A stretch of DNA of 64,000 bases, taken from assembly GCA_965224085.1 (NCBI GenBank), contig CBDCYI010000011.1, forward strand, positions 928,001 to 992,000, given 5' to 3'. Under the pieces are notes generated by a model. It was not told the origin of the DNA, did no database searches, and saw only the letters and a list, made by a program, of their open reading frames with translations. This DNA is from Candidatus Marinacidobacterales bacterium (GTDB lineage: Bacteria > Acidobacteriota > Vicinamibacteria > Marinacidobacterales > SMYC01). Position numbers and translations under genes: made by a program. Shown in pieces: positions 1-64,000 of the stretch (positions within the stretch are counted from its first letter, which is position 1; each line of letters starts with the position of its first letter).

Positions 1-312
1 CTCGACAAGAAGCTTTCGGCGCGGCAAATCCGGACGACCGTCGCCTATGACAACCTGACGAAACGGTACAGCCTCACCCGAGAGATTGACGGCGAGATCG
101 ATGCCACGGAAATCGTGGCGGATGTTTCGGCTATGAGGCGTTTCATGACGACGTTCGCATCCATGCTTCTCTTCGACAATGCGCTCATGGTCCCGAACCA
201 GGAGTACTATCTTCGGGTCAATGGGATCATGAAGGACCGCAACCTGCTACTGCTTATTCCTTGGGACAGCGGTGCCGATTGGCGCGAGGCCCACTTCACC
301 TATCTGCCATAG
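1..312 (+). CDS. DUF4390-like protein, 5'-truncated by window edge
   Basis: Open frame from base 1 (LDKKLSARQIRTTVAYDNLTKRYSL...) to TAG at 312; YDNLTxxY motif and position directly upstream of ntrY-ntrX are typical of DUF4390. Confidence 0.7.
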   Translation, partial: LDKKLSARQIRTTVAYDNLTKRYSLTREIDGEIDATEIVADVSAMRRFMTTFASMLLFDNALMVPNQEYYLRVNGIMKDRNLLLLIPWDSGADWREAHFTYLP

Positions 313-316
313 ATCA

Positions 317-2596
317 ATGACAGCGCGAGAAACGATGAGCGACCACGAGGCACCCGCGAGAAAAGAGGCCAAAGACGGCGTCCGTTTCGTCGCACCCTCG
401 GTGCTATTGCTGCTCGGTGTGACGCTCGTCAGCACCTATCTTATCGGTAAAGCGGAGTCCTTCAAGCCCGACTACATGGCGCGGGCCTTTTTGTTCGGGT
501 TCACGCTTGTCATATGGGCGCTCTTATTGGTCCTCACTTTCGTCCTCGGCCGGAATCTCATCAAGTTGTTTCTCGAGAGAAAGCGCTCGGCGCGCGGGGC
601 GAAATTCAAGACCAAGTTGGTCATCATCTTTATCAGCTTGGCCCTTTTGCCTTCGGCGCTCATCGTCCTCGTGGGAAGTCGCCTCATCTCGGCCTCGGTC
701 GACCGGTGGTTCTCTCATCCTGTCGAAGAGGTGCTCGTGGGAGCGCAGGATGTCGTGGAGCATTACTTTCAGGAAAAACAGGACCATGCGACGTTCTACG
801 CGCGCAGTCTTTCGGGAGAGATTGGAGAATCGAGGCTTTTGACGCCGGCTCGTCTCTCTCTTCTGAGCCGCACGATGAACGATCGTCTCAATCGCTACCG
901 TCTCGACATGGTCACGGTCCTGTCGGTCGATGGGCCGCTGTGGACGTCCGCGCGTCCGGGGCTTGCTCAATACAACCCGGACTCCACGATCCGTCTTGCC
1001 GAGACCGGCCTCCGCGGCGACGAAACCTTGCGCCTGGATTCCCTCGGGGATGGCACGCTTGTCCAATACGTCTCGCCGATCTTCAAAAGCGGAACACGGG
1101 ATGTCGAAGGGTCGGTCGTCGTGTCGTTTTTGATCCCCAAGAGCCTCGCGACGACGCTCGAGATGGTCAACCGCCAGGCCAACGTCTACCAACAGGCGGA
1201 AGCGCAAAAAGAGCCGATCCAGGATTTGTATCTCTCCTTTTTCGTGATGGTCTCACTTCTTCTCTTGCTGTCGTCCACCTGGATAGGCCTCTATCTCGCA
1301 AAGCGGATCACGGGCCCAGTCGGCCAACTCGTCGAGGCGACGGAGAGAGTGATGGCCGGCGATCTGGATCATCCTGTCGCGGGCGCAGCTTTAGACGAGC
1401 TCGGACTTCTGATGGAGTCCTTCAATCGCATGACGGCACAGCTCAAAGCGAGCCAGGATCACTTGGAGTCCTCGCGTCATGATCTGGAGATCAAGAACCG
1501 CGAGCTCGACCGTCGCCGCGCGTATATGGAAACCGTGCTCGAGAACATCACCACCGCGATCATTTCGCTCGATCGTGACGGCTTCGTGACGCGGTTGAAC
1601 GAATCTGCGATCCGAATGTTGCATCTCGATGCCGGGCTCGAAGGCCGCCACTATCGGGACGTGTTTGACGACAACGAGCGTTCTGCGCTGCGGGTCCTGC
1701 TCGATGAAGTTTCTCGTAAGGAGCTCCGGGCGCCGATCGAAGAGGAGCTCGATGTCACCGTCCAGGGACGCGAGCTTCACTTGTCCGTCTACGTCACGGC
1801 GCTGAGCCGTTCGGAAGATGTGCCTTCGGGGCTTCTCCTCGTCCTCGACGACCTCACGCAGTTGCTGCGTGCCCAAAAAGTCGCTGCGTGGCGAGAAGTT
1901 GCCCGCCGTCTCGCGCATGAGATCAAGAATCCGCTCACGCCGATCCAGTTATCTGCTCAACGCATACGCAAACACTTTCGCTCACGCTCAACCGATCTCG
2001 CGCGCATCCTGGAAGAGGGGACGGGCACGATCATCGAAGAAGTGGACTCGCTCAAGACGCTCGTCGATGAGTTTTCCCAATTCGCCCGGATGCCCTTGGT
2101 AGCGACAGAGCCCCAGGCGCTCACGCCGCTTCTCAAAGGAATGCTCGATCTCTATGACGGGCTATTTGCCGATCTCGTCATCACCAAGCGTTTCGCACGG
2201 GACGTGCCGCGGGTTCTCGTCGATGCCGAGCTTATCCGCCGCGTGTTCATCAACATCATCGACAATGCGGTGGAGGCGAGTGGCGAGAAAGGCGAGATCG
2301 TCATCGAGACCAGCTATGATCCCGAGCGTTCGATGGCCAGCGTCGAGATCGCGGATGGCGGGCCCGGGGTCTCCCCCGAGGAGCAAGACAAGCTCTTCTT
2401 GCCCTACTATTCGACGAAGCAACGCGGGAGCGGCCTCGGGCTCGCTATCGTCAAGCGCATCGTCGCCGAGCACCACGGTCACGTTCGGGTCGAGAAGAAC
2501 CTTCCGAAAGGGGCACGCTTCGTGATCGAGCTCCCGGTGGAGGTGACACCGTCGCACCAGGATGTCGAGCAGGCCTCGATCACCGGCAAGTCTTGA
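317..2596 (+). CDS. ntrY: NtrY-like membrane sensor histidine kinase (TMs, HAMP, PAS, HisKA, HATPase)
   Basis: AWREVARRLAHEIKNPLTPIQLSA H-box; N, G1 and G2 boxes (NIIDNA, DGGPG, GSGLGL); start could be 317 or 335. Confidence 0.88.
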   Translation: MTARETMSDHEAPARKEAKDGVRFVAPSVLLLLGVTLVSTYLIGKAESFKPDYMARAFLFGFTLVIWALLLVLTFVLGRNLIKLFLERKRSARGAKFKTKLVIIFISLALLPSALIVLVGSRLISASVDRWFSHPVEEVLVGAQDVVEHYFQEKQDHATFYARSLSGEIGESRLLTPARLSLLSRTMNDRLNRYRLDMVTVLSVDGPLWTSARPGLAQYNPDSTIRLAETGLRGDETLRLDSLGDGTLVQYVSPIFKSGTRDVEGSVVVSFLIPKSLATTLEMVNRQANVYQQAEAQKEPIQDLYLSFFVMVSLLLLLSSTWIGLYLAKRITGPVGQLVEATERVMAGDLDHPVAGAALDELGLLMESFNRMTAQLKASQDHLESSRHDLEIKNRELDRRRAYMETVLENITTAIISLDRDGFVTRLNESAIRMLHLDAGLEGRHYRDVFDDNERSALRVLLDEVSRKELRAPIEEELDVTVQGRELHLSVYVTALSRSEDVPSGLLLVLDDLTQLLRAQKVAAWREVARRLAHEIKNPLTPIQLSAQRIRKHFRSRSTDLARILEEGTGTIIEEVDSLKTLVDEFSQFARMPLVATEPQALTPLLKGMLDLYDGLFADLVITKRFARDVPRVLVDAELIRRVFINIIDNAVEASGEKGEIVIETSYDPERSMASVEIADGGPGVSPEEQDKLFLPYYSTKQRGSGLGLAIVKRIVAEHHGHVRVEKNLPKGARFVIELPVEVTPSHQDVEQASITGKS

Positions 2597-2624
2597 CGGC
2601 TGGCGACGGGACCGAGCAGCGCTA

Positions 2625-3977
2625 ATGTCCAAAGAACGAATTCTCGTCGTGGATGACGAGGCCGGGGTGCGCTCGTCGCTTCAAGGCATTCTCGAAGACG
2701 AAGGTTATCGCGTCGATACCGACTCGTCCGCCGAGGCCGCCTTGGCCCGGCTCTCTGGCGGCGGGTACGATCTCGTGCTTCTCGACATCTGGCTCCCCAA
2801 AATGGATGGGATCCAGGCTCTCGAAAAGATGATCGACGACGAGCTCGATACGCCCGTCATCATGATCTCGGGCCATGCCACCATTGAGAGCGCGGTCAAA
2901 GCGATTCAGCTCGGCGCTTACAACTTCGTGGAGAAGCCGCTTTCGCTCGACAAGACGATCATCGCGGTCCAGAACGCGCTTCGCCAAGGACGGCTCGAGC
3001 AGGAAAACCGCTATCTCCGCGAGCGCTTCGAAGCGCGTCAAGTCTTGATAGGGTCGAGTCCGGGCATGAGGGAGCTCAAAAAGCAAATCGGTATCGCCGC
3101 GCCCACCAATGGCAGAGTGCTGATCTTCGGAGAGAATGGAACAGGCAAGGAGGTCGTGGCGCGCTCGGTCCATACGCAATCGCTTCGGAGTAAGGCGAGC
3201 TTCGTGGAAGTCAATTGCGCGGCTATCCCCGAAGAGCTTATCGAAAGCGAGCTCTTCGGTCACGTGAAGGGCGCCTTTACCGGTGCTGTATCAGACAAGA
3301 TAGGGAAGTTCGAAGCGGCGGATGGAGGGACGTTGTTCCTCGATGAAGTGGCCGATATGAGCGTCAAGACTCAAGCCAAAGTGTTGCGCGTGCTCCAGGA
3401 GCAGAAGTTCCAGGCGGTGGGCAGCACCGAATCCATCGGCGTGGATTGCCGCGTGATCGCCGCGACGAACAAAATTCTCGAAGAAGAGATCCGTGCCGGA
3501 AACTTCAGAGAGGATCTCTATTTCCGGTTGAACGTAATCCCGTTCCACATGCCGCCCTTGCGTGAGCGTCGCGAAGACATCCCTGCCCTCGTGACGCATT
3601 TCGTCGCGGGCTTCTGCGCCGAGTACGGGAAGCAGACGAAAGATCCGACCGCGCAGGCGCTCAAGCGGCTCGTGGCCTATCAGTGGCCTGGCAATGTGCG
3701 CGAGCTAAAAAACGTCATCGAGCGGCTCGTCATCATGGTGACCGGGGACGTCATCGAAGTCTCGGATTTGCCTCTGGCGCTCACCCGCGGTGGCGACGGG
3801 CCCTTCGAAACGCTCGGAGACTTCCCGTCTCTCGCGAGCGCTCGCGAAGCCTTCGAAAGGCAGTTCATCGTCGGCAAGCTTCGCGAGAATAACGACAACG
3901 TGACCAGAACTGCCGAGGCCCTCGGTATCGAGCGCTCGCACCTTTATCGAAAGATGAAGGCGTATTCCATTAAGTGA
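2625..3977 (+). CDS. ntrX: NtrX-like sigma-54-dependent response regulator (REC-AAA+-HTH)
   Basis: ILVVDDE and LLDIWLP receiver; GENGTGKE Walker A; ESELFGH..GAFTGA; C-terminal Fis HTH; start trimmed to ATG 2625. Confidence 0.9.
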   Translation: MSKERILVVDDEAGVRSSLQGILEDEGYRVDTDSSAEAALARLSGGGYDLVLLDIWLPKMDGIQALEKMIDDELDTPVIMISGHATIESAVKAIQLGAYNFVEKPLSLDKTIIAVQNALRQGRLEQENRYLRERFEARQVLIGSSPGMRELKKQIGIAAPTNGRVLIFGENGTGKEVVARSVHTQSLRSKASFVEVNCAAIPEELIESELFGHVKGAFTGAVSDKIGKFEAADGGTLFLDEVADMSVKTQAKVLRVLQEQKFQAVGSTESIGVDCRVIAATNKILEEEIRAGNFREDLYFRLNVIPFHMPPLRERREDIPALVTHFVAGFCAEYGKQTKDPTAQALKRLVAYQWPGNVRELKNVIERLVIMVTGDVIEVSDLPLALTRGGDGPFETLGDFPSLASAREAFERQFIVGKLRENNDNVTRTAEALGIERSHLYRKMKAYSIK

Positions 3978-3993
3978 TCCGCGGTTCTTGTTT

Positions 3994-4070
3994 GCTACCT
4001 GCCGCCTGCTACCATCGCCAATCGGTCTCGAATGGTCTCCAATATGTGTCGGGAGCAGGTAGCGGGTAGC
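3994..4070. repeat. Intergenic heptamer-based inverted repeat (17-bp stem)
   Basis: gctacctgccgcctgct (3994-4010) pairs with agcaggtagcgggtagc (4054-4070), with 1 mismatch and 2 G-U pairs. Confidence 0.7.
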
Positions 4071-4192
4071 CGGGAGCAACGGTGGCGTCGGCCCTTTGAA
4101 CAATGCCGACGCCCAATTCCAGACTATCTTTGTCCTAAAATAAGAAGTATATTTCTTGGCGACTGTTCGAGTAAACGCAGCCAGGCAGCGAT

Positions 4193-5059
4193 TTGGAGAA
4201 AGACAGAGAGAAAACGGGCGAAGCTACCGCTAAAGCCGTCTCCTCACCCACCTCGTCCGCGGAATCGTTAAAGGGTGACGCATTGCTGCGTCAAGGCGAG
4301 GAGCTCTTTGCGCTGGGGAACTTCTCCCAAGCGATTCATGTATGGACGAGGATCTTGTTCCTCGAGCGTGGCCACGCGCAAGCACGCCTAGCCATCGAGC
4401 GTGGCAAGAAGGCGGTCGCCGAGCAGCATCGCCTCCTCGATATGGAACTCGCGGCCGCGAGCGAGCTTCTCGAGCGTGGAGAGAGCGAGCAAGCCGCGGC
4501 GAAGGTGCGGAGCGTGCTTTCGCTCGACCCGCGTAACCACGAGGGCCACCATCTCGCGGGACGGATCCATGCGGCTGCGCGCCGGAGTGAGACGGGGCCG
4601 AGCATCCCGGCGCGCGGGCTCTCGCCGGCGACCAAGCGTGGTCTATTGCTGCGCGTCTCGTCCACGCGTCCTGAGAAGCGCCTGGCTCATGCTTCGCCGC
4701 TCAAGATGGCCGGCTTCGTTCTCGGTGCGATACTCGTCTTCGCATCCGGTGCGCTCTACCTGCATCTCAACTGGGAATCCATCGTGAGTGACGGCGCGTT
4801 TCGCGGCGGTGGTGCGCTATCCCGCGCGGTCGCGGAGCGTGCGGCCGTGCCTCTTCCGGCGACGTCGGAGCTTCGCTATTTCAACGGAGCGCGGCTTTTC
4901 GCGAAGGGCCGTTATCGGGACGCGCTCGATGAGCTCAGCCTCGTCGAACGGGACTCCGCGGTCGCCGAGCGAGCGCGCGGACTGATCTTGAGGATCGAAG
5001 AGCGGCTCTTGCGAGACGTGTCGGAGCTTGGAGCGAACGAACCCAACGAAGCGAGGTGA
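4193..5059 (+). CDS. TPR-like membrane protein of unknown function
   Basis: TPR-like helices (GEELFALGNFSQAIHVW; GARLFAKGRYRDALDEL) and one TM helix; overlaps the next ORF by 4 nt. Confidence 0.7.
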   Translation: MEKDREKTGEATAKAVSSPTSSAESLKGDALLRQGEELFALGNFSQAIHVWTRILFLERGHAQARLAIERGKKAVAEQHRLLDMELAAASELLERGESEQAAAKVRSVLSLDPRNHEGHHLAGRIHAAARRSETGPSIPARGLSPATKRGLLLRVSSTRPEKRLAHASPLKMAGFVLGAILVFASGALYLHLNWESIVSDGAFRGGGALSRAVAERAAVPLPATSELRYFNGARLFAKGRYRDALDELSLVERDSAVAERARGLILRIEERLLRDVSELGANEPNEAR

Positions 5060-6009
5060 GTGCATTGTTGTGCGAGTGTTGTGGTACCGAGCTCGATCCC
5101 GTCATGGTCATTTGTTCAGCCTGCGGGGCCCGCGTTCGCCACGGCAGGGAAGAAGTCGACTGGCGCCAGCAGGTGCGCGAGACGGTCGAGCGGCACAAGG
5201 AAAAAAGGCGCCGGGAGCAGTCGCGGCACGATGCAGAAGCGCGGCAGCTTTCGATCTTTCCCGATATGTCCGAAGAGGACGAAGAGAGTCGAGTCGTCCG
5301 CAAGCGGCGCGCCGAGATTCGGGCTCGCGTCGAGGAGCGGCTAAACAAGGCCCCACGACAGGCGCCTATCGCCCGGCGCCGCGACGTCGGCGAAGTGCGC
5401 CTTGCCCACCGCGCCGCGGCTGCCACCATGCCAGATTTCTCTCGCGAGCCCGATCCAAGGATGGCAGAAATGCCGGCAACCCCGGCGATCATGGACCCGA
5501 GCACGGGGCCATTCGAGCCGCTCAGCGAGAGGAGCGTGGAGCTCGAGCTCGACCGGGACCCCGAGAGAGAAGCGGCCAACGAACCGTTCACGGCTTTCGG
5601 CCTTGCTAGCCCTGGCGAGCGCGTGCTCGCGGGTCTCATCGATTTGGCCTTCGTCTCGCTCATCCAGTTCACACTCTTTTATCTGACGACGCACCTCGTC
5701 GCGCAACGTCTCGATGCGCTGCCGACTTCCGCGGTTATTTCGATGAGCCTCGTGGGGCTGGTTCTCGCTGCGAGCTACTTTCTCTTTTTTTGGAGCCTTT
5801 CGGGGCAGACTTTAGGGAAGCTGCTCACAGGTGGGCGCGTGGTGACGACCGCGGATGGACCGCTCGGTTTTCGCCGAGCTGCCACACGACTCGTGGGGAC
5901 GGTCCTCTCTGTGCTGCCGCTTGGTGCCGGGTTTTTCGGCATGTGGACCGACTTCGACAGACGCGGCTGGCACGATCGCATCGCGGGTACGAAAGTCGTC
6001 CGCGGCTGA
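5056..6009 (+). CDS. RDD family membrane protein with N-terminal zinc ribbon
   Basis: CECC...CSAC; ERVLAGLID, GQTLGK and RGWHDRIAGTKVV RDD motifs. Confidence 0.85.
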   Translation: MSALLCECCGTELDPVMVICSACGARVRHGREEVDWRQQVRETVERHKEKRRREQSRHDAEARQLSIFPDMSEEDEESRVVRKRRAEIRARVEERLNKAPRQAPIARRRDVGEVRLAHRAAAATMPDFSREPDPRMAEMPATPAIMDPSTGPFEPLSERSVELELDRDPEREAANEPFTAFGLASPGERVLAGLIDLAFVSLIQFTLFYLTTHLVAQRLDALPTSAVISMSLVGLVLAASYFLFFWSLSGQTLGKLLTGGRVVTTADGPLGFRRAATRLVGTVLSVLPLGAGFFGMWTDFDRRGWHDRIAGTKVVRG

Positions 6010-6057
6010 ATTAATGAACTCGCACGGACCCTAAGGGCCGTCGAGATCGCTTGCGTC

Positions 6058-7749
6058 GTGGATCGTCTTTTTCTAACTAACCTCGTGCACGAGATCGAAC
6101 CGGCTCTGCGTGGTCGTCGTTTGCGCTCCGCCTCGGTCGATGCTTCGGGGCGTGTGCTTTCCCTGTCGCTGAGCCCTCCGCGGGCGCGTGAGCTCGTGTT
6201 CCACACCGGGCCAGCCCTGCCCGGTCTCTTCCTCGATAAGGGTGCGGCAGAAGCCTCGAGCTCGCCCCGAAGCCGAAAGTTGACGAAGCTTTTGGCGCCC
6301 TCCGTCGTCACATCTCTCGAAATGTCTGCCGTCGATCGCGTCGTCACGCTGACTCTCGAAAAAACGCGTCTGAGCGGTAAGAAAAAGACCTTCGTCTTGG
6401 TCTTCGAAATCGTCGCGAATCGTGGGAGCGCTTACATCGTCGACGAACAGAGCGTCCACGTCGTCGAATGTTTCCCCGCCAAAGGTAGCCGACTCTCGAT
6501 CGGCGAGCCTTTCCAAGCCTTGGATCCTCCGCCGCAGGCCTCGGCCGCCGTCGAGGAGGGCGACGTGTTCGAGCGACGTCTTGCAGGAAACGGTCAAAGT
6601 GAGCTCCTCTACGCGACCGGATGGACGCCCCTTCTCGTGAAAGAGTTGCGCTACCTGATGAGCCGGGGAGCGAGCGCGCGGATGGCCTTCGATACTGTGT
6701 CGGCGCGACTCGGCCGCCGCTGCGCCTGCGCGTACACCAAGCCCAAACCGTTTGACGACGTGGGCCCTATCGTGCTGCTGTCACCGATCGAGCTCGAGCA
6801 CGTTTCCGGCTACGACGCGAGGCCCATGTCGAGCTTTAATGAAGCGATGACGGTCTCTGCCAGCATGAACGTCGATGCCGAGCGCATCCGCGCCGCGCGC
6901 AGGCGCATCGCATCTGCCCTGGGCCGTCGCCTGAAAACTCTGAAAGCGCTCGAGGTCAAGCTTCGTCGTCGGCGCGAGAACCTTCAGGATGCGCTCCGCC
7001 TTCGCCGCGATGGCGAGCGCCTACTTGCGGGACTCGGTCGGGTCGAGCGTGTAGGCGATGGGAAGGTGCGCCTTCCCGATCCTTACGACCCGGAGGGGAA
7101 GTTGGTCGAGATGACCATCGATCCACGGTTCGATCTCGCCGCGAATGCAGAGCGATTGTTCAAGCGCTCGCGCAAATCGGAGCGCACCCGCCTCGAGCTC
7201 AAAAAACGTCTCGAGGCGATCGAGCGTGAGATCGGTCACGGCGAAGGCCTCTCGATGAGTCTCGCCGACGCGACCGAGCTCGACGAGCTCTTCGCTCTCG
7301 AGGACGAGTTCATCGAGCAGGGCACGCTCGCCCGGCCCCGGGGGGCGGCACGCACCGCGAAGCGCGCGCACAAGCTCCCACCACGAAAGTTCCGCTCCTC
7401 CTGCGGCTCAGTCATCCTCGTGGGCCGTTCCGCGCGCTCGAACGAGGACGTTACGTTTCGTCTGGCCAAGCCTCATGACCTGTGGCTCCACGCGAACGGT
7501 GTACCGGGGTCGCACGTCGTGTTGAGGCTTGCCGATGGTCGAGAAGAGATAGACGAGGATGTGATGGAGGCGGCGGCTCTGGCGGCGTACTTCAGCAAAG
7601 CGCGCGACGACGATCATGTCGACGTGACGGTTACAGAGCGCCGGAACGTCCGCAAGATAAAAGGGGCACCTCCGGGGCTCGTCAAAGTCTCGAACGCGAG
7701 GACGGTGCGCGTCGCTCCCGCGGCGATCCGACCCGAAGTTGTACTATGA
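6058..7749 (+). CDS. rqcH: NFACT/FbpA family protein (RqcH/Rqc2-like ribosome quality control factor)
   Basis: N-terminal DR and E motifs, coiled coil, C-terminal NFACT-R (VGRSARSNE, LWLHANGVPGSHV, AAALAAYFSKAR, KIKGAPPG). Confidence 0.8.
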   Translation: MDRLFLTNLVHEIEPALRGRRLRSASVDASGRVLSLSLSPPRARELVFHTGPALPGLFLDKGAAEASSSPRSRKLTKLLAPSVVTSLEMSAVDRVVTLTLEKTRLSGKKKTFVLVFEIVANRGSAYIVDEQSVHVVECFPAKGSRLSIGEPFQALDPPPQASAAVEEGDVFERRLAGNGQSELLYATGWTPLLVKELRYLMSRGASARMAFDTVSARLGRRCACAYTKPKPFDDVGPIVLLSPIELEHVSGYDARPMSSFNEAMTVSASMNVDAERIRAARRRIASALGRRLKTLKALEVKLRRRRENLQDALRLRRDGERLLAGLGRVERVGDGKVRLPDPYDPEGKLVEMTIDPRFDLAANAERLFKRSRKSERTRLELKKRLEAIEREIGHGEGLSMSLADATELDELFALEDEFIEQGTLARPRGAARTAKRAHKLPPRKFRSSCGSVILVGRSARSNEDVTFRLAKPHDLWLHANGVPGSHVVLRLADGREEIDEDVMEAAALAAYFSKARDDDHVDVTVTERRNVRKIKGAPPGLVKVSNARTVRVAPAAIRPEVVL

Positions 7750-7756
7750 GCCTTGG

Positions 7757-9016
7757 ATGAAAGCCGCGATCCTGGCCATCGGCGACGAGCTCCTGGCACC
7801 CGGGCGAGCCGAAGCGAACTCTGTTTTCTTGACGGACGAGCTCGCCAAACTGGGGATACCCGTCGTGTTTCGCGCCGTCGTCCGAGATGACCAAGCCTCG
7901 ATCGAGGTGTTGCTAGGCCACGCCCTATTGGGCGCGGATGTGGTGTTTTTGACCGGTGGGCTCGGGCCGACTTCCGATGATGTGACCCGCGACGCTGCCG
8001 CCCGTGCGCTGTCACTTGAGATGGAGTTCGATGCGGAATGGCTCGAACGCATACAAAAGAGGTTCGACCGTCGCGCCGTCGCCATGCCCGAGGTGAACCG
8101 AAAGCAAGCGATGGTGCCACGGGGCGCGGACTTGCTTCCGAATCGCTGTGGTACGGCGCCAGGTCTCTGGATGCCGGTGGATGGTGAAAAGGCCGTCGTC
8201 CTGTTGCCGGGGCCTCCGGTGGAGCTCAGGCCCATGTTCGAAGCCGAAGTCGAGCCGCGGCTCAGCCAACGGGCCGGCGATGAGGTTTATGACGTTCGGA
8301 AGCTTTGGGTTACCGGACTCGCGGAGTCCGCGGTGGAGCAAAGGATCTGCGAGACCTATCGGCGCTACCAAAACCCCGCCACGACGATTCTCGCCTCGGC
8401 GGGCCAAGTCGAGATTCGGCTGGTGGCGACGGGCGCGAGTGCGGACGAAGCGGCGGCCGCGAACGTACGGCTCGTCGCCGAACTGCGCGCGCTACTCGGC
8501 GATCACGTTTTCAGTGAGTGCGAAGAGGAGCTCGAGAACGTCGTTGGGCAGCTTCTCGTCTCGCAGGGAAAGCGCATCGCCGTCGCCGAGTCGCTCACCG
8601 GTGGTCTCATCGCCGATCGCCTTACCAATGTCCCTGGCGCGAGTGCCTATTTCGACGAAGGCTTGGTGACGTATAGCAACGAAGCAAAGACCTCGGCGCT
8701 CGCGGTTCCCGCTGAGCTCTTCGAAAGCGTCGGAGCGGTAAGCGAAGAGGTGGCGCGCGCCATGGCGGCCGGCGCGCGAGCGCGCACCGGAGCGGACCTC
8801 GCGGTGGCTGTGACGGGAATCGCGGGCCCTTCGGGGGCGAGCGAGACGAAGCCGGTGGGGCTCGTCTATATTGGTCTCGCGAGCGGCTATGGGGTACGCG
8901 TCGAGAAATACCAGTTCCCTGGCGCCCGGCTCCAAGTAAAGCGTTGGACCTCGCAGGCCGCGCTGAATCTCGTCCGGCTCGAGTTACTCGAACCCCGCCG
9001 AGATGTGAGCGTGTGA
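7757..9016 (+). CDS. cinA: Competence/damage-inducible protein CinA (MoCF domain plus NMN deamidase)
   Basis: IGDELL, TGGLGPTSDD, LPGPP, AESLTGG, TYSNEAK, GAVSEEVA and TGIAGP motifs. Confidence 0.93.
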   Translation: MKAAILAIGDELLAPGRAEANSVFLTDELAKLGIPVVFRAVVRDDQASIEVLLGHALLGADVVFLTGGLGPTSDDVTRDAAARALSLEMEFDAEWLERIQKRFDRRAVAMPEVNRKQAMVPRGADLLPNRCGTAPGLWMPVDGEKAVVLLPGPPVELRPMFEAEVEPRLSQRAGDEVYDVRKLWVTGLAESAVEQRICETYRRYQNPATTILASAGQVEIRLVATGASADEAAAANVRLVAELRALLGDHVFSECEEELENVVGQLLVSQGKRIAVAESLTGGLIADRLTNVPGASAYFDEGLVTYSNEAKTSALAVPAELFESVGAVSEEVARAMAAGARARTGADLAVAVTGIAGPSGASETKPVGLVYIGLASGYGVRVEKYQFPGARLQVKRWTSQAALNLVRLELLEPRRDVSV

Positions 9017-9588
9017 GGATTTTTTTGGGCATCGAGCTTTCCGCCAGGCTGAGGACCCGGATCAGCGATCTGCAAGACGATTTGCGTCCTCGGCTCCGCG
9101 CGGCGCGATGGGTGCCAGCTGCGAACTTGCATCTCACGGTGCGCTTCGTCGGCGAGACGTCTGCCGGGCGTGCCGACACCCTTCGCGCAAACCTCCGCGC
9201 GCCGATTCGCAAGACAGGCACGTTCGAGCTAGCCTTCTCGGGACTGGGGTGTTTCTCGCGCGTCCGGCAGCCTCGAGTGCTATGGATTGGCGTTCTGCCT
9301 GTGGGCGATACATTATTGGAGCTGCAACAAAGCGTCGAGAGTGTGATGCGCCGCGCTGGGTTTGAGGCCGACGCGCGTCCGTTTCGCCCACATCTCACGA
9401 TAGCACGGCTCAAACAGCGCGAAACCGCGCTTGTGATGGCGCTCGCGGACTACTTGGAGCACGCGTGGGGGTCGATGTCGGTGAGCGAGGTCGTCCTGCT
9501 CGAGAGCCGGCTATCCGCTTCCGGCGCCCGTTATCATGTGCTCGAGCGATTTGGTCTCGGTGGGACGAACCGAGAACAGGCAGTATAA
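9013..9588 (+). CDS. thpR: RNA 2',3'-cyclic phosphodiesterase (2H phosphoesterase)
   Basis: Two HxT motifs (HLTV, HLTI), PRVLW; GTG 9013 overlaps the cinA stop; cinA-thpR linkage is common. Confidence 0.9.
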   Translation: MRIFLGIELSARLRTRISDLQDDLRPRLRAARWVPAANLHLTVRFVGETSAGRADTLRANLRAPIRKTGTFELAFSGLGCFSRVRQPRVLWIGVLPVGDTLLELQQSVESVMRRAGFEADARPFRPHLTIARLKQRETALVMALADYLEHAWGSMSVSEVVLLESRLSASGARYHVLERFGLGGTNREQAV

Positions 9589-9627
9589 TAAAAAGTTACG
9601 AGAATCTTAGAATCAGCACAAACGCGT

Positions 9628-11226
9628 ATGTACGAGTTCATCTATCAAGAGGAGGGGAGTGAGCAGACAGTCCCCATTCGCGCCAAGGGCATCGTCCTCG
9701 GCCGCTCCCCCGACTGCGACGTCGTCATCAATGATTTAGGGGTCTCACGCCGTCACGCAGAAGTAGTCATGAATGGCGGCGAGTGCCTTGTCGTCGACTT
9801 GAAGAGCAAGAATGGCACGCAAGTCAATGGCGTGCGGGTGCCTGAAGCGGCCCTCAACGACGGAGACGAGATTCTTCTCGGCAAGTTTCTCGTCCAGTTC
9901 CGGAAGACTCTCGAAGAAAAAGTAGTTCTCGACGAAGAGAAGCCCCTGCTCGAAGAAGCCGGGACCGTGATTCGAAGCATCGGCGAGCTCTCGAAGTTCT
10001 TTCTCGAGGAGAAACCGAGCAAGGACTCGATGAAACCGAGGGAGATCAGATCCGAGGTGGATGAGCCCGGCGACGAGCTCGCGAAAATCAACCGCGTCCT
10101 TCGCAGCCTTTCGGAGCTTGCCAAGGCCCTCATCTCTGCCCAGCCCGAGGAAGTTCCGCGCCGTGTCATGGACGCCGTGTTCGAACACATCCCGGCGGAT
10201 CGGGGATTCCTGATGCTGTATGACGACAAGGGCGATTTGAAGCCGCGCGTCGTACAACATCGGCATGGCAACGACGAGAAAATCACCATCAGCAAGACCA
10301 TCGCCGATCGCGTCGTCAAGGATCGGGTGTCGATTCTGACTTCGGATGCGCAGGTCGATCCACGCTTCGCGACGGGCGACAGTATCCGGTTTCACGGCAT
10401 CCGCTCCGCAATGTGCGCGCCTCTTTGGAAAGGAGACGAGGTCATCGGGATCATCCACGTGGATAGTCCCATGCAGACCAAGACGTTCTCGCCCGACGAT
10501 TTGGAGCTTTTGAGCGCTCTTTCGAACTACGCGGCGGTCGCCATCCAGCAGGCGAACTTGAACAAAAAAATTCAAGAAGAGAAAGTGGCGCGTGCGCGGC
10601 TCGAGAAATATTTCTCGCCCGCCGTGGCCACGCGGATCCTGTCGGAAGGTGAAAAAGAGGTTCAGGAGCTCGAAGTGTCTGTGCTCTTCGCGGATATCGT
10701 GGGTTTCACCCCTCTCGCGGAAAAGATGAGCCCGCAATCGGTGGCCAAGCTTTTGAACGAGTACTTCTCGCGCATGGAGGAGCCTATCTTCGACCATGAC
10801 GGTACGGTGGACAAGTTCATCGGGGACTGCATCATGGCTGTGTTTGGCGCTCCCTATCCTCAAACGGACCACGCCGCCCGTGCGGTCCAAGTCGCGCTCG
10901 AGATGCGACAACGGCTCCACGAGCTGAACGCCGAGCGCGCTTCTGGGTCTCCGATTCAGATGCGAATGGGGGTTCATAGTGGAAGCGCGGTTTCCGGCCC
11001 CATCGGTTCAGAGAAACGGCGTGAGTTCACCGTGCTCGGCGATACCGTCAATATCGCCTCGCGCATCGAGTCGATGGTGGCCAAGGCTGGACAAATCGTC
11101 ATTGGAGGTCACACTCACGATCTCACAAAAGGCAAGTTCGAAGTCAACGATCTCGGCACGGTCTCGCTAAAGGGGAAAAGCAAGAACGTGCGCGTTTTTG
11201 AAGTGCTATCGGAGAAAACCAAGTGA
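9628..11226 (+). CDS. FHA-GAF-class III adenylate cyclase
   Basis: FHA (GRSPD, SRRHA, KNGT); GAF (SAMCAPLW..IGIIHVD); cyclase (FADIVGFT, DKFIGD, FTVLGDTVNIASR) with ATP-type K/T residues. Confidence 0.9.
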   Translation: MYEFIYQEEGSEQTVPIRAKGIVLGRSPDCDVVINDLGVSRRHAEVVMNGGECLVVDLKSKNGTQVNGVRVPEAALNDGDEILLGKFLVQFRKTLEEKVVLDEEKPLLEEAGTVIRSIGELSKFFLEEKPSKDSMKPREIRSEVDEPGDELAKINRVLRSLSELAKALISAQPEEVPRRVMDAVFEHIPADRGFLMLYDDKGDLKPRVVQHRHGNDEKITISKTIADRVVKDRVSILTSDAQVDPRFATGDSIRFHGIRSAMCAPLWKGDEVIGIIHVDSPMQTKTFSPDDLELLSALSNYAAVAIQQANLNKKIQEEKVARARLEKYFSPAVATRILSEGEKEVQELEVSVLFADIVGFTPLAEKMSPQSVAKLLNEYFSRMEEPIFDHDGTVDKFIGDCIMAVFGAPYPQTDHAARAVQVALEMRQRLHELNAERASGSPIQMRMGVHSGSAVSGPIGSEKRREFTVLGDTVNIASRIESMVAKAGQIVIGGHTHDLTKGKFEVNDLGTVSLKGKSKNVRVFEVLSEKTK

Positions 11227-13148
11227 TGCCCCGCCGCGAAAACAGGAAGGCGCCGAGAAGGATCAAGCGACGCGGCAAGATCCTCTATTCGCTCATAGCG
11301 CTCATGTTGCTTGCGGGTCTCGTGCCGTTGGTGCTGACGACCGCGTGGATTTTGTCGAGCAGCCGTGACGCTCTCGAATCGTCTGAACGCCTCCTGCAGC
11401 TCGACCAGACGCGCTCGATCGCTCGTCAGTCGCGTCTCTATCTGCAGTCGATGCACAATCAGATCGCCACGATTGCCGAGACCTTCGAGATTGCCTCGGA
11501 TCCTCGGGCCGTGAGTCAACGGATCGCGTCGGTGACATCCGAGTCTCTGCGGGACTTCGTCGGGGAAGACCGCGTGCTTTCCATCTCGGTCTTCGACGCC
11601 GATCTGAACTTTGTTTCCGCCGTTTTTCCCGGCGTCTCCCTCGATGACGCAACCATAGAGAGCTCGATCCGGCAGTCCCTTGTCGATGCTCTACAGGGAC
11701 GCACCTGGGTCTCTCGGCCGCATATCTTAGAGCCGCTCCCAGACACAGTCGTGATCATCTCCTCTCCGGTACGCGCCTCGAGCAGCGGCGAGGGCGAGCC
11801 CCCGGTCGTCGGTGTCGTCTCGGCCACGATTAGCTTGAAACCCATACACGAGATCGTGAAAGAGAAAGGAAACGACCGTCGCAGCGTCTACGTGGTCGAC
11901 ATGGCCGGCGAGCTTGTAACCCATTGGGACCCGGAAACGCTCTTCGAAGGCGTGGTCGACGTTTCGAATACAGCGATCGTGCAAGCCTTTCAGGAGTCCC
12001 GAGGACTCGCGAGCGGCTCCGTGAATTTCGAGCTCTCCCGGGACGGTGAATTTCGCCCCATGCTCGGCACCTATACGCCCATCGGCGATCGCACCTCCAC
12101 GATCCAGTTTCTGAGGGAGCTCGGCCGGGGTGCCATCGTTCAGACGGAGGAAGAGGCCGTCTTCTCGAACGTTGACGTCATCATGTTCCGTAGTATCGTA
12201 ACCGCGGTGCTCGCCGCTGTGCTCGGCGGGATGCTCGTCGTGGTGTTTGCTGGACGGCTTTCTCGGCCGATCGCGGAGCTGGCCGAAGGCGCGCGTCGTC
12301 TCGCTTCGGGAGATTTCTCGCAGAACATCGAAGTCGCGAGCGGCAACGAGATCGGTGAGTTTGCCGAAACGTTCAACTTCATGATTCTCGAGATCCGGCG
12401 CTTCATCGAGCGGCTACGCAGGGCGGCAGAAGAAAACAAGCAAATGTTTCTCGGCGCCGTCAGCTCCTTGGCAGCCGCCATCGACGCGAAGGACCCCTAT
12501 ACAGCGGGTCATTCGGAGCGCGTCGCGCATTACTCGGCCACGATCGCGCAGATTCTCGGGCTGCCGGAAGACGAGACGGAGGTCATCAGGGTTTCCGCTC
12601 TCATGCACGACGTGGGAAAGATTGGAATCCAGGACAGCATTCTCGGAAAAGCCGGGCCCCTGACCGACGAGGAATACGAGATCATGAAGACCCACCCGTC
12701 TGTGGGCGCCGCGATCATGGAACACGTCCCGCAACTCGAACACATGATGCCGGGCATCCGGTGCCACCACGAGAACGTCGACGGTTCGGGATATCCAGAC
12801 GGGCTCAAAGGCGACGAGATTCCCCTCCAGGCGAAGATCGTGAGCGTTGCCGATACTTTCGACGCGATGACGACGAACCGGCCATATCAGAAAGCCATGG
12901 AGATCACTTACGTCTTCGCTCGTATGAGGAGCTTCATCGGGAAGAAGTTCGAAGAGCATCTCGTCGAGGCGCTCATCACCGCCTATGAGCAAGGTCTCGT
13001 GCGCCCGGACATGAAAGTCGTTAGCGTCATCAAGGTGTCTCCTGCCCAGATCGTTCCGAAACCCGCGCCGGCGCCCGCCTCGATGGAGCTCCCGGCTCCG
13101 TCGTTCTCGGCCATGCCACCGGCCACCGACTCGTCGCGCGTGACGTAG
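11223..13148 (+). CDS. Membrane HD-GYP phosphodiesterase (TM-Cache-TM-HAMP-HD-GYP)
   Basis: Two TMs, HAMP; DAKDPYTAGHSERVA, HDVGKIG, HHENVDGSGYP. Confidence 0.9.
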   Translation: MMPRRENRKAPRRIKRRGKILYSLIALMLLAGLVPLVLTTAWILSSSRDALESSERLLQLDQTRSIARQSRLYLQSMHNQIATIAETFEIASDPRAVSQRIASVTSESLRDFVGEDRVLSISVFDADLNFVSAVFPGVSLDDATIESSIRQSLVDALQGRTWVSRPHILEPLPDTVVIISSPVRASSSGEGEPPVVGVVSATISLKPIHEIVKEKGNDRRSVYVVDMAGELVTHWDPETLFEGVVDVSNTAIVQAFQESRGLASGSVNFELSRDGEFRPMLGTYTPIGDRTSTIQFLRELGRGAIVQTEEEAVFSNVDVIMFRSIVTAVLAAVLGGMLVVVFAGRLSRPIAELAEGARRLASGDFSQNIEVASGNEIGEFAETFNFMILEIRRFIERLRRAAEENKQMFLGAVSSLAAAIDAKDPYTAGHSERVAHYSATIAQILGLPEDETEVIRVSALMHDVGKIGIQDSILGKAGPLTDEEYEIMKTHPSVGAAIMEHVPQLEHMMPGIRCHHENVDGSGYPDGLKGDEIPLQAKIVSVADTFDAMTTNRPYQKAMEITYVFARMRSFIGKKFEEHLVEALITAYEQGLVRPDMKVVSVIKVSPAQIVPKPAPAPASMELPAPSFSAMPPATDSSRVT

Positions 13149-13279
13149 ATTTACTGTACTCCTCCTATCCCCACATCGGCTTACCCTACACTTCGCCCGA
13201 GCTACGGTTCTCGGCGCTCTGCTAGTATAGAAATTCGCAATTGCGCTACAATATTGCCTTCATAGCAAGGAGGTTTTCG

Positions 13280-14038
13280 ATGTCGCGAAGGAAGGTCTTT
13301 GCCCTTCTTACCGTAGGAGTGTTGATGACCACGTTGGCGTCTGCCCAGACGGAAGAGGAAATTGAAGACGCGATCCGAGTCTTCCATCGTGGTAAGACCC
13401 TTCATCAAGAAAAACGATATGAGGAGGCCATCCGGGAATATCGCACCGCATTGAAGATCGATCGGGAGAACCCGTTCCTATACAACGCCATGGGACTCGC
13501 ACTCGCTGCGGTCGGCAACTTCCAAGAATCCCTGAAGGCATTCGATGCGGCGATCCAACTCAATCCTGACTTGACCGATGTCTACAATAATATGGGGATG
13601 GTCTATTCGGAGACAGGAGAGAGAGAAAAGGCCTTCGAAGCCTATGGTCGCGCGGTGCGAAACCCGAACTACCCGACACCCGAAAAAGCTCTGTACAACT
13701 TGGGCAATCTCTATTTGGAAGACGACAACTTGGAGCTCGCACACATTTTTTTCGAGCGCGCGGCAGAAAAGAATCCCGAATTTGCGCTCGCCTATCGCGG
13801 CCTCGGAAACGTCTTGCTCGCGATGGACGATGTCGAGGGAGCGCGGCGGCAATTCGCAAACTCCGTCGAGATCTTCGAGAACGACGAAGAGAGCCTTTTT
13901 AATTTGGCGCGTATCCACGAATCCCGGGGCGAGACCGCGCAAGCACTCGAGTTCTACCGTCGTGTCGTCGAGGCGAATCGTCAATCCCTCTACGGGCGCC
14001 TGGCGCTCCAGAGTCTGAATGAGCTGAAAGCGCCTTAG
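13280..14038 (+). CDS. Exported TPR protein, Tgl/PilW-like
   Basis: RBS AAGGAGG before ATG 13280; signal peptide; about six TPRs; NPNYPTPEKALYNLG resembles the PilW/Tgl motif. Confidence 0.7.
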   Translation: MSRRKVFALLTVGVLMTTLASAQTEEEIEDAIRVFHRGKTLHQEKRYEEAIREYRTALKIDRENPFLYNAMGLALAAVGNFQESLKAFDAAIQLNPDLTDVYNNMGMVYSETGEREKAFEAYGRAVRNPNYPTPEKALYNLGNLYLEDDNLELAHIFFERAAEKNPEFALAYRGLGNVLLAMDDVEGARRQFANSVEIFENDEESLFNLARIHESRGETAQALEFYRRVVEANRQSLYGRLALQSLNELKAP

Positions 14039-14087
14039 CCACGATTTGGCTGCGACCCGTTTCAGCTACATCTAGCATTGGCCTTCC

Positions 14088-14963
14088 GTGTCTTCTCCTT
14101 CCCTTCGAGAACGACTTCGTGCGGGGCTCTTGCGAACGCGGGAGAAACTCGGGGCGGCTTGGACTGGTGACGAGGCGCCCGATTGGGACGCGCTCGAAGA
14201 GTCACTTGTCTTAGCTGATATCGGGCTTCCGGCGACCTCCGCGATCCTCGAAGCGGTGCGTGAGGGAGGAGTTCGCCGTGCCGATGTTTTGCGAGAGGAG
14301 CTTCTCCGGATCCTGCGAGCCGTGCCTTCTCGTGACGCGACTCCGAGCGCGCCACCGCGTATCACGATGATCGTCGGAATAAACGGTGTCGGCAAAACGA
14401 CGACGGTGGCCAAGCTCGCCGCGCGGAGCGCAGCGTCGGGAGAGTCGACGCTCGTGATAGCTGCGGACACGTTCCGAGCGGCGGCGCAAGAACAGCTCGC
14501 CGCTTGGGTCGAGCGAATCGGCGTCGACTTCGTCGAAGGTGCGGCGGGTAGGGATCCGGCTTCCGTTGTTCACGAAGGCGTCCAGGTCGCGCTCGGTCGG
14601 GGCGTCGATGAAGTTTTTGTCGACACGGCGGGGCGACTCCACACCAAACGTCCCTTGATGGATGAGCTCGCTAAAATCGAGCGCGTGACCGCGCGCCTCG
14701 TTCCCAATGCGCCTCACGAGACGTTCCTCGTCATGGACGCAACGGTGGGCAGCAGCGGGCTGAGCCAAGCGCAGCAATTCAAGTCGACGCTCAGCGTCAC
14801 CGGTATCGTCCTCACGAAAATGGATGGCACCGCCAAAGGCGGCGTGGTGATCGCGATTGCCAAAGAGCTCGGCCTTCCAGTTCGCTATGTTGGCGTCGGC
14901 GAATCCGTGAACGATCTGATGCCGTTTGCCGAAGAAGACTTCGTCGACGCCCTCCTGAAGTAG
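14088..14963 (+). CDS. ftsY: Signal recognition particle receptor FtsY
   Basis: GINGVGKTTT, DTFRAAA, DTAGRLH, TKMDGTAKGG. Confidence 0.97.
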   Translation: MSSPSLRERLRAGLLRTREKLGAAWTGDEAPDWDALEESLVLADIGLPATSAILEAVREGGVRRADVLREELLRILRAVPSRDATPSAPPRITMIVGINGVGKTTTVAKLAARSAASGESTLVIAADTFRAAAQEQLAAWVERIGVDFVEGAAGRDPASVVHEGVQVALGRGVDEVFVDTAGRLHTKRPLMDELAKIERVTARLVPNAPHETFLVMDATVGSSGLSQAQQFKSTLSVTGIVLTKMDGTAKGGVVIAIAKELGLPVRYVGVGESVNDLMPFAEEDFVDALLK

Positions 14964-14979
14964 CCGGTGCGCGGAGTGC

Positions 14980-15078
14980 AAGGAAACGAGATGTGGGGAT
15001 AGAAGGGGATAAGGGGATGTCTCGTTTTTTATCTCCACCTCTTCACACATCTTCACCTCTCCTTTTTCTTACACATCG
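14980..15078. repeat. Intergenic purine/pyrimidine stem-loop repeat, copy A
   Basis: aaggaaacgagatgtggggatagaaggggataaggggatgtct followed by a pyrimidine-rich complementary arm; near-identical to 16260-16358. Confidence 0.75.
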
Positions 15079-15133
15079 AACCCATCGTGGCGGATAGCCA
15101 AAAACTCCTGAGCTGCACTACTATGCATGTTCC

Positions 15134-16240
15134 ATGGACTCCGAACGGACCGATAGGCGTATGATGCGTCGGGCGCTCGCCCTTGCGACGCTCGGACGCG
15201 GTACCGCGGCGCCGAATCCGTTCGTGGGCGCGGTAGTAGCCCGTGGCAGCACCGTGCTCGGTCAAGGGTTCCATCGGCTTGCAGGCGAGCCCCACGCGGA
15301 GGCCATGGCGCTCAGCCAAATCGGCGCTCGCGCACGCGGGGCGACGCTCTACACGAATTTGGAGCCGTGCTGTCATACAGGAAGAACGCCGCCTTGCGTG
15401 CACGAGATCGTGCTAGCGGGGGTACGACGCGTGGTCGCGTCCATGCGCGATCCAAACCCCAAAGTCGATGGCGGCGGCTTTCGCTATTTGAGAAAGCACG
15501 GGATCGAGGTGGAGATTGGCCTGCTGCGTCGCGAGGCGAAAGAGCTCAACGCAGCTTTCGTCAAACACGCTCGGTGTGGCCTTCCCTACGTTACGCTCAA
15601 AGGCGCCGTGAGTCTCGATGGTCGGATCGCGACGAGGTGCGGTGATTCGAAGTGGCTCACGTCAAAGACGGCGCGACGGCACGCACGGGTTCTGCGCGCG
15701 GAGCACGACGCGGTTCTCGTCGGGATCGGAACCGCCTTTGCGGACGATCCCAGATTGAATCGGCGTCCCAAGCCGCGCGCGAGCGGCCCGTTTCTACGCG
15801 CCGTAATAGACGGCTCGCTACGGCTGTCGACGACGAGCCGGCTCGTCCAAACCGCGCGGCGTGAGCCGTTGATGGTTTTCTGCGGGGCCGAGGCTTCGGC
15901 GTCACGTAAAAAAAAGCTTTGCTCCGCGGGAGTGACGGTCGAGACCATCGGGCGGCGCGGCGGCCGCCTCGACCTCGAGGCGGCGCTCTTCCGTCTAGCA
16001 GCCGGTGGTGTGAGTCAGCTTCTCGTTGAAGGTGGCAGCGAGATTCATGGAAGTCTTCTCGATGGCGGGCTCGCGGATCGCCTTGTCTTGTACATGGCGC
16101 CGCGAATCGTCGGCGGCCGTGCCGCGCTGCCGTTAGTCGGGGGTGAGGGACCTCAGTGGATCCGCGACGCGACGATGCTGCGCTCCGTATCCTGTGCCCG
16201 GGTTGGAGATGGCTGGGTGATCGACGGCCGCTTCCAGTAG
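15134..16240 (+). CDS. ribD: Bifunctional riboflavin deaminase/reductase
   Basis: PNPFVGAV, HAE, LEPCCHTGRTPPC, SLDGRIA, LLVEGG. Confidence 0.97.
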   Translation: MDSERTDRRMMRRALALATLGRGTAAPNPFVGAVVARGSTVLGQGFHRLAGEPHAEAMALSQIGARARGATLYTNLEPCCHTGRTPPCVHEIVLAGVRRVVASMRDPNPKVDGGGFRYLRKHGIEVEIGLLRREAKELNAAFVKHARCGLPYVTLKGAVSLDGRIATRCGDSKWLTSKTARRHARVLRAEHDAVLVGIGTAFADDPRLNRRPKPRASGPFLRAVIDGSLRLSTTSRLVQTARREPLMVFCGAEASASRKKKLCSAGVTVETIGRRGGRLDLEAALFRLAAGGVSQLLVEGGSEIHGSLLDGGLADRLVLYMAPRIVGGRAALPLVGGEGPQWIRDATMLRSVSCARVGDGWVIDGRFQ

Positions 16241-16259
16241 GCTGCCGCTCGGCGAGCGT

Positions 16260-16358
16260 AAGGAAAGGAGATGTGGGGATAGGAGGGGATAGAAGGATGT
16301 CTATTTTTTGGTCTCCACTTCTCCACACAGACCCACCTTTGCTTTTCTGACACGTCGA
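16260..16358. repeat. Intergenic purine/pyrimidine stem-loop repeat, copy B
   Basis: aaggaaaggagatgtggggataggaggggatagaaggatgtct...; its 17-mer core also occurs inverted at 13161-13177. Confidence 0.75.
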
Positions 16359-16403
16359 TAGGTCACAGGATGTGCTTTTTCAGTAGTCTAGAGAGAAGAG
16401 GAG

Positions 16404-17003
16404 ATGTTCACAGGACTCGTCCAAGCTGTCGGTGAAGTCGTGGCCCGTCGCGAAAAAGCGGAGTTCGTAGAGCTTACCATCGAGAGCGAGCTCATCGCCG
16501 CGTCGCTTGCCATCGGTGACAGCGTCGCCAATTCCGGCGTGTGTCTGACCGCGACTAAAGTCGACGGGGCCCGGTTCTCGCTCGACGTCGCGCCAGAAAC
16601 GCTGCGGCGCACGACTTTGGGAGTTCTTCTGGTTGGGGATAGAGTCAATTTAGAGCTCCCACTTCGTGCCGACGACCGCCTCGGGGGCCACTTCGTTCAG
16701 GGCCATGTCGATGAAGTAGGCCGCGTCGCGGTGTCGGGGGATCGTGACGGAGACTACGTGCTCCGGGTCGAGCATCAGAGCGAGGGCGACCGGCTCGTCG
16801 TTGAAAAAGGTTCGGTAGCGCTTCACGGTGTTAGCCTTACCGTAACCGGCTGCGCCGCGGGCTGGCTCGAGGTCATGCTCATCCCGCATACGCTCGAAGT
16901 GACAACGCTCGGAGCGCTCACGCCCGGCCACGGCGTCCATATCGAGTACGATATACTGGCGAAATATGTGGCTCGTTTCGCGGAGCCATATCGAGGCAAG
17001 TGA
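16404..17003 (+). CDS. ribE: Riboflavin synthase (alpha chain)
   Basis: MFTGLV N-terminus, GVCLT, GGHFVQGHVD, KGSVA..GVSLT. Confidence 0.97.
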   Translation: MFTGLVQAVGEVVARREKAEFVELTIESELIAASLAIGDSVANSGVCLTATKVDGARFSLDVAPETLRRTTLGVLLVGDRVNLELPLRADDRLGGHFVQGHVDEVGRVAVSGDRDGDYVLRVEHQSEGDRLVVEKGSVALHGVSLTVTGCAAGWLEVMLIPHTLEVTTLGALTPGHGVHIEYDILAKYVARFAEPYRGK

Positions 17004-17011
17004 GGAGCTAG

Positions 17012-18250
17012 ATGGAATCAGAACACGCTGGGAAGGGCGAGGGTGCCGAGACGTTCGACACCATAGAATCGGCTCTCGAAGACATTCGTGCCGGCGAGAT
17101 GGTCATCGTCGTTGACGACGAGGATCGGGAGAACGAGGGCGATTTGACGATCGCGGCAGAGAAGGTCACTCCCGAGACCATCAATTTCATGGCCGCGCAT
17201 GGCCGCGGGCTCATCTGCTTGCCGATGACGGGTGAGCGGCTCGACGAGCTTCAAATCCCGTTGATGGTGACCGACAACACCTCGAATTACGGGACCGCCT
17301 TTTGCGTGTCCGTCGAGGCCAAAGTTGGCGTGAGCACCGGGATCTCGGCTGCGGATCGCGCGCGCACGGTGCTTGCGGCGGTTGATAGCGCCACGACGCC
17401 CGGCGACTTAGTGCGGCCGGGCCATATGTTCCCGCTGCGCGCGCGGCCGGGCGGTGTGTTGCAGCGATCGGGGCAGACTGAGGCTGCCGTGGATCTGGCG
17501 CGGATCGCGGGGCTCTATCCCGCCGGAGTCATTTGCGAAGTGATGAACGACGACGGCACGATGGCACGGGTCTCAGACCTCGAGCCATTCTCGAAAAAGC
17601 ACGGGATCAAGCTCGTCACGGTCGCGGATCTCATCCGCTACCGTTTGCGCACCGAGCGCCTCGTGACGCGCGTCTCCGAGGCACAGCTGCCGACAGATTA
17701 CGGGACGTTCCGCATCGCGGCCTTCGAGAGCGCCAATGACGGCGCCACGCACATGGCGCTCATCCTCGGTGACATCGTACCGGAGGAAGAAGTGCTCGTT
17801 CGCGTACACTCGCAATGCTTGACGGGAGAGGTCTTTCGTTCCAAACGCTGCGACTGCGGCGCGCAGCTCGAGGCGGCGCTGACGAAAATTGGAGAAGAAG
17901 GCAAAGGCGTCCTGCTCTACCTTCATCAAGAGGGCCGCGGGATCGGGCTCGCGAACAAGATTCGGGCATACGCGCTCCAGGACGAAGGCATGGACACGGT
18001 CGATGCCAACGAGAGCTTAGGATTCAAAGCCGATCAGCGTGAATACGGTATCGGCGCTCAAATTCTCGCGGAAATCGGGGTCCGCAACATTCGCCTTTTG
18101 ACCAACAACCCACGGAAGTTCGTTGCGCTCGAGGCCTACGGTCTTCACATCGCTGAGCGAGTTCCCATCGAGGTCGCCGCGAACGAAGTCTCGGAGTCCT
18201 ACTTGAAGACCAAGAAGGAGCGCATGGGTCACCTGCTCGAAAAGGTTTGA
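17012..18250 (+). CDS. ribBA: DHBP synthase / GTP cyclohydrolase II
   Basis: [48 protein letters not shown]. Confidence 0.97.
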
Positions 18251-18257
18251 ACAGACC

Positions 18258-18722
18258 GTGATGAACCCGGAGTTTCTTAAACGGGTCCAGCTTTTTGAGC
18301 AACTATCCACCCCCGAACTCGCCGAAATTTTGATGCTCGGCGCAGTCAAAGAATACGAATTGGGAGAGGTGATTTTCGAAGACGGCTCACCTGGTGATTC
18401 GTTTTTTGTCATCTATGACGGCGCCGTGCGGATCACCAAGATGTTTCCGAACATGGGGGAGGAGGCGCTGACGGTTCTAGGGGCTGGAGACTTTCTAGGC
18501 GAGATGTCCTTTTTCGATAACGAACCGCGCTCGGCACGCGCGGTGGCGCACGAGGATGTGAAGCTGCTCGAGATCAGGAACGAGGAGTTCAAGAATCATC
18601 TCGAGCGCCGGCGCGAGGTTGCGTTGAAATTCCTATGGGGATTTTCACGGACCCTGTCCAAGCGGGTACGTGAGACCAACGATAAGTTCTCGGCGCTCTT
18701 CGCGATTTCCAGGGCTTTCTAG
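18258..18722 (+). CDS. Stand-alone cyclic nucleotide-binding domain protein (no HTH)
   Basis: Phosphate-binding cassette FLGEMSFFDNEPRSARA; ends after the C-helix. Confidence 0.88.
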   Translation: MMNPEFLKRVQLFEQLSTPELAEILMLGAVKEYELGEVIFEDGSPGDSFFVIYDGAVRITKMFPNMGEEALTVLGAGDFLGEMSFFDNEPRSARAVAHEDVKLLEIRNEEFKNHLERRREVALKFLWGFSRTLSKRVRETNDKFSALFAISRAF

Positions 18723-18799
18723 CTGTTTCGCGCAAATACCTCAAGTGAAGCCTCACCTTCTCGGCCGTTAGGGTCTGAAAATACAGGCCTGAATCCTAC

Positions 18800-18828
18800 T
18801 TGACTTTGACCATGGGGTCTTCTAACAT
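18800..18828 (+). promoter_or_regulatory. Putative sigma70 promoter of the ffh-rpsP operon
   Basis: TTGACT-17 nt-TAACAT upstream of ffh. Confidence 0.55.
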
Positions 18829-18881
18829 TAACTGTTGCACCATTTAACGGGGAGATCCATCTCCTTAACCACACTTTAGCG

Positions 18882-20222
18882 ATGTTTGAGCAGATTTCGG
18901 CGAAGCTCCAAGGTGCCTTCAAAACGCTCCGCGGTCAAGCGCGCCTAAAAGAAGAACATGTCGACGAGGCGCTGAGAGAGATCCGTCTCGCGCTACTCGA
19001 AGCGGACGTGCAGTTCAAAGTCGCAAGGGATTTCGTCGGGCGCGTGCGCGAGCGAGCGGTCGGCGAGGAAATCCTCGGCTCGCTCACTGCCGCGCAGCAG
19101 GTGATCAAGATCACGCGCGACGAGATGGTGACGCTGCTCGGGGGGCAAGAGGCCGAGCTCGAGCTGAGGGAGCGGTGGCCGTCTGTCGTTCTGCTGGCTG
19201 GGCTTCAGGGTTCAGGCAAGACGACCTCTTCGGCGAAGCTTGCGCGCGTCCTGTGCGCATCGGGGAAACACCCTGCGCTCGTCTCAGTCGACGTGCGGCG
19301 TCCCGCCGCTATACAACAGCTGAGAGTGCTCGGGCAATCGCTCGAGCTTCCAGTAATCGAGCCAGAGACTCTCGATCCGGTCGACCGCGCTCGTGCTGCC
19401 ATGCGAGATGCGCGCGATCACGGATTTGACGTGCTGATTGTGGATACCGCTGGCCGAGCACATGTCGACGAAGAGCTTATGTCGGAGCTCCAAGCGCTCG
19501 TCGCCGAGACCGAGCCCTGCGAAACCTTGTTCGTCGCCGATTCGATGACGGGGCAGGACGCCGTAAACAGTGCTTCGAGCTTTGGCGAGGCCGTACGCCT
19601 GACCGGTCACGTTTTGACGAAGCTCGATGGGGATGCGCGCGGCGGCGCGGCGCTTTCGATTGCCGCGGTAACCGGGGTTCCCATCAAGTTCGTCGGCGTC
19701 GGCGAGAAGCTCGACGCGTTTGAGCCCTTCCGGCCCGAGCGGATGGCGTCTCGTATTCTCGGTATGGGCGACCTGCTGAGCCTCATCGAGAAGGCAGAGC
19801 AGACTTTCGCAAAGGAAAGTGCTGCGGAGTTGGCGCGCAAAATGCAGAGCGACGAGCTGTCGCTCGAGGATTTTCGCCAGCAGCTTCGGCAGATGAAACG
19901 GATGGGCTCGCTCTCGGAGCTTATGAGCTTTTTGCCGGGGACCTCCCAAATGCCGGCGGAAGTGCACGAGTCCGAGCTAAAGCGCTTTGAAGCGATTTTG
20001 GATTCCATGACGCGGCACGAGCGCAACCATCCCCAGGTGGTCAACGGAGCCCGCCGTCGGCGGATCGCGCGAGGAAGCGGCACGGCCGTTTCGGACGTTA
20101 ACCGTCTGCTTCGGCGCTTTGCCGAGGCGCGCAAGATGGTACGCAAGATTTCCCGTCTTCAAAAAAGCGGCAAAGGTAGCTCGAAAAAGCTCGCCCGCAT
20201 GCTTGGCGGGTTCTCTAGGTAG
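18882..20222 (+). CDS. ffh: Signal recognition particle protein Ffh
   Basis: ALLEADV, GLQGSGKTT, DTAGR, TKLDGDARGG, M-domain SM...RRRRIARGSG. Confidence 0.98.
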   Translation: MFEQISAKLQGAFKTLRGQARLKEEHVDEALREIRLALLEADVQFKVARDFVGRVRERAVGEEILGSLTAAQQVIKITRDEMVTLLGGQEAELELRERWPSVVLLAGLQGSGKTTSSAKLARVLCASGKHPALVSVDVRRPAAIQQLRVLGQSLELPVIEPETLDPVDRARAAMRDARDHGFDVLIVDTAGRAHVDEELMSELQALVAETEPCETLFVADSMTGQDAVNSASSFGEAVRLTGHVLTKLDGDARGGAALSIAAVTGVPIKFVGVGEKLDAFEPFRPERMASRILGMGDLLSLIEKAEQTFAKESAAELARKMQSDELSLEDFRQQLRQMKRMGSLSELMSFLPGTSQMPAEVHESELKRFEAILDSMTRHERNHPQVVNGARRRRIARGSGTAVSDVNRLLRRFAEARKMVRKISRLQKSGKGSSKKLARMLGGFSR

Positions 20223-20260
20223 AACACTTTTTGTGAGGGGAGGAGGTCAATGAGCATTTC

Positions 20261-20497
20261 ATGTTGAGAATACGTTTAGCACGCAGAGGGAGCAAAAAGC
20301 GTCCCCACTACCGCGTCGTCGTCTCGGATTCCGCCACAGGACGTGGCGGAGACATCGTGGAGAATGTCGGCACTTACGAGCCGAAGCCGGAGGAGACCAA
20401 GGTCACGCTCAAGCGCGATCGGATCGACTATTGGATATCCAAGGGTGCGTTGGCGACGGATACGGTCAAGAGTCTCATCAAGAACAATCCCGTTTGA
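20261..20497 (+). CDS. rpsP: 30S ribosomal protein S16
   Basis: MLRIRLARRGSKKRPHYRVVV. Confidence 0.98.
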   Translation: MLRIRLARRGSKKRPHYRVVVSDSATGRGGDIVENVGTYEPKPEETKVTLKRDRIDYWISKGALATDTVKSLIKNNPV

Positions 20498-20548
20498 GGG
20501 TCGGACGGTTCTTGGGACCTTGCAGGGGCGCTGGCAGGAGGAAACGGT

Positions 20549-20779
20549 ATGAAGGAACTGTTGGAGCTCATTGCCAAAGCACTAGTCGACCATCCCGAAG
20601 AAGTCTCAGTATCTGAAGTTGGAGGAGAGCAGACCACGATCCTGGAACTCAGCGTGGCGCAGGACGATCTCGGTAAAGTCATTGGTAAGCAAGGGCGGAC
20701 GGCGAGGGCCATTCGAACCCTTTTGTCCGCCGCTGGAACGAAAATTGGAAAGCGTCTTCACTTGGAAATCATCGAGTGA
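20549..20779 (+). CDS. khpA: KH-domain RNA-binding protein KhpA
   Basis: [17 protein letters not shown]; lies between rpsP and rimM. Confidence 0.93.
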
Positions 20780-20787
20780 TTTGTGAA

Positions 20788-21333
20788 ATGGTGGAGCAGT
20801 TTCTCGATTGGGCCGATCTCGTGGCCCTCGGCGAGATCGCGAAAGCGCACGGACGCTATGGGGAAGTCATTTTGAACACGAGATCCGATCAGCCCGAGCG
20901 CTTTTCCCGGCTTTTGCATGTTTTCGTCGAAGGTGCGGATGGCCGTCCCGAGGCAGTCGAGGTCGAGAGCGCTCGGATCCACAAGGGGCGGCCCGTCGTG
21001 AAGCTCGCCTGTATATCGAGCATCGGAGATGCCGCGGCGCTCGTTGGCAAAGAGCTCCGCATCCCGGAATCGGAGCTCGATCCGCTTCCCGACGGCAGCA
21101 TCTACCACTTCGATATCGTCGGAGCTACGGTGGAGGACCGCAAACGCGGCGTGATCGGAGTCGTCGAGAAAGTGATCTCGACGGGCGGCACCGATGTGCT
21201 CGTCGTGCGCTCGGCCGATGACCACGAGCAGCTCTTGCCGCTTTGCGACGAAATTTGCCGCCGCATCGATCGAGACGCGCGGCGCATCGAGATCGACGCG
21301 CCAGAAGGACTTATTGGACTCAATGCGCATTGA
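20788..21333 (+). CDS. rimM: Ribosome maturation factor RimM
   Basis: [24 protein letters not shown] barrel; operon context; start 20776 or 20788. Confidence 0.93.
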
Positions 21334-22015
21334 CATCGTCACTATCTTTCCGGAGATGTTCAGAGACGTCTTCGAGTTCGGCATCCTCCGTCGCGCGCGC
21401 GACAGAGGCATCGTCGACCTGTCGGCGCACGACCTCCGCAAATGGACGACGGACCGTCACCGGACAACGGATGACTCTCCGTACGGGGGAGGCCCGGGCA
21501 TGGTGATGAAGATCGAGCCTTTGGTTGCCGCAGTGGAAGAGCTCGTCGCAGAATCTGGTATCGATGGCTCGAAACGCCGCATCATCCTCTTGTCACCGCG
21601 CGGCGAGCCGCTGAGCCAGCCCAAAGTGCGCCACATCTCGGCGGCCGAACATGTGGTGCTCGTCGCCGGCCGCTATGAGGGTGTCGACGAGCGTTTCGTC
21701 GTCGCCACCGGCGCGGAAGAAATCTCGATCGGCGACTACGTGCTTTCGGGGGGCGAGATCCCCGCGATGATCATGGCCGACGCTTTGGTGAGGCTGCTTC
21801 CGGGGGCACTCGCGGATCCGGCGTCGGCCGAGCAGGATTCGTTCAGCGATGGAGTGCTCGATTGTCCTCACTACACGCGTCCAGCGGTGTTCCGCGGCCT
21901 GCGTGTACCCGAAATCTTGCTCTCGGGCGATCACGCCGCTGTTGATGCGTGGCGTTCGAGGCGCGCGCTCGACGACACGCGTGCGCGACGGCCGGAGCTG
22001 CTGCAGAGTACATAA
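21323..22015 (+). CDS. trmD: tRNA (guanine37-N1)-methyltransferase
   Basis: [44 protein letters not shown]. Confidence 0.98.
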
Positions 22016-22056
22016 ATAACACTAGCTATTCACAGACACTCAAAAGGAAGATCGAA

Positions 22057-22404
22057 ATGAATGTTATCGACAAATTGGACGCCCGCGAGCTCAGGAGCGA
22101 TCTCCCTGAGCTTCGGCCTGGCGACACGGTCAAAATGCACGTCCGTGTGAAAGAGGGGGACAAGGAGCGTGTGCAACTCTTCGAAGGCATGGTGATCGCT
22201 TTGAAGGGGAGCGGTCCTCGCGCCACGGTCACAGTCCGCAAGACGTCGTTCGGCACGGGCGTGGAGCGTATTTTTCCGCTGCATGCGCGCACGATCGACA
22301 AAATCGAAATCGTCCGTTCACATCACGTGAGGCGCGCGAAGCTCTATTTCATGCGTCAACGCAAAGGGAAGGCCGCTCGGCTTCGCGAGAAGAGGACGTC
22401 CTAG
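22057..22404 (+). CDS. rplS: 50S ribosomal protein L19
   Basis: RPGDTV..EGDKERVQLFEG, GVERIFP, VRRAKLYF. Confidence 0.98.
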   Translation: MNVIDKLDARELRSDLPELRPGDTVKMHVRVKEGDKERVQLFEGMVIALKGSGPRATVTVRKTSFGTGVERIFPLHARTIDKIEIVRSHHVRRAKLYFMRQRKGKAARLREKRTS

Positions 22405-22446
22405 TCAGTCGTCAAGTTGCCAGCTAACCACTAGAGCACTCCAAAA

Positions 22447-25400
22447 ATGGCCCTCAACAAAGACAAGATCTTCAAAGCAGCGGACAAAGCGATCCGCGCG
22501 AACAAGATCGAAAAGGCCATCAAGGAGTACGAAACCTGGCTCAACGAAAACCCGCGCGATTGGAATACCGTCCGCCAGGTCGGCGATCTCTATAGTCGCG
22601 TGGGACGTAGAGACGAAGCGATCAAGAAATACGCTCTCGTCGCGGACCACTTCAAGCGGGATGGCTTCAACGTTCGCGCCATCGCGACGCACAAAATGAT
22701 TCTGCGTCTCGACTCACACAACGAAGCCGCGATGCGAAACCTCGCCGAGCTTCAGGCGGAAGAAGGCCTCCTGATGGAGGCCAAATCGCATTTCCAGACA
22801 CTTGTCGAGCTCTATACCAAGCAGGGCCACAAAAAGCGCGCGGCTGAAGTATTCAAGAAGCTCGCCGAGATCGACCCTCAAGACGTCAAGATCCGCTACA
22901 AATATGCGGAGTTCCTGAGCAAACAGGGTAAGGCGGACGAGGCTTCGAGGGAATATGTCGGTATCGCCGACCAGTTCATCGGCCAGGGACTCGTCGACGA
23001 GGCGGTCAAGATCCTCGAGCAAGGTCGATCGCTGGCTACCAGCGATCCCGTTCTGAAGGTAAAGTTGGCCCAAGCACATTCACTGCACGGCAACCACGTC
23101 CCCGCTATCTCCTTACTCGAGGAAGTTCGGGGGACGGATCCAAACGATCCGGTTTTGCTGGCTCGGCTGGGCGAGGCTTATCTCGGCTCCGCGAACATGA
23201 TGGAGGCGGAGTCCGTCTTCCAGAAACTTCAAGAGGTGGATCCGCAAAATCCGGACAACACGCTCCGTCTCGCAGATCTGCGTATTGCACAATCCAAGTT
23301 CGACGACGCGCTTCAGCAGCTTACCGTCCTCGTCGACAGGGAAGTGGCGAATAACGAGGGCGGTAAGGCCGTTGAGCTCTTGCAGAAAATCCTCAGCAAA
23401 GAGCCTTATCACGTGAAATCGCTTCTCAAGCTCGCCGAAGTTCATACGATCTTGAAGAACGATTCCGGCAGGGTCACGGCTTACGACAGTCTGTGTGAGG
23501 CCTACCATCTGGCCGGCGATGCCGAGAAAGCCGTGCACGTGGCGGAGCAGCTCGTCGCACTCGAGCCCGAGAACGCGCAACACAAGGATCGGCTGAGTTT
23601 TCTCAAGTCTAAGCTTGCCGGGCCGCCGCCGCCCGAGGTTCCAAGCGCGGCGCGTCACGCTCAACAGGCTCAATCGCCTGCGCCCGAGATAGAGATCGAT
23701 GATACCGTCCCCGATTTCGATGAGATCGCGGAAGTCGACTTAAGCGAAGCCGTTTCCGAGGGCTTCGAGGCCGAGCTTACTTTGGACGACCCCGAGTCTG
23801 CGCCGGGGGTAGTACCTACTGGATCTCCTGTATCGGGGGCGGTGCCCATCGCGGCCGAGCTAGGAGAGATGATCGAGCTCACCCAAGAGGACGAGGAGAA
23901 CATTAGAGAGAAGCTGACGGAGGCCGAAGTGTTCGTCAAGTACGGACTCGTCGACAAAGCCATCACCCAGCTTCTCGACGTCCTCGAGAGTTTCCGCTTT
24001 CATGTCGATTCGCGCGCCAAGCTAGTCGAGATCTACAAAGAGCAGAATATGGCGCGCGAAGCCTCCGAGCAGCTGATGCAGTTGGCCCAGGTCTACGATC
24101 AGATCGGGCGTAGCAGTGACGCAAGCCAAGCTCGAGAAGAAGCCGCGGAGCTCAACCCAGCGCTGGCCGCCGAGACCGCGAGCGCCGAGCTTGCGGCTCG
24201 GGAAGAGCTCGAATTGACTCTCGCCCCGGAAACGGATTCGGATCTCGGCGATGTCGAGCTAGAGTCGGACGCGCCTGCGATAGGGGCCGATATGTTTTTG
24301 AGCCCAGCGGCCGAGGACGTACCGGTCGTCGAGGAAGAGGAATTCGCCGTTGTTGTCGCGGATGATAATTTTGCAATCGACGATTCTGAGGGCGAAGGCA
24401 CCGCGCTGAATCTTTCGCTCGACGAGGAGGAGTTCGACGTTGCCGTCGAGCCCGAGGCTGGCGATGAGGACTTTACCGTCGATCTCAGCGATGTTGCTCA
24501 GAGCTCACCGGACGTCTCGCTCGATGGCCTTGATGGTGGTGGTGGGCTCGAGATGAATGTGGACGCATCCGACTTCGAGGAAGAGATCTCCCTCTCCTTG
24601 AAGGAAGGTCTCGCCGAGGGCGACCAGGCAGCCAGCGACGAAGAGCTCGGTGATTTTTCCGTCTCCCTCGACGAGGAAGAGTTTTCAGTGGAGCTCCCGG
24701 AAGCTTTGGCGGATGACGACGACGACGACGACCTCGTAGCCCTTCCAGATGCCCCGTCGGTCGACGACATCGCTATCGATGTTCCCGACGACGTCCCGTC
24801 GGTCGACGACATGGCCATCGATGTTCCCGACGACGTTCCGTCGGTCGACGACATGGCCATCGATGTTCCCGACGACGTTCCGTCGATCGACAATATCCGA
24901 ATCGATGTTCCCTCGGTCGACGAGATAGTCTTTATCGAGGAGCCTACAGATGCTGCGGCAGAAATTCCCCCGCCTCCTAAAGAGCCTGTCCTCGAGCCGC
25001 GCGCGGCTGCGGCGGCGAGCCCGGTGGCTGCGGAGCTCGTAGAAGTCGATGAGTACATCGCGTTGGGCCTCTACGAGGACGCCCGCGATACGTTGCGCGA
25101 GCTTTTGAAGCAACATCCCGGCGACGAAGCCGTCATTGCCAAGCTCGAAGAGCTCGGATTCTCCGCCAAGCCGACCGAGCCTGCTCTGTCCGCCGCCGCG
25201 ATGGCTCCGAGCACCGAGCTTCAAGAAAATATCGAGGTCGAACAAGATCCGACAGCGGCGGCTCTACTCGACACGTCTCGCGAGGGATCGAACGATATGA
25301 GTCTCGAGTCGCTTGTCGACCCGCCCGCGCCGGATCCGATGGACGCTCCGCGAGGGACGGAGGAACCGTTCATCGACTTGGCCTCAGAGCTTTCCGACGA

Positions 25401-25893
25401 GATTTTCGGGACCCAAGCTGCGGTCGATGATGATATCGAGCCTGATGGTCCGATGACTGATCCGGGCCTCGACCAAATATTCAAGGAGTTCCGCAAGGGC
25501 GTCGAAAAACAGCTTGGAGCCGAGGACTACGACACACGGTACAACCTGGGGATTGCTTACAAAGAGATGGGCCTGTTAGACGAAGCTATTGCAGAGTTCC
25601 AGCTAGCAGCCAAAGACGAGGTTCGCGGGCTCGAATGCTGCAGCATGTTGGGTTTGTGTTTCATGGAGAAAGGCATGCCCCACATAGCCATCAAGTGGTT
25701 CTCCAAGGGGCTGGGGCTTCCCGGTCGTCGCGTCGAAGAGTATCAAGGGCTCCGCTACGACCTCGCCCAAGCCCATCAAGCTGCCAGCGAGCCTGAGCGC
25801 GCGCTCGAGCTCTACATGGAGGTCTACAAGGACAACGCTCGCTTCCGTGACGTCAAGGATCGCGTTCGTGAGCTTCAGGCAACGCGAAAGTGA
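22447..25893 (+). CDS. Large cytoplasmic TPR protein, SgmX-like, with long acidic linker
   Basis: N-terminal TPR array, central EAEVFVKYGL..KAI module, D/E-rich linker, C-terminal FKEFRKGV..EDYDTRYNLGIAYKEMGLLDEAIAEF TPRs. Confidence 0.8.
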   Translation: MALNKDKIFKAADKAIRANKIEKAIKEYETWLNENPRDWNTVRQVGDLYSRVGRRDEAIKKYALVADHFKRDGFNVRAIATHKMILRLDSHNEAAMRNLAELQAEEGLLMEAKSHFQTLVELYTKQGHKKRAAEVFKKLAEIDPQDVKIRYKYAEFLSKQGKADEASREYVGIADQFIGQGLVDEAVKILEQGRSLATSDPVLKVKLAQAHSLHGNHVPAISLLEEVRGTDPNDPVLLARLGEAYLGSANMMEAESVFQKLQEVDPQNPDNTLRLADLRIAQSKFDDALQQLTVLVDREVANNEGGKAVELLQKILSKEPYHVKSLLKLAEVHTILKNDSGRVTAYDSLCEAYHLAGDAEKAVHVAEQLVALEPENAQHKDRLSFLKSKLAGPPPPEVPSAARHAQQAQSPAPEIEIDDTVPDFDEIAEVDLSEAVSEGFEAELTLDDPESAPGVVPTGSPVSGAVPIAAELGEMIELTQEDEENIREKLTEAEVFVKYGLVDKAITQLLDVLESFRFHVDSRAKLVEIYKEQNMAREASEQLMQLAQVYDQIGRSSDASQAREEAAELNPALAAETASAELAAREELELTLAPETDSDLGDVELESDAPAIGADMFLSPAAEDVPVVEEEEFAVVVADDNFAIDDSEGEGTALNLSLDEEEFDVAVEPEAGDEDFTVDLSDVAQSSPDVSLDGLDGGGGLEMNVDASDFEEEISLSLKEGLAEGDQAASDEELGDFSVSLDEEEFSVELPEALADDDDDDDLVALPDAPSVDDIAIDVPDDVPSVDDMAIDVPDDVPSVDDMAIDVPDDVPSIDNIRIDVPSVDEIVFIEEPTDAAAEIPPPPKEPVLEPRAAAAASPVAAELVEVDEYIALGLYEDARDTLRELLKQHPGDEAVIAKLEELGFSAKPTEPALSAAAMAPSTELQENIEVEQDPTAAALLDTSREGSNDMSLESLVDPPAPDPMDAPRGTEEPFIDLASELSDEIFGTQAAVDDDIEPDGPMTDPGLDQIFKEFRKGVEKQLGAEDYDTRYNLGIAYKEMGLLDEAIAEFQLAAKDEVRGLECCSMLGLCFMEKGMPHIAIKWFSKGLGLPGRRVEEYQGLRYDLAQAHQAASEPERALELYMEVYKDNARFRDVKDRVRELQATRK
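24754..24927 (+). repeat. In-frame 42-bp tandem repeat (PSVDD[IM]AIDVPDDV), three full copies plus degenerate copies
   Basis: Units start at 24754, 24796 and 24838, with partial units at 24880 and 24910. Confidence 0.92.
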
Positions 25894-25985
25894 CGCTCTG
25901 GTTCTTTTCGGCCGCCTATCGTGCCAACGGTTCGTTCGATCGGGTTGGCCTGGGTTCCTGCTCGGTTTATAGGCTGGGTTCCTGA

Positions 25986-26327
25986 ATGATGGTCGATCGC
26001 CAGTGGTTCATTCTCTACGTTCTCGTATGTCTCGAGATTGGGCTCTTTCTCACGCTAGTACCCTGGTCGGCGATCTGGGAGCGGAACTATTTCCTGGATG
26101 CCTATCCGGGCCTTCGGCCGTACATGTTGGCGCCCACGCTTCGAGGCGCTGTCTGCGGGCTGGGTCTCGCAAATATCTATCTCGGGATCAGCGAGGTCCT
26201 GAATCGATGGCGGGCTTCGATAGAGCGCCAAGAGCTCGAGGAGGAGCTCTCCCGCCATTGCCGGCGGGACGACCGGCTCGCGCCCACAGAGGCTCGGAAC
26301 GCGCTCGCGGCACCCGAGGATTCCTGA
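25986..26327 (+). CDS. Small membrane protein of unknown function
   Basis: Two hydrophobic segments; CLEIGLFL..VPWS.IWERNYF; RGAVCGLGLAN. Confidence 0.7.
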   Translation: MMVDRQWFILYVLVCLEIGLFLTLVPWSAIWERNYFLDAYPGLRPYMLAPTLRGAVCGLGLANIYLGISEVLNRWRASIERQELEEELSRHCRRDDRLAPTEARNALAAPEDS

Positions 26328-26402
26328 TCCGACAGCGTTTTGTCAGACGGGAATCAAGTGGGGGCACGAGAGCGCTCCTGCGGCCGTTTTGGTGAAACAA
26401 AG

Positions 26403-27017
26403 ATGGATCGGATACTCGGTCGCTCCCGCCTTCGAACGTGCATGATTACCGGCTTCGCCGAACGTGAAGCGCTCTTTCAGCACATCGCGCACGCTCTCGA
26501 GAGCGGCGTCGATTGGGTGCAGCTGCGCTCGAGAGAGGCGTCTGGCCGGGACCTCGAAAGCTTCGTGTCGCAGTTGCTTGCGCGGCACCCGGACGCGCGG
26601 GCGAAAATTCTGGTGAACGATCGCTTTGATCTCGCTCTCGCGGCCCGTCTTGGCGGCGTCCATCTGCCAGCGGATGGTCTACCGGTTGCCGACGTTCGCC
26701 GGAGCGCACCGCCTGAGCTCGCGATCGGTCGGTCGACTCATAGTGTCGCGGAGGTGCGGGACGCGGCACAAAACGGCGCGGATTACGTGTTTTTTGGTCC
26801 CATCTATCCCACGAAGTCCAAACCCGGGCATCCAGGAGTCGGGCTCGAGCGGCTCGCGGCCGCGTCGCGGGCTGCGTCGATCCCGGTCTACGCGCTCGGC
26901 GGGATTTCGCCCCAACGCATCGATGCCGTGTTTGCGGCCGGGGCGGCCGGGGTAGCGGCGATCGCCCTTTTCCAGCGTGAAGCCTCGGTCCGCGCGCTCT
27001 TCAAAAAGCTTGCATGA
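26403..27017 (+). CDS. thiE: Thiamine-phosphate synthase (ThiE/TenI family)
   Basis: VQLR, VNDRFD, GVHL, GRSTHS, GPIYPTKSK, ALGGI; start uncertain (26340 or 26403). Confidence 0.85.
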   Translation: MDRILGRSRLRTCMITGFAEREALFQHIAHALESGVDWVQLRSREASGRDLESFVSQLLARHPDARAKILVNDRFDLALAARLGGVHLPADGLPVADVRRSAPPELAIGRSTHSVAEVRDAAQNGADYVFFGPIYPTKSKPGHPGVGLERLAAASRAASIPVYALGGISPQRIDAVFAAGAAGVAAIALFQREASVRALFKKLA

Positions 27018-27751
27018 CACCGAGAGAGATCGTCGAGCGGATCGGTCCTCACAGTACGGCCGCCGATGTGGCGCCGCTGCTCGATCACCACGAAACGGAC
27101 GAGCCCCATCTTCTGGCGCTCCTGAGAAAACGCGAGCTTGCGAGCGGAGTGATCGAGGCCGTGGCTCGACACGATCGATGGAACAAGAGGCGCGTCGTGC
27201 GCGCCGCCATCGTCAATCATGTCAAAACGCCCAAAACACTGGCGCTGCGGCTGCTGTCGCTCCTGTTCTGGAAAGAGCAGTTGAGAGTCGCGACGAATAT
27301 TCGCCTTCCGGTGGCGCTGCGGGTAGCTTCGGAGAACCGTCTCAAGGAGCGCCTCCCGGAGCTCGAATCCGGAGAGAAAATCTCGATGGCGCACTCGGCT
27401 CCGAGCGGGATCCTTTCCAAGCTTGCGCTCGAGAACGAGGAAAAGATCATCCGGGCGCTTTTGCGAAACCCGCGCCTCCAGGAGCTAGAGGTCATCGCGA
27501 TTGTGCGCCGGGAGTCGACCTCTGGGCCCGTGTTGCGCGTCGTCGCGCTGAGCGAGCGCTGGGTCCGCCGACCGGCGGTAAGAAACGCGCTCGTCTCGCA
27601 CTCCAATACGCCAATCCATGTGGCGCTGTCGTTGCTGCACCAGGTGCCAGAGCGTGAGTTCCGGACTCTGCTGCGCGAAAGCGAGCTTCCCCGCATCGTC
27701 GCGATGCGCGCCGAGCAAATTCTGTCGGGCGACGAGCCGTCCCTCCGGTGA
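27014..27751 (+). CDS. Alpha-helical (HEAT/LRV-like) repeat protein of unknown function
   Basis: Repeated VRxALVxHxxTP / ALLRNPRL helical motifs; overlaps the thiE stop. Confidence 0.7.
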   Translation: MTPREIVERIGPHSTAADVAPLLDHHETDEPHLLALLRKRELASGVIEAVARHDRWNKRRVVRAAIVNHVKTPKTLALRLLSLLFWKEQLRVATNIRLPVALRVASENRLKERLPELESGEKISMAHSAPSGILSKLALENEEKIIRALLRNPRLQELEVIAIVRRESTSGPVLRVVALSERWVRRPAVRNALVSHSNTPIHVALSLLHQVPEREFRTLLRESELPRIVAMRAEQILSGDEPSLR

Positions 27752-27873
27752 AAGGGTATGGAAGCCCTATGCACGCCATGCGTCCCGCGGAATCGGCGAA
27801 CCTATGCCGTATAGGGCGTGGCTCAGCTGCGCAGCTCTGGCCTTCAGAGATGTGTTTACTTCTGCCCCTTTCG

Positions 27874-27902
27874 TTGACACGGAATTCCGCGTCTGACACA
27901 AT
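27874..27902 (+). promoter_or_regulatory. Putative sigma70 promoter of the rodZ-like/kinase operon
   Basis: TTGACA-17 nt-CACAAT. Confidence 0.55.
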
Positions 27903-27995
27903 GGCCATGATTGGAGTAGAGCAGCAAAATGCCTTAGTCTGAGGGGGATAGAGGCCCACGACCCCTTCCGGGCATCGACTCGGCTGAATTTCCTG

Positions 27996-28817
27996 ATGGC
28001 GTCGCTTAGCGAGAAGCTGAGGCGCGAGCGTGAGCTTCGCGGTATCAGTTTGAAGCAGATTTCCGACGATACGAGGATCGGAGTTCGCTTTCTCGAGGCT
28101 CTCGAAGAGGACCGACTCGAGCTCATACCTGGCGAGTTCTATCGCCGGTCCTATCTGCGTGCCTACGCGCGCTACCTCGGGCTCGACGAGGACCGGGCTG
28201 TGAATGCTTATACCTTCTCCCAGAACGAGAAACCGACACCGGAAACGGAGAGCCCCGATAGCCTCCCTCCGTTTTGGCTTCCTTGGGCGGGCGTGGGCGC
28301 CGTCGTGCTGATAGGGACGGTGACGCTGTGGATTCTCAGCTCGGAGCCCGCTCCCGCGGTTCCGGCCGCCACGATAGAGATCGGGGAGATCGGATCTGAA
28401 GCTGTCGAAACGCCGCCCACTGAGTCCGAGTCTCCATCCGAGACCGGTCCTGCCACCGCGAGCAGCGTTCCCGTCCTCTCGCCGCCGGTGCACGCGTCGC
28501 TGATACCACCTCCGGTTCCGCGACAGATGAGAGGGAAGGCCGGGGCCCTTCGCTTGGTGCTCGATGTGCGCGAGTCCTGCTGGCTCGAAATCATGGCGGA
28601 CGGCGAAGTCGTTCTGACAGGGCTCAAAGAGCAAGGGTATCGCCGCGAGTTCGTCGCGAACGAGGAGTTGCGTCTCTGGCTCGGGAATGCGGGAGGCGTC
28701 TCTTTGTGGATCAACGATCGGCCTCTGAGAACGCTCGGGCGACCGGGGCAAGTCCGCAAGGATTTGTCGATCACGCCGGGCAATTACACAGAATATGTCG
28801 GTGACAATGTATCTTGA
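27996..28817 (+). CDS. rodZ: RodZ-like protein (XRE HTH, TM, DUF4115)
   Basis: LRRERELRGISL..TRIGVRFLEALE..SYLRAYARYLGLD; TM; CWLEIMADG..LGNAGGV. Confidence 0.85.
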   Translation: MASLSEKLRRERELRGISLKQISDDTRIGVRFLEALEEDRLELIPGEFYRRSYLRAYARYLGLDEDRAVNAYTFSQNEKPTPETESPDSLPPFWLPWAGVGAVVLIGTVTLWILSSEPAPAVPAATIEIGEIGSEAVETPPTESESPSETGPATASSVPVLSPPVHASLIPPPVPRQMRGKAGALRLVLDVRESCWLEIMADGEVVLTGLKEQGYRREFVANEELRLWLGNAGGVSLWINDRPLRTLGRPGQVRKDLSITPGNYTEYVGDNVS

Positions 28818-28829
28818 GACCGGAACGAC

Positions 28830-29907
28830 ATGAGCTCGCCTCTCGTCACGCAGTTTCGCAGAGGCGGCGTGTCCAAGGATGTGCGCCTGACCGCCGCGAC
28901 CGGCGCTCTGCCGCTATCGCCCGCGGATCAGATCGAAGCTTCTATTCCTTCTGACCCGGGACAGCGATGACGCCGTCAGCTCGCAGGCGTCGACGAGCCT
29001 CGAGGCTATGGACGAAACTTCACTCATCAGCGTTCTGAAAGAGGTGAGTACCGCCGAGGACGTTCTCGCGTTCTTTGGAACACGGAATATGTCGGACGAC
29101 GTGCAGCAATCGCTGGTGCGAAACACGACGACGCCCGACGCAACCATCCTCGCCATGGTGCCGACCCTCACCGAATCGAATTTGGAGTTCGTCGTCGTTA
29201 ATCAAACGCGACTGCTCCGACATGCGCCGATCATCAAAGCGCTCGAACAGCACAGCAATCTGAGTTCCGACCAGCGTCGGCGCATCGACGAGCTCAAGCA
29301 CGATTTCAAGCTCGATCGGCCCGCTCCAGAGGCAGCCCCGCCACCCGCTCCTAGCGCGGCCGCACCGCGGTCCAAGCTTGATCTGAGCGCAGGGCCGGCG
29401 GAAGAGGACGAGCCGCCGCCGAAAACACAGGAAGAGGCGGCGGAGCTCTACGGCGTGGACGAGCGCGACGGCGATCTGACGGAGGAGGAAGAGGAGGAGA
29501 AAAGGAGCCTTATCGCCGAAATCGTGACGATGACGGCGGCCCAGAAAATGATGAAAGCGCTCAAAGGCGAGCGTGAGGCACGCCTGATGCTCATCCGGGA
29601 CCGCAACCGCACCGTATGGAGCGCGGTTTTGTCGAGCCCCAAGATGAACGATGCCGACGCGGAGCATATCGCGAAGATGCGCAACGTATCGCCCGATGTC
29701 TTGCGCGAAATGTCGAAGAATCGTCAATGGGTGAAGAGATATAGCATCGCCCACGAGTTCGTGAAAAACCCGAAAACACCTCCTGAAGTCTCTTCGAAGC
29801 TTCTCGTTCGTCTGAAAGATCGTGACTTGAAGCACCTGCTCCGTGACCGTAATGTGCCGGAACAGGTCCGACGCCTTGCTAAAAAACGGACGCGTACGGC
29901 TACGTAG
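28830..29907 (+). CDS. HEAT/LRV-like helical protein, split by a one-base frameshift near 28938
   Basis: ATG 28830 reads MSSPLVTQFRRGG...PLSPADQIE; removing one base continues LLFLLTRD... into the 29008-29907 ORF (LIRDRNR, KNPKTP). Confidence 0.75.
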
Positions 29908-29913
29908 ACAAAC

Positions 29914-30510
29914 ATGGCAGACGACTACTACTCGATTCTTCGTATCACGAAGACGGCAAGTGCCGCTGACATCAAGAAGGCTTATCTCCAGATGGCGCGA
30001 GACAACCATCCCGATCGCTTCGCGGATCCCGAGGAGCGAAAAGCGGCGGATTCCGGCTTTCATAAAATCACGGAAGCTTACAATCAGCTGCGTGATGAGA
30101 AATCGCGACAGAAGTATGATAGGGATCTCGCGAAAGAGAAACGTTCGCCCGAAGAGGAGGCCGATCTCTTTTTCAAGAACGCGGAGCTGCGAGAGCAGTC
30201 GAAGGACTATGAAACGGCTTTGAAGTTCTATTATGAGGCCATGCGACTTCAACCTAAGAAGCTCGAATATGTCATGGCGGCCGGGCTCCTTCTCGTCATG
30301 GATAAGAGTAAAACGCGGCAGGCTGCAGACCTGTTTGCCAAAGCGATGGAAATCGATCCCGCATCGCCCGATCCTCATCTCGAGCTCGGTAACGTCTACA
30401 TGCGCAGTGGCATGACGGTGCGCGCCAAGAGGATTTACGCGACCGCGCTCGAGAAATTCCCCAATCACCCGGAGCTCAAACGCCGGATGATGAAGCTGAA
30501 AGACAAATGA
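29914..30510 (+). CDS. DnaJ-domain plus TPR protein
   Basis: DYYSIL...IKKAY...HPD motif, followed by TPRs. Confidence 0.9.
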   Translation: MADDYYSILRITKTASAADIKKAYLQMARDNHPDRFADPEERKAADSGFHKITEAYNQLRDEKSRQKYDRDLAKEKRSPEEEADLFFKNAELREQSKDYETALKFYYEAMRLQPKKLEYVMAAGLLLVMDKSKTRQAADLFAKAMEIDPASPDPHLELGNVYMRSGMTVRAKRIYATALEKFPNHPELKRRMMKLKDK

Positions 30511-31292
30511 GCGACGAGCGCCAGCGAAAAGAGATGAGTATCGAGTCACGTTCCGTAAGCGATGTGGGCCGCAAGCGCCAGAGGAATGAAGATAGCTTCG
30601 TCTCGAACGACGAGGTAGGCCTCTACGTGGTCGCCGACGGGATGGGCGGACACACGCATGGCGACGTCGCGTCACGCATCGCCGTAAGGACCATCGACGA
30701 GTTCGTCCAACTGACGTCGGGTGACGCAGATATCACCTGGCCCTACGGGATTGAAGAAGCGCTTTCCCTCAACGCAAATCGGCTGAAGACGTCGATCCGT
30801 TTCGCGAATCAGAGACTCCTCGAGCACGCTCGCAAAGAAGTGGAATGCGAGGGAATGGCTACGACCGTCGTCGCGGCGCTCGTTGAGGGTGGCGTCGCGG
30901 AAATAGCCCATGTGGGTGACAGCCGCGCCTATTTGATTCGCGGCGGCGAGATGCAGTTGGTGACGAGCGACCATTCTTGGGTCAACGAACAGGTGCAGTC
31001 GGGTGTCATCGACAAGGAGCAAGCGCGAAACCACCCGCTCAGAAACGTGGTGACGCGGGCTCTGGGCGGCAAGCCGGAGCTCGAGGTAGATGTACAAGCC
31101 CTCGAGCTCGTACCGGATGATCGGCTCTTGCTTTGCTCTGACGGCCTGACGACCATGCTCGAGGATCACGAGATCCTCGGGATCGTGCTCGATGCGGGCG
31201 GAACGGTCGAGCAAGCGGATCCTTTGGTAGATGCCGCGAACCGCAACGGCGGGGAGGACAATACGACGACGATCTTACTTCGGGTTTCTTGA
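30507..31292 (+). CDS. PP2C/Stp1 family Ser/Thr phosphatase
   Basis: DVGRKRQRNED, VADGMGG, HVGDSRAY, TRALG, LCSDGL, GGEDN. Confidence 0.96.
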   Translation: MSDERQRKEMSIESRSVSDVGRKRQRNEDSFVSNDEVGLYVVADGMGGHTHGDVASRIAVRTIDEFVQLTSGDADITWPYGIEEALSLNANRLKTSIRFANQRLLEHARKEVECEGMATTVVAALVEGGVAEIAHVGDSRAYLIRGGEMQLVTSDHSWVNEQVQSGVIDKEQARNHPLRNVVTRALGGKPELEVDVQALELVPDDRLLLCSDGLTTMLEDHEILGIVLDAGGTVEQADPLVDAANRNGGEDNTTTILLRVS

Positions 31293-31372
31293 GTGCCGGT
31301 TCACTTTCACGGGGTCGAACCGAACAGAATATTTCCGGTCCATGAGCGCAAGCACGTCTCGACCGGTGAATC

Positions 31373-33559
31373 ATGACCGATAACGATACAGATATTCGCA
31401 TCGACAAATTCACGGTCCGACAGCGTATCGGGCGCGGCGGGATGGGTGCGGTCTACGAAGGCCATGACCCGGCCTTGGACCGTCGCGTCGCCATCAAGAC
31501 GCTGACGGCGGACGTGATTGCCGATCAGGATTCGCGTAGCCGTTTCGAGCGCGAGGCCCGAGCGGCAGCGAAACTCCAGCACCCCAACATCGTCACGATT
31601 TATGAGCTCGGCAATTTCGGAGGGGCGGAAAAGCCCTACATCGTGATGGAGTATCTCGAGGGTACGGACGTCGCGAGCCTAATCGGCGACGAAGGCATGC
31701 CGATTGCGGAGGCGCTCGATATCGTCATCCAGCTTTCTCGCGCTCTCGATTTCGCCCACCAAAACGGCGTGGTCCATCGCGACATCAAGCCAGCCAACCT
31801 TCGCTGTTTGGATAACGGGCAGATCAAGATCATGGATTTCGGAATCGCCCGCATGGAGGGGAGCCACCAAATCACGAAGAGCGGCGTCATGATCGGAACG
31901 GTCCACTACATGTCGCCTGAGCAAATCCGGGGTCAGAAGCTCGACGGGAGAACCGATATCTTTTCGGCGGGTTGCATACTTTACGAGCTTCTTACCGGCG
32001 GGCGTCCGTTTCTGGGAGAATCGGCGACCTCCATTCTTTATAACATCGTCAACGAGCAGCCGGTGCCCGTCGTCGAGAGGAAGGAGAATATCCCTCAAGA
32101 GGTCCAGGATGTTCTCGAGCGCGCGATGGCCAAAAAGGCCGAGGATCGCTTCGAGCATGCGGCCGACATGGCGCGCGAGCTCGAAAAGATCCTCACGGTG
32201 TATCGCAAAACGCTTCCGCGGACGACGAAGGTGCTTCAAACAACATTGGACGAGCTGCAAGCTCTGAACCGCGCGGAGAATTGGAAGGGTCTGGTCGAGA
32301 AATCCCGGGAGGTCGTCGAGCAATATCCCGAGTTCGACGAGGCGCGCCGACACCTACGGCGCGCCCTTCGGGCGCTCCACGAAGACGAAGTCGAGCGAAA
32401 CCAGACCCAGGACGATCGTACGCGTCACCTCAAGGAGATTCAGCACGAGTTCACGCAGCTCTATGGGGAGAGCGCGGCCGGGACGGCGCAGATCGTTTCC
32501 GAGGAGACGGAGCTAGTAACGGTGACGCCTACGCGCGTCGCGTCCGAGGCGGGTCCCGATACGCGCCACGGGGAAGAAGGCCAAGCCGACGCTGCCGTCC
32601 GCGCCTTGGCCGCTCCGATTTGGGCGCTCGTCATCGTCGTGTTGCTCGGGCTTGCCGGGGGTTTGTATTGGATGTTCCTGAGGGAGCCGCCGGGCCCTCA
32701 GCCGGTTGCGCATCCTTTGCGCCTCAGCTCTAGGCCGTCCGGAGCTGCCGTTTTCTTGGATGGAGTGGCCACGGGCCTCACGACCGTGGATGGAGGCGTC
32801 GAGCTTCTCATCTCTGGCGTCACCGCAGAGGCGCATATTGTGGAAGTGCGTCTCGCTGGGTTCGAGTCGGCGTCGAGTGAGCTCGTGCTCGCGGAGGCGC
32901 CCCCGGGTCCTCTCGAACTCGTCCTCACGTCCACGGCGCGCTTTTTCGAGCTCGTAACAAACCCCGAAGGCGTCAGCGTACAGCTCGACGGCGAGCCGGT
33001 GGACGGCGTGACGCCCCTGACCCTAGAGCTCGTCGATGGCGATCACGAGATCCAGCTCGCGAAAGATGAGTATGTATCGCGCACGGTCTCGATTGCTGCG
33101 GGCCAGCCACTTCCGGAAGAGGCCATTGCTTTGACGCCACTCGGCCGCCCGGGGACGTTTCGCGTGAGGGCGCCGTATCCCGTGGCCATTCATCGTGGCA
33201 ATGGCGTCGTCGCCAGCGCCTCGACGAATGCGAGCGTTCGGTTCCGACCAGGTAATTATCGGTTTCGACTGGTGGCGCCCGAGGTGTTTCTGAGTCGATC
33301 GGTGGAAGTCGCTATCCGTGAGGCGGAGACGATCACCCACGAGGCACCTCCGCTCGGACGTGTCAATGTGCGCGCGAATCCGGGGAATTGTACGGTAACG
33401 ATCGACGGGATGCGGGCGGGCTCGCCGCCTTTTATGAATCGCCAGGTCGTCACGGGCGTGCACGAGTTCGTGTTCACGTGGCCCGGAAACGTGACGGATA
33501 CGCAAAGTGTTAACGTCGAGGCTTCAAAGCCGACTTACGTCATTGGGCAAAGGCCTTGA
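31373..33559 (+). CDS. Hanks-type Ser/Thr kinase with TM and extracytoplasmic PEGA domains
   Basis: IGRGGMGAVY, VAIK, HRDIKPAN, DFG, GTVHYMSPE; TM; PEGA-like units (SRPSGAAVFLDG, TNPEGVSVQLDG..GVTPL). Confidence 0.95.
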   Translation: MTDNDTDIRIDKFTVRQRIGRGGMGAVYEGHDPALDRRVAIKTLTADVIADQDSRSRFEREARAAAKLQHPNIVTIYELGNFGGAEKPYIVMEYLEGTDVASLIGDEGMPIAEALDIVIQLSRALDFAHQNGVVHRDIKPANLRCLDNGQIKIMDFGIARMEGSHQITKSGVMIGTVHYMSPEQIRGQKLDGRTDIFSAGCILYELLTGGRPFLGESATSILYNIVNEQPVPVVERKENIPQEVQDVLERAMAKKAEDRFEHAADMARELEKILTVYRKTLPRTTKVLQTTLDELQALNRAENWKGLVEKSREVVEQYPEFDEARRHLRRALRALHEDEVERNQTQDDRTRHLKEIQHEFTQLYGESAAGTAQIVSEETELVTVTPTRVASEAGPDTRHGEEGQADAAVRALAAPIWALVIVVLLGLAGGLYWMFLREPPGPQPVAHPLRLSSRPSGAAVFLDGVATGLTTVDGGVELLISGVTAEAHIVEVRLAGFESASSELVLAEAPPGPLELVLTSTARFFELVTNPEGVSVQLDGEPVDGVTPLTLELVDGDHEIQLAKDEYVSRTVSIAAGQPLPEEAIALTPLGRPGTFRVRAPYPVAIHRGNGVVASASTNASVRFRPGNYRFRLVAPEVFLSRSVEVAIREAETITHEAPPLGRVNVRANPGNCTVTIDGMRAGSPPFMNRQVVTGVHEFVFTWPGNVTDTQSVNVEASKPTYVIGQRP

Positions 33560-33562
33560 TGA

Positions 33563-33591
33563 GCATTCAGGATTCAGCATTCAGCATTCAG
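33563..33591. repeat. Intergenic heptamer tandem repeat (GCATTCA/GGATTCA x4)
   Basis: gcattcaggattcagcattcagcattcag directly after the kinase stop. Confidence 0.7.
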
Positions 33592-33620
33592 GGGCAGAGA
33601 CGCTTTTTAGGAGGTTTGTC

Positions 33621-35129
33621 ATGACGGGAATCTTGTGGCTTCGGGTTGGTTTGGTCGTGCTTTTCGTTATTCTTGCTTCGAGTCTTTTTGGGCAGGGGCC
33701 GCCGACGGAGCTGGCGCGGCAACACCTCGAGAGCGGGATTCAGTTCTACCAACAGGGGCGGTACAAACAAGCGCTCAATGACTTTCAGATCGTTGCGACC
33801 TCGATGTCGGGGACAGAATATGCGGACGACGCGCTTTTGCGAATCGGCCGCTATTATCTGGACATCGAGGAGGACTTCGCTAAAGCGAAAGACAGCTTGG
33901 ACGAGATCCTTCGAAGCTATCCGACCGGTGACGCAGCTCCTGGGGCCTATTACTACCTCGGCGAAGTGATCTTTCGATCCGACCGGGGCGGTACGGCCAT
34001 CGACGACGCTCTCGCCAATTATCAGAGAGTGTTTCTCTATCCGGGAAACGCTTATATCCCGGCCGCTATTTATTCGACGGGTTTGGCTCTCGAGCGCCAG
34101 GGCAAGTTCCAGGATGCTGTCGACGCCTATTTCCAAGTCATCGTGGACCACCCAGGCTCGGATTGGTCTGCGGGAGCCCAGCTCGGTGTGGGCCGCAGCT
34201 CGGTGCGGCAAGGCGTCCCAATGGAAGCCATGGCGCAGTTTCAAGAAGTCCGTAACAACTATCCGGAAACGGTCGAGGCCAAAGAAGCACTCAATTGGCT
34301 GACGCTCCTCTATCGTTTCTACGGAGCGCCCAGTCTTGGACGGGCGGTCAACTTTCGCCGCGACCCGACTTTCCGCGCGGCGATTGCCGACAAGTTCAAG
34401 GACGTCAAAGCCGTCCGCGTTTCCGTGGGCGGCATCCACGTCTTGGAGCGTGGCCGCAAACGTGTGATCACGTTCGACCGCACGGGAAAGCTTGCGGGCA
34501 CTAAGGCTGCGGTCGACCCTTACAGTTTGGCGGTCGACCCGCGCGGCCAGCTCGTCATCGCCAATAGTAAAGGCGTGGTCATCGAAGGTCAGCCCAAAGC
34601 TTTCAACGTGCCGACCGAAGATGGTCCGGAGCAACTCGAAAAGATCCACGCGGCGGCGCGCGATCGTCTCGGCGAGGTTTACATTTTCGACCAGAAGCGG
34701 AAGAACGTCCTTCGATTCAACGATAGTGGCGAGCTACTCGGCGCGTTCCCTGATAATAACAAGCGCGAGGTTCTCGCTCTCGAAGTCGACAAACGCGGCA
34801 ATCTCGTCATGCTCGTAAAATCCGATCGCAGCGTCAACGTCTACAACCCGGCGGGGCGGACCCTGGCTCGCATCACGACTAAAAAAGGTAAGCTGAACCT
34901 GAAAAAGGCGGTGGATATCGCGCTCGACCCGGCGGGTAATCTCTACATTCTCGACCAAGATCAAGCGCAGATCGCCGTGTTCGACGCGTCCTACAAGTTT
35001 CTTACTATGCTGACGGCTCAAAATCTCGGTGGAGGTGCGCTATCCAAGCCGATCAGCATGGATGTCGACGCTTCCGGAGATCTCTATGTTTACGATGACA
35101 AGGAGAAATCGCTTTTCCGTCTCAATTGA
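33621..35129 (+). CDS. Exported TPR (BamD/YfiO-like) plus NHL beta-propeller protein
   Basis: RBS AGGAGG before ATG 33621; signal peptide; YP-capped TPRs; NHL repeats (DIALDPAGNLYILD, SMDVDASGDLYVYD). Confidence 0.85.
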   Translation: MTGILWLRVGLVVLFVILASSLFGQGPPTELARQHLESGIQFYQQGRYKQALNDFQIVATSMSGTEYADDALLRIGRYYLDIEEDFAKAKDSLDEILRSYPTGDAAPGAYYYLGEVIFRSDRGGTAIDDALANYQRVFLYPGNAYIPAAIYSTGLALERQGKFQDAVDAYFQVIVDHPGSDWSAGAQLGVGRSSVRQGVPMEAMAQFQEVRNNYPETVEAKEALNWLTLLYRFYGAPSLGRAVNFRRDPTFRAAIADKFKDVKAVRVSVGGIHVLERGRKRVITFDRTGKLAGTKAAVDPYSLAVDPRGQLVIANSKGVVIEGQPKAFNVPTEDGPEQLEKIHAAARDRLGEVYIFDQKRKNVLRFNDSGELLGAFPDNNKREVLALEVDKRGNLVMLVKSDRSVNVYNPAGRTLARITTKKGKLNLKKAVDIALDPAGNLYILDQDQAQIAVFDASYKFLTMLTAQNLGGGALSKPISMDVDASGDLYVYDDKEKSLFRLN

Positions 35130-37284
35130 GCTCTTGTTCGCGTTTCTGATCGCGGGCGCCGCGCCGGCCCAAGATCCGGTGACGCTCGAGGAGCAGGAGC
35201 TTGCCTTGCGGCTTTCGCAGCAGTTTCAGGAAGCCGTGGCACTGTTCGAAGACCAACAGCGGCGATCTCAGTCGATCGACTTCTTTAGTCAGATCATCGA
35301 GGAAGTCGACAACGATCGCCGCCTCCGCGAGACTGTTTCTGATGGGCTCGTGGCGCTCCAGCAGAGGGCACTCGAGCATCGGGCGCGCGCTTTTTTCAAC
35401 GCTGGCAATCTCCAGGGGGCGTCGGATGATTTCCGGCAGCTCTTGCTGGACAACCCTCGCTACGCGCTCGATGCGGAATCCCTATCGCCCAAGATCATCG
35501 ACTATTTCGAGGATCAGAAAAAGCGGCTCATCGGATATATCGCCGTTACCACGGAGCCTGCAGGTGCGCGCGTGATGGTCAACGGCAACTTCGTCGGGAT
35601 TACGAACTTTTTCCCCGTCGAGGTCCATACGGGAATCGCACGCCTCGAGATCACGCTCGAAGGACACGCGTCCTATATCGACGAAGAGCTTCGAATCATC
35701 CCCGGCGACATCGCGACGCTCGATCTCGCTTTGACGCGCACAAGCGCTCGCTTGCCCATCATCACCGATCCTCCGGGCGTCGAAATCCTGGTGGACGGCA
35801 CATTGGTGGGAACGACGTCCGGGACGCTCCCTCCAGATCTGCGTAGCTTCATGCCTGCCGACCTCGATCCGAATCGGCTCTCCGCACCTTTCGACCTCGC
35901 CGCGCTGCCAATTGGACGTCACGAGATCGAGCTGCGTCTTGAATGCCATCAGCCTGTCCGATTTCCTTTCAACGCCGAGCAGCCGCGGGACTACACGGCC
36001 CAGATCGTCAAGCTCGACGAATCGGTGGGCCGTGTCACTATCTCGTCCAACCCGACGGACGCGCGTGTGTTCCTCGACGGGAACCTCAAAGGGAATACGC
36101 CGCTCGAGCTCGACAAGGTCTGTTCCGGACCGCATCGCCTCGAGGTGAAGCACGCGACCGGAAAATATGTCGAAGACATCGAGGTCGGTGTCGATGAGGC
36201 CGTATCTTTCGAATGTCGGATCCGGCCGACGCTCGCGATACTCGGAGTGGCAGCGGACGACGACGTACCCGAGCGCGATCTTGCCGACATCCTCCAGAAG
36301 CTGCACGAAGAGCTGCGTAACTTGGAGCGCATGAACCTCGTCTTTGCCGATGCAGCGATCGTGGAGGCGCAGCTCGGCGCGGAGGGTCTGAACGCGTTCA
36401 TCGCCTCGAAGAGATCCTCCGAGATGACCCCCGAGCGGGTTCGTGAGCTCTCAGAGAAGCTCGGAGAAGCGCTGGAAGTCGAGGCGCTCTTGGTTGGCTT
36501 CGTCCCGGAGCAACGATTGACCAAAGACGTGGTTTTGCATTTCCTGGCGGTGGGTTCCACGGCTCCCGACACCTATCCGTTGAACTATCTCGACCCTCAG
36601 GCGCTGCCGGTGTTTCTTTCCGAGCTTTCGATGCCGACGAAGCTTCAAGGGAGCTGGGCGGGCCTACTGGCCATCGACACGAAGCTCCACGCCGGGCCGG
36701 TCGTGTTATCGGTGGCGGCAGGTGGGCCCGCGGAGCAATCGGGGATCCTTCCCGGCGACGTCATCGTGTCGGCGGGTGGCCAAACTGTGACCCGCGCGCT
36801 CGAGCTCTTAGAGGCGGTTCGGGCCGCGGAGCCCGGCTCCAGTCTCGCGCTCTCTGTCTCCCGCGGCGGCAGCTCGAGCGAGCTGGGCCTGAACGTAGGG
36901 ACGACACCGCTTGAATTGCCAATGGGCGATCCCCACTTTCTCTACAACAAGGCCATCGTCGACTTGCGGCACCGGATGGCAGTGGAGCCCGAAGTCGAGC
37001 ATTTGGCGCGGCTGAACGCTGGCCTAGCACACATGCAGCTCGGGGATTACGAGACGGCTCTCAAAGAATACTTGCCGCGGGTCATCTTGCCCGGGACCCA
37101 AGGCGTCTCACAAGGCACCGTGCTCTACCACATTGCGCTGGCCTACTTGATGCTCGGCGAGCGTGCAGAGGCGACCCGGGTCTTTCAGCAGGCGCTCGAG
37201 TTCCCCGGTGCGACCTTGCAGTCGAACGACGGACCTCGGATCCTGCCGCTCGTGCAGCGCAGGCTGCGCGAGCTTGGACAGTAG
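35095..37284 (+). CDS. Exported TPR-PEGA-PDZ-TPR protein
   Basis: Signal-like MTRRNRF...AAPAQ; PEGA repeats (TEPAGARVMVNG, TDPPGVEILVDG, SNPTDARVFLDG); PDZ (GGPAEQSGILPGDVI); start approximate. Confidence 0.82.
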   Translation: MTRRNRFSVSIELLFAFLIAGAAPAQDPVTLEEQELALRLSQQFQEAVALFEDQQRRSQSIDFFSQIIEEVDNDRRLRETVSDGLVALQQRALEHRARAFFNAGNLQGASDDFRQLLLDNPRYALDAESLSPKIIDYFEDQKKRLIGYIAVTTEPAGARVMVNGNFVGITNFFPVEVHTGIARLEITLEGHASYIDEELRIIPGDIATLDLALTRTSARLPIITDPPGVEILVDGTLVGTTSGTLPPDLRSFMPADLDPNRLSAPFDLAALPIGRHEIELRLECHQPVRFPFNAEQPRDYTAQIVKLDESVGRVTISSNPTDARVFLDGNLKGNTPLELDKVCSGPHRLEVKHATGKYVEDIEVGVDEAVSFECRIRPTLAILGVAADDDVPERDLADILQKLHEELRNLERMNLVFADAAIVEAQLGAEGLNAFIASKRSSEMTPERVRELSEKLGEALEVEALLVGFVPEQRLTKDVVLHFLAVGSTAPDTYPLNYLDPQALPVFLSELSMPTKLQGSWAGLLAIDTKLHAGPVVLSVAAGGPAEQSGILPGDVIVSAGGQTVTRALELLEAVRAAEPGSSLALSVSRGGSSSELGLNVGTTPLELPMGDPHFLYNKAIVDLRHRMAVEPEVEHLARLNAGLAHMQLGDYETALKEYLPRVILPGTQGVSQGTVLYHIALAYLMLGERAEATRVFQQALEFPGATLQSNDGPRILPLVQRRLRELGQ

Positions 37285-37383
37285 AGCTCTATTGACGGAT
37301 CCTCCTTGGACCCCGCCCGCTCGTTCGATCCATACTTACTGCGAACCCCGCGTGCAACAGACCGCTTTGGGGACGAGGTATCG

Positions 37384-38913
37384 GTGGACAAACTCATCAT
37401 CCATCATGGCGACCGTGTCACCGAGCACGAGATCGGGGAACACCCGCTGCTTCTCGGTCGTGATCCGCAATGCGATCTCTTCTTCGCGGACAAGAAACTG
37501 TCGCGCCGGCACGCCCGTTTCGAGCGGGAGGGGAACCACCTCAGGCTCGTCGACCTCGGCAGCCGAAATGGCAGCTGGGTCAATGACGAGCGGGTCGAGA
37601 CCCAGCTCATCGCCGCGGGCGACTCGATGCGGCTGGGCTCGCTCGTCATCAACCTTTTGACGGAGAGCGAGCCCGAGGAGGACAGCACCGTTTACCTCAC
37701 TGCGGAACCCGCCGGTGCCGACGAGAGCGGGACGGTGATGCTGTCATCGGAGTCACTTGCCGCCGCCGCACCGGGCGGCCCCGAGCACGACGCGAACAAG
37801 GTGGTGGAACCCACCGGTGCCGACGAGAGCGGGACGTTGATGCTGTCATCGGAGGCACTTTCCGCCGCCGCACCGGGCGGCCCCGAGCACGACGCGAACG
37901 AGGTGGTTGAACCAGCCGGTGCCGACGAGAGTGGGACGGTGATACTCCCCACGACGGACACGCTCCGGCCTCCCGAAAACGAAGATGAACCAGATGAGTC
38001 AGGTGAGGAAGATGTCCCGACACTCTACCGGCCGGATAGCGACGGCACGGTCGTGCTGGAGAGCGCGACGCCGTTCAACGATGCCAAGACGGGGGAGGTC
38101 ATTATCCGGGGAGAGGTCGACCCTTCCCTGAAGGCGGCAACCCGCATCGTTTCACCAGAATCGCCGCCGGCGCGGAGCTCTTCCGGGAGCCTTCGTTTCG
38201 TGGCTCTCGTCGCTGCGATCTCGGTCCTCGCGGTCGCCGTACTGGCTTTGCCGCTCATGCTTACGCTTGGAGGCGCCCTCACCTCTGAGTCCGCGCTCCG
38301 CGCCCGCGCGCTGGTCGACTTGCTCGCCGCGACGAACGTGGCGGCTCTTTCTCAAAGCCCGCCAGAAGAAGGGTCGCTCGAGCGCGTCATCGACGAGCCC
38401 GGGGTTGTTGCTGCCTATGTCCTCGACTGGAGCGGCAACATTCTCGCACCGGATGGTGGCGACGCGGCTTCGCTTCCAAAGGATGCGCTCGAGGATGCGG
38501 CCGGTCTTCGGGCCCTTTTGACCCGCGATCTTGTAAACGGCGATGTGCTCATCATGACGCCGATACAAGGCGATGGACGCCCGATCGGCGTGGCGGTTCT
38601 ACAGTTTCGGCCCGCGACCGTGTCGGGCTGGTCCACGGTCATGCTGGTTCTTGGCGCCTTGCTGCTACTCATGGGCGTCGGGGCGGCAGTTCTGCTCGCG
38701 CGACGCTGGACGCTCGGCCCGCTGCGGGAACTGCGCGATGATGTCCTGGCGCTGCGTGAAGGCCTTCCTGGGACACTCCCGGAAGAGCGCCCTTACTCGG
38801 AGTTGACGGATCTCGCGAGGAGTTTCAACGAGCTGCTCGAGCAAAGAAATCCTGCGCCTGGCGATGACGCTTCGGCGTCCGGTCTCGACGCCACCGTGAT
38901 TCGACCCCGTTGA
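37384..38913 (+). CDS. FHA-domain membrane receptor (FHA, acidic Thr-repeat linker, TM, periplasmic domain, TM, HAMP)
   Basis: FHA (LGRDP, SRRHA, SRNGS); two TMs; HAMP-like GPLRELRDD..ELTDLARSFNEL; RBS GAGGT before GTG 37384. Confidence 0.85.
   Translation: MDKLIIHHGDRVTEHEIGEHPLLLGRDPQCDLFFADKKLSRRHARFEREGNHLRLVDLGSRNGSWVNDERVETQLIAAGDSMRLGSLVINLLTESEPEEDSTVYLTAEPAGADESGTVMLSSESLAAAAPGGPEHDANKVVEPTGADESGTLMLSSEALSAAAPGGPEHDANEVVEPAGADESGTVILPTTDTLRPPENEDEPDESGEEDVPTLYRPDSDGTVVLESATPFNDAKTGEVIIRGEVDPSLKAATRIVSPESPPARSSSGSLRFVALVAAISVLAVAVLALPLMLTLGGALTSESALRARALVDLLAATNVAALSQSPPEEGSLERVIDEPGVVAAYVLDWSGNILAPDGGDAASLPKDALEDAAGLRALLTRDLVNGDVLIMTPIQGDGRPIGVAVLQFRPATVSGWSTVMLVLGALLLLMGVGAAVLLARRWTLGPLRELRDDVLALREGLPGTLPEERPYSELTDLARSFNELLEQRNPAPGDDASASGLDATVIRPR
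37705..37944 (+). repeat. In-frame 102-bp tandem repeat (34 aa), about 2.3 copies
   Basis: Units start at 37705, 37807 and 37909 (EP[AT]GADESGT[VL]...). Confidence 0.92.
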
Positions 38914-38920
38914 AAAGACA

Positions 38921-39005
38921 GCTGTCAGTTGTCCGTACTTGATTTCGATGACGATGTGCCTGGAACAGACTCGTCCCCAAAGTGGAGACACGGATAGTTG
39001 ACAGC
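38921..39005. repeat. Intergenic inverted repeat, 16-bp stem with G-U pairs
   Basis: gctgtcagttgtccgt (38921-38936) and acggatagttgacagc (38990-39005). Confidence 0.65.
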
Positions 39006-39266
39006 CGATAGCTGAAAACAACGGACTACGAAGTCATGATACGCTCTACCCTGTTAACCCTAATCGCAAATAAACGTCACCGTGTCTGAGGTCTTTGGCC
39101 CCGTGAATAGCACCTTTTCCAGGTTCTGCATACACCGTGCAGAATCACCTATCGTGGCGGCGAGCGGGTGCCCCAGCATGAGCTTCTCGCCTGCGCCCAG
39201 TGCGGCTGTTTCGCGTTTTCGTGCTTCGAAGATTTTGCGATTAGGGTTAACAAGCCTAATCCATAC

Positions 39267-39608
39267 ATGAAGACCGACAAACAAGTAGACTACCCGTGTC
39301 TGATCGTGCCCGACGATCTTGGAAAGCGAACGCACTTCCCCATCAGGCGCCGAGAAGCGACGGTTGGCCGAGATCCGTCCAACGATATCTGTATTCCGGA
39401 TCATCTAGTGAGCAAGTTTCACGCGAAGCTTCTGGTCTCGAACCAGAGTGTCACGGTGATCGATCTCGACAGTGTCAACAGGACGCGCGTCAACGGTCAG
39501 GTGGTGACCCACGCGGCCGTAAAATATGGCGATGAGCTTCAATTCGCACGTGTGAAATGCGAACTGGTGTTCACGGACACCGAGCGGCGTTCGTCGAGAA
39601 TCGGATGA
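39267..39608 (+). CDS. Stand-alone FHA domain protein
   Basis: VGRDPSND, VSKFHA, SVNRTRVNG, GDEL; start uncertain. Confidence 0.85.
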   Translation: MKTDKQVDYPCLIVPDDLGKRTHFPIRRREATVGRDPSNDICIPDHLVSKFHAKLLVSNQSVTVIDLDSVNRTRVNGQVVTHAAVKYGDELQFARVKCELVFTDTERRSSRIG

Positions 39609-40056
39609 GCCTGTCCGAAAAACTCCATTCCGAGCTCGCGCTGGCCATGAAGGCCAAGCAGCGGACGCGTGTCGGTGTCATTCGACTGATCAAGGCAGCC
39701 CTCAAGAACAAAGAAATAGAGAATGGCAAGTCGCTCTCGACGGAAGAGGAGAACCAAGTTCTCCAGACGATGGTCAAACAGCGCAACGAAGCGATGGAGC
39801 AGTTCGAAAAGGAGGTCGCTCCGATCTCGCGAAGAAGGAGGCCGAGGAAAAGGAGATCATCCAGGCCTATCTGCCGGACGCGGTCTCTGAGGACGAGATC
39901 GAGCGCGTTGCCATCGAGGTCATCGAGGAGCTCGGTGCGAGCTCGCCCAAGGACATGGGAAGCGTCATGAAGGAGACCATGGCCCGGCTTAAAGGTTTGG
40001 GAAAGCCGGTGGATGGCAAGGCGGTGAACACCGTCGTTCGTACGAAGCTGTCTTGA
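39605..40056 (+). CDS. GatB/YqeY domain protein, one-base frameshift near 39810
   Basis: AMKAK...IKAALKNKEI..MVKQRNEAMEQFE; shifted frame continues GGRSDLAKKEAEEKEIIQAYLP...KDMGSVMK...DGKAVN to TGA 40056. Confidence 0.85.
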
Positions 40057-40065
40057 CGCGGAGCC

Positions 40066-40974
40066 GTGCTCAAGCCCGAAGCGATGCGACCCGGCGCTCT
40101 CGTCGGGATCATAGCACCCGCGAGCCCGGTCAAGAAGGAGTTCGTCGAGGCCGGACTCGCCGCTCTCGAAAAGCTTGGATTCAGGCCGCGACTTGGAAGG
40201 TATCTCTACGAGCGCGGGAACTACACGGCGGGCACGGCGCGGGAGCGCCTCGACGATCTCGTGGAGCTGTGGCGAGATCCCGAAGTGTGTGCGATCTTTT
40301 GCGCTCGCGGGGGCTACGGGAGCATGGAGCTTTTACGAGAGCTCGACGCCGAGAGCTTCCGTAGAAACCCGAAAATCCTACTCGGCTCGAGTGACATCAC
40401 GGCATTGCTCGGCTTCCTCGGGGCGCGTGCGAACCTGATTACCTTCCATGGTCCGATGGTGGCCCAGCAAATGGCGCGCGGAGCGTTCGATGCCGCGGGG
40501 CTTGTTCGAACGATTCAGTCCACGGATGCGATAGGCACTCTGACGCCGCCCGGAACCGAATGGCTTCATCCGGGCACAGCGGAAGGAAGGCTTTGGGGCG
40601 GTTGTCTCTCCATCGTCGCTGCGCTCGTGGGAACGCCTTTTCTTCCGTCCTTCGACGACGCCCTGCTTTTTCTCGAGGACAGCCACGTCAAGCCGTACCA
40701 AATCGACCGCCTGCTGACCCAACTGCGCCTCTCGGGCCGACTGGAATTGGTCCAAGGCATCGTCTTCGGCCAAATGCCGGATTGCGACCAGCATCCGGAT
40801 CAAGGCTATACGCTCCAAGAGATGTTGCGGGAGTGGACGGCCCCGCTCGGCATTCCCGTGCTTTTCGGTTTTCCCTCTGGGCATACGACTACCGATGGTC
40901 TGACGCTACCCCTCGGCATCCAGGTTCGCCTTGATAGCAACGGTCTTCATTTGCTCGAGGGTGCCGTCAAGTGA
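40066..40974 (+). CDS. LD-carboxypeptidase (peptidase S66)
   Basis: APASP, RGGYG, GSSDIT (Ser), HGPM, LFLED (Glu), SGH (His). Confidence 0.92.
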   Translation: MLKPEAMRPGALVGIIAPASPVKKEFVEAGLAALEKLGFRPRLGRYLYERGNYTAGTARERLDDLVELWRDPEVCAIFCARGGYGSMELLRELDAESFRRNPKILLGSSDITALLGFLGARANLITFHGPMVAQQMARGAFDAAGLVRTIQSTDAIGTLTPPGTEWLHPGTAEGRLWGGCLSIVAALVGTPFLPSFDDALLFLEDSHVKPYQIDRLLTQLRLSGRLELVQGIVFGQMPDCDQHPDQGYTLQEMLREWTAPLGIPVLFGFPSGHTTTDGLTLPLGIQVRLDSNGLHLLEGAVK

Positions 40975-42389
40975 TCCCCTCGATCGGACAGGGGCCCGTT
41001 CATCTTCTCGGGATCGGAGGCACCGCGATGGCCTCGTTGGCGGGTCTTCTGAACGAGAAAGGGATCGAGGTCACGGGGTCCGATCAGAACCTTTACCCTC
41101 CGATGTCGGACCTCCTCAAAAAACTGAAGATCGAAGCTCGGATGCCGTATCGCGCCGAGAACATCCCGCGCGAGGCGAAGCTCGTCGTCGTCGGCAACGC
41201 ATTGTCGCGCGGCAATGCCGAGATCGAAGCGGTTCTCCGCTCGGGAGTTCCGTATACGTCGATGGCGGAAGTTCTGAAGGAAGTCTTCCTGCGCGATCGG
41301 CTGCCGATCGTGGTCGCTGGAACACATGGGAAAACGACGACGAGCTCGCTCTTGGCCTGGCTTCTCACGAGCGCGGGACGTCAGCCGGGCTTTCTCGTGG
41401 GCGGGATCCCGCTCAACATGGGTTTGAGCTTTAGCGTCGGCGAGGGTGAAGCTTTCGTTGTGGAGGGAGACGAGTACGACACCGCTTATTTCGACAAAGG
41501 TCCCAAATTCATGCACTACCTTCCGCGCGTGGGGGTCCTCGGCAATGTGGAGTTCGACCATGCCGACATCTACCGCGACGTCGAGGATGTGGAGCGTGCG
41601 TTCCGGCTCTTTGTGAATCTCGTGCCGACGAACGGGCTCCTCGTCGTCGGACGCGAGAGCGAGCGCGCTGCCGCGATCGCCGACACCGCGCCTTGTCCCG
41701 TGACGAGCTTCGCCGTTTCAGGTGATGCGGACTGGACAGCGGAAGTTCGCTCCTCGGATGGCGACGGGAGCCGATTCCTCGTGCGGCACGGGCGCGGCAA
41801 AGCACTGGATGTGCGCGGTTATTTCTGGGGAGCTGCGGCACTCAGGAACGTGCTGGCCACGATTGCCGTGGCCGACCATCTCGACCTGAGCGCAGGCGAG
41901 ATCCAGACGGCGCTTTCCAGTTTCCAAGGCGTCAAAAGACGGGTCGAGATTGTTGGTGAGGAGCGCGGCGTTACCGTCGTCGATGATTTCGCGCATCATC
42001 CCACGGCCGTGAGAGAGACACTCTCTGGGTCGCGCCGGCGTTTTGCCGAGAGAAAAATCTGGGCCATCTTCGAGCCTCGCTCGTTCACTGCACGCAGCAA
42101 CGTGTTTCAAACCGAGTTGGCCGAGGCTCTCGGTCTCGCCGACGCCGTCATCGTCTCGGAGGTTTATAAGAGCGCGGGTCTTCCGAAGAAGCAAGAGCTA
42201 TCGGAAGAACAGTTGATTGCGGATCTGCGCGCAGAAGGCGTCAACGCGCACTTCGAGGCGGACGCCGATTCGATCGTAGGTCACTTGAGCCAGGAATGTG
42301 TCGATGGCGACGTCGTGATCGTCATGTCGAACGGAGGCTTCGGCGGGCTCAAGGAGAAGCTTCTGCGTGCGCTCAGCGGAGAAGAGTAA
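40971..42389 (+). CDS. mpl: UDP-MurNAc:L-Ala-gamma-D-Glu-meso-DAP ligase
   Basis: GIGGTAM, YPPMS, AGTHGKTTT, EGDEYDTAYFDK, DDFAHHPTA, FEPRS, MSNGGFG. Confidence 0.95.
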   Translation: MIPSIGQGPVHLLGIGGTAMASLAGLLNEKGIEVTGSDQNLYPPMSDLLKKLKIEARMPYRAENIPREAKLVVVGNALSRGNAEIEAVLRSGVPYTSMAEVLKEVFLRDRLPIVVAGTHGKTTTSSLLAWLLTSAGRQPGFLVGGIPLNMGLSFSVGEGEAFVVEGDEYDTAYFDKGPKFMHYLPRVGVLGNVEFDHADIYRDVEDVERAFRLFVNLVPTNGLLVVGRESERAAAIADTAPCPVTSFAVSGDADWTAEVRSSDGDGSRFLVRHGRGKALDVRGYFWGAAALRNVLATIAVADHLDLSAGEIQTALSSFQGVKRRVEIVGEERGVTVVDDFAHHPTAVRETLSGSRRRFAERKIWAIFEPRSFTARSNVFQTELAEALGLADAVIVSEVYKSAGLPKKQELSEEQLIADLRAEGVNAHFEADADSIVGHLSQECVDGDVVIVMSNGGFGGLKEKLLRALSGEE

Positions 42390-42471
42390 GAGGACGGGAG
42401 CGTTCAGTTTGCACTCTCCTAGCCTCTAACCAGTCAGAACCGTGGGTTTTCACGTTTACAGTAGGAAAATA

Positions 42472-43962
42472 TCACCGCAAAGGCGATTCTGGCGATTTAG
42501 ATTTAGAGGCTAGCTCGTGCTCCGCGACGGCGGTCGGTTGCCCGGAGCCATCGACGGGCAAGTAGAAACGCACCTGGGTGCCGACCCCCTCCTCGCTTTC
42601 GACGGTGATCTGTCCGCCGTGGTCTTCCACGAACTTCTGAGCGATGAGCATCCCGAGACCGATGCCCTCCGATTTCCCGTAGGAGAAGAACGGCTCGAAG
42701 ATGCGATGCTGCACTTCCTCGGGAATCCCGCTTCCGTCATCTTCGACCGACAAACATACGCGGTTGCCAAAGGACTCCGAGCGCAGGATCAACTCGCCGC
42801 CATCGGACATCGCTTGGCACGCGTTGATGGCAACATTCCACAGCGCGCGGTCCAGTCTCTTCTTATCGACGAAGATTTCTCCCGAATAGCCGAGCTCGAG
42901 CTCGACGCGAATATGGCGCTCCGCAAACTGAGTGTGCAATCTTGCCGCGAGAGCTCCGAGATACGGAGCCGGGCGAAACCATTCGAGAGAGAGGTCGAAA
43001 TGACCGCCGCGCGTGAACTCGAGCAGCTCGTCGACCATGTGATTCAAGCGATCGCATTCCTCGACCACGCTATGCCCATAGGCGCTGCGCTCTCGCTTGC
43101 TGAGCTCGAGATTCGTCAACATTCCGGCATAGCCGCGAAGCGCCGTCAGAGGACTGCGAAAATCGTGAACAATGGAGCCGATCATACGACCGACGGCCGA
43201 GAGCCGCTCGAACTGGATGCGCTCCTGCGTCAGGTGAATATTGCGAAGCGCGGTCGCGGTTTGAAGAGTCAAGATCGAGAGAAGCTTCTGTCCCTCGGGG
43301 CCGAATCCGTCTCCGGTGCGCAGGACAAGAAGCCCGAGAAGCTCCGCCTGATAGGCAATCGGTAGAAAAAGCCGGCTCCCGTGCTCGAAAGCGGTCGGGA
43401 CTTCGTCGTGGCCTCGTGAAACGCGCGCGAGCATCGCGCGACGCTCGTCACGTCCCATATGCCCCGGGCCGGGTTGGTCCGGGTGCCATAGGGCACGGGA
43501 GTGAATGGCGTCACAACCCTTATAAAGCACTTCCACCGTGCGGACTTTGGCGAGCTGCTCCGCGGCCCCCTGCGTCTTTCGAAGGATGGCCTGGATGTCG
43601 AAGCTACCGGCGAGGGCGACACCGACGTCGCTGAGCGATTCGAGGAGCTGGTTACGTGCCCTCAGCCCTTCCAGCTCGAAGCGCCCGAGGATGTCGCGCA
43701 CCATCGGCCTCAGCGTTTCGGGGGCGCGGTTCTCGGCATCGGGCAAACGATAGACCATGACAGGGAGCTCCGCGTCAAAAGAGCCCTCCATCAATGCGCC
43801 TACGAGCTCGGTGCCGGACTCGAGAGCCCGTTCGATCCACTCCCGCGCTTCGTCGACCGAGTCGAAGCACTCGAGGGAATAGGCGTCGTCCGGTTCTGGA
43901 CGGAGCATCGCCTCGAGCTCTGGATGCGCTTGTGAGACGTAGACGATGGTGGGCTTGTTCAT
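42472..43962 (-). CDS. Cytoplasmic GAF-domain sensor histidine kinase
   Basis: GAF-like segment; IVHDFRSPL H-box; NVAINA, DDGSG, FEPFF, GIGLG. Confidence 0.9.
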   Translation of the reverse strand: MNKPTIVYVSQAHPELEAMLRPEPDDAYSLECFDSVDEAREWIERALESGTELVGALMEGSFDAELPVMVYRLPDAENRAPETLRPMVRDILGRFELEGLRARNQLLESLSDVGVALAGSFDIQAILRKTQGAAEQLAKVRTVEVLYKGCDAIHSRALWHPDQPGPGHMGRDERRAMLARVSRGHDEVPTAFEHGSRLFLPIAYQAELLGLLVLRTGDGFGPEGQKLLSILTLQTATALRNIHLTQERIQFERLSAVGRMIGSIVHDFRSPLTALRGYAGMLTNLELSKRERSAYGHSVVEECDRLNHMVDELLEFTRGGHFDLSLEWFRPAPYLGALAARLHTQFAERHIRVELELGYSGEIFVDKKRLDRALWNVAINACQAMSDGGELILRSESFGNRVCLSVEDDGSGIPEEVQHRIFEPFFSYGKSEGIGLGMLIAQKFVEDHGGQITVESEEGVGTQVRFYLPVDGSGQPTAVAEHELASKSKSPESPLR

Positions 43963-44160
43963 GAGTCCGATTTGGGGGCACTCTTGTGGTGCTACGACCA
44001 GCTTTTCAAAAGTCAGACGCTAACAACGATGTATGAAGAGGCCATCATTATACACGATCGGGCGCTCGACGGTCCACGCTGGCTCGGAAACGTGTTAAAA
44101 TGGATCCCGGTAACTGATTGACCACATTGAAATAACTGCTGGAAGGACGGGCGGAGCGGA

Positions 44161-45548
44161 TTGTCCCGGCGAAATGAGTTTTTGCTTGGCCAGATGTCCG
44201 ACTGGGTCGACCGGCTCGAAGAGACCGGGCGCACGGAGTTTCTTTTCGAGCTCGAGATGTGGCTTCGGAGCTTCGAAAGATACTTCCGCACCCGCAATCA
44301 ACCCCTTTCGGAAGATTCGAGCCGCACACTCGCTATCCGTAGTTTCTATGACGAGATCGGGCTCGTGTCCCATGCGATCGAACGCGTCACGAAAATCTGC
44401 CCGCTCCTATCGAGCGAAGATCAAGTCAGCCATGAACGTTTCGAGAAATATGTCGAGAACTTTCTCAAAGCGGATGACATTGCTGATCCTTATGTAGCGC
44501 GACTTCTGCGACAGAACAGCCCTCAGTCCGGTCTGACACTTCTCCGAGAGAGCTTCGAGGATCTCCTGCTTTTGCTCACCGAGCTCTCGAAGCTCTCGCG
44601 AATCCCTTACTCAACGTTTCAGGCCATCGGACGCCTCATCTATCGCGAGACTCGCAGGAACGACTATCTCAGTCTGTTGATGGATCGCCGTTTCATCCCT
44701 GTCTATGACCGCATTACTGCCGAGCCGATCACGCAACTGATGCAGCACATCGACGATCGGGAGCGTCGCCGCGTCGTGGCCGCTACTTTCCTGCAGTTCT
44801 TCCGCCAGCTTCACTACCTCGAATATGCCGACCCGCGTCGGCGGCACTTGGAGGAGCTCCGTACAAGCGTCTTGATTTTTTCACTTGTCGCTTCGGAGAC
44901 GCGGGCGCTCGTCGACTACATACAGTTGGCGCAAGTGCGCTTGGGGAGGGAGTCCGGCTTTCCCGAATCTTTCGAGAGTTTCATCTACTGTGTGCATCTG
45001 GAGCTTCGGAAGGTGATCCGAACCGAGCTCACCGAGCTGACGTCTTTCAAACAAGCCGACGCTGTGTACATGAAGATCGAGAACTCGCACGGGATTTTGC
45101 GGGACTGCTTTCAGCAAAGCGTGATCCAGCTCGCGCGAGGATTCGACCCGGACATCGACGGCCACCAGATTTTCCCCAATACCGGACCCATCTCGATCAA
45201 TCGCAAATGTTGAGGCACGATCTAATCACGCTCACGCTCTCAGTGCACAAGTTCGGCCAAGAGCCGAGCGAGGAAGGCGCCGACGCTCTGAAACGTCTAA
45301 TCTCGCGCTTTTGCGACCGTTCTCTCCGTTTTCTCATGTATCGCGATTGGTCCAGTTTCGATTCCTTCGCCACCGAGTTCCTAAAATGCGACAGCGTTCC
45401 CGGTATGCTCCAACTAGCCCATCGATTCGAAACCTACTTGAAGACTCTAGTGCGTGAAGTCAACGAGCGATCCGTTCTAAGCGGAACCGCGGACGAAGGC
45501 GGCGCGGAGGACGAAACCTCCAACGAAAACCGCGTCAAACTAATTTAG
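44161..45548 (+). CDS. All-alpha hypothetical protein split by a one-base frameshift near 45179
   Basis: 350-aa ORF ends just where a 113-aa ORF begins; adding one base gives continuous IFP.YRTHLDQSQMLRHDL...LMYRDW. Confidence 0.7.
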
Positions 45549-45737
45549 CAAAAGGATTGATCAGAGTGGACAGAGAAGATTCTCGCCGCTTAAGTTTTAG
45601 TCACCGCTTGGATTGGATGGTTTCCTGCAGTGAGAAGGTCTCGCTGGCGCGAACGCACAAGTAGCTATTTTCATTTTTTTCTTTTTTTCCGTTACCCTTC
45701 TAACAACTCCGCTTGCTCTTCGCGTTGTCTATGAGGA

Positions 45738-46835
45738 CTATTGGGAGCTCGAGGCGGGTCTGGGCTCGAGCGTATCGGCCTCGGAGATGCTGGCTTTCAA
45801 CGCTTCGATAACTTTCGGATCGAACTGGGTGCCTGTATGGGCTTCCATCTCTCTCAACGCCATCTCGTAGGGCAGGGGAGACTTGTAGGAGCTCGTGCTT
45901 GTGATGACGTCGAAGGCCTCGCATACGCCGACGATGCGAGCGCCGAGCGGGATGGCCTTTCCCTCGAGCTTATTTGGATAGCCACGTCCGTCCCAACGCT
46001 CGTGGTGGTGGAGGATCACCGGGGCGAGTTGTTTCCAGAAGATGATGTCTTTGATCATCTCGTATCCCAGGATTGGATGGAGCTCGATGCGCTCGCGCGT
46101 CCATTCTGCGTTCGTGTCGAGCTTGAGGAGGCCGATATCGTGCAGGAGCCCCGCGAAATAGAGCTCTCGTTGCTCTGCTTCCGACAGGCCGAGACCCGTC
46201 GCCACGAGACGGGCATAGCGGGCCACTCGGCGCGCGTGGCCTTCCTTGATCGGAACGTGGGTGTCCATGGCGCCGATGAGGATCTCCCTTACGTGGGTGA
46301 AGTAGTTGTTCTGGGCGTCCTGAAGGCGCACGTGCTCGATCGATATCGCCGCCTGGTCAGCGAGGCTGAACAGAAGAGTTTGATCCTCTTCGTCGAACTT
46401 GCCGTCGTCCTTCTTGTTGAGAAGCTCGAGCACACCAATGACGCGTCCTTCAAAAGTCAGGGGCACGCACAGAATGGAACGTGTCTCGAACCCACTCTCC
46501 CGGTCGACGCCCCCCTCGAAACGCGGATCCTTGGCGACGTCGTTCACGATCGCGGGCTCGCCGATACTGGCCGTCCAGCCAGCGACCCCTTGACCGGGCT
46601 CCAGGCTCATCGGCTTGACCGCCCGGGCAGCGCGGCCGGAGGCCGAGTGAAAGCGAAGCTTGCCCTCGTCGTCATAGAGCAGAATAGAGCTCGCCTCCGC
46701 TCCAACGGTCTCAGCGGCCGTCTCGACAATGGTAGACAACAATATGTCGAGATGAATGATGCCGCGATACGCTTTGGTGACCTCGAGGACCGCGGTAAGT
46801 TTCTTGACGTACTCTGCGGGATCGCTCAGTTTCAT
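45738..46835 (-). CDS. GAF plus HD-GYP phosphohydrolase
   Basis: GAF (SILCVPL..VIGVLELLNKK..FDEEDQ); HARRVA, LHDIG, HHERWDGRGYP. Confidence 0.9.
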   Translation of the reverse strand: MKLSDPAEYVKKLTAVLEVTKAYRGIIHLDILLSTIVETAAETVGAEASSILLYDDEGKLRFHSASGRAARAVKPMSLEPGQGVAGWTASIGEPAIVNDVAKDPRFEGGVDRESGFETRSILCVPLTFEGRVIGVLELLNKKDDGKFDEEDQTLLFSLADQAAISIEHVRLQDAQNNYFTHVREILIGAMDTHVPIKEGHARRVARYARLVATGLGLSEAEQRELYFAGLLHDIGLLKLDTNAEWTRERIELHPILGYEMIKDIIFWKQLAPVILHHHERWDGRGYPNKLEGKAIPLGARIVGVCEAFDVITSTSSYKSPLPYEMALREMEAHTGTQFDPKVIEALKASISEADTLEPRPASSSQ

Positions 46836-46957
46836 TTAAATACCGGATTACTGAGACGGAGCAGAGCGACAGCGTCGCCCAATTTGCGGGTCAGAATAGC
46901 ATGCGTCACGAGGAAGCGTCAATCGATCGCGCGTGTTCGTCTCACTTTCCCCCAAAG

Positions 46958-46987
46958 TTGACAGACTTGAATGGGCCATGCTATCTT
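46958..46987 (+). promoter_or_regulatory. Putative sigma70 promoter of the cNMP-FHA gene
   Basis: TTGACA-18 nt-TATCTT with extended -10 TG. Confidence 0.55.
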
Positions 46988-47030
46988 GCTGTAGTACAAG
47001 GACGTAGCCCATCTAACCACTCGAGCAAGT

Positions 47031-47825
47031 ATGGCTGGCAAAGAAAATCCGTTTGCCAAATTCCTGACGCGTTTCTCGAAAGGCGACTTCGTATTTCGCC
47101 AGGGTGAGGAAGGCGACGAGATGTTCATCGTGCAATCGGGACAGGTCGCCATCCGCAAGACGATTGCCGGCAAGCGCAAGACGGTCAACGTTCTCGAAAA
47201 AGGAGACTTTTTCGGCGAAATGTCGGTTCTCGAGCGCCTCCCAAGGACAGCCGACGCCGAGGTCCTCGAAGATACCGGCGTCATCTCGATTAATAGCGCG
47301 ACGTTCGGCGAGATGATCCGCTCCAATCCCGAAATCGCGGTCCGTATGTTGAGGAAGTACTCGATGCGGATGCGGGAATATTCCGATCAGCTCGAAAAAC
47401 TAATGGCCGAGCCAGCGGCCGCGTCGAGTTCGGATCAAGAGCTTCCCGACGTCGACGAGCCGATGCAGGCCCGCGAAGGCACGGTCCCGTCGACGGGAAC
47501 AGCGGCCGCCTATTTCGTTGCCAAAGAAAGCGGAAAGATCTATCCGATCTTTAAGGACGAAGTGCTCATCGGCCGTTACGACTCGGTCACGGGCCATCGA
47601 CCCGAGATCGACTTGACGGACGAAGACAACAACCGCAACGTCAGCCGCCGCCACGCGCGCCTTCTGTTCAAGGACGATACCTATTATGTCGCCGAAGAAA
47701 TCGGAACGATGAACGGGACGTATATCAACGGTGACCGTATTCCGACTGGAGTCCTCACACCGGTGAAGGACGGCGACGAAGTCACCCTTTGCCGCGTACC
47801 CGTCATATTCAAGACCGCTGAGTAG
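47031..47825 (+). CDS. cNMP-binding plus FHA domain protein
   Basis: FFGEMSVLERLPRTADA cassette; FHA (LIGRYD, VSRRHA, MNGTYING, DGDEV). Confidence 0.92.
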   Translation: MAGKENPFAKFLTRFSKGDFVFRQGEEGDEMFIVQSGQVAIRKTIAGKRKTVNVLEKGDFFGEMSVLERLPRTADAEVLEDTGVISINSATFGEMIRSNPEIAVRMLRKYSMRMREYSDQLEKLMAEPAAASSSDQELPDVDEPMQAREGTVPSTGTAAAYFVAKESGKIYPIFKDEVLIGRYDSVTGHRPEIDLTDEDNNRNVSRRHARLLFKDDTYYVAEEIGTMNGTYINGDRIPTGVLTPVKDGDEVTLCRVPVIFKTAE

Positions 47826-47831
47826 CGCGGC

Positions 47832-49580
47832 TCAGTTTCCTGGATCCCGGTTCGGCCCTTGCGGGCGTCTTTCTCCCTCGATGGGCTCACGGCGTGGCGC
47901 GGGTTGGGGCTCGAAGAGGACGCCGGCGCCGCTGATGCCGTCGATCACGTGAGGGAGGAGATCCTCGATCGAGACATCTGTGCGGCGGATGATACGAGGC
48001 GTCAGCGTCAATACGATATCGGATTCCTCGATCTCCTTTTTGTTGGCCGAGAAGAGCTTGCCGATCAAGGGAACGCTTGCGAGGCCCGGAGTTCCCGTGA
48101 GGCTCGTCCGTTCTACGTCGTTGATGAGGCCTGCGAGGAGACTCGTCTCGCCGTCGCCGAGGCGCAGCACGGTGTTCACCGAACGGTTGCCGAATTTGGG
48201 CAAGCCGCCGAAGCCGGTTCCGGAGATCGTGCTCAACCGCACTTCGAGCGCGATGCTCACCTGATTGTCGTGATGGACGCGAGGCGTGATGAAAATGTTC
48301 ACGCCGATATTCTCGTATTGGAAGGTGGTGACGGGTTGTTGAGCCACGCCTCCCGCAGCGATCGGCGTAAAGGTGGTGATAGGCACCGGGACCCGCTCGC
48401 CGAACTCGGCTTGCGCCGTTTCGCCGTCCACAGCTCTCAGTTGAGGGTTGGCGAGAACGCGCGTGTCGCTATCGGCACGCAGCAAAGTCACGACGGCGCC
48501 GGGTAGACCCGTGGTGAAGAGATTGCTCGCGCTATAGGGGCTCTCGTTCGCGGTTCCATTCTCTGGAAAAATGCCGGCGCGGATTCCGCCGTCTTCGGCA
48601 GCCGAGCGAAACTGAATGCCGTACTCGTCCATCCGTGTCCTATCGACTTCGAGCACTTCGATCTCGACGATGACTTCGCTCCGGCTCTTGTCAATGGAAT
48701 TGATGATGGTCTCAGCCGCGTGGACGCGCTCCGGAGTGTCGACGATCGTGAGCGCGTTGTTGGCTGTGTGCGGTGCGATCCGTCTCGCCCCAAGGACGAT
48801 CCGCAGTAGATCGATGGTCTCCTTCAAATCGGCGCTCGAGAGATAGAACGTTCGCGCGACCTGTTGCTCATATTCCCGGCGCTTCGCCTGTGTGTCCGGA
48901 ATGATCGTGATTAAGTCGCCGCGCTCTGCACGGTAGAAGTTCCCCGTCGTCGTGCAGAGGGAGCGGAAGGCTTGCTCGAAGGTCGCATCCTCGAGATCGA
49001 TCGACACCTTCTCGTCGCGAAAGTCGCTGTCGAAAGCGACGTTGATGCCCGCCAAGGTCCCGAGCGATAGCAGCACGTCGCGAAGACTCGCGTCGCGAAA
49101 TACGAAGGCCGCGGGTGCTATGGCGCCAGGGGCGAGATCCAGGCTTCCAAAGGGGGCATCTCGAATCTGGCGCTTCAGCGCGGAAAGCGATCGCCGCTCG
49201 GCCTCTTCCCCTTGCTCGGCGATCGTGTCCTCGAGCTCGCGCAACTGCACGGCGAGCTGTTGGTCGGTCGGATTCAACGTGAGCGCTATCTCGAGCTCTT
49301 CTTCGGCGCCTCGAAGATCCCCGAGCGTCATCCGGCGGACGCCTTGGAGCGCGTGGGCTTGTGAAGCGCGCAGCTTGGCGCGCTCGAGATCCTGCGCGAT
49401 GTGACGCTCGTCCGGCTTTTCTGCGAGCGCTTGAGTATAGAGCGCTACCGCCTGATCATAGCGCCCCGCCTTTTCGGCGATCTCCGCGTCCTTCACGTAA
49501 GTCGAGCCAGCGCAACCGGACAGCAAAAAAAGCGCGAGCGCGAGAGCTGGGGATCTCCGCGTATGCATAACGGACCTCAT
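47832..49580 (-). CDS. Lipoprotein secretin (GspD/PilQ superfamily) with N-terminal TPR
   Basis: Lipobox LSGC; TPR; N domains; secretin core (VLANPQLR..GERVP, NIGV..ITPRVH, LLAGLI, PGLASVPLIGKLF, LTPRII). Confidence 0.88.
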   Translation of the reverse strand: MRSVMHTRRSPALALALFLLSGCAGSTYVKDAEIAEKAGRYDQAVALYTQALAEKPDERHIAQDLERAKLRASQAHALQGVRRMTLGDLRGAEEELEIALTLNPTDQQLAVQLRELEDTIAEQGEEAERRSLSALKRQIRDAPFGSLDLAPGAIAPAAFVFRDASLRDVLLSLGTLAGINVAFDSDFRDEKVSIDLEDATFEQAFRSLCTTTGNFYRAERGDLITIIPDTQAKRREYEQQVARTFYLSSADLKETIDLLRIVLGARRIAPHTANNALTIVDTPERVHAAETIINSIDKSRSEVIVEIEVLEVDRTRMDEYGIQFRSAAEDGGIRAGIFPENGTANESPYSASNLFTTGLPGAVVTLLRADSDTRVLANPQLRAVDGETAQAEFGERVPVPITTFTPIAAGGVAQQPVTTFQYENIGVNIFITPRVHHDNQVSIALEVRLSTISGTGFGGLPKFGNRSVNTVLRLGDGETSLLAGLINDVERTSLTGTPGLASVPLIGKLFSANKKEIEESDIVLTLTPRIIRRTDVSIEDLLPHVIDGISGAGVLFEPQPAPRREPIEGERRPQGPNRDPGN

Positions 49581-49583
49581 AAC

Positions 49584-50252
49584 CTAGGATTGCGGAACGA
49601 CGCCGGGCTCGTCCGATTGGACGACGACTTCGACGCCTGATGGGATAGTGAAGCGAAACAAGGATTCTGGAAGGTCGATGTCGCGACGGACGTTTTCGAA
49701 CGAGAACTCCGTGTGATTACGTTGGGCGTCGATGAGAACGACCCGTAAGAGCTCGCCGGTCTCGGGAGAGACTTCGATCTCGACATCCTCGAACCCTTCG
49801 TGATGTTTCGTGGGTATCAAATGGAGCATGACACCGCCTTGTCGCGGCTCCTGCTTCGACGCGAAGAACGCGAAGCTGTCGGTCATGCGGCTCGTGCCAG
49901 CGAGAAGCTCGAACGGCGAGCCTTCGCCCATTCCCATGGCTCCTCGAGGATGGTGGCTGACCATGACCTGCTTTTCCATGGGGAGGTAGAAATAGCTGCG
50001 GCTGCCGTCCGTGACGAAGAGCTTCTCTTCGGGCGTCTGATACTCCCACCGCATTCGGCCGGGTTTTTTGACGATGACGCGCCCGCTTTCCTCGATGGTT
50101 CTCCGCAAAACCCGTCTCTCGTAGCGCTGGATAAAATCCGCCGCGAAGCCATCGAACGCGTCGTAATGCTCCTGGACCTTCGTAACGAGTGCTTGGAGCT
50201 CGGCGTCTTGGACGGCCGGAAGCGTAGTAAGAGCGACGAGCAGCGCGAACAT
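49584..50252 (-). CDS. lolA: Outer membrane lipoprotein carrier LolA
   Basis: ADFIQ, KKPGRMRWEY, FVTDG, FRFTIPSGVEV. Confidence 0.9.
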   Translation of the reverse strand: MFALLVALTTLPAVQDAELQALVTKVQEHYDAFDGFAADFIQRYERRVLRRTIEESGRVIVKKPGRMRWEYQTPEEKLFVTDGSRSYFYLPMEKQVMVSHHPRGAMGMGEGSPFELLAGTSRMTDSFAFFASKQEPRQGGVMLHLIPTKHHEGFEDVEIEVSPETGELLRVVLIDAQRNHTEFSFENVRRDIDLPESLFRFTIPSGVEVVVQSDEPGVVPQS

Positions 50253-50425
50253 AGCCCTATTGTACGGCTGTAGTCAGCAAGAAGACCAGTCTTGCCATGG
50301 CAGAACTCGTTTTTGGCTTCATTGTGGTGACCTCACGTTTCTTGCCGTGACTCTACGGCAAGTCAGGCCAAGCACAACTCGCCGGGCTCATCTATAATCC
50401 GCTGAAGCTCGAGAGACCGGAATTC

Positions 50426-51633
50426 ATGAAATCGCTGTTCTTCAAGCTGTTGCTCGCTGTCGCGTCGGTCGCCATCACCCTGCTCGCAATGGAAGGCGTG
50501 GCGCGGGTGGAGCGCATGTTTCGAGGGGCGGGGAAGGAAGCCGCGGAGGTCACGCGATACCACGAATTCGATCCGGTGCTCGGCTGGAGGCACACACCCA
50601 ACACCCGCGTCACCTATCGGCGTCGTGAATACACAGTCGAGGTGGCGATCAATTCGCTCGGGTTGCGCGATCCGAACCGGGGGTATGCAGTGCCTGCCGG
50701 CACTACGCGGATTCTGGCGCTCGGTGATTCGTTCCTCGAAGCCTATACGGTGCCGATCGAGCGAACGGTGACCCAGGTGCTAGAAACTACGCTGAACCGG
50801 TAAGGCACATGTCCGGTGGAAGTGATCAACGGAGGCACTGCCGGATACAGCACCGATCAAGAGTTTCTTTTCTATCAGCGGGAAGGTGCGCGCTATTCGC
50901 CACAAATCGTGCTGCTCTTCGCTTTTTACAACGACATCTCCTACAACAGCCATCAATATTACTATCGCCGGGCCAAGCCAATTTTTCAGATCGGCGAGAA
51001 GGAGGGAGACCCGCCGCTGATCCTTCACCCGCCTCGAGCCCTGCCGGACCAGGAAGTGGTGACGGCGGAGGAAGGCGAGCCCACGGGCTCGGCGCTCCTG
51101 GCCTGGGCCGAGGAGCGCTTGCGCCAGGCTTCCCCCGCCACGCACACACGCTTGGCGTCACTCGGGTTGTGGGAGCCGATCCGTATTCGCGAGCCCCATG
51201 GCTCGCTTCGCGTTTTCGAGCGCGGCACGCTGGAGGGGATCGAGGAAGCTTGGTGGCGCACCGCCAAGATCCTCGAGGCGTTCGACAAAGAGGTTCGCGC
51301 CAACGGGTCGCGTCTCGTCATCGTGTACATTCCCAGCCGCATGGAAGTGCACGATGCTTCCTGGGAAGCAACGCGATTTCACTTCGGTCTCGGTCCAGGT
51401 TGGGACCGGCGTCTCGTGGTGGCGCGACTCACGCAAATTGACGCTGGACGTGCCGGTCCTGGACTTGACTCCCGATTTGCGTGAGGCGGATGGCCGGCTT
51501 CTGTCGAGCGCCTACTTGACTTTCGACGGTCACTGGACGCAGCTGGGGCACCGCGGCGCGGACAGTGGCCGACTACCTTCTAGAAAATCGCTGGCTCGCC
51601 TGTTCGGAGCACGCCGCCGCGCTCGATCCCTAG
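50426..51633 (+). pseudogene. SGNH/GDSL hydrolase-like (AlgX/AlgJ-type) gene, disrupted
   Basis: LGDSF block, in-frame TAA at 50801-50803, continuation VINGGTAGYSTDQ..YND, then frameshifts near 51437 and 51555; DGHW lies in a shifted frame. Confidence 0.75.
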
Positions 51634-51697
51634 GCGCGTCTCCAGGCCCCAATCTCGCCTTCCACGAGCCGAGACAATGTACGCACGACATCAGCCT

Positions 51698-51814
51698 GAC
51701 TACCGGTCGGGCGAGGCCAGGGCGAGTCATCACAAGGTGATCGCCCTTTTGACGGGACTCAACACAACCGAGAAGCTGGCAGATTCTCCGCAGATCCTTC
51801 CAACTAACGTGCAT
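51698..51814 (-). pseudogene. hicA: HicA-like toxin N-terminal fragment
   Basis: MHVSWKDLRRICQLLGCVESRQKGDHLVMTRPGLARPVV with a KGxH motif; C-terminal half not recognisable. Confidence 0.65.
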
Positions 51815-52079
51815 CCAGCCGGTTGTTTCGATCCAAGAAACGGGCAGCTTGATAAGCAGGGATCTCTACGTTCAAGGGAAATTCTTCGCCAAGGAGGTTC
51901 TCGTCCACCGGCCGCCTCTCGATGCTTATGTGCTCGGAAGTCTCGGACGGCTCAACGCTGCTCGGGAGCAAGCGAAATCCACTGTCCCGAAGTACTTCGT
52001 CTAACGTATCGCGCTCCAAGCAGCTCTCGCTAAACAATGCGACGGCTTCCTTGAGCGCGGCCTTCGCGCCCTCGGTCTC
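51804..52079 (-). pseudogene. hicB: HicB-like antitoxin, N-terminally truncated
   Basis: ETEGAKAALKEAVALFSESCLERDTLDEVLRDSGF; stop overlaps the hicA start. Confidence 0.6.
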
Positions 52080-52116
52080 CGGCTTCGACGTCGGCGTAGA
52101 CGTCGTTGCTAGACTC

Positions 52117-52220
52117 TGCTACCCAGATGCTACCCGCGAGCCTTTTGCTACCCAGGGCCCCGCCATGGGTGAAGCACAAATGCTACCCAGGGCCTCCTTT
52201 CCAGCTGTAAGTTATTGATT
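52117..52220. mobile_element. Integrative-element att-site signature (arm-type repeats plus IHF site) at the tRNA 3' end
   Basis: TGCTACCC at 52117, 52128, 52146 and 52181; 52208-52220 reverse-complements to AATCAATAACTTA, matching IHF consensus WATCAANNNNTTR. Confidence 0.65.
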
Positions 52221-52224
52221 CCAT

Positions 52225-52300
52225 TGGTGGACGGCACGGGGATCGAACCCGTGACCTCGGCATTGCGAACGCCGCGCTCTCCCAGCTGAGCTAGCCGCCC
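52225..52300 (-). tRNA. tRNA-Ala(CGC)
   Basis: 76-nt cloverleaf GGGCGGC...GCCGTCC-A-CCA; G3:U70; anticodon loop TT-CGC-AA; TTCGA T-loop; encoded CCA. Confidence 0.97.
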
Positions 52301-52424
52301 CTGTTACTCATGTTGCGGAGCTTTCAAAACGAGCTATGCTAGCAGGACGATTTGCTCCAGGCAAGAGGCGGTGAGATTAACTTGAACTTTGGGGCCTCTC
52401 GCGTGGGCCATGGAAGGAGTCGTC

Positions 52425-54260
52425 ATGAAAACGTGGAAGCTCGGAATTACGGCCGCCGTGCTCACCATCGCGGCAACGGCAGCGGGGGAGAGAACGCAGA
52501 AACCAGTGCTGCATGGGCGCCACTGGGTTGCGATTACCGGCAAGCCTCTCGGGGCGACAGCGGGCGCTTTGATGTTTCACAAAGGTGGCAACGCGGTCGA
52601 CGCGGCCTGCGCTATGCTCGGCGCGACCGCGACTATGTACGACTCGCTCGGGTGGGGCGGCGAAACGCAGACGCTCATCTACCACCCCGGCGAGAAGAAG
52701 GTCATCGGTATAAACGCTCTGGGGGTCGCGCCCGCCGGCGCCACTCCGAAATACTTCAAGAGTCAAGGGATGGATTTCCCTCCCGCTTATGGCCCTCTTG
52801 CGGCTGTCACGCCAGGAACACCTGGCGGTCTCATGGTCATGCTCGCCGAGTACGGCACGCTCACATTGAGCGACGTCCTCGGTCCTTCCATCGAGATGGC
52901 GGAGGGCTATTCGATCGAGGCACAGCTTGCGAACGCCATCGAGCGCGAGAAAGAGCGCATCCGTCAATGGCCCTATTCGCGGGAAACCTTCCTGACCCAT
53001 CCGGGGGAAGAGCGCGAGGCGCCTTATCCGGGTGAGATCTTCCGCCAGCCGATGCTCCAGGCCACGCTCGAGAAACTCGTAGAGGCGGAGGCGAAAGCCC
53101 TCGCGGCGGGAGCTTCGCGCAAGGAAGCGATCTACACCGCGTACGAGCGCTTCTACGAAGGTGATATCGCGGCGGAGTTCGTGCGGGGCTCGCAGGAACA
53201 GGGAGGCCTTCACACGAAAGAGGATCTCGCGGAGTGGAAGGTCCACATCGAAGAGCCGGTAATGACGACCTACAAGGACATCGAGGTCTACAAGCTCACG
53301 CACTGGGTGCAAGGGCCAGTTTTGAACCAGACGCTGAACATCCTCGAGGGGATCGACGTCAAGGCGATGGGCTACAACTCGAGCCGCTACATCCACACGC
53401 TCTATCAAGCGATGAACCTCGCTTTTGCGGACCGAGACTTCTACTACGGTGATCCGTACTTCCCGCCGGAGGAGCCGATCGAAGGGCTATTGTCCAAAGA
53501 CTACGCGGCGGAGCGACGAAAGCTCATCGATTGGGACCACAACGATCCTACCGTCAAGCCGGGCGACCCTTATCCACACCAAGGCGGCACGAACCCCTAC
53601 CTCGAATATCTAGAATCTTGGAGCAGCAAGCAGCCGAGCACAGAGGAAGACGAGCAACTCTTCGAGGAAGGTTTCTACGCGGGGACGACGTCGATCCAAG
53701 CGGCCGACAAAGAGGGTTGGGTGGTCTCGGTGACGCCGAGCGGGGGCTGGAATCCGGCCACGATCGCGGGGCGGACCGGGATCGGCATGAGTCAGCGGAT
53801 GCAGAGCTTCGTGCTGGATGCTCGCGTCAACCCCTACAACGTGCTCCAACCGGGAAAGCGTCCGCGCGCCACGCTCACTCCGAGTCTTGCGCTCAAAGAC
53901 GGTCGGCCTTTTCTTTCTTTTGCCGTGCAGGGAGGGGACTCTCAGGATCAGAACCTGCTGCAGTTTTTCCTGAACGTCGTCGAGTTCGGCATGAACGTTC
54001 AGGAAGCGGCGGAAGCGGCCAATTTCAACAGCTACCAGATGCAGAGCTCGTTTCGCGCTCACGAATCGCAACCCGGGCGCTTGCTTTTGAACGCGTCCGT
54101 CCCACCGTGGGTTTGCGATGGGCTCGTCGCCATGGGCTATGATCTCGAGTTTAGAGACCGCACCTCCGGCCCCATCAACGCGATCTTTTTCGACTGGAAG
54201 CACGGCACGATGTGGGGCGGCGCGAGCAACCACGGCGAAGATTACGGCATCGCTTGGTAG
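52425..54260 (+). CDS. ggt: Exported gamma-glutamyltransferase family protein
   Basis: RBS AAGGAG; signal peptide; GGNAVDAA, LAFADRD..YGDP, catalytic GTTSI, PGKRP. Confidence 0.92.
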   Translation: MKTWKLGITAAVLTIAATAAGERTQKPVLHGRHWVAITGKPLGATAGALMFHKGGNAVDAACAMLGATATMYDSLGWGGETQTLIYHPGEKKVIGINALGVAPAGATPKYFKSQGMDFPPAYGPLAAVTPGTPGGLMVMLAEYGTLTLSDVLGPSIEMAEGYSIEAQLANAIEREKERIRQWPYSRETFLTHPGEEREAPYPGEIFRQPMLQATLEKLVEAEAKALAAGASRKEAIYTAYERFYEGDIAAEFVRGSQEQGGLHTKEDLAEWKVHIEEPVMTTYKDIEVYKLTHWVQGPVLNQTLNILEGIDVKAMGYNSSRYIHTLYQAMNLAFADRDFYYGDPYFPPEEPIEGLLSKDYAAERRKLIDWDHNDPTVKPGDPYPHQGGTNPYLEYLESWSSKQPSTEEDEQLFEEGFYAGTTSIQAADKEGWVVSVTPSGGWNPATIAGRTGIGMSQRMQSFVLDARVNPYNVLQPGKRPRATLTPSLALKDGRPFLSFAVQGGDSQDQNLLQFFLNVVEFGMNVQEAAEAANFNSYQMQSSFRAHESQPGRLLLNASVPPWVCDGLVAMGYDLEFRDRTSGPINAIFFDWKHGTMWGGASNHGEDYGIAW

Positions 54261-54333
54261 TATGCTTGCAGCCTCGAGAACAGCGACGCGGCTCAACAAT
54301 GCTTAAATCGGCGCCTAAGATGACGAGGAAAGC

Positions 54334-55431
54334 GTGATCAAACACTGGAGTTTCGTGGCTTGGTTTTTTGCGGCGACCCTAGCGGCGCCGCTTCTCGCGC
54401 AGGACGTTTTCGATCCGCTCGACCCGATGGATGACGACGAGCAGACCGGTCTCGAGGTCGGGACCGCCATTCCGGACTTCCGTGCCATCGATCAAAACGG
54501 TAAGGCTTTGGATTTCGATGCCGTGAAAGGTCCCAACGGTGCGGTCTTCTTGTTTCACCGCTCGGCGGATTGGTGACCCTATTGCAAAACCCAGCTCGTG
54601 GAGCTGGAAAACTCCTACGACACGTTCAAAGCCCAAGGGCTCGGCGTCGCCGCGATCAGCTACGACACGCCGGACATACTCGCGCACTTCTCGGAGCGGA
54701 TGGGAGGTTTTCGCTACCCGCTTCTCGCAGACCCCGACTCCAAGATGATTCGTGCATTCGGCATCTTGAACCGTAACGTAGCCGAAGGCCACGCTTTCTT
54801 TGGTATGGCGCGACCGGGCACGTTCGTCGTCGATGCGAACGGTATCATCACGTCTAAGTTTTTCGAGCCCGGGCACCGGCAGCGCTTGACCGCGGATAGT
54901 CTCTTGGTCCGCGAGTTCGGCGCGGGCGGTGGTACCCGCTTTTCGATCGTCACCGATCATTTGAAGCTTACCGCCTATCCCGCGCAAGACGAGGCGCGGC
55001 GCGGGAACCGTATTACCCTCGTGATCGAGCTCGATCTGCCGCCGAAGATGCACGTCTACGCGCCCGGCGTTGAAGGCTATCGCCCTGTCTCCGTCGCGGT
55101 TTCCCAATCCCAATATTTGGCGGTGCACGAGACGATCTTCCCCGAGTCGGAGATCATGCACCTACCGGCGATTCAAGAGAGCGTTCCCGTCTTTCACGGG
55201 TCGATCCGCATCCTGCAAGACGTAACGCTCTCGCCTCGGCTTCCGGGCTACGATCAGCCGGACGTTACAGAGCTCGAGATTCCGGCGACGTTCTCGTATC
55301 AGGCCTGTGACGATGTGGTGTGTTATCTCCCCACGGAGCTTCCCGTAAAGTTCAAGTTGGCTCTTCACCCGCACGACGGGAAGCGCGCTCCGGAAGAAAT
55401 CCGCCACAAACCGAGCTCATCGAGTCGTTGA
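54334..55431 (+). CDS. Predicted selenoprotein: exported AhpC/TSA-like redoxin (UxxC) fused to a DsbD-N-like domain
   Basis: 80-aa and 277-aa ORFs are in frame, separated only by TGA 54574-54576 in FHRSADW-U-PYC; AAISYD, YPLLADP, RPGTFVVD; C-terminal HVYAP..YQACDDVVCY. Confidence 0.85.
54591..54607 (+). promoter_or_regulatory. Candidate bacterial SECIS hairpin
   Basis: CCAGCTC-GTG-GAGCTGG perfect stem with a G-containing loop, starting 14 nt after the UGA. Confidence 0.6.
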
Positions 55432-56340
55432 AACGATTTCTTCGGCGAGACGGACGAGCGAAAGCGGTGCCGAGCCTTCGGCTTTGTTGTTGACGATAAC
55501 GAAAGCGCGCTTCGCGCTCTGGCACAGACTTGCGATAGCGCGGCGCGAGCCGGTGTCTTCCTCCGCGAGTTTGTCGAACGGGTAGAAGGCATCTTTGGCG
55601 TCGCCGTAGCGCAAATTGCGGCGTAGCATCCAGCGGACGACGATGGTCGGCCAGACATTCGTTGCGGATTGTCGGACCTGTTCTTCGAGCGAAGGCATGC
55701 TGGGGTGCACGTTGAAACAGTGGCTCGCACCGACATCGTGCAAGAGCTCGCGATAGCCTGCGGTGAAAAGCTCCGGGTTACGGAGCTCGACGGCGTAGAG
55801 CACACCTCGGGGAAGCGCGGACAAGAAGCGGTGGAGCTTTTCGTTGAACCGAGCGACGTCGTCGAACCGCTGCGGCGGGAACTGGAGCAACATTACTGCG
55901 GCGCGATTACCGAGGCCGTCGAGACAAGGCCCGACAACTTCGTCGACGGCGTATCCGGGCTCGAGAAAAGACGGGTTGGGCGAGGCGGAGTCGTCCTTGA
56001 GGCGCGCGCTCGTCACGATCTCGTGGGCTTTGACAACGAAGCGAAAATCTGGCGGTACCGATTTGTAGCGAGCGAAGTCCTCCGCCGTGATGGGACCGTA
56101 ATAGGTTCGGTCGATGCACACCGTGCGAAACAAAGGATGACGCGCATAGGCAAAAAGCCCGTGCCGCGCGAGCGTCGTCTGCGAGACCTTGCGATCGTAA
56201 ACGGTGCCGTTCCAGCCGGGAAACGACCAAGAGGAGGTGCCCAGGTAGTAATTCTCGTCGAGTGCTGCGGCGAGCGCGCGCACCCGGGCCGGAGGTTCAG
56301 CCGCGCCGACAGGGGCAAAAAGCGACAGCTGTTCCATCAT
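55417..56340 (-). CDS. DUF72 family protein
   Basis: LGTSSWSFPGW, DRTYY, FRFVVKA, LLQFPP, AVELR, VNNKAEGSAP. Confidence 0.92.
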   Translation of the reverse strand: MMEQLSLFAPVGAAEPPARVRALAAALDENYYLGTSSWSFPGWNGTVYDRKVSQTTLARHGLFAYARHPLFRTVCIDRTYYGPITAEDFARYKSVPPDFRFVVKAHEIVTSARLKDDSASPNPSFLEPGYAVDEVVGPCLDGLGNRAAVMLLQFPPQRFDDVARFNEKLHRFLSALPRGVLYAVELRNPELFTAGYRELLHDVGASHCFNVHPSMPSLEEQVRQSATNVWPTIVVRWMLRRNLRYGDAKDAFYPFDKLAEEDTGSRRAIASLCQSAKRAFVIVNNKAEGSAPLSLVRLAEEIVSTTR

Positions 56341-56372
56341 CTCAACGGCATCTCAAGCATCTCAATGGCAGC

Positions 56373-56921
56373 TCATGGATCGACGACGAGCGTGGTGCAC
56401 ACGGAGATGGGCGTTTTCCCGAGCCGTGGAGGCTCGTACTTCCATTGACGCGCGGCGTTCAAGAGCGCTTCCTCGGCGGCGGCCCAGCGCGGCTCGAGCG
56501 AGCGCAAGATCGTCGCTTCCATGACGTCACCGTCCGGCGTGATGACAATCTCAGCGACCATTTTGCCGGTGCGCTCGACGCGATCGACGGGGAACTGGGG
56601 GTCGACAACGTGGGTGCGAACCGGCATCGGGATGCCTCCGACGCCCGCGAGGAGGGGGTTCGGGATATTGGGCTTCAGCCACGCGCTCGACCACTTGCAG
56701 GCGCGGCTCGCTTCTGCGCTCGAAAGATCTATGGGCTCGTCGAGCGCGAAAACGGGCTCTTCCGGTACCGTCTGCACCTCTTCGTTGCCGATCGTCGCGG
56801 TCTCGAGTGGCTCCTCTCCAATCACCGCCGGCGCCCTCTCGCTCGCTTTCGGGCTTTCACGCGGCGGCGGGCCGCACTGCCAGAGTGCGAGGGCGGCGAG
56901 CAGAGCCAACGAGCGCGGCAT
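56373..56921 (-). CDS. TonB C-terminal domain lipoprotein
   Basis: Lipobox-like LALWQC; C-terminal VDPQFP..GKMVAEIVITPDGDV..AARQWKYEP. Confidence 0.75.
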   Translation of the reverse strand: MPRSLALLAALALWQCGPPPRESPKASERAPAVIGEEPLETATIGNEEVQTVPEEPVFALDEPIDLSSAEASRACKWSSAWLKPNIPNPLLAGVGGIPMPVRTHVVDPQFPVDRVERTGKMVAEIVITPDGDVMEATILRSLEPRWAAAEEALLNAARQWKYEPPRLGKTPISVCTTLVVDP

Positions 56922-56985
56922 GTTAGGTCGAGCGACATTGTATTCCCTAACCCGCCAGGACCGCGAACTCCAGTTACCGCTCTTC

Positions 56986-58221
56986 TTAATATTGACCTTC
57001 CCTCGAACCTGTCATATTCATCGCGCCAGTCGCTCGGCCAGCGTCGCGCGCGTCATCGAGGGTGTCTTGAAGCCTCTGGGTGTCGTGGCCGCCGCCCTGA
57101 GATATTTGCGACGAACCACCGCCGCGGCCGCCGACGAGCCCGACGGATCCGCCTAGAAGCTCTGCCATGGAAGCGTCGACGTCGGCCGAGCGCGCGAAAA
57201 CGAGATGAGCCCGGCCATCGTCGATGGCGCCCAGGAGCAAAACACGTCCGGGCTCGGTCGCGAGCTGCATCGCGATCACCCGAAGCTCCGCGGCGCCGAC
57301 GCCCGGGATGTCGCGGGTGAGAACACCCACACCGTTGATGACGTCGGCGTCACGCATCCACATTTCCGCACTCGCCGCGAGTGCCTCGCTTCTGAGCCGC
57401 CTTAGCTGCTTTCCCATGGATTTGCGCTCGTCCTGAAGCTTCTTGGCCGTATCGACGAGATCGGCTTCCGAGCTGCTGAGAACGCTCGCAAGCGATCGGA
57501 TTCGGCGCACCGTCGTGCGGTAGTCTCGAAGCGCGCGCTCGCCGCAGAGAAACTCGACCCGGGTGCTGTCTTTGAGCTTTTCGAGACCGCGGATGACGAC
57601 GGGACCGATCTCCGCACTCGAGCGTGGGTGCGTACCGCAGCAGGCTTGATGGTCGAAGCCTTCCACCTCGACGATGCGAAGCGAGTCTTGTTTCGGTGGC
57701 GTTTTTCTGAGCTCGAGGGTTAGAGCTTCGACGCCGGAGACGAAGCGGCTCTTGATGCGTACGGCGCGCGCGACGACGTCGTTAGCGGCGCGTTCGGCCG
57801 CGTCGAGCTCTTTGTCTGACAGGGAAGATTTATCGAGATCAATCGTCGAGACCTTGGTGCCGAGATGGAAGGAGGTCGTCTCGGCCCCGGCATCGCGGAC
57901 GAAAGCGGCGGAGAGCACGTGCTGGCCCGCATGCTGTTGCATGTGATCGTGCCGCCTCGCGGTGTCGATCTCACAGTGAACGTTAACGCGTTCGGGACGC
58001 TTCTCGACGAAGTGGAGAATCGTGTCGTCGTCGGACTCCAGCACCTTCGTGACCGCGATCCCGTCGATCGTACCCAGATCGTAGGGTTGTCCACCGGATT
58101 CGGGATAGAAGTGGGTCGCCTCGAATACGAGGGCGGTGCCTTCGGGCAGATCGCGCGTCTCGAGGATCTCGGCCTCGAAAGACGTGACGTAGGGGTCTTC
58201 TAGATAGAGCTTCTTCGTCAT
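56986..58221 (-). CDS. Alanyl-tRNA editing protein AlaX-L (with DHHA1 domain)
   Basis: FYPESGGQPYDLG, HMQQHAGQH, ACCGTH, GGRGGG. Confidence 0.92.
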   Translation of the reverse strand: MTKKLYLEDPYVTSFEAEILETRDLPEGTALVFEATHFYPESGGQPYDLGTIDGIAVTKVLESDDDTILHFVEKRPERVNVHCEIDTARRHDHMQQHAGQHVLSAAFVRDAGAETTSFHLGTKVSTIDLDKSSLSDKELDAAERAANDVVARAVRIKSRFVSGVEALTLELRKTPPKQDSLRIVEVEGFDHQACCGTHPRSSAEIGPVVIRGLEKLKDSTRVEFLCGERALRDYRTTVRRIRSLASVLSSSEADLVDTAKKLQDERKSMGKQLRRLRSEALAASAEMWMRDADVINGVGVLTRDIPGVGAAELRVIAMQLATEPGRVLLLGAIDDGRAHLVFARSADVDASMAELLGGSVGLVGGRGGGSSQISQGGGHDTQRLQDTLDDARDAGRATGAMNMTGSREGQY

Positions 58222-58810
58222 CAGAAATACTTGGCTCCAGATGCCGTGTTGAACAAAACGACGGTCTCTTCGTCACCCACCCAACGCTCGTCGACGAGAG
58301 CCTCGAGCGCGGCGACGACACACCCGCGCGGTGCGTCTCGCGGCACGACGACGTGAGCCGGCAAGCCGGCCCGCGCTGCGTAGGCGGCGAGAGCGCCTCC
58401 GGCGTTGCCAGCCGAGGCCACAGCGAGCTCTTTCGCGCCGCGCGCGACCGCCATCGACACCGCGACCGCCATCCCTCGCACCTTGAAGCTTGCGGTGGGG
58501 TTCAGGCCTTCATCTTTGATGTAGAGGCGGGAAAGTCCGAGCCGTGCGCCTTGCCGATCGGCTCGCAGAAGCGGCGTGCCGCCTTCGCCCAGAGCAAGGA
58601 TCTGGTGGGTGTCGGCTAGCGGCAAAAGCTCCCGGTAGCGCCAAATGTTGAATAGACGGTCCGTGAGCGCGTCCGGCTGGAACGAGGCGCGCGCCCGATC
58701 CGTGTCGTAGCGAGCGAGCAAGGGAGCGCGGGCTCGCGACAGATGCTGAATCTCGAGCTTCTCATACGACTCTCCCGTACGAGAACATTCGAGGTGAGTA
58801 AAGAACGTCT
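58221..58810 (-). pseudogene. thrC: Threonine synthase with large in-frame internal deletion
   Basis: HLECSRTG..LLARYD, IWRYRELLP, LGEGGTPL, NPTASFK, SAGNAG, then an abrupt jump near 58325 to C-terminal VVLFNTASGAKYF; no ATG/GTG/TTG start between 58721 and the upstream in-frame stop. Confidence 0.75.
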
Positions 58811-58899
58811 TCTCTGCCCTTTCGCCGATAAAAAGAACTACTGTCCTGTATCAGAAGTTCGTTGCTAAAGCTCGAGGCCGTTTTGTGCGCTCTCGAGGT

Positions 58900-59457
58900 C
58901 TAGACGGTCATCAATTCCTGCTCTTTGTTCTTCACGATCTCGTCGACCTCGTTGACGTGCTCGTCGGTCAGGCCCTGCACTTGCTTGAGAGCGCGCTTCT
59001 CGTCGTCCTCCGAAATCTCCTTGTCTTTGAGCATTCGCTTGAGCCGATCGTTCACGTCCCGGCGAACCTGGCGGAGCGCGGTGCGGCCTTCTTCCGCCAT
59101 CTTGCCTACCTGCTTGACGAGTAGCTTCCGCCGTTCTTCCGTGAGCGGAGGGATGTGGATGCGGAGGGTCTTCCCGTCATTGGCCGGGTTCAAGTCGAGA
59201 TCCGACGAAAGAATCGCTTTTTCGATCGTCTCGAGCAAGTGTGGCTCCCACGGCTGGACGGTGATCAGATTGCCTTCGGGCACGGCCATATTAGTGACCT
59301 GATTGAGAGGTGTCGGAGCGCCATAATAATCTACCGTGACACCGTCCAAGATGGCCAGTGAGGCGCGCCCCGTCCGGACGGAAGCGAGATCCTTCCGGAG
59401 GACCTCGAGCGTCTTATCCATCCGGCGCTTGGCGTCTGCGATGAGTTCTTTTTCCAT
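58900..59457 (-). CDS. frr: Ribosome recycling factor
   Basis: VRTGRAS, DYYGAPTPL, NPANDG, PPLTEERRK. Confidence 0.98.
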   Translation of the reverse strand: MEKELIADAKRRMDKTLEVLRKDLASVRTGRASLAILDGVTVDYYGAPTPLNQVTNMAVPEGNLITVQPWEPHLLETIEKAILSSDLDLNPANDGKTLRIHIPPLTEERRKLLVKQVGKMAEEGRTALRQVRRDVNDRLKRMLKDKEISEDDEKRALKQVQGLTDEHVNEVDEIVKNKEQELMTV

Positions 59458-59486
59458 GACATCCTCCTGTCAGGCCCCTCAGGGAT

Positions 59487-60194
59487 TCAATCGACTCGAG
59501 TTCCAATTTTCTCGCCAGCCACGACACGCTTCATGTTGCCCCGTTGTTTGATATCGAAGACGATGATGGGGAGCGCATTGTCGAGACATAACGAGATGGC
59601 CGTCGTGTCCATCACTTGGAGGCCTTTTTCGAGCACTTGCATATAGGTGATGCGCTCGTAGAACTCCGCGTCGGGGTGTTTTTCCGGGTCGGCGGAATAG
59701 ATCCCGTCGACGCGCGTTCCCTTCAAGATGATGTCGGCTTTGATCTCCATCGCGCGGAGCGCGGCCGCGGTATCCGTCGAAAAATAAGGATTGCCCGTGC
59801 CCGCGGCGAAGATCACGATCCGCCCCTTTTCGAGATGGCGAATCGCGCGGCGGCGGATGAAGGGCTCGGCGACCTCGTGCATCTCGATCGCCGACATGAC
59901 CCGAGTATTGATGCCGAGTTTCTCGAGTGCGTCCTGTAGTGCCACCGCATTGATGACCGTCGCGAGCATGCCCATATGATCGGCGGCGACGCGGTCCATC
60001 CCGCGCGCGGACGGCGCCACCCCGCGAAAGATGTTTCCCCCGCCGATCACGCAGGATGTCTGAACTCCGAGAGAGTGGACTTCCTGGAGCTCCTCCGCCA
60101 TTTTGGAGGCAACTTCGGGATCAATCCCGAACGACTGATCACCCATCAGGACTTCTCCGGAGAGTTTGACGAGAATGCGCTTAAAAACAGACAT
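59487..60194 (-). CDS. pyrH: UMP kinase
   Basis: [35 protein letters not shown]; start trimmed to ATG 60194. Confidence 0.98.
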
Positions 60195-60341
60195 ATTGCG
60201 GACAGGCTCCTTCGACATCAATCTGAAGTTCGTGCCCCTCCCGTAGGGAACTCAGATTAATCCCTGCTGTGGGGACCCATCGCTCGCGTCGCGCGCGCGG
60301 CGCTTCGGCTCAGAGCTCCCTTCGACGAGGGCAGGAGAGTA

Positions 60342-60950
60342 CTAAAGAGCTTCGCCGCGTTCAAACCGCACGAAGCGGCGGATCTGGATGTTCTCTTTGA
60401 GCACCGCGATTCGGGATTTCAGGAACTGCTCGACCGTCTGGTCGGGATTCTTGATGAAAGCTTGTTCGAGAAGCACGTTCTCCGAATAGAACTTCGAGAG
60501 TCTGCCCTCGACGATCTTCTCGATCACATTGGCCGGCTTACCGGAAGCTTCCGCTTGGCTCGTGAGGATCTCGCGCTCTTTGTCGAGCGCGTCCTTCGGG
60601 ACGTCCTCGCGGCGCACCCATCGGGCCGCCGAAGGCGCCGCCGCGGCCACTTGCATGCCGAGGTCCCGCACGAGCTCTTGGAACTCGTCGGTATTGGCCA
60701 CGAAGTCGGTCTCGCAATTCACCTCGATGAGAACGCCCACGCGTCCACCCGTGTGGATGTAGGAGCCGACGCGCCCCTCTGTCGTCGAGCGCCCGGATTT
60801 CGTTTCGGCGGCCGCCTGTCCTTTTTTGCGGAGGATGGTGACGGCTTCCTCGAGGTTGCCACCGGCTTCCTGGAGCGCTTTTTTGCACTCCATGAGTCCG
60901 GATCCTGTCTTTTCGCGGAGCTCTTTGACTTGCTGTGCGGAAATAGTCAT
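60342..60950 (-). CDS. tsf: Elongation factor Ts (short form)
   Basis: VKELREKTG.GLMECKKAL, EVNCETDFVA. Confidence 0.98.
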   Translation of the reverse strand: MTISAQQVKELREKTGSGLMECKKALQEAGGNLEEAVTILRKKGQAAAETKSGRSTTEGRVGSYIHTGGRVGVLIEVNCETDFVANTDEFQELVRDLGMQVAAAAPSAARWVRREDVPKDALDKEREILTSQAEASGKPANVIEKIVEGRLSKFYSENVLLEQAFIKNPDQTVEQFLKSRIAVLKENIQIRRFVRFERGEAL

Positions 60951-61034
60951 GGTTCTAGCCTTTTCTAAGAATGCGGCAGTAAAAGATTGAAGCCGGGGAT
61001 GGCAGCCCCCCGGGATGCGCGGTCAGTATCCGTG

Positions 61035-61937
61035 TCAGGCGGGAGAAGAGGTCGTCGTCGCCGAATCTTCCTTGGCGTTCTCAGCAGCCTTGGCATTCTC
61101 AGCTGGCTCAGCTGGCTCAGCTGGCGCAGCTGGCGCAGCTGCCTCAGCTGGCTCAGCTGGCGGCTCAGAGGCGCTCGACGATTCCTTCGAGCTTTCTTTT
61201 TCAGCCGAGCCCGGCTCGCCTTCGGGGCCCGTCGCGGCTTCGGGCACCTCCTTAGTCATATCGCGTCCCGCAATAACTGCATCCGCGATTCGCGAAGTGA
61301 AGAGCTTGATCGCACGGAGCGCGTCGTCGTTGCCCGGAATCACGTAGTCCACGACGTCCGGGTCGCAGTTGGTATCGACGATGGCGATTACGGGAATCCC
61401 GAGCTTGCGGGCTTCGTGCACGGCGATCTCTTCGCGGTTGGCGTCCACGACGAAAATCGCATGCGGTAGACCGCCCATGTCGATAATACCGCACAGGTTC
61501 TTGTCGAGACGCTTGCGCTCTTTGTCTAGACGCGAGAGCTCTTTCTTGGAAAGTTCGTCGAAACGGCCGTCTTCCATCATCGAGGTCAACTCGCGTAGCC
61601 GGGCGATGCTCTTCTCGATCGTGATGAAGTTTGTGAGAAGCCCGCCGAGCCAGCGCTCGTTGACGTAGTACATACCAGCACGCTGAGCCTCTTCGGCAAC
61701 GACTTCCTGGGCTTGACGCTTCGTCCCGATGAACAGGATTTTCTTTCCCTCGGTGCCGAGCTGAGTGGCGAACTTCAGGGCCACTTTGAAGAGCCGGAGC
61801 GTCTTCTGCAAATCGACGATATAAATACCGTTGCGTTCGCCGAAGATATACTGCCGCATCTTTGGGTTCCAGCGCTTGGTCTGGTGGCCGAAATGCACGC
61901 CCGCCTCGAGCAGCTCTTTCATCGTAATCGAAGACAA
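61035..61937 (-). CDS. rpsB: 30S ribosomal protein S2 with Ala/Glu/Pro-rich C-terminal tail
   Basis: [36 protein letters not shown]. Confidence 0.98.
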
Positions 61938-61952
61938 CCGGAAAATCCTCCC

Positions 61953-62354
61953 TTAACGTTTGGAGTACTGGAAGCGTTTGCGCGCGCCGGGCTGGCCGAA
62001 CTTCTTGCGCTCTTTGATTCTCGAATCTCGAGTCAAGAACCCGCCTTTCTTCAGCCGGCCTCGAAGCTCTTGATTGAATTCGCAGAGCGCGCGGCTGATT
62101 CCGAGGCGCATGGCCCACGCTTGGCCGGTGCTGCCACCGCCCGCGATGTTGGCATAGATATCGAACTTGTCGACCGACTCGGTCAAGGCGAGCGGCTGTT
62201 TGAGGATCATCTTCAGCGCATCGCTCGGGAAATAGTCTTCGATGGTCCGCTTGTTGATTTTGATTTCGCCGCTGCCTGGACGTAGATAGACGCGGGCTAT
62301 CGACGATTTTCGCTTGCCGGTCCCGTAATACTGGATCTTGCTAGATGTAGCCAA
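61953..62354 (-). CDS. rpsI: 30S ribosomal protein S9
   Basis: [33 protein letters not shown]. Confidence 0.98.
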
Positions 62355-62447
62355 AGTCCTTGGAGCTCCTTTTCGCTGGATACATGTCCACTCAGGTTAA
62401 GAGGCGCGGTCCTCGTTGACGGGATTCAGATTTTGCCGCATTTCGAG

Positions 62448-62894
62448 CTAGCGTGGAACGCGAGTCCTGAGCTCGAGCGACGAAGGTTTCTGCGCCTCAT
62501 GCGGGTGCACTGAGCCCCGATAGACCTTCAACTTTCGAAATTGCGCGCGCCCGACCCGGTTCTTTGGAAGCATCCCACGAACCGCCGATTCAATGAGCCG
62601 CTCGGGATGCTTGCTCCTTACCTCTTCAGCGCGAGCTTCACGGATACCGCCTGGGTAGCCCGTATGCCTGTAGTAGACTTTGCTCTGCTCTTTGCTGCCT
62701 GTCAGAACAACTTTGTCGGCATTAATAACGATGACGTGATCGCCAGTGTCGAGAAACGGAGCGTAGCCCGGCTTCTCCTTGCCGGTCAGGACCTGAGCGA
62801 TACGGCTTGCGAGACGACCCAGCACTTGGCCTTCCGCATCCACGACGTGCCAAGCACGGTGGACGTCACTCTTCTTCAAAAAGGTGGTCGTCAT
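62448..62894 (-). CDS. rplM: 50S ribosomal protein L13
   Basis: WHVVDAEGQVLGRLAS, DTGDHVIVINA, HTGYPGG, GMLPKN, HPHEAQKP. Confidence 0.98.
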   Translation of the reverse strand: MTTTFLKKSDVHRAWHVVDAEGQVLGRLASRIAQVLTGKEKPGYAPFLDTGDHVIVINADKVVLTGSKEQSKVYYRHTGYPGGIREARAEEVRSKHPERLIESAVRGMLPKNRVGRAQFRKLKVYRGSVHPHEAQKPSSLELRTRVPR

Positions 62895-62918
62895 GAATCT
62901 CCACGGACAAGCTACTAG

Positions 62919-62951
62919 AAAAAAAAATTTGGGCGATGGAAAATCGCCCAA
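62919..62951 (-). terminator. Terminator-like hairpin plus U-tract in the rplM leader
   Basis: Minus strand TTGGGCGAT-TTTCC-ATCGCCCAA followed by A and nine T. Confidence 0.55.
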
Positions 62952-62957
62952 GCGAGT

Positions 62958-62986
62958 AACTTAATTGTCGTTGCCCGGGTTGTCAA
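62958..62986 (-). promoter_or_regulatory. Putative sigma70 promoter of the rplM operon
   Basis: Minus strand TTGACA-17 nt-TAAGTT. Confidence 0.55.
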
Positions 62987-63081
62987 GGAAAAAGCCTCAA
63001 ACGGCCCTCGGCGTATTCGCCGCCGCGAGGCGGGGCTAGCCCATGTTTACCCTTTATGGGCACCCTAACGCTCGTAAGTGA

Positions 63082-64000
63082 CTGAATTCAAAGGAACGGG
63101 GGTTGAATTTTGCCCAAAACGTAGAGACAGAGATTGTGCTTTGTGCGCCATTAATACGTTGTAATCGTGGACAATGATATGTAGTATGCGTGAGGACAGA
63201 CGCGTGGGATTGGGGTCCGATGGTGGTGACGGCGACGCTGTGGCGCGAGCTCGGACTGGAGCAGATTCTCGACCGGCTCGGAGGCCGCGGCAAGCGCGAC
63301 GGAGTGGCGCTAAGCGAGCGAGCTTTGGTGCTGGTCGCCAACCGGCTATGTGCTCCGTCAAGCGAGCACGGTCTGGCGCGCTGGCTCGAGACCGACTTCG
63401 TCTGCGACCGGCAGGGGCGGCGGTGGGTGCCGCAGTGGCGCGATGATGGGGAGCGGCGAGCGAGTCGCTCCCCGCGGGTTCGCGTGGAGTTTCGCCAACT
63501 CAAGCAATGGTACCGAACGCTCGACCAGCTGCATGCCCGCAAAGAACAGATCGAGAAAGAGCTGTTTTTGCGCTTGCGGGATCTGTTTTCGCTTGAGGTT
63601 GACATGGTGTTTTACGACCTGACGTCGACGTACTTCGAAGGTCAAGGCCCTCCGGGGCTCGGCGCCCACGGCTACAGTCGCGACCGCAGACCGCGTAACC
63701 GGCAAGTGCTTGTCGGTCTGGTGATGGTGGACGGTTGGCCGATCGCCCACCATGTTTTCGCCGGCAACTGGCGTGACGCGAAAACGGTGCCGCAGGTGCT
63801 CAACGATCTCAACGAACGATTCGGTTTGCACCGCGTGGTTTTTGTCGGCGACCGAGGGATGGTAACGAGCGACAGCCTGGCGGTGGTGCGCTCGCGCAAG
63901 CAGGGCTATCTCGTCGGGCTGCAAAGACGACGGCGCGAGGAGGTCTATCGTTACATCGAGCGCGCCAGCGGAGAGTGGATCGACTGCCCTGGTGGCATCA
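63082..64000 (+). mobile_element. IS1634-family insertion sequence (left part), DDE transposase running off the window
   Basis: Frame from 63190/63220 reads WDWGP..LWRELGL..VANRLCAPSSE..YRTLD..VFYDLTSTYFEG..GYSRD.RP..FAGN.RD..VFVGDRGM; left end near CTGAATTC at 63082 is approximate. Confidence 0.88.

Follow-up and report, generated by a model that had tools for sequence, protein, structure and literature searches.

The window, i.e., the whole stretch of 64,000 nucleotides that was analysed, contains a reading frame that begins with a GTG codon behind a Shine-Dalgarno-like GAGGA (54325-54329) and holds one in-frame stop, a TGA within the peptide FHRSADW-U-PYCKTQL (Table 1). Read with translation table 11, the frame falls into an 80-aa ORF (54334-54576) and a 277-aa ORF (54598-55431), both in the same frame. 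The initial annotation had taken this pair of ORFs, split by a single TGA within RSADW-U-PYC, for a hidden selenoprotein with a signal-peptide-like N-terminus, a UxxC redoxin domain and a DsbD_N domain with a Cys pair, and both the sequence and the architecture are as it described. Full-length homologues with Cys in the place of Sec (338-378 aa) could be aligned end to end with the complete frame. The gene lies 73 nt downstream of a gamma-glutamyltranspeptidase gene (ggt; PF01019, 342 bits) that ends at 54260 on the same strand, and the gene downstream of it, encoding a DUF72 protein, is convergent.

A hydrophobic N-terminus was present in all 12 aligned homologues. Given the signal-peptide-like N-terminus and the periplasmic location of DsbD alpha domains, the selenoprotein is predicted to be exported, which is the most likely location.

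Table 1 Features of the selenoprotein gene and other elements of the window (positions are those of the window).
Feature	Position	Strand	Details
V_AS9 (Vibrio antisense RNA AS9), Rfam match	17145-17248	−	55.3 bits vs gathering score 50; unexpected for Acidobacteriota
tRNA-Ala (anticodon cgc)	52225-52300	−	Just upstream of ggt
Selenoprotein CDS	54334-55431	+	365 residues + stop; GTG start at 54334, TGA end at 55429-55431
Predicted signal peptide	54334-54402	+	Residues 1-23: K3/H4, hydrophobic core, LLA|QD; by sequence inspection
AhpC/TSA thioredoxin-fold redoxin domain	54457-54852	+	Residues 42-173; PF00578, E = 2.4e-28, 99 bits
Sec codon UGA (U81)	54574-54576	+	Position 1 of UxxC; from homologue alignments
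Cys84 codon	54583-54585	+	Second residue of UxxC; invariant in 12/12 aligned sequences
SECIS-like hairpin CCAGCTC-GTG-GAGCTGG	54591-54607	+	7-bp stem, GUG loop, 14 nt past UGA, within the CDS
DsbD_N (DsbD alpha-like) domain	54991-55338	+	Residues 220-335; PF11412, 31.5 bits, cut-off 25
Cys pair C325-x4-C330	55306-55323	+	YQACDDVVCY, residues 322-331; codons 55306-55308 (C325) and 55321-55323 (C330); invariant in homologue alignments

Redoxin domain, DsbD_N domain and gene neighbourhood

The redoxin domain also matched the Redoxin family (PF08534, 62 bits), and its best solved relatives by sequence were ResA and AhpE. In the alignment with the top solved match, Bacillus subtilis ResA (E = 9.6e-12), the WCxxC of ResA lies over W80-U81-P-Y-C84. 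Peroxiredoxins have a conserved catalytic Arg, which in the alignment with the 1-Cys peroxiredoxin AhpE falls on P162 (the Pro of ARPGTF); the adjacent R161 is Y, N or Q in homologues, and this Arg is absent from the redoxin domain in both the AhpE and the homologue alignments. The Pro, the Thr and the peroxidatic Cys of the AhpE motif correspond to R76, U81 and C84, respectively, and the alignment revealed no PxxxTxxC(U), the active-site motif of peroxiredoxins (PMC13188914). On the ResA and AhpE alignments, the centre is a UxxC of thioredoxin type that fails the peroxiredoxin signature, and the sequence comparisons strongly support assigning the domain to the ResA/TlpA type of thiol:disulfide oxidoreductases, not to the canonical peroxiredoxins. 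None of the 13 NCBIfam models matched by the protein, peroxiredoxin models included, reached its curated cut-off, so the NCBI naming models miss the selenoprotein; the scores of the ResA/DsbE (CcmG) equivalog models were 44.7, 20.1 and 17.7 bits, below cut-offs of 170, 123 and 359 bits, respectively.

These alignments bear on whether the UxxC centre could be the site of a glutathione peroxidase-like, selenium-dependent peroxidase activity in the periplasm, in a cycle where peroxide would generate a selenenic acid, Cys84 would convert it to a selenylsulfide, and the DsbD alpha-like domain would recycle the centre. Such a function is suggested by the AhpC/TSA fold, by the position of Sec at the reactive-residue site of thioredoxin-fold peroxidases (from the AhpE and ResA alignments), and by the envelope peroxiredoxin pathway that DsbD-family proteins supply in Caulobacter (PMC3322552). 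The missing peroxiredoxin signature, with R76 and U81 in place of the motif Pro and Thr and a Pro opposite the catalytic Arg, and the lack of any NCBIfam peroxiredoxin model at cut-off argue against it, as does the Caulobacter protein PrxL, which showed no peroxidase activity (PMC3322552), though it belongs to another CDD family. We consider a peroxidase cycle of this kind a serious, though unlikely, alternative.

The C-terminal PF11412 domain was matched by all 29 members of the selenoprotein's family (31.5-34.2 bits vs a gathering score of 25), and C325 and C330 were both invariant in alignments of 12, 41 and 29 sequences. The only DsbD_TM (PF02683) protein of the genome is a separate, full DsbD of 576 aa with alpha, beta and gamma domains. 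Its alpha domain shares the YQACDDxVCY motif with the selenoprotein and matched the DsbD_N domain by BLASTP with E = 9e-8 and 24% identity, and this single DsbD is a possible electron donor. Pfam detected no transmembrane beta domain (PF02683) in the selenoprotein itself. No solved structure matched a sequence profile of the C-terminal domain at E ≤ 1, so the link to DsbD alpha draws on the Pfam match and the single BLASTP match at 24% identity.

Three database relatives of 615-616 aa (P0006, P0011, and P0015) have a DsbD_N domain at ~140-245, a full AhpC-TSA domain at ~290-420 and a second AhpC-TSA stretch, a layout that suggests either modules in tandem or duplicate, or gene calls that ran on over adjacent paralogues. 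Two paralogues (L106 and L109) lie side by side on the same contig.

The proximity of ggt had led the initial annotation to propose a functional coupling of the selenoprotein to the exported gamma-glutamyltranspeptidase, e.g., via glutathione-derived thiols. The shared strand and the 73-nt gap would be compatible with this, as would the lack of any terminator-like site called between the two genes, in a promoter and terminator scan that was at chance level. The arrangement was not found elsewhere: a tblastn search with GGT of 94 loci with 1.5-3 kb flanks (a few of them cut by contig ends) matched only the locus of the window, and none of the ten genes upstream of other Sec forms encodes GGT. 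These ten neighbours were all different, nine having unrelated domains, namely recombinase, TPR, MFS, FAD oxidase, DnaE, AlkZ, PMT_2, ADH and GHL10, and the tenth without a Pfam match. Clustering of the ORFs from 85 loci revealed lineage-specific neighbours only, the largest cluster being an ABC-ATPase-like ORF found in 21 of them, and neither these loci nor the ten upstream genes included a conserved operon partner that hints at the substrate. Because ggt adjoins the gene only here, the upstream genes differ, and no neighbour is conserved, the glutathione link is unsupported, and we rejected this very unlikely coupling for want of synteny outside the window's genome.

The in-frame UGA and its SECIS-like hairpin

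Homologues of the selenoprotein were collected in three ways to profile the codon at position 81. Among 41 related genomes, 14 (the window's genome included) had a full-architecture orthologue at E ≤ 1e-90, and each of the 14 had TGA at the RSADW_P[YF]C codon; ten of these were intact end to end, one was cut by a contig end, and three (from G003, G004, and G018) had extra frameshifts or stops. The genome_contigs set, comprising 80 loci kept out of 165 relatives, had TGA in 13 and TGC or TGT (Cys) in 67, and is skewed to Cys because one search pattern had Cys in the place of Sec. A phylum sample of 301 evenly drawn genomes, with only six candidates scored per genome at E ≤ 1e-60, yielded matches in 18 genomes; TGA was at the motif in 19 of 19 loci, which came from 16 of the 18 matching genomes, the unpublished G064 being left out of the loci. 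The natural Sec:Cys ratio is given by neither the genome_contigs set nor the phylum sample, and the unpublished genomes G027 and G064 were counted only in the 41-genome and phylum-sample tallies. The codon was retained as TGA down to ~37% identity, with the flanks on either side in frame and conserved, and all 11 aligned full-length database proteins (338-378 aa) had Cys opposite U81. The homologues thus have UGA or Cys at codon 81, a comparison that the initial annotation had suggested, with Arg in one degraded copy.

That degraded copy (L038, from G002 of the same genus) is divergent and combines CGA (Arg) at the Sec codon with an upstream frameshift and an in-frame TAG. Given this copy and the disruptions in G003, G004, and G018, some lineages may be losing the gene or able to do without it, or else these assemblies contain errors.

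The 7-bp hairpin that had been noted 14 nt past the TGA is exact, and when folded alone has a free energy of about -10 to -11.5 kcal/mol. The 64-kb window has 53 perfect 7-bp hairpins with loops of 3-8 nt, corresponding to ~0.02 expected per 23-nt interval. The 76-nt stretch around the hairpin folded no better than shuffled sequences (z = 0.13), so it is the hairpin itself and its conservation that stand out, rather than any stability of the wider region. In an alignment of 36 Sec forms (a set of 19 Sec sequences was also analysed), 98% of the hairpin cells were paired, and compensatory changes were detected at two pairs. The outermost pair (18:34) was CG in 21 sequences, GC in 14 and UA in one, and never unpaired, and the fourth pair (21:31) was GC in 33 and AU in three. 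Pairing fell to 14-44% when the partner was shifted by 1-3 columns. The first base of the loop was G in all 36.

All 13 Sec forms compared had the complete 7-pair hairpin, but only 5 of 64 Cys forms did; of the seven Cys forms with an identical TQLVEL peptide, just two had it. This pattern indicates that the constraint on the nucleotides is tied to the UGA and does not stem from the protein sequence. With its loop of 3 nt and its lack of a bulged U, the hairpin is unlike the SECIS of Escherichia coli fdhF. Bacterial SECIS elements have been described as in-CDS stem-loops that closely follow the UGA on its 3′ side and have a G in a small apical loop (PMC1088965), and the hairpin has this form, with its in-CDS position, its 14-nt distance and its GUG loop. 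Two Cys forms with a complete hairpin (L095 and L096) adjoin Sec forms on the tree, a position in keeping with the fossil SECIS elements that Zhang and co-workers have described. At the Rfam gathering threshold, no SECIS family was detected in the window; the only matches, elsewhere in it, were the tRNA and the V_AS9 element (Table 1).

The genome encodes the machinery that selenocysteine insertion calls for, a check that the initial annotation had proposed: selB (365 bits), selA (550 bits), selD (280 bits) and tRNA-Sec (selC; 74 bits) all scored above curated cut-offs, and ARAGORN called a tRNA-SeC with anticodon tca.

The selD gene encodes a 742-aa fusion (L010, G000:C5:1543662-1547573, ORF 1399-3627, minus strand), in which an N-terminal pyridine nucleotide-disulphide oxidoreductase domain (PF07992) is followed by AIRS and AIRS_C. 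Three more AhpC/TSA-like matches with one in-frame TGA each were detected in the genome (G000:C11:1276995-1277429, minus strand; C11:324809-325258, plus strand; and C4:1444443-1444874, plus strand), and the related genomes have many TGA-bearing AhpC/TSA-like paralogues. This lineage seems to have many selenoproteins of the redoxin type.

A true stop at the TGA would leave either a pseudogene or two genes, one for an exported peptide of 80 aa and the other for a protein of 277 aa with its start at GTG 54598. Table 11 yields precisely these two ORFs, the public gene calls of relatives are 268-277 aa long, and some relatives' copies have further disruptions. Yet the second ORF would have neither a signal peptide nor the whole active-site strand, and a stop is at odds with the persistence of TGA at one codon between conserved in-frame flanks, with Cys at that codon in 67 homologues, and with hairpin covariation confined to the TGA forms, which together make this reading highly improbable. 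The chance that an error in sequencing or assembly turned TGC or TGT, one base away, into this TGA is negligible, as the TGA was confirmed without any differing letter in contigs of runs from three studies (one run perhaps being the source sample) and recurs at the same codon in 14 + 13 + 19 independently assembled loci, the first two sets overlapping somewhat. The selenoprotein stretch was listed in no RNA run. Given the alignment of UGA with Cys, the covarying hairpin and the Sec machinery in the genome, the claim of a hidden selenoprotein is well founded, and we conclude that 54334-55431 is very probably a genuine selenoprotein gene.

Phylogeny and database annotation

On a tree built from 35 Sec and 64 Cys homologues (99 in total), seven switches between Sec and Cys are needed, and well-supported branches make at least five of them unavoidable. 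The window's protein falls inside an all-Sec clade of ten. Trees were built without L049 and L058, which are shortened by frameshifts, and alignment A5 without L128 and L129, which are near-duplicates of L126. The family is almost confined to records labelled Acidobacteriota. Five loci (L055, L070, L078, L105, and L113) come from metagenome-assembled genomes labelled Bordetella, Verrucomicrobiia, Saccharimonadales or Bifidobacterium and are nested among Acidobacteriota on the tree, and their odd labels are probably a binning or labelling artefact. One genome (G270) has four near-identical copies of the Sec form (L126-L129), with tree distances of 0.00-0.01.

As had been predicted from the split reading frame, gene callers truncate the protein: the database relatives of the Sec forms are proteins of 268-277 aa that are unnamed or called "hypothetical". 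An exported selenoprotein family of a major soil phylum is hence systematically mis-annotated, its Sec forms being recorded without signal peptide or active site, and correcting the annotation would change selenoproteome counts for Acidobacteriota. The family also offers many natural Sec/Cys pairs, Cys forms with fossil SECIS included, in which the benefit of selenium in an oxidising envelope could be tested.

Proposed electron relay and comparison with known systems

Considering all evidence, our preferred reading, to which we assign a probability of roughly 0.8, is that a single gene encodes an exported selenoprotein of ~340 mature residues, in which a Sec-redoxin is fused to a DsbD alpha-like domain with which it would form a Sec-Cys relay. 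The decoding of the UGA as Sec at a UxxC centre, and the fusion of this centre to a DsbD alpha-like domain with CxxxxC, are strongly supported. The UGA at 54574-54576 is most probably decoded under the direction of the hairpin at 54591-54607, using the SelA, SelB, SelD, and tRNA-Sec of the genome. In all four loci of a sister family, the same modules occur in split form, i.e., a Sec-redoxin gene with the same motif followed immediately by a separate DsbD_N gene with a signal peptide, and this adjacency suggests that the redoxin and DsbD_N modules work together. We infer that U81/C84 and C325/C330 exchange electrons via a transient Sec-Cys selenylsulfide, by analogy with the electron exchange between DsbD alpha and proteins of thioredoxin fold (PMC3322552); such a relay is made plausible by the split genes of related genomes.

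With regard to direction, the order we prefer, though at about even odds, would run from DsbD to the alpha-like domain and on to the Sec-redoxin as terminal reductant of oxidised envelope substrates, which may be disulfides, sulfenic acids, or peroxides. The opposite order, from the redoxin through the alpha-like domain to other clients, appears less likely. Similarly tentative is the broader proposal that Acidobacteriota widely employ a Sec-redoxin and a DsbD-alpha-like module, fused or encoded by adjacent genes, as a selenium-dependent reductive pathway of the envelope not described before, in which a dedicated alpha-type adaptor would take electrons from DsbD and pass them to the Sec centre. 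If true, the Sec centre would detoxify peroxides or repair oxidised envelope thiols far faster than the Cys versions, and the repeated Sec/Cys switches (at least five on the tree) would track the availability of selenium in soil.

The redoxin half of the protein has known counterparts. Prx-like selenoproteins with a thioredoxin-like UxxC in PF00578 have been reported since 2005 (PMC1088965, PMC1794560, PMC13188914), and are listed as predicted with high confidence in a 2026 review (PMC13188914). The novelty had therefore been overrated, as selenoproteins of the UxxC Prx-like kind have long been known as a predicted family and no new category is opened here. With its PF00578 domain and UxxC, the protein agrees with the definition of the Prx-like thiol:disulfide oxidoreductase family given in PMC13188914. 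It shares with the members of Zhang and Gladyshev (PF00578, UxxC/UxxU) the AhpC/TSA fold, a UxxC in place of TxxU and the existence of Cys homologues, the likeness being drawn from this PF00578 and UxxC definition, and differs from them by its signal peptide and C-terminal DsbD_N domain. In the portions of the literature available to us, we found no description of an AhpC/TSA-DsbD_N selenoprotein fusion, of its split-gene counterpart, or of a wide occurrence in Acidobacteriota, all of which the supplementary tables of selenoproteome surveys may list. Judged by its sequence, the redoxin half would be of a known kind, and the DsbD_N fusion an extra domain not found described.

Another selenoprotein named as a DsbD-type fusion is TsoB (NF045694), a rhodanese/DsbD fusion-like protein with a UxxxxU motif (PMC13188914). 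It differs by its rhodanese domain and UxxxxU, and NF045694 is absent among the 13 NCBIfam matches of the protein analysed here. The redoxin domain resembles ResA/TlpA/CcmG in that the WCxxC of ResA aligns with W80-U81-x-x-C84, whereas Sec replaces the first Cys, an extra domain is present, and the NCBIfam ResA/DsbE scores are far below cut-off.

Like the alpha domain of DsbD/ScsB, the C-terminal domain matches PF11412, and it shares the Cys pair of YQACDDxVCY with the alpha domain of the genome's own DsbD. In DsbD, the alpha domain reduces exported thioredoxin-fold proteins (PMC3322552). Unlike DsbD/ScsB, the selenoprotein has neither a transmembrane beta domain nor a gamma domain, and its thioredoxin-fold partner is covalently fused and Sec-bearing. 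In the ScsB-TlpA-PprX/PrxL pathway of Caulobacter, a DsbD-family alpha domain keeps exported Prx-type and Prx-like proteins reduced (PMC3322552). As described there, that pathway consists of separate Cys proteins, whereas here the donor-like and acceptor-like modules are joined in one chain (or, in relatives, encoded side by side) with Sec in the active site, providing a natural covalent donor-acceptor pair for the study of DsbD alpha-type domains with their thioredoxin-fold partners.
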